Of a stretch of DNA of 17,708 nt, positions 1 to 17,708 are shown piece by piece. Location: assembly GCA_046861655.1 (NCBI GenBank), contig JBHIAI010000027.1:1-17708 (forward strand), given 5' to 3'. The position numbers and the translations under genes are program-made. The stretch comes from Fidelibacterota bacterium (lineage in GTDB: Bacteria; Fidelibacterota; Marinisomatia; Marinisomatales; S15-B10). Below the pieces are notes generated by a model, which searched no databases, was not told the DNA's origin, and saw only the letters and a program-made list of their open reading frames with translations. Position 1 is the first letter of the stretch, and each line of letters opens with the position of its first letter.

Positions 1-1
1 C

Positions 2-3000
2 GGTTACTTCTACCGGCAGGTTTATCTTAACTATCTCCTCCTGGGAGATCCGGAACTCTCCTTCCATACCGATAACCCCGTGCCGCTGGTGGTAGAGGGG
101 CCTTCTTTTGTCTCTCTGGGTCCGTCGGAGCTGTCCCTCACAGTCTACGACACTTCCGGGGGTCGTAATCGTCCCGTAGGCGGGGCTACGGTATGCGTCA
201 CGAAAAAGGGGGAAGTGTACGTTATGGGGACCACCGGTTCATCGGGGGAGGTCACCCTCCCCGTGGCTCCCCTTACGCCCGGCGATCTCAAGATTACGGC
301 TACCGGGCACAACGCCCGCTCTTTTCTGACTACAGTGGAAGTTCGGGGAATTCAGAGACCTTTTGCCTACTGTGGAGGTTTGGCGGTGATGGACTCCACG
401 GGGGGAAACGGGGACGAGATCCTGAATCCCGGCGAGACGGCAACCCTGGGGATATCCATCACGAACAGCGGGGGCTGGGTCCTGTCGGGAGGAAAAGATT
501 CTCCTCTCCATGTCAGACTGGTCAGCCCGTCCAGTGACGTGGTGGTTTCAGACGACCATGTGGGGATGGAAACCTCCATCGCTCCAGGAGACAGTGCCTG
601 GGCGTTTTTCGAGGTGGTCGCAGCCAGGAATATTCCGGATGAAACGGTTGTTCCTCTTCATGTGACCATACGTAATCGCGATGGGGTTTGGGAGGACACG
701 GTCAGGGTCACTCTGCGCTCCCCGGACATCCGCCACTTTCTCAGCCGGTACGATGAGGCCGAAGGAGAACGGCAATGTTGGTTGACCGTGGTCAACGAAG
801 GAACGGGGAGTGCCGAAGGAGTTTCGGGGAACTTGACGATTCTCTCTGGCAATGGGATGATCCGGGATGGAAGGCACCTCTACGGCTCCATGGAGCCGGG
901 AGGGACGGAAACGGGACGTTTCCGGTTTCGCCTTTTTGATGATCTTACGAACATGGTTCTTCGGCTGGCATTGACGGACCGGTACGGTCAAAGCTGGGAG
1001 CATGACTTCGATCTGGTGGCCCCAACCCATCCCCAGGATCTTCAGTTCTCGCCGCACAAAGAAGCGATCCGGTTATTCTGGAAGCCCAGCGAGGAGCCGG
1101 ATCTTGCCGGATACACCGTCTTCCGCAGTGACTCTTCAGGGGGACCCTACGTCCGGGTACTCGACACTCCGCTTTCGAACATAGCCTACTACCAGGATGC
1201 GGGGCTGGAGGGGGGCCAATTCTACTGGTACCGGGTCTCTGCGGTGGATTCGTCCGGGAACGAAAGTGTGTGGTCTGACAGCCTTCCCGCCTGGACCGAA
1301 CAGGGGTTCGCCCGGGGGTGGCCCGTCACCCTGGATACCCGGGTCAGGTCCGGTCCGTCCATGGTGGACGTGGACAGGGATGGAGATACGGAAATGTTTG
1401 TGGGGACGATGAACGGAACCATCTATACTTCCATGGTCGCAGATGGAAGTCCGTCTCCTCTTACGGCTTTTGTCCGGCCGGGGGGGGCGGTCTGGAGTAA
1501 GCCGGCCGTGGATGACATAGACAGGGATGGAAACCTGGAGATGGTGGTAAGCCTCTGGAACGGGTCCGCGGGGGGGACGGTCCAGGTCTGGAAGATCCAG
1601 GATTCCGACGGGGATGGAATCCCCGATCCGGCCTCGTCGGGGTGGCCCACCGATGCGGTCAGCAAGGCCGGTTTCATCTCATCGCCCGTTCTGGCGGATG
1701 TGGATGGGGACCCCTATCTGGAAGTGATGGCCATGGACCTGGGGGGCCAGGTCTTTCTGTGGGAGCACGATGGATCTCTCAAGGAGGGGTGGCCGAAAGT
1801 GGCGGGACACGGGTCCGGAAGAGGACATCTGTACGCCACGGTGGCGGTGGGGAATCTGGATGGGGACCCGGAGTTTGAGATTGTGGCCTGCGGAGGCAAC
1901 CGCGCCCAGGACGTGGGCTCAATCTACGTGTGGGGAGAGGCCTCTCTCGATACGCCCCTGGTTTTCCAGGGGCCCGGTCCTTTTTCCGCTTCCCCGATTC
2001 TTGTGGATCTCGATGAGGATGGCGACCTTGAAATCGTGGCCCTCTCCGAGAGACACCGACTGTACGTCCTGGAAAAGGACGGATCCTTTCTCCCGGGCTG
2101 GGAAGAAGGAAAAAGAGTGAATGTCATCAACGTACGGGATCACAATATGATCACCCCTTCTCCGGCGGTGGCCGATCTGGATAATGACGGTCAGCTGGAG
2201 ATCGTCGTCTCCGGGGCCAACAGTGTGGGTGCGTGGAAATCAGACGGATCCGTGGTGGAGGGGTTTCCCCTGACGGGGATAGGGCTTCCCATGTCTCCCG
2301 TTCTGGCAGATGTGGACGGGGATCTGGAAATTGAGATTGTTGTGGGAGCGGGCGACTGGAAACTGTACGCCTTCAACCCCGATGGGTCCAGGGTTCCGGG
2401 ATGGCCAGTGTCGGTAGGGGCACCCATTGTTTCCATCAGCGGGGTGGGAGATATGGACGGGAATGGACGCACGGATATTGTGTGGGCCAGTGATGATTTC
2501 AAGGTTTACCGGTTGGAGACTTCGGGGGACCCCTCCCGCGTTCCCTGGGGCACGTTTCATCACGACATGGCCAATACGGGTCTTTATCATTACCGGAGTG
2601 AACCCCTGGCGGTGGAAGGAACCGTGAGCGATGCGGGAGTATTGCCGTCACGCTACGGATTGGATCAAAACTTCCCGAATCCCTTCAATGCCGTCACCGT
2701 TATCCGGTATGCCCTGGCTGAAGACTCAAGAGTGGTACTCGTGGTTTTTGATCTGCGTGGAAGGAAGGTCAAAACTCTTGTGGATCGAGCAGAACCCCGA
2801 GGGGTTCGCTCCGTGTCCTGGCACGGACGGGATGATTCCGGAAAGCCAGTGGCGAGTGGAGTGTACTTCGTTCACCTGCGGGCCGGTTCTCCTTCGACCC
2901 TTCGGCTTGGCTCAGGGCAGGCAGGCTCCCCGCTTTCACCGGGCTCAGCGGGACGGGCAGGACAAGTTTTCAGGCAAACCCGGAAGATGGTTCTGGTCAG

Positions 3001-3004
3001 GTAG
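2..3004 (+). CDS. Large secreted protein, 5'-truncated: end of a C25 (gingipain-like) peptidase domain, Ig-like domains, FN3, FG-GAP/VCBS repeats and a C-terminal FlgD-Ig/secretion-signal domain
   Basis: The frame is open from base 2 (GYFYRQVYLNYLLLGDPELSFHT...), upstream of the GTG at 80, and 'LLGDP' is the typical end of C25 catalytic domains. Other motifs: NGDEILNPGET Ig motif; FN3 (LFWKPS..DLAGYTVFR..YWYRVSAVD..GNES); many DxDxDGxxE repeats; C-terminal 'L.QNFPNPFN...WHGRDDSG..VASGVYF..L...TRKMVLVR'. Confidence 0.85.
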   Translation, partial: GYFYRQVYLNYLLLGDPELSFHTDNPVPLVVEGPSFVSLGPSELSLTVYDTSGGRNRPVGGATVCVTKKGEVYVMGTTGSSGEVTLPVAPLTPGDLKITATGHNARSFLTTVEVRGIQRPFAYCGGLAVMDSTGGNGDEILNPGETATLGISITNSGGWVLSGGKDSPLHVRLVSPSSDVVVSDDHVGMETSIAPGDSAWAFFEVVAARNIPDETVVPLHVTIRNRDGVWEDTVRVTLRSPDIRHFLSRYDEAEGERQCWLTVVNEGTGSAEGVSGNLTILSGNGMIRDGRHLYGSMEPGGTETGRFRFRLFDDLTNMVLRLALTDRYGQSWEHDFDLVAPTHPQDLQFSPHKEAIRLFWKPSEEPDLAGYTVFRSDSSGGPYVRVLDTPLSNIAYYQDAGLEGGQFYWYRVSAVDSSGNESVWSDSLPAWTEQGFARGWPVTLDTRVRSGPSMVDVDRDGDTEMFVGTMNGTIYTSMVADGSPSPLTAFVRPGGAVWSKPAVDDIDRDGNLEMVVSLWNGSAGGTVQVWKIQDSDGDGIPDPASSGWPTDAVSKAGFISSPVLADVDGDPYLEVMAMDLGGQVFLWEHDGSLKEGWPKVAGHGSGRGHLYATVAVGNLDGDPEFEIVACGGNRAQDVGSIYVWGEASLDTPLVFQGPGPFSASPILVDLDEDGDLEIVALSERHRLYVLEKDGSFLPGWEEGKRVNVINVRDHNMITPSPAVADLDNDGQLEIVVSGANSVGAWKSDGSVVEGFPLTGIGLPMSPVLADVDGDLEIEIVVGAGDWKLYAFNPDGSRVPGWPVSVGAPIVSISGVGDMDGNGRTDIVWASDDFKVYRLETSGDPSRVPWGTFHHDMANTGLYHYRSEPLAVEGTVSDAGVLPSRYGLDQNFPNPFNAVTVIRYALAEDSRVVLVVFDLRGRKVKTLVDRAEPRGVRSVSWHGRDDSGKPVASGVYFVHLRAGSPSTLRLGSGQAGSPLSPGSAGRAGQVFRQTRKMVLVR
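2888..2962 (+). repeat. In-frame 75-nt insertion of REP-like motifs (CCCTTCG..GCTCAGGGCAGGC and CCCGCT..AGCGGG) in the C-terminal domain
   Basis: Adds 25 residues (SPSTLRLGSGQAGSPLSPGSAGRAG) between the usually adjacent 'LRAG' and 'xxFxQTRKM'. It shares CCCTTCG...GCTCAGG.CA with the reverse strand at 10385-10405. Confidence 0.65.
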
Positions 3005-3112
3005 CCCGGGACACATAGGGGTTGGATGTGTTTGAGCATCGGGGATAAATTAGGGAGGTGTCTGGTTGAGAATTCCGATGGTTTTTTCGAGGCTGGAGAT
3101 AAGACGCCCTAT

Positions 3113-3187
3113 GGTGGGGGTAGCTCAGCCGGTTAGAGCTCCAGGTTGTGGCCCTGGCGGTCGTGGGTTCGAATCCCATCCCTCACC
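3113..3187 (+). tRNA. tRNA-His (GTG)
   Basis: Cloverleaf: encoded G-1; acceptor GTGGGGG/CCCTCAC with C73; D arm GCTC/GAGC; anticodon stem CCAGG/CCTGG with loop TT-GTG-GC (anticodon 3148-3150); T arm GTGGG-TTCGAAT-CCCAT. CCA is not encoded. Confidence 0.97.
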
Positions 3188-3244
3188 CTGAATCCAGGTT
3201 TGCCCGGTAGAAGGATCGGGTTTTTCGGCAACCCCGTCCTGCTA

Positions 3245-3283
3245 ACACAAAAAAGTCCCGCTTCGTCGGGACTTGTTGTTTTT
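3245..3283. terminator. Bidirectional intrinsic terminator
   Basis: Stem AAGTCCCG (3253-3260), loop CTTCGT, CGGGACTT (3267-3274), with an A-tract before and a T-rich tract after. It lies between the convergent tRNA-His and SMC-like genes. Confidence 0.7.
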
Positions 3284-3303
3284 GCCCTTGGTGTCGAGTG
3301 AAC

Positions 3304-5151
3304 TTACGAAAACGTGTGGGATAGTTTGATTCCCGATTGTTTCTCTTTGGGAACCAGACTGGTGACCACCGTATAGGGAACAAGGGTAAGGATGAATTTT
3401 ACCATCCTCCGGAACCGTGTGGCGTCGTAGAAGGATGTCTCGTCGGCGAGGAACAACGGAAAGTCGGGCAGGTATTCCTGCTTGCCTGCCAGCATGAGGA
3501 CCAGTCCCGCAGTCTCCTTTTCCCCCCGGCTGAGGGAGGCAACCGAGTCGTGGGCTGTAGTATCCTTCTGGCGGCGTACGATTTTCAGGTCGAAGTTATC
3601 GTCCAGGTATATCCGATCGAACACTTCGTCAAACTCCATGAGGGAATACACCTGTGCGATCTGCCGGTTGAACCGCTCCCGGGCCACGCGTTTTACCTCT
3701 TCGGCGCGCCTGGAAACATAGTCGAGCGCCCTTTCAAGAAAAGACTTCTCATCCACAAGATAGTCGATCACGGACCGGACGTCGCCAAGGCTTTCGATTT
3801 CGGTTTTTATGGTCTTCACGTTCTCGTCCAGCCGGGCGATTTCTTCATCCAGGGCTCGCCGCCGGTTCAGCATATTACGCAGGTTCTTATCCACACTGGC
3901 TTCCAGTTCCTGGACCTTCTCAATCAGGGTCTTTCTCTTTGCCACCTTGGTGTCGAGCTCTTTTTCCAGGGATTCGATTTTCTTTCTATCGCCCACCAGG
4001 GATTCGGTGGCTGCCAGGAGCTTTTGCCTCAGTTCGCTCTTGACCCGGATGGCGTAATGGCTCAGGGAATTGTAGTTTCTTTCGATTCTTTCCCGGGCGT
4101 TCCTGAGTTCAACCACAAGGTCGCGAATCTCCCGCTGCTCCCTCTCAAGCTTCTTCTGGCGGTCCCTCAGCAGATCGGGGGTGATGGTCTGGCCGCAGGT
4201 GGGACAGATATCCTGGCCGTATTCCATGTAGTGTTCGAGACCACTGTTGGTTTTGTCCAGGCTGTCATCCACCACAGCGATCCGGCTTTCGGTCTTGGCC
4301 TGCCTGCTCTTCAGGTCGGATAGCTCCCGGTCCAGTTCCTCCAACTCCTTTTCGATGTCGGGGTGCTCCTTCTCGAACAGGGAAACCTCGGCTCTCAGCC
4401 GCCGCTCCTGGGTTTCATTGCTGGAAATGCGGTTCTTCAGCCTCTGGATTTCCCCGTGAAGATGGGCGATCTTGGGGATCAGTTCTCCCAGTTCAAAATC
4501 CAGGGAAGACAGGGTCATGGTCAGTTTCTTGTTTTCCTCCAGGGTCTCGATGGAGACGTCCGAAAGTTTTCCACGTTCTTCCTCCCGCCGGGCCAGAAGC
4601 TTTCCCTTCTCTTGTAGATCGCCGTATAACGATTTCAGTCTGACCAGGGTCTCGTGATGCTCACCCAATTCCTCCCGGGTTCGCTCGAATTCCCGGTTGA
4701 GATAATTCTCCAGGAGCTCGAAATACCGGTAATCTGAGAATTCGAGAATAAGGTTCCGCAACGGTTTTCCCGATTTCAACCGGGCCAGGAGCTCATTCTC
4801 CTCAGAGGCCACGGCAAAAAGGGTACATTTTTTCTCCTCTGGATGGAGGGGTTCTCCCCCAACCGATACCCTGCCGTTACTTCCCGTGATGCGGCGTACG
4901 GACCGGCTGGAATTCCAGGAAAGCTCGGCCCGGGCCGACCGTTCAAAGGCATTCAGGAAATACCGGTGCCGTTCCAGCTCCTGGCTGTCCATGATCAGAG
5001 CCTGAAGGCCCCGGATGATAGAGGTTTTTCCCGCCGCATTGGGGGCGGATATGAGGTTGAGCCCTTCTTTCAATGTGTACTCATGCCTGCCGGCCAGACC
5101 CCCAATGTTTTCCAGCACAAGCTTGAGGTCGCCTTGAGCCGGTGCAGTCAC
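3304..5151 (-). CDS. SMC/Rad50-like coiled-coil ABC ATPase with zinc hook, resembling archaeal Sph/ClsN/Arcadin-4-type SMC-related proteins
   Basis: N-terminal 'LENIGGL...GLNLISAPNAAGKTS' (Walker A); long coiled coil; central CPTC hook (4195-4206); C-terminal signature LSRGE, Walker B FLADE and D-loop SFYD. The GTG start overlaps the upstream TGA (GTGA) and is preceded by an AAGGGAG SD. Confidence 0.88.
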   Translation of the reverse strand: MTAPAQGDLKLVLENIGGLAGRHEYTLKEGLNLISAPNAAGKTSIIRGLQALIMDSQELERHRYFLNAFERSARAELSWNSSRSVRRITGSNGRVSVGGEPLHPEEKKCTLFAVASEENELLARLKSGKPLRNLILEFSDYRYFELLENYLNREFERTREELGEHHETLVRLKSLYGDLQEKGKLLARREEERGKLSDVSIETLEENKKLTMTLSSLDFELGELIPKIAHLHGEIQRLKNRISSNETQERRLRAEVSLFEKEHPDIEKELEELDRELSDLKSRQAKTESRIAVVDDSLDKTNSGLEHYMEYGQDICPTCGQTITPDLLRDRQKKLEREQREIRDLVVELRNARERIERNYNSLSHYAIRVKSELRQKLLAATESLVGDRKKIESLEKELDTKVAKRKTLIEKVQELEASVDKNLRNMLNRRRALDEEIARLDENVKTIKTEIESLGDVRSVIDYLVDEKSFLERALDYVSRRAEEVKRVARERFNRQIAQVYSLMEFDEVFDRIYLDDNFDLKIVRRQKDTTAHDSVASLSRGEKETAGLVLMLAGKQEYLPDFPLFLADETSFYDATRFRRMVKFILTLVPYTVVTSLVPKEKQSGIKLSHTFS

Positions 5152-5662
5152 TTCTTCTTATCTCCCTTCTTCTTTCGCCATTCAGATAGGTACTTTTCCA
5201 CAACCCCCCTGAGGCTTTTTTCGATCCCGGGCGTAAGACCGTCCTCCTTCCGAAGACGATTCGTGTCCCTTTTTAGGAGCTCTATCCCCTCCCGGGCGAA
5301 CTTGGAGAGAAATTCAGTGTTATCTCCTCCAGCTCCTTCAAACTGGGGAGATTCTCTTTCTTCAAAGTCGCCTTCCGGGTGGGATAGTTTGCCTTTCCCT
5401 TTTCCAGTTTCCAATCTGATGCCCTTCTGATTTTGTCTGGAATCTGCCAGCTTCTGAGTTCTTCCGCTACGTAGAGGTCCACGAACATGGGATTGCGGCG
5501 CTTTTCCTTCCAGGCCCACATGAGGGATTTTCCGTCGTTCTTCATGACAAAAACGTTGGGAGCAAGTTTTCCGAGAAACAGGTCCCTTCCTCTTCGTTGA
5601 TAGGCTTTGCGTATCTGGTCCCGGGATCGCCGGTGGGTGGTGATGAGTATCAGAACAGCCAT
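5148..5662 (-). CDS. Hypothetical basic protein, SMC-operon partner; probably one ~170-aa gene split by a -1 frameshift near 5310-5318
   Basis: The ATG at 5662 has a GAAAGGA SD and gives a 126-aa ORF (stop at 5282) ending in a junk-like tail, NFSPSSPGRG. The -1 frame continues EFLSKFAREGIELLKRD...KKK to a TGA overlapping the SMC start codon. Confidence 0.6.
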
Positions 5663-5716
5663 ATCATCCTTTCCCAGGGGCCGTCGTGCAACCTCTCCAG
5701 ATCCGTTAAGGTCCTA

Positions 5717-5746
5717 TGTATAGTTGGAGCGGGGAGCCGCTTTCAA
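5717..5746 (-). promoter_or_regulatory. Candidate sigma70 promoter of the SMC operon
   Basis: Minus strand TTGAAA-18 nt-TATACA, about 55 nt upstream of ATG 5662, with an AT-rich stretch further upstream. Confidence 0.4.
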
Positions 5747-5774
5747 GAAAATTTACTGAATAAACGGAACAAAT

Positions 5775-6362
5775 TCACGGGGTAGTTGGGGCGGTGGAAA
5801 GGTACTGGAGTCCTGAAGTGACGGCGACGAACTCGGGATAGCCCGGTATGAGTGTGGTTGAGAATGCCCAACGGGGACTGATGTTGGTATCCAACTGAAC
5901 TTCGCCGGCATACCAGATGAACCGGTACTGCCAGGTGTCCGTTCTCTGGAATAGTCCCTCATCCACATAGCCTGGCAAGTTTTTCCAGTCTTTCCTGTAG
6001 AAGAGGGTTGGACCGATTCCGACACTAACGGAATGGGTAGCATCGGACCTCCGTCCCCTGAAGCCTACATGGGTGAAACCCGCCAACTGGTTGGCACAAT
6101 CCAGGAAGAGACCCTGCACCATCTTCAGGGACACGTCTCCGCTGGGGATCATGACTTCGTAGGAAAGAATAAGCCCCACGTTCAAAACTGCCAGGCCGCT
6201 TTTGTCCAGTTTCCGCCGGTAGAGGTGAGGATGGGGGCTCTTCTTCAGGTGGAAAGGGAGACCCATGAACTTCAACCCGATTTGCACCTGGGGGAAGACC
6301 TCAGAAACCCCAAGCAAAATGAAAAGGGCTGCTGTTGGAAGCTTCCTGTTCAACCCCACCAT
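5775..6362 (-). CDS. Hypothetical exported protein, possible outer-membrane beta-barrel
   Basis: Likely start ATG 6362 (MVGLNRKLPTAALFILLGVSEVFP, signal-like). Alternating hydrophobic/polar beta-strand patterns (LNVGLILSYE, VSVGIGPTLFY, TSGLQY). Confidence 0.7.
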   Translation of the reverse strand: MVGLNRKLPTAALFILLGVSEVFPQVQIGLKFMGLPFHLKKSPHPHLYRRKLDKSGLAVLNVGLILSYEVMIPSGDVSLKMVQGLFLDCANQLAGFTHVGFRGRRSDATHSVSVGIGPTLFYRKDWKNLPGYVDEGLFQRTDTWQYRFIWYAGEVQLDTNISPRWAFSTTLIPGYPEFVAVTSGLQYLSTAPTTP

Positions 6363-6500
6363 GGTTTCCCCATGAAATTTAACCCGTCGTGGGATCAACG
6401 CAAGAACAAAGGTGAGGTTGCTGAAGACCGGCTTGAAGGCGTAACTTGTTCCGAGACAGATCGAAATCTATCACCGCAGTCGTGAAAAAAAGGAGGAAAC

Positions 6501-6680
6501 ATGACGGACCAGCTAAACAGAATTTCCTGGATCGTGGCCGCTCTCTTTGTTCTGGGGGGCGTTCTGAGCAAGTTTGCCGGAGTTCAGATAGTGGGGATCC
6601 GTAGCAACATCAGCTATTTCCACGCCGCCAACACTGCCCTGCTGTTCGGTATCCTGTTTTCCCTTCAAAGGCCCCGCTGA
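6501..6680 (+). CDS. Small 59-aa membrane protein with two hydrophobic segments; absent from the ORF track
   Basis: Strong SD AAGGAGG, then ATG 6501: MTDQLNRISWIVAALFVLGGVLSKFAGVQIVGIRSNISYFHAANTALLFGILFSLQRPR*. Confidence 0.8.
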   Translation: MTDQLNRISWIVAALFVLGGVLSKFAGVQIVGIRSNISYFHAANTALLFGILFSLQRPR

Positions 6681-6720
6681 TCTTCTCTTAGAGATCGGTC
6701 CCGGGCATTCCCACCCGATC

Positions 6721-6749
6721 TTGATTCCCCGGGCCCGATTACGTATCTT
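6721..6749 (+). promoter_or_regulatory. Candidate sigma70 promoter overlapping an inverted repeat
   Basis: TTGATT-17 nt-TATCTT, about 30 nt upstream of ATG 6781. It overlaps the right arm of the 6694-6739 palindrome. Confidence 0.45.
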
Positions 6750-6780
6750 ATTGCGGCAAGTTTTAGGAGGAGGTGCCGAC

Positions 6781-7203
6781 ATGAAAAACGTGCTTGTGGG
6801 GGCTATCCTTTTCACGGTCTTCCTCACCCTGGACGCAGCGGGGGGAAGAAAACCTGCCGCGGTCCGTGGGGAAGTGATCTGCCTCACCTGCTATCTCAAA
6901 GACGGCCGCGAAGCGTCAGGTCCCGACCACAGGGCCTGCGCAGAGGCGTGTTACCGCCAGGGTCTCCCACTGGCCATCCTCCAGGAGGAGACGGGAGATC
7001 TTTTCCTCCCTGTTACCACCGGTATGTCCAAGAGGGGGACGGACCAGGAGAGGTTTGTCTGTTCCCTTGTGGAACATACTCCGGTCCGGTCAAAGCTCAA
7101 CCAATACTTCGGGGAAACGGTGGAAGTCACCGGGGACGCCTTCCCCGGTAACGGGGTAACCCTGTTGACCGTTGAGGCTGTCGAACACCAGATTCAAGAG
7201 TAG
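6781..7203 (+). CDS. Exported Cys/His-motif hypothetical protein (CxxC...HxxCxxxC)
   Basis: SD AGGAGGAGG before ATG 6781; signal peptide MKNVLVGAILFTVFLTLDA; motif GEVICLTCY...HRACAEAC...GLPLAIL; C-terminal G.TVEVTG, OB-fold-like. Confidence 0.8.
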   Translation: MKNVLVGAILFTVFLTLDAAGGRKPAAVRGEVICLTCYLKDGREASGPDHRACAEACYRQGLPLAILQEETGDLFLPVTTGMSKRGTDQERFVCSLVEHTPVRSKLNQYFGETVEVTGDAFPGNGVTLLTVEAVEHQIQE

Positions 7204-7221
7204 CTCCCGTTCTGCCGTACA

Positions 7222-8256
7222 GTGACTTTTCCCGGGTCAAGATCGATAGCGTTCTGGACGGTTTTGTTTCTTCTGGGTGGAGGGTGCAGCGGTCCCAACG
7301 AGTCCTACGGTCCCGTGACTTTTCCCAAGGTAGCGTTTGTGTCCAACAGGGACGGCAATAACGAGATCTATATCATGGAGATGGACGGGGACGATCCCAC
7401 CCGGTATACCTTCAATCAAGGAACCGACTGGAATCCCCGGTTCTCTCCCGACGGGTCGAAATTCCTCTTCCTGAGCTACAGGTTCGACCATCAGGAGATT
7501 CTTTCCATGAATGTGGATTTCACCGATCAAAGGCGACTGACCCATAATTCGTTTCTGGAGCGGAATCCCAAATTTTCCCCGGACGGATCCGCGATCCTGT
7601 TTCAGTCCGTGAGGGAAGACAACTGGGACGTTTACATCATGGATGCGGACGGCGCGAACGAGACCCGGCTGACGGAGAATCCTCACCTCGACGGCTGGTG
7701 GGGCCTTCAGTTCTCGCCGGACGGGTCCAGAATACTGTATCACTCCTCCAGGGAAAAGAATGAGGAGATTTTCCTCATGGATACAGATGGCGGGAATAAG
7801 ATCAACCTGTCCGATCACCCGGGGGCGGACCTTTACGGCAGCTTTTCGCCGGACGGTAAGAGGATTGTTTTTCAGTCGGACAGGGATGGGGACTGGGAAA
7901 TCTACGTGATGAACGCGGATGGGAGCCATCAGACCCGGCTCACGGACAACGTTGAGTCGGATCATTCCCCGGTGTTCTCCCCGGACGGGTCCAAGATTCT
8001 TTTCACCTCGGAACGAGACGGGAATAGCGAGATTTACATGATGAACCTGAACGGCTCAGGACAGACCAATCTCACCAACAGTCCCGCCGAAGACATAGGC
8101 CCGGTGTTCTCCCAGGACGGATCGAGGGTCGTATTCCAGTCCAAACGGGACGGCAACTGGGAGATTTACCTCGTGGATCCCGACGGCACTCATTTGGTGA
8201 ATCTAACCGGGGACCCGTTCGACGACATGGCTCCACAGTTTCAGCCTCAATCCTGA
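7222..8256 (+). CDS. TolB-like beta-propeller lipoprotein (PD40 repeats)
   Basis: Lipobox-like LGGGC and about seven repeats of P.FSPDG..I.F.S.RDGN.EIY.M..DG....LT. Confidence 0.92.
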   Translation: MTFPGSRSIAFWTVLFLLGGGCSGPNESYGPVTFPKVAFVSNRDGNNEIYIMEMDGDDPTRYTFNQGTDWNPRFSPDGSKFLFLSYRFDHQEILSMNVDFTDQRRLTHNSFLERNPKFSPDGSAILFQSVREDNWDVYIMDADGANETRLTENPHLDGWWGLQFSPDGSRILYHSSREKNEEIFLMDTDGGNKINLSDHPGADLYGSFSPDGKRIVFQSDRDGDWEIYVMNADGSHQTRLTDNVESDHSPVFSPDGSKILFTSERDGNSEIYMMNLNGSGQTNLTNSPAEDIGPVFSQDGSRVVFQSKRDGNWEIYLVDPDGTHLVNLTGDPFDDMAPQFQPQS

Positions 8257-8275
8257 GCCGGCTCTGTCCAATAGG

Positions 8276-8304
8276 TTGAATTTTTTTTCTGTTGGGTTTA
8301 TACT
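8276..8304 (+). promoter_or_regulatory. Sigma70 promoter
   Basis: TTGAAT-17 nt-TATACT, followed by a GGGAGG SD-like sequence upstream of ATG 8332. Confidence 0.65.
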
Positions 8305-8331
8305 CCCTGACAGAACCGGGAGGAAAGGGTA

Positions 8332-8592
8332 ATGAAAGAACAACAAGTGGGGATCATCTCCAATTATTACAAGAAGATTTCCGTGGCCGTCGTTGAGCTG
8401 AAAAAAGGGACTCTCGGCACGGGCGACACTGTTCACATTCAGGGCCATACCACCGATTTCACCCAGGCAGTGGAATCCATGCAGATCGAGCATGAATCGG
8501 TTTCCGGGGCAAAAACCGGTGACAGTATAGGGTTAAAGGTAGGGCACAGGGTGAGAAAGGGAGATAAGGTCTACAAAGTATCGGAGGATTGA
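8332..8592 (+). CDS. Small 'translation elongation factor-like' / peptidase U32 C-terminal-like beta-barrel protein
   Basis: VG.I.NYY.KISVAVVEL..GTL..GDTVHI.GHTTDFTQ.VESMQIEH..V..AK.GD.IGLKV..RVR.GDKVYKV pattern. Confidence 0.85.
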   Translation: MKEQQVGIISNYYKKISVAVVELKKGTLGTGDTVHIQGHTTDFTQAVESMQIEHESVSGAKTGDSIGLKVGHRVRKGDKVYKVSED

Positions 8593-8608
8593 GGGACTTG
8601 TTCCCGGG

Positions 8609-9607
8609 CTAAGAGGGTCCCAGGGTGACCATTACCGGGAGGTGATCGGAATAGCCGCCCAGAAGGCTGTCCCCCGCCCAGAACCGGAACGGGTATCCTT
8701 CGAAAGGCCCTTCCTTCTGGCGGAGTTCGGGTCTGTCCACGATTCGAACGCTCTCTGGCTTCAGGGTCAGTCCTGTTGAATCGAGAAGTCCTGGACTGGC
8801 GATTATCTGGTCATAAATCAGATCTTTCGCCTCCCACACGATGGTCCCTTTGCCCGGTTCGTTAAGGAAGGGACCCATAAGGTTAAACAGGGAGGCTTTC
8901 CCCACCGAAACGGAATCCCGGATCAGGCTACACCCAAGGTGAGTGGAGACCGATGGCGCGTCCGGCTGGTCATTGAAGTCTCCCAGGATGATGATGTCCG
9001 CGCCGGGATCGTTTTCAAGAAGCCGGTCGACCTCGCTCCTCAGGGTTCTTGCCGCCATGGCCCGGAGAGGATTGGTCTTTTCGGTGCCGTCCCAGTGGGA
9101 GGGCCAGTGGTTGACGTAGATGTGAAGTTCCCCTCCGGAGGTTTTCCCCCGGGCGTACAGAATGTCCCGGGTGGGCCGGGCTTCCTTGAGATCCACGGGA
9201 ATGGCCCTCGATTCTGCCAGGCGGAAGCGGGTGGGATCGTAAAGAAGAGCCACATCGATCCCTCTCACATCGGGGGATTCATAGTGGATAATCCTGTAGT
9301 CGCGACCGCCGTACCGGTGGCTGAGCATCTCGACCATCCGGCGATTCTCCACCTCCGCCAGGCCCAGGATATCGGCGTCCATGAGTGAAAGAACATGAGC
9401 CAGGTTGCCGAGTTTAAGGTCGAGGATGTCCCGCGTGACCCCCTTGCGTCCTCCGGGGGTAAATTCTTCGTCCTGCGTGGCGGGGTCGTCCTGTAGATCA
9501 AACAGGTTCTCAACGTTCCAGAAGCCGACAGACAGGGGTTGGGGTTTCGGGACGCATCCCGCTAAAAGAAGAGGGGCAAGCAAACCAACCGCGATTCCCC
9601 TGTTCAT
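8609..9607 (-). CDS. Endonuclease/exonuclease/phosphatase (EEP) family lipoprotein
   Basis: Probable start ATG 9607 with lipobox LLAGC. Motifs: WNVENLFD, LAEVEN, D.RGIDVALLY, VNHWPS, GDFND, YDQI, GYSDHLPV. Confidence 0.92.
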   Translation of the reverse strand: MNRGIAVGLLAPLLLAGCVPKPQPLSVGFWNVENLFDLQDDPATQDEEFTPGGRKGVTRDILDLKLGNLAHVLSLMDADILGLAEVENRRMVEMLSHRYGGRDYRIIHYESPDVRGIDVALLYDPTRFRLAESRAIPVDLKEARPTRDILYARGKTSGGELHIYVNHWPSHWDGTEKTNPLRAMAARTLRSEVDRLLENDPGADIIILGDFNDQPDAPSVSTHLGCSLIRDSVSVGKASLFNLMGPFLNEPGKGTIVWEAKDLIYDQIIASPGLLDSTGLTLKPESVRIVDRPELRQKEGPFEGYPFRFWAGDSLLGGYSDHLPVMVTLGPS

Positions 9608-9724
9608 GACGGCCGGGCTCACAGCGGGACAAGAATGAAATATCTTCCCGGACACATGTGGAATTTACTCTTTAACGGTTGAGAACACATGTGTAAACTT
9701 CTGCTTCTGCAGGAAAGGGAACGT

Positions 9725-10384
9725 GTGAAATACGGCCATATCATCTGGGACTGGAACGGCACCCTTCTGAATGATGCCTGGTTGTGCGTGGATGTCATGA
9801 ACGGCGTTCTCGCCAGACGGGGTATGTCTCCCCTGACCCTGGAGAGATACCAGGAAGTGTTCGGATTTCCCGTGATCGAATACTACCGCCGCCTTGGGTT
9901 TGACTTTGATGCGGAACCCTTTGAAGTATCGGGCACGGAATTCATCGTGGAATACGAAAAACGGCGCCACGAGGCCGGGCTCCGGCCCGGTGCCAGGGAA
10001 ACGCTCCAGGCCATTCACGAACTGGGCATTCCCCAGTCCCTCCTTTCCGCTTATGAGCAGGGGACTCTGGACGAGCTCACCGAGAGCCTGGGAGTGAAGA
10101 ACTTCTTCCGGGCCATCGTGGGTCTGGATAACCATTACGCCCACAGCAAGGTGGAGGCAGCCTGGCGCCTTCTCGGGAAGATCGGGCAGGATTCTCCGCG
10201 CCGCCCGTCACGGGGGAACGGACTTCTTCTTGTGGGGGACACGGAACACGATCAGGAAGTGGGAACCGCCATCGGGGCAGAGTGTGTTCTCGTCCCCGGA
10301 GAGCATCAGTCTGTGGCCAGGCTTCAGAGGTTGGGAGTACCGGTGCTGGATTCGGTGAATGAAGTGGTGAGCCTGGTGAAGTGA
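9725..10384 (+). CDS. HAD-superfamily hydrolase (phosphoglycolate phosphatase-like)
   Basis: Motif I variant WDWNGTL, motif II LLSA, motif III K, motif IV VGDTEHD. Probable GTG start at 9725 after AGGAAAGGG. Confidence 0.9.
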   Translation: MKYGHIIWDWNGTLLNDAWLCVDVMNGVLARRGMSPLTLERYQEVFGFPVIEYYRRLGFDFDAEPFEVSGTEFIVEYEKRRHEAGLRPGARETLQAIHELGIPQSLLSAYEQGTLDELTESLGVKNFFRAIVGLDNHYAHSKVEAAWRLLGKIGQDSPRRPSRGNGLLLVGDTEHDQEVGTAIGAECVLVPGEHQSVARLQRLGVPVLDSVNEVVSLVK

Positions 10385-10405
10385 TGTCCTGAGCTTGGCG
10401 AAGGG
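10385..10405 (-). repeat. REP-like 21-nt element (minus strand CCCTTCGCCAAGCTCAGGACA)
   Basis: Fills the whole HAD-csp intergenic gap and is similar to CCCTTCGGCTTGGCTCAGGGCA at 2898-2919. Confidence 0.65.
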
Positions 10406-10608
10406 TGAAATGGGGAAGAGTCAAAGAGTACGACCCTGAAAGGGGTTTCGGATTCATAACCGGGGACGACGGGGATGTTTACTTCGTTCATGTGAGCGGA
10501 CTGAGAGTGCATCTGAAGAAGGAAGGACTGCGGAAGGGCCAAAGAGTAAGGTTCGACGTCATGTTTGATGTAAAGGGGGACCGGGCGGTTAATGTGACCC
10601 TGGAATAG
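10405..10608 (+). CDS. Cold-shock domain protein
   Basis: G.VK.Y...RGFGFI (RNP1), YFVHVSGL (RNP2-like), L.KGQRV.F..., G.RAVNV; 67 aa. Confidence 0.92.
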   Translation: MKWGRVKEYDPERGFGFITGDDGDVYFVHVSGLRVHLKKEGLRKGQRVRFDVMFDVKGDRAVNVTLE

Positions 10609-10630
10609 CCTTCCAGTCCCTCTCCCATGT

Positions 10631-11734
10631 ATGTTCCGCTATGTTTGCAGCCAGTGCCGGAAGGAGCACTCCCTCCATCCCGCCATCTGGCACTGTTCCT
10701 GTGGTGGTCTCCTTGATCTGGATACCGCTGTTCAGCTTTCCGTAGAAAGGGTGAAATCCCGGGGTCCCACCCTGTGGAGATACCGGGAAGCCATCTCCCT
10801 TGACGATGACGGCAACAGGGTAACCTTTGATGAGGGGTTTACCCCTCTTGTTCAGGCCAGGCTCGGGGGCAGGGAAGTGTTCCTTAAACTGGAATACCTG
10901 TTTCCTTCCGGCTCCTTCAAGGATCGTGGTACCACCGTTCTCATCAGCAAACTGAAGGAACTGGGCATCACCTCAGTGGTGGGGGACTCCTCCGGGAATG
11001 CCGGCCTGTCGCTGGCCATGTACGGGGCCAGGGGGGGACTGGAGTGCGAGATCTATGTTCCCTCGTGGGCGTCATCCAGGATTCTGGAGCGGATCGAGGG
11101 GATGGGAGCCTGTGTGATCAGGGTGGAAGGGTCCCGCACGGAAGCGGAAAGGGCCGCCCAGAAAGAAAGCCTTCCCGGAGGTCCATCTTCGACGAAGCTG
11201 TATGCCGGTCACAACTGGCACCCCTTTTTCCTGGAGGGAACCAAGACCTTTGCTTACGAGGTGGCGGAGCAGCTTGACTGGACCTGTCCGGATGTTATCG
11301 TATTCCCCGTTGGGAACGGATCCTTGCTTTTGGGTGCCTACCGGGGATTCAAGGATCTCATGCGGTTGGGACTGGTGAACAGGATGCCAAGGCTGGTGGG
11401 GATTCAGCCACAAAGGTGTGCTCCCATTGTGAGGGCGTTTCAGGATAATCTGGACAGGATCGAAGTCCTCCCCTGCGGGAGGGAGACGGTGGCGAAAGGG
11501 ACCCGCCTGCCCGATCCGCCCAGGGGGAAGTGGGTGCTGGAGGCTGTGAGGGACTCAGGCGGTACCCTTCTGTCCGTTTCGGAGGAGGAGATTGTGGATT
11601 CCCTCAGGAAAGTTCGCCGGCTGGGCTATCTCATCGAGCCCACGTCCGCCGTGGCCACAGCAGGATTCGAAAAATATTCACCCGCATCACCGGACGAAAC
11701 GGTTGTCCTGCCCCTGACAGGATGGGGAGGTTAG
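10631..11734 (+). CDS. thrC: Threonine synthase-like PLP-dependent enzyme (fold type II)
   Basis: N-terminal CxxC...CxCGG ribbon, EGFTPL, PSGSFKDRG (PLP lysine), DSSGNAG, PVGNGSL, EPTSA. Substrate is uncertain. Confidence 0.85.
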   Translation: MFRYVCSQCRKEHSLHPAIWHCSCGGLLDLDTAVQLSVERVKSRGPTLWRYREAISLDDDGNRVTFDEGFTPLVQARLGGREVFLKLEYLFPSGSFKDRGTTVLISKLKELGITSVVGDSSGNAGLSLAMYGARGGLECEIYVPSWASSRILERIEGMGACVIRVEGSRTEAERAAQKESLPGGPSSTKLYAGHNWHPFFLEGTKTFAYEVAEQLDWTCPDVIVFPVGNGSLLLGAYRGFKDLMRLGLVNRMPRLVGIQPQRCAPIVRAFQDNLDRIEVLPCGRETVAKGTRLPDPPRGKWVLEAVRDSGGTLLSVSEEEIVDSLRKVRRLGYLIEPTSAVATAGFEKYSPASPDETVVLPLTGWGG

Positions 11735-11735
11735 C

Positions 11736-12254
11736 GTGCAGAATCGAATCGATATTATCCAGGGGGATATCACAATACAGTCGGTGGATGCCATCGTGAA
11801 CGCGGCCAACCAGACCCTTCTGGGTGGAGGGGGCGTGGACGGAGCCATTCACCGGGCGGCGGGACCCCGGTTGAAACAAGAGTGCGAGACTCTTGGTGGT
11901 TGCGAAACGGGAAGGGCCAAAATCACCCTGGGATACGACCTTCCGGCCAAATGGGTTGTCCACGCCGTGGGTCCCGTATGGTACGGGGGCGATAGAGGGG
12001 AGGACGAACTGCTGGCCAGTTGCTACCGGGGTTGTTTCCAGCTAGCCGGTGATCTCGGAATTGAGTCCATGTCTTTTCCGGCCATCAGCACGGGTGCTTA
12101 CGGATTTCCTGTGGAACGGGCCACCCGTATTGCCCTGAAGGAGACGTTCCGCTACCTGGAAACCCACCCCACTCCGGAGAAGGTAACTTTCGTCTGTTTT
12201 TCCCCTGAGGTGTTTGAAACGTACCGCAGCGTCTTCCAGGAAATGGTGGGGTAA
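11736..12254 (+). CDS. ymdB: Macrodomain O-acetyl-ADP-ribose deacetylase / ADP-ribosylhydrolase
   Basis: GDIT, AIVNAAN..LLGGGGVDGAIHRAAG, HAVGP and FPAISTGAYGFP motifs. Confidence 0.95.
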   Translation: MQNRIDIIQGDITIQSVDAIVNAANQTLLGGGGVDGAIHRAAGPRLKQECETLGGCETGRAKITLGYDLPAKWVVHAVGPVWYGGDRGEDELLASCYRGCFQLAGDLGIESMSFPAISTGAYGFPVERATRIALKETFRYLETHPTPEKVTFVCFSPEVFETYRSVFQEMVG

Positions 12255-12278
12255 CTCCCAGGTGAGGGCCACTTCTGT

Positions 12279-12307
12279 TTGTTCCCCTAAATCAGAGACT
12301 GTAAATT
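12279..12307 (+). promoter_or_regulatory. Candidate stable-RNA promoter
   Basis: TTGTTC-17 nt-TAAATT followed by a GC-rich discriminator-like CTGCCGC, directly before the tRNA-Glu-like copy at 12319. Confidence 0.5.
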
Positions 12308-12318
12308 CTGCCGCTGCT

Positions 12319-12371
12319 GGCCCCTTCGTCTAGTGGTTAGGACTTCCCGATTTTGATCGGGACAACAGGGG
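12319..12371 (+). pseudogene. Truncated tRNA-Glu copy with its anticodon arm replaced by the palindrome TCCCGAT-TTTG-ATCGGGA
   Basis: The first 27 nt match tRNA-Glu 12417-12443 at 26/27 positions, and CAACAGGGG is shared after the arm. The T-loop and 3' acceptor strand are absent. Confidence 0.85.
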
Positions 12372-12416
12372 GGCAGACACAGTTCTTTGATCTGAGTGTA
12401 CCGGAGCCAACTATTT

Positions 12417-12488
12417 GGCCCCTTCGTCTAGCGGTTAGGACTTCAGGTTTTCGACCTGGCAACAGGGGTTCGACTCCCCTAGGGGTCA
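12417..12488 (+). tRNA. tRNA-Glu (TTC)
   Basis: Acceptor GGCCCCT/AGGGGTC; D arm GTC..GAC; anticodon stem TCAGG/CCTGG with loop TT-TTC-GA; T arm AGGGG-TTCGACT-CCCCT. CCA is not encoded. Confidence 0.93.
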
Positions 12489-12553
12489 CTCCTCCAAGGC
12501 ACTGTGTTCCTCGCGACGGTAGTCTTTTGTTCTGGACGGGGGATATAATCAAT

Positions 12554-13393
12554 ATGAAGAAGGTGTTGTCCAGTCTGGCCATCGCAGGATTCATCACAGC
12601 CTGTTATGAAGACGCTCCCGTCTATTTCAACCGACCCCTTGGCAGACCCGCCGGTGGCTTCGACGAATCTTTCAAGGGAGTGTACTTCGACCTGGATGGT
12701 GTGACCCAGGATTGGCTGGACGGGTTGGGTGAGACAATCGAATCCCAGGGGGATTCGGCTGTGATTGGGGAGTTTCTGGAGACACTCGGATTCGGAGAGC
12801 AAGAAAAAGACACTGTTTCCGTTTCCGGGACGGAGTTCCGTCAGGGGAGAACCTCACGCCAGAGAACTGAAACCAGTGCCGGAGACGCAACCGAGGACTC
12901 CCTGGTCATGAGTTTCAATCAAAGTGTCAGTCAGATCATCTCAGATGCAGCATCCTCATCCAGACAGGATGCCAAGTACTATGCTTATGTGTTTGGCCGG
13001 ACCGGACTTCAATTATTCACCGTGGATTCAACGGACATCATTCGTTCAAATCCATTGATACAGCTGTCGGATACCGTCCAACTTACCACCTACGCTGACC
13101 GGTATTTCCTGAACTTTCGCACTCCCCTGGGTTGGGAAATCATTCAGGTCAAACAGGTTACTGGTGACATCGTGGCCTTTCAAGCCATCACGGCATCCGT
13201 CTCAACAGATCCAAGTCCGAAAGACCTGAAAGCTCTGGAGGCCTCCGTCACCAACACGTACAGGAACTTAAGGGCCATCGTGGATGACGACGGTCATGTC
13301 GTAGGATTCCGGGCGAGACTCAGAAACAGGCAGGTGATCGAAACATTCGACTCGAAGGAAGGGGCCTGGCTAAGGCTGATCAGAATCTTCTGA
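12554..13393 (+). CDS. Hypothetical lipoprotein
   Basis: The real start is probably ATG 12554 (MKKVLSSLAIAGFITAC, lipobox ITAC). The ORF-track extension to 12353 runs through the tRNA and is spurious. Confidence 0.8.
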   Translation: MKKVLSSLAIAGFITACYEDAPVYFNRPLGRPAGGFDESFKGVYFDLDGVTQDWLDGLGETIESQGDSAVIGEFLETLGFGEQEKDTVSVSGTEFRQGRTSRQRTETSAGDATEDSLVMSFNQSVSQIISDAASSSRQDAKYYAYVFGRTGLQLFTVDSTDIIRSNPLIQLSDTVQLTTYADRYFLNFRTPLGWEIIQVKQVTGDIVAFQAITASVSTDPSPKDLKALEASVTNTYRNLRAIVDDDGHVVGFRARLRNRQVIETFDSKEGAWLRLIRIF

Positions 13394-13447
13394 GTACGAA
13401 GTGCTCTTCCCCCGGACCGGTACAGGGAGGCAGAGAGTTCCTTGACT

Positions 13448-13495
13448 GATATCCCCCGGTATTTCCGGCGGGCAGCCGGAGGGGATATCTGTTTT
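13448..13495 (+). terminator. Intergenic inverted repeat, possible terminator
   Basis: GATATCCCC (13448-13456) and GGGGATATC (13481-13489) form perfect 9-bp arms with an inner CCGG pairing, followed by TGTTTT. Confidence 0.45.
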
Positions 13496-13506
13496 CGGAA
13501 ATCATA

Positions 13507-13535
13507 TTGCGTGGTTTTCCCTCTGACAGTATACT
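13507..13535 (+). promoter_or_regulatory. Candidate sigma70 promoter giving a very short leader
   Basis: TTGCGT-17 nt-TATACT ends 10 nt before ATG 13546. Confidence 0.5.
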
Positions 13536-13545
13536 GGGAAGAAAC

Positions 13546-13935
13546 ATGAGTCTGATTAAGGCCACAGTGGTGCTGAGTGTCGTAGGGTGGATGGCCTGTT
13601 CATCCACAAGGGAAGGGGTAACCGGAGGGAGTTTCTATTCTGCCAACTATATCCATCCGGAAGAAATCAGAAAAAGCGGTGCCACCAATGCTTTTGATCT
13701 GATTAAGCAGCTTCGTCCCCTATGGGTATCTGGCCGGGGGGCAACTTCCGTTCTCGGACCTGGGGGGCTAACCTATCCAGCGGTATACGTCAACGGGATG
13801 CTGTACGGAGATATCACTTCCCTGAGGTCTATCACAACGGAGGCTATCAAGGAAATCGAGTTCCTCAACCCCAGGGACGCGGTGGGACTAGGCATGCAGT
13901 ACCCCAATGGCGCCATTTTCATAACATTATTGTAG
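13546..13935 (+). CDS. Stand-alone TonB-dependent receptor plug-like domain lipoprotein
   Basis: Signal peptide and lipobox (WMAC). The pattern I..EEI..SGATNAFDLIKQLRP...PAVYVNG...L.SI....IKEIEFL...A......GAI.IT is typical of TBDR plug domains. No barrel follows. Confidence 0.8.
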   Translation: MSLIKATVVLSVVGWMACSSTREGVTGGSFYSANYIHPEEIRKSGATNAFDLIKQLRPLWVSGRGATSVLGPGGLTYPAVYVNGMLYGDITSLRSITTEAIKEIEFLNPRDAVGLGMQYPNGAIFITLL

Positions 13936-13963
13936 GATCCCTGCAGGACTCGACGACTCTCTT

Positions 13964-14908
13964 TTGGCCATCCTGATCACAGGCTCTTCCGGATACCTGG
14001 GCACCGAACTGTGCAGAAGGTTTGAGCGCGAATCGTCGGTGGAACAGGTGATAGGGGTGGACCTGGTACCTCCCAGGGAATCCTTCTCCAAATTGACCTT
14101 TTATGAGAAAGATTGTACGGGTGATCTTTCGTCAATTTTTCAAACCCGTCCCGTTGATATCCTCATTCACCTGGTCTTCATTCTGGATCCCATCCACGAT
14201 TCCCAGAAAATGCTCAGGGTTAACCTGGGGAGTCTGGAAAACGTCCTAAGCCAGGTGAAAACCTCCGGGACCAGGCGGGTTGTGGTGACCAGTTCCTACA
14301 CGGCGTATGGGGCTCATGCGGACAATCCGCCGCTCCTGAAGGAAGACCATCCCCTCCGGGGCAACGAAGATTTCCAGTACGCCCGGGACAAGACTCTGGT
14401 AGAGGAAAAGCTTCGAAGGTTTGGCGAGAACAATCCCGGGGTGGAGATGATTGTGGTCCGGCCCGCTGTCGTGGTGGGGGCTCACATGGGCAATTTCATA
14501 TCCCGGTACATATCCAAGAGATGGGTCCCGGTGGTTAAGGATTCCGGGACTGAAATTCAATTCCTCCATGAGGAGGATGCGGCAGAAGCCCTTTTCCGGC
14601 TTTCCATGGAGGCTCCTCCCGGGGCCTACAATGTGGGTCCGCCGGACACCCTTCATCCCTCGGAGGTCGCGAGGATCATGGGAGGCGGGACTCTGGCACT
14701 GCGTCCGGGGCTCTTAAGGGCTCTCACCGGGTTCGGCTGGACTTTCCGGCTCAGGTTTCTGTCTGAGACTCCCAAATCCATGATTGATTTCATTCAGTAC
14801 CCGTGCGTGGTTGACGGGACCAAGATCGAACGGGAAACGGGGTTCCGGTACCGGTATTCCAGCAGAGAGGCCGTTGAGGCTCTGGCCGGACGCAAGAATT
14901 CAGGTTAG
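13964..14908 (+). CDS. NAD-dependent epimerase/dehydratase (extended SDR)
   Basis: ITGSSGYLG Rossmann motif, VN..S..NVL, TSS.TAYG, YARDK (YxxxK), QFLHEED.A.A; TTG start. Confidence 0.9.
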   Translation: MAILITGSSGYLGTELCRRFERESSVEQVIGVDLVPPRESFSKLTFYEKDCTGDLSSIFQTRPVDILIHLVFILDPIHDSQKMLRVNLGSLENVLSQVKTSGTRRVVVTSSYTAYGAHADNPPLLKEDHPLRGNEDFQYARDKTLVEEKLRRFGENNPGVEMIVVRPAVVVGAHMGNFISRYISKRWVPVVKDSGTEIQFLHEEDAAEALFRLSMEAPPGAYNVGPPDTLHPSEVARIMGGGTLALRPGLLRALTGFGWTFRLRFLSETPKSMIDFIQYPCVVDGTKIERETGFRYRYSSREAVEALAGRKNSG

Positions 14909-14910
14909 GG

Positions 14911-15351
14911 ATGGGCCCTATCCACCCCCAGGTAACCCATTTTCCCATCGCCCTTATTATCACCGCCTTCCTTTTCCAGATTGTGGTGGTGGTTAAGCCC
15001 GCCTGGCTCGGCCGGACCGCGCCCCTGTGGCTTCTGGGTCTGGCCGCTGCCCTGTCCCTGGTGTCGGCTCTTTCGGGCCAGGATGCCGCCAACACGGCCC
15101 TGAGGGTGACGGAACTTTCCGAATCCACCCGGTCGCTGCTTGACAGACACAAACAGCTTGCCAACTTCACTCTGTGGGCTTCCCTGGGGACCCTGATCCT
15201 CTGGGTGTGGTTACTCCTCCGGTTTCCCGCCGGTCGATGGGTGGATCGATTGGCTTTAGGTTTATTGTTCCTTCTGGCCGTTTCGGTGGCGGTGACGGGA
15301 TTCCTGGGAGGGGAGCTGGTTCTTTCCCACGGCGTGGGAGTTTCCCCGTGA
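14911..15351 (+). CDS. DUF2231-like membrane protein (4 TM)
   Basis: HP.VTHFPIAL at the N-terminus, a conserved His (LDRH), and C-terminal TG.LGGELV..HGVG. Confidence 0.85.
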   Translation: MGPIHPQVTHFPIALIITAFLFQIVVVVKPAWLGRTAPLWLLGLAAALSLVSALSGQDAANTALRVTELSESTRSLLDRHKQLANFTLWASLGTLILWVWLLLRFPAGRWVDRLALGLLFLLAVSVAVTGFLGGELVLSHGVGVSP

Positions 15352-15432
15352 GCCCGGTGAGGAAATCCTAAGGAAGGCCAATTCTCTGGGAAAATGGGAA
15401 GTGGCGGTCATCGGAACTCACGACGAAAAAAC

Positions 15433-15461
15433 TTGACTTTGTTGACGGGAGAATCTAAAAT
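15433..15461 (+). promoter_or_regulatory. Strong sigma70 promoter
   Basis: TTGACT-17 nt-TAAAAT with an upstream A-tract, and SD AAAGGAGG before ATG 15516. Confidence 0.8.
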
Positions 15462-15515
15462 CTCCGTCGAGAAACAAAATCAAGCTTTTTCGCACTCAAC
15501 TAAAGGAGGGCAATC

Positions 15516-15740
15516 ATGGCTGAAAAAGTCAAGACCGTGGGAGTCAGGAAGCAAAGTGGATACCTTTATTACCTCGGCAAAGATGGACATGTTTGGCGTT
15601 CCCAGATGGCCCGTGCCGGAAAAGGTGGCGGGAATGCCCAAAAGGTTGCTGACGCCTGGGTGACACGGGAACAGGGATATCTCTATTTTATTGATAAAGA
15701 TGGAGATGTGTCCCGGGCCAAAATGGCAAGAGGTCGTTAA
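15516..15740 (+). CDS. Small basic protein of two tandem ~35-aa repeats (function unknown)
   Basis: Repeats AEKVKTVGVRKQSGYLYYLGKDGHVWRSQMARAG and AQKVADAWVTREQGYLYFIDKDGDVSRAKMARGR. It has its own promoter, SD and terminator. Confidence 0.9.
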   Translation: MAEKVKTVGVRKQSGYLYYLGKDGHVWRSQMARAGKGGGNAQKVADAWVTREQGYLYFIDKDGDVSRAKMARGR

Positions 15741-15765
15741 CCGTTTCCGACGGTATGGGTCCTTG

Positions 15766-15794
15766 AAAAGCCCCCAATCGGGGGCTTTTTCATT
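15766..15794. terminator. Bidirectional rho-independent terminator
   Basis: AAAAGCCCCC-AATC-GGGGGCTTTT perfect 10-bp stem with A/T tracts on both sides. Confidence 0.9.
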
Positions 15795-15966
15795 TGGGGA
15801 CGGGGAGATAAATTATGGGAGCATGTCACTTGACCTTGCTGGTGGGTTCATGAGGAATCAACATGGAAACTTCAGGATGATCACTGCATCCTTCGCCGGG
15901 GTATTCCTTTCAGGCCGGAGAGCCGGACGGCTGTTCAAAAGGTGCTCCTGGTGAAATGAGACTTTT

Positions 15967-16698
15967 GTGTTGAGAAGATTTTTCTTGATTCTTCATGGCG
16001 TGTTGCTCCTGGTTTGGGGCTGTTCGGACCTGGGAGAGGAACCGGAAGAAGTACCGAGGATCGCAGTGGCCTCAACGGTTCATTTTGGAGCGGTAGCGGT
16101 GGGAGATACCAGCGATACCACCCTGACAGTCGCCAACACGGGGACAGCCAATCTGGTGATTACGGGGCTGAGCCTGGAAGGGAGGGACACGTCTGACTTC
16201 TTGATCATCGTACCGGAGGATAACGAACTCGATCCAGGGACGGAATGGGTCGTGGACTTATTCTTCATGCCACAATCGGAAGGGACCAGGTCGGCCACCC
16301 TTCACATCATGAGCAACGATCCCGGGACACCGGATGCCGAGGTTTCCCTCCAGGGGGTGGGAGGCGAACCCATGGCTACCGTTAGTTTCTCCCAGGACGT
16401 TCAACCCATTTTCACGACCAACTGTGCCCTCACAGGATGTCACGTGTCCGACCACGAGACGGGACTGGATTTGAGGGAAGGGCAGAGTTACGCTCTTCTG
16501 GTGAATGTGACATCCGCCGGGTATGCTCCTACCTTGAGGGTCAAGCCCTTCGACCCAGAGGATTCGGTTCTCTGGCACAAGGTTGCCGGAACAGGAGGGC
16601 AGTGGGGTGACCGGATGCCGCTGGGAGAAGGCCCTCTGGCTGAACAGGATACGACCTCCATCCGGACCTGGATTGAGGAAGGAGCTCAGGAGAATTAA
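15967..16698 (+). CDS. Lipoprotein with an ASH/choice-of-anchor-D Ig domain and a C-terminal c-type cytochrome-like domain (CX4CH)
   Basis: Lipobox VWGC; FGAVAVG..SDTTLTVANTGTANLVIT...V.F.P...G.RSATLHI.SNDP; SFSQDVQPIF..NCALTGCH...RMP...I.TWI.EGA (His/Met mono-heme-like). Confidence 0.82.
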   Translation: MLRRFFLILHGVLLLVWGCSDLGEEPEEVPRIAVASTVHFGAVAVGDTSDTTLTVANTGTANLVITGLSLEGRDTSDFLIIVPEDNELDPGTEWVVDLFFMPQSEGTRSATLHIMSNDPGTPDAEVSLQGVGGEPMATVSFSQDVQPIFTTNCALTGCHVSDHETGLDLREGQSYALLVNVTSAGYAPTLRVKPFDPEDSVLWHKVAGTGGQWGDRMPLGEGPLAEQDTTSIRTWIEEGAQEN

Positions 16699-17708
16699 GT
16701 GAAAACCATTCGACCCATAATCCTTACCCTCTTCTTCCTCACGGGAGTTGTGGGCGCCATTCCCCGCTTCGCGGTGAAAAACGGGGTGAGCTGTTCCACC
16801 TGCCACGTGAGTCCCACGGGAGGCGGTCTTCGAAACGATTACGGAGTGACCGTAGTTTCCATGGATGAGCTGGTGTTGCAGAAGGGTATCAAATTCGCCG
16901 ATGAGGATTACACGGGGGCGGTAGGGGACCACCTCAGACTGGGGGCGGATTTCCGGCTTCAGATACTCAGCACCGCCAACGAGAATGAGACCCGGAAGGT
17001 GGCGTTTTTCCCCATGCAGGGGGCGGTCTACGCCCACCTCAGGGTGAGCCGGGTGGTGGAAGTCCTGGGGAAGGTGGACCTGGTACGGGGATCGCCGGAG
17101 TTCTGGACCCTGCTTAATGTGTTTCCCAATGGTGGCTACGTGGTGATGGGCCGTAAAATCCCGACCTACGGTCTGCGCCTGGACGACCACACCTCCTTCA
17201 TCCGCGGGGGAAATCTCTCTTTGAAGCACATCGCGGGTCCCCGGGAACCTGAAGGGATGCCCTTTTCTCCCCGGGTTCCCCTGCCGGCCATATTTGAGAT
17301 CGGTCTGAAGTTTTCCGATTTTTTCGCCACAGCCTCACTGTCCAATCCTTACGTCCTTGGTTCGGAGACGGGGTATCAGGTGTTCCAGGAAATCTCCGAG
17401 AAGAATGTCACCGCCCGCCTGGAGTATTCCACCTCGGTGGGTCCACTGACCGGTCTGGTGGGGGGATCGGCCATGTCGGAACAGGATTTCACCATGGCCG
17501 GCGTGTTCGGCGGTGTGGCCCTTGGCAGGGTCGCCTGGCTGGGGGAAGTGGACAGGGCAAGGAACTGGACCGGGGACGGAATCGCGTCCCTGGCCTCGTA
17601 CAGCGAGGTGGTTGTAGAACCCGTTCAGGGGCTGAATCTCCTGATGAAATTCGATCTTTTTGATCAGGATACGGCCGTCAAGTCCGATGCCTTGACCCGG
17701 TTTACCCT
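16699..17708 (+). CDS. Mono-heme cytochrome c-porin fusion (Cyc2-like architecture), 3'-truncated; absent from the ORF track
   Basis: The GTG follows directly after the upstream TAA, with SD CAGGAG, and the frame is open to the window end. MKTIRPIILTLFFLTGVVGA-IPRFAVKNGVSCSTCHVSPTGGGLRNDYG (CxxCH at 16792-16806) is followed by amphipathic beta-strands (LGADFRLQ, FFPMQGAVY, YGLRLDDHT, WLGEVD). Confidence 0.85.
   Translation, partial: MKTIRPIILTLFFLTGVVGAIPRFAVKNGVSCSTCHVSPTGGGLRNDYGVTVVSMDELVLQKGIKFADEDYTGAVGDHLRLGADFRLQILSTANENETRKVAFFPMQGAVYAHLRVSRVVEVLGKVDLVRGSPEFWTLLNVFPNGGYVVMGRKIPTYGLRLDDHTSFIRGGNLSLKHIAGPREPEGMPFSPRVPLPAIFEIGLKFSDFFATASLSNPYVLGSETGYQVFQEISEKNVTARLEYSTSVGPLTGLVGGSAMSEQDFTMAGVFGGVALGRVAWLGEVDRARNWTGDGIASLASYSEVVVEPVQGLNLLMKFDLFDQDTAVKSDALTRFT

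Follow-up and report, generated by a model that had tools for sequence, protein, structure and literature searches.

An ASRP-family SMC/Rad50-like ATPase is encoded with two small conserved genes in a bacterial three-gene operon

The stretch of DNA that we analyzed, hereafter the window, comprises 17,708 nucleotides of a Fidelibacterota genome (contig JBHIAI010000027.1 of assembly GCA_046861655.1), and contains a compact set of minus-strand genes (Table 1). A preliminary description of the window had noted an SMC/Rad50-like open reading frame of 615 aa with a CPTC hook and a basic partner of 126 aa, both of which are present as described, and had regarded the two as a coupled pair. The coupling holds in that the partner is conserved beside the ATPase gene; however, a third gene, which we refer to as the mini gene, lies between them, and the unit is three genes: partner, mini and ATPase. 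A hairpin between the tRNA-His gene and the operon is probably a bidirectional terminator; the scan that found it returned 6 sites in the region against 3.9 expected, and the hairpin is not significant alone. Integration of the operon at tRNA-His was considered and rejected, since no second copy of the tRNA 3' end lies close to the operon and 18 related loci contain no tRNA. The tRNA-His gene and the ATPase gene lie on different contigs in a second genome of the host's family (G003).

Table 1 Features of the three-gene operon and its immediate surroundings in the window
Feature	Position	Strand	Description
tRNA-His	3114..3188	+	ARAGORN; convergent neighbor of the operon, context only
Hairpin with U-tracts on both strands	3253..3274	.	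Consensus scan
ASRP-family SMC/Rad50-like ATPase gene	3304..5151	-	615 aa, GTG start; central CxxC zinc hook, short coiled-coil arms
Third (mini) gene	5148..5414	-	88 aa, TTG start, -1 frame relative to the partner gene
Small basic partner gene	5282..5662	-	126 aa; ferredoxin-like N-terminal domain and helical tail

The ATPase matched the NF045487 (ASRP) model with 352.8 bits against a cut-off of 300, over model positions 1-591 of 593. Its layout is that of an ASRP, with an N-terminal Walker A motif (APNAAGKTS, residues 36-44), a central zinc hook (CPTC, 316-319), and a C-terminal signature (LSRGE, 540-544) and Walker B motif (LADE, 568-571). The Walker A and signature motifs, previously described as degenerate, turn out to be the family norm and are common across ASRPs. 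The Walker A lysine, both hook cysteines, the signature serine and glutamate, and two aspartates of the Walker B/D-loop region were invariant in 37/37 aligned rows. The Walker B glutamate is kept in 7/7 named or handle-assigned bacterial rows as well as in 7 unlabelled close rows, and is replaced by lysine in 11 Asgard ASRP rows. ATP turnover may be slow, since the window ATPase carries no glutamine or histidine at the positions expected for the Q-loop and H-switch from the general ABC layout.

Other families fit the protein far less well. The arcadin-4 model (NF053563) gave 36.3 bits against a cut-off of 860, the Rad50 models 27-43 bits against cut-offs of 700-1087, and the arcadin-4, Rad50 and SMC models together 27-47 bits against cut-offs of 567-1087; the RecN model TIGR00634 found no match at the ATPase locus. 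LmuB was the best PADLOC match, with 59.6 bits. In a tree of the head regions of 55 rows (a quick search, with ClsN and LmuB sequences left out), 40 ASRP rows formed one clade (SH-aLRT 100) apart from the SMC, RecN and Rad50-like rows, and the window ATPase sat inside this clade together with Sph-type proteins. A second tree of 30 rows, which had no ClsN sequence and from which 10 near-duplicate or partial rows were dropped, placed the bacterial ASRPs in a clade separate from the Sph rows. No solved ASRP structure was found among 17 PDB matches. We conclude that the 615-aa protein is an ASRP, and is not SbcC, RecN, LmuB or arcadin-4. The earlier assignment to a group of Sph, ClsN and arcadin-4 was thus right in its first two members and wrong in the third, which excerpts of Yoshinaga 2022 place with Rad50 (PMC9389158). 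The outcome that the earlier description named as refuting it, a grouping with SbcC or RecN beside an upstream gene that is not conserved there, did not occur.

The mini gene starts at a TTG that is formed within the Asp-Trp codons of the partner gene, 7 nt past the sequence AGAAGGG. It overlaps the partner gene by 133 nt and meets the start of the ATPase gene in a GTGA overlap; the partner gene does not abut the ATPase gene, and the 131-nt gap between them holds the 3' half of the mini gene. The encoded protein has a low-complexity N-terminal third followed by two predicted amphipathic helices and a conserved tryptophan at the end; this near-terminal tryptophan is almost invariant among mini proteins. 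A gene with this identical 88-aa sequence has been called in the protein collection. Furthermore, in 30/30 loci with upstream DNA the ASRP start coincides with the end of a small open reading frame that has a start codon. In 17/17 loci with a long overlap the -1 frame is open from the mini start and is preceded by a Shine-Dalgarno (SD)-like sequence; under synonymous recoding the chance of an open -1 frame is 0.001-0.37 per locus (0.19 for the window), and the 17 loci come from no more than three or four lineages. In 7 Asgard loci the mini gene stands entirely apart from the partner gene and has an SD-like sequence and a start of its own. Its non-overlapping part is under purifying selection: in comparison with the related locus L018, 6.5 of 92.5 nonsynonymous sites and 23.5 of 27.5 synonymous sites differ, and pooling 15 Chloroflexota-type pairs gave a pN of 0.15 and a pS of 0.64.

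Two other readings of this frame were set aside. A programmed -1 frameshift from the partner into the mini frame had been considered since no ATG is visible at the overlap; it is regarded as unlikely because all of the long-overlap loci have a start with an SD-like sequence upstream and the Asgard loci above have a separate gene. A longer, 123-aa version of the mini frame, with a GTG start at 5519, was rejected on the finding that L016 and other loci have a stop just above the start at the tryptophan position. The mini proteins of bacteria and those of archaea show weak homology to each other (HHalign probability 74%). The window mini was not recovered at E<=5 by a profile built from all archaeal mini proteins; narrower profiles ranked it 1st (Chloroflexota only, E 0.35) and 2nd (an Asgard subset, E 3.3) of 28,609, neither being significant.

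The partner protein contains 28 lysines and arginines as against 14 aspartates and glutamates. Its AF2 model (pLDDT 91.9) shows a beta-alpha-beta-beta-alpha-beta domain followed by a helical tail, and the fold matches are generic ferredoxin folds, the best of them UreE (Z 7.1). Cas2 occupies the top Foldseek rows (best E 0.002). In Cas2 and VapD nucleases, which have a ferredoxin fold, an acidic residue that follows strand 1 is conserved; among 43 rows of the partner family no acidic column is invariant. The window partner had no Pfam, NCBIfam or PADLOC match, and ESM Atlas features gave no usable match for it. It may be a distant relative of the haloarchaeal, uncharacterised family DUF7855 (PF25253), a lead that comes from matches in 3 of 43 partner relatives (best E 1e-5, with 26.3 bits against a gathering score of 27), from the top structural row in the Atlas (TM 0.49/0.55) and from a similar length and predicted fold. 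DUF7855 is present in H. volcanii, and a search of plasmids found no relative. The comparison with RdfA that had been proposed for the partner brought no likeness to the one RdfA compared; the mini protein showed no resemblance to the tested RdfA either.

A profile search with the partner recovered 19 representatives at E<=0.001, of which one was spurious. Of 401 Fidelibacterota genomes, the 3 that carry the partner are exactly the 3 that carry the ASRP. Among 251 Asgard genomes, an ASRP over the cut-off was found in 15, all of which also have the partner (22 genomes have ASRP matches at E<=1e-40, four of which are Rad50-like by inspection). Partner matches were found in 16 of the 251, namely the 15 ASRP carriers and one weak extra, and in none of the remaining 235; the Asgard partner profile was built with many of these same sequences, and its scores lean high. 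As an independent check, a profile of 16 archaeal partners only had the window partner as its sole match (E 2e-16) among 28,609 segments.

Both small genes precede the ASRP gene in 28/30 loci examined, including those of Asgard archaea; the partner is clear (E<=2e-7) in 28/30, and the two misses are deep ASRPs under the cut-off. The three-gene core sits in a common gene neighborhood in 11 syntenic Asgard loci, and this bare core, which is also that of the host family, is a stable arrangement with no obvious mark of a remnant. Two further genes, encoding an uncharacterised protein of 242-296 aa (X) and a single-domain AAA+ ATPase, precede the core in 8 of the 27 loci that were mapped (4 of Chloroflexota type and 4 Asgard); two of the 8 also carry a histone doublet and another copy of X, with the doublet leading the operon in L022 and L073. 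The model of X (pLDDT 88.6) has winged-helix matches at both ends; MAGE/kite rows lead its Foldseek results without significance (MAGE E 0.11), and no ESM Atlas feature for X exceeded 0.81. The AAA+ protein gave weak scores with IetA and TRIP13. The host genome yielded no orthologue of X or of the operon-type AAA+ protein. An LmuB-like gene lies 2.5 kb past the ASRP gene in L022. Exceptions to the common arrangement were seen among 7 partner loci from metagenomes, where the ASRP frame stops after 13 codons in L024 and unrelated DNA follows the partner in L029, which has neither mini gene nor ASRP, and at the Haloferax pHV4 ASRP, the one haloarchaeal Sph locus read, where rdfA takes the preceding position.

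The ASRP is truly bacterial, its codon use is host-like and it is under purifying selection. Its nearest named relative (91%) is from Fidelibacterota. ASRPs over the cut-off were found in 3 of 41 relatives and 3 of 401 Fidelibacterota genomes, all within the host's family, where 2 of the 14 other genomes have one. Copies that are 42% identical occur in three Chloroflexota genomes, MBC8512469.1 being one of these copies within the bacterial clade, and in a sample of Dehalococcoidia 1 of 351 genomes had an ASRP. In G003 the gene is on a contig of 218 kb, at a distance of about 4 kb from a SusC receptor that scores over the cut-off; its neighbors there differ from those in the host genome (G000), and a flanking gene of the G003 copy was found in 1 of 15 genomes. 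The TolB-like gene upstream is also present in a sister species, which has the FG-GAP gene and tRNA-His as well, these two on a different contig that terminates at that point. The GC3 of the ASRP gene is 0.69, within the 5-95% range of the host (0.58-0.72, from 590 long open reading frames), its CAI-like score is at the 91st percentile, and comparison with L018 gave a dN of 0.048 and a dS of 0.87 (dN/dS ~0.06). An archaea-only range for ASRPs is contradicted by the bacterial contigs and flanks; this amends the range of the family and leaves membership unaffected.

In the 30-row tree the Fidelibacterota group and the Chloroflexota group were each supported at 100/100, as was the node joining them. 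Support for the donor lineage of the bacterial ASRPs was 85 in the 55-row tree, and the 30-row tree singled out no archaeal donor. The simplest reading of these results is one old entry from archaea into bacteria, followed by one move between bacterial phyla; we infer the direction from the far greater diversity of ASRPs in archaea. Of the two origins proposed earlier, transfer between domains and an undescribed bacterial branch, transfer from archaea is the one supported, and the module is archaeal and not a bacterial invention. No case of viral carriage was found by close alignment to viral contigs.

The host genome encodes SMC and ScpA, on contigs other than that of the ASRP. Consistent with the claim that no SbcD/Mre11 or kleisin gene is adjacent, sbcD (TIGR00619) was not found anywhere in the host genome, which is 92.8% complete. 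Neither the host genome nor G001 yielded recN, which 12 of the 14 other genomes of the family carry; G003 has RecN and ASRP together.

Like the Sulfolobales ClsN and haloarchaeal Sph proteins of the ASRP family, the window protein is ~610 aa in length and has a split ATPase head and a zinc hook; the altered motifs, the monophyly and the coexistence with SMC are likewise shared with the family. Unlike known ASRPs, the window copy belongs to a bacterial clade spanning two phyla and is coupled to two small genes. In the haloarchaeal RdfA-Sph pair (PMC10869688) an ASRP gene likewise comes directly after a conserved uncharacterised gene, but RdfA (262 aa in L030) is unlike either small protein and the window has two such genes rather than one. 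In Lamassu LmuABC, as portrayed in excerpts of PMC12663957, a short SMC-like ATPase again follows a small gene and the small subunit is likely head- or arm-bound; however, the ATPase is of another family, the window has no recognized LmuA effector (the LmuA and LmuC models found no match in the operon), and its small proteins have no PADLOC match. The window ASRP has a zinc hook and a split ABC head in common with SbcCD and Rad50-Mre11, but its arms are shorter, it falls in a separate clade and no nuclease partner was found. With respect to SMC-kleisin-kite complexes, the operon in the window has no kleisin and no tandem winged-helix kite subunit.

Taken as a whole, these data seem to us about equally likely as not to reflect a nuclease-free, zinc-hook DNA-bridging complex that is accessory to SMC-ScpA, of which the two small proteins are probably subunits. 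The three-gene module would have been acquired from archaea long ago and would by now be an established accessory of some Chloroflexota and of a single family of Fidelibacterota. As in established Rad50/SMC biology, two ASRP chains would be joined at the zinc hook and, with ATP sandwiched in between, at the heads, and would clamp or bridge DNA. The small proteins would be constant subunits, with the overlapping starts coupling their synthesis to that of the ATPase. The helix pair of the mini protein could grip the head-proximal coiled coil, near which the C-terminal part of SbcD and long LmuC are modeled in the available text of PMC12663957, and the basic partner might help to load or hold DNA. 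Lacking a nuclease, the complex might tether, compact or quieten chromosomal DNA beside SMC-ScpA, by analogy with ClsN, which according to excerpts of PMC11344861 binds and organizes chromosomes in Sulfolobus. The winged-helix protein and the AAA+ ATPase of the longer operons would then be an optional loader and remodeller. In favor of this reading count the ASRP score over the cut-off, the invariant motif residues and the joint occurrence of partner and ASRP. The fixed Asgard neighborhood fits a housekeeping unit, and the histone doublets and winged-helix X of the longer operons also favor such a chromosomal role. Against it stand the fact that ClsN acts in cells without SMC, whereas this host has SMC and ScpA, a very patchy spread that is more typical of defense genes, the missing glutamine and histidine at the expected Q-loop and H-switch positions, the rdfA gene at the one haloarchaeal Sph locus read, and the weak homology between bacterial and archaeal mini proteins.

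That spread, together with movement between phyla and the differing ASRP neighbors of G000 and G003, would accord with a Lamassu-like, DNA-sensing module for defense or against mobile elements, in which DNA ends or foreign replication would be detected by the ASRP, the effector is the Cas2/VapD-like partner or a gene elsewhere, and the AAA+ and winged-helix genes are optional regulators. LmuB as the best PADLOC match, the LmuB-like gene near the ASRP in L022, the IetA and TRIP13 scores of the AAA+ protein and the Cas2 rows that lead for the partner all point the same way, and Lamassu clades without an effector are described in the part of PMC12663957 available. We nevertheless consider such a module unlikely. 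The ASRP model outscores LmuB by 353 to 60 bits, neither small protein has a recognizable effector domain, the 4 genes tested from the flanks in G000 and G003 had no PADLOC match, synteny is fixed in the 11 Asgard loci, the Cas2 likeness is that of a generic ferredoxin fold, and no acidic residue is invariant across the partner family. Rather less probable still is a RecN- or Rad50-like repair tether that holds broken ends for nucleases from elsewhere. The Rad50-type hook and the missing recN and sbcD genes speak for it; however, recN is also missing from 8 ASRP-less genomes of the same sample, G003 carries both genes, and G000 and G001 are 93% complete and kin, so that at most one loss of recN is at issue.

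The preferred reading, accessory DNA bridging, also has to be set against a role in the cytoskeleton or in cell shape, on the model of Haloferax Sph3 with RdfA. Deletion of Sph3 or RdfA abolishes rods in H. volcanii according to excerpts of PMC10869688, and Sph is of the same family, but the bacterial clade falls outside the Sph group, the small proteins are unlike the tested RdfA (probability 0.2%), the longer operons contain histone and winged-helix genes, and the host is a walled Gram-negative bacterium, as its TolB-like and SusC neighbors indicate; a role in shape is very improbable. Archaeal contamination or a decaying relic might be suspected from the fact that all hosts are uncultured assemblies and that metagenome loci L024 and L029 are broken. 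This idea, already largely refuted, has next to no credibility left given the bacterial neighbors on the same contigs, including SusC in G003, the synteny with the sister species, the host-like GC3 and the low dN/dS.

The ASRP family itself is published, and NCBI names a close orthologue ASRP. Our literature search found no paper on the bacterial ASRP clade or on the small partners; the neighbor table of Yoshinaga 2022 or Krishnan 2020 may anticipate part of these findings. Excerpts of Yoshinaga 2022 (PMC9389158) report no consensus among genes flanking ASRPs, leave three bacterial ASRPs undecided between contamination and real transfer, and expect a different ASRP function where SMC coexists. 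The two-phylum bacterial clade includes one of those three sequences (MBC8512469.1) and bears on that decision. Similarly, two candidate subunits for many non-haloarchaeal ASRPs bear on the partner proteins of ClsN, which excerpts of Bell 2022 (PMC9764264) name as an unresolved question. We put forward more tentatively that ASRPs, rather than being lone ATPases, may lie at the center of a class of SMC-like holocomplexes not described before, with a ferredoxin-fold protein, a helical mini and optionally a kite-like protein, an AAA+ remodeller and histone as their own subunits, and that this cassette may move among archaea and have reached at least two bacterial phyla, organizing or silencing DNA or guarding against foreign DNA, with the bacterial three-gene form as the minimal machine. 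The compact 2.4 kb bacterial operon makes the biochemistry and function of ASRPs testable in E. coli or B. subtilis and, if the holocomplex reading is true, the bacterial three-gene form could be rebuilt in a laboratory bacterium.

The ASRP, the SMC/Rad50-like ATPase of the three-gene operon, has lost its Walker B glutamate in one syntenic clade of Asgard archaea (loci L060–L067, L069, L070 and L072), where all 11 ASRP rows carried lysine at that position. Three Asgard genomes (L059, L074 and L075) encoded a second, divergent ASRP that was accompanied by its own partner and its own mini gene. In the long Promethearchaeota operon of L022, whose gene order is listed in the table, the partner seemingly lacked an ATG, GTG or TTG start codon, and beyond the ASRP gene there were two unknown genes followed by one for an ATPase of 665 aa that resembled LmuB of Lamassu defence systems (108 bits).

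The partner domain also occurred twice in tandem, in a protein of 223 aa (P0029), and two loci carried broken copies of the operon. At three Chloroflexota loci the ASRP gene was directly followed by a conserved gene to which neither Pfam nor PADLOC gave an assignment. To judge from their translations, ORFs 5′ of the Chloroflexota-type operon may encode an integrase and part of a transposase.

Features in the window and at other loci
Feature	Position	Strand	Details
Broken copy	L029:790-900		Unrelated DNA from partner/mini overlap onward
Broken copy	L024:895-940		ASRP frame: stop after 13 codons
Promethearchaeota operon	L022:2056-11717		Histone doublet, two X paralogues (X, uncharacterised, winged-helix matches), AAA+, partner, mini gene, ASRP
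Conserved unknown gene, 126-135 aa	L019:5476-5856; L020:5715-6119; L021:5675-6082		Directly 3′ of ASRP
Integrase- and transposase-fragment-like ORFs	L025:2-975 and 3238-3513; L020:1402-1731		Read from translations
Palindromic-looking stretch	window 2876-2975	+	Near end of 974-aa FG-GAP gene
Basic protein, 74 aa	window 15516-15740	+	Two internal repeats (GYLY Y/F ... DG. V. R .. MAR)

Searches of the whole genomes of both members of the host genus (G000, the host, and G001) returned no recN; the gene was present in 12 of the 14 other genomes of the host family. Within the window, the small repeat protein had no match in an NCBIfam search. The palindromic-looking stretch added approximately 25 in-frame residues to the FG-GAP protein, and part of this region had matches of 75–86% on contigs C41 and C54. 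The stretch is possibly a small repeat element inserted into the coding sequence.
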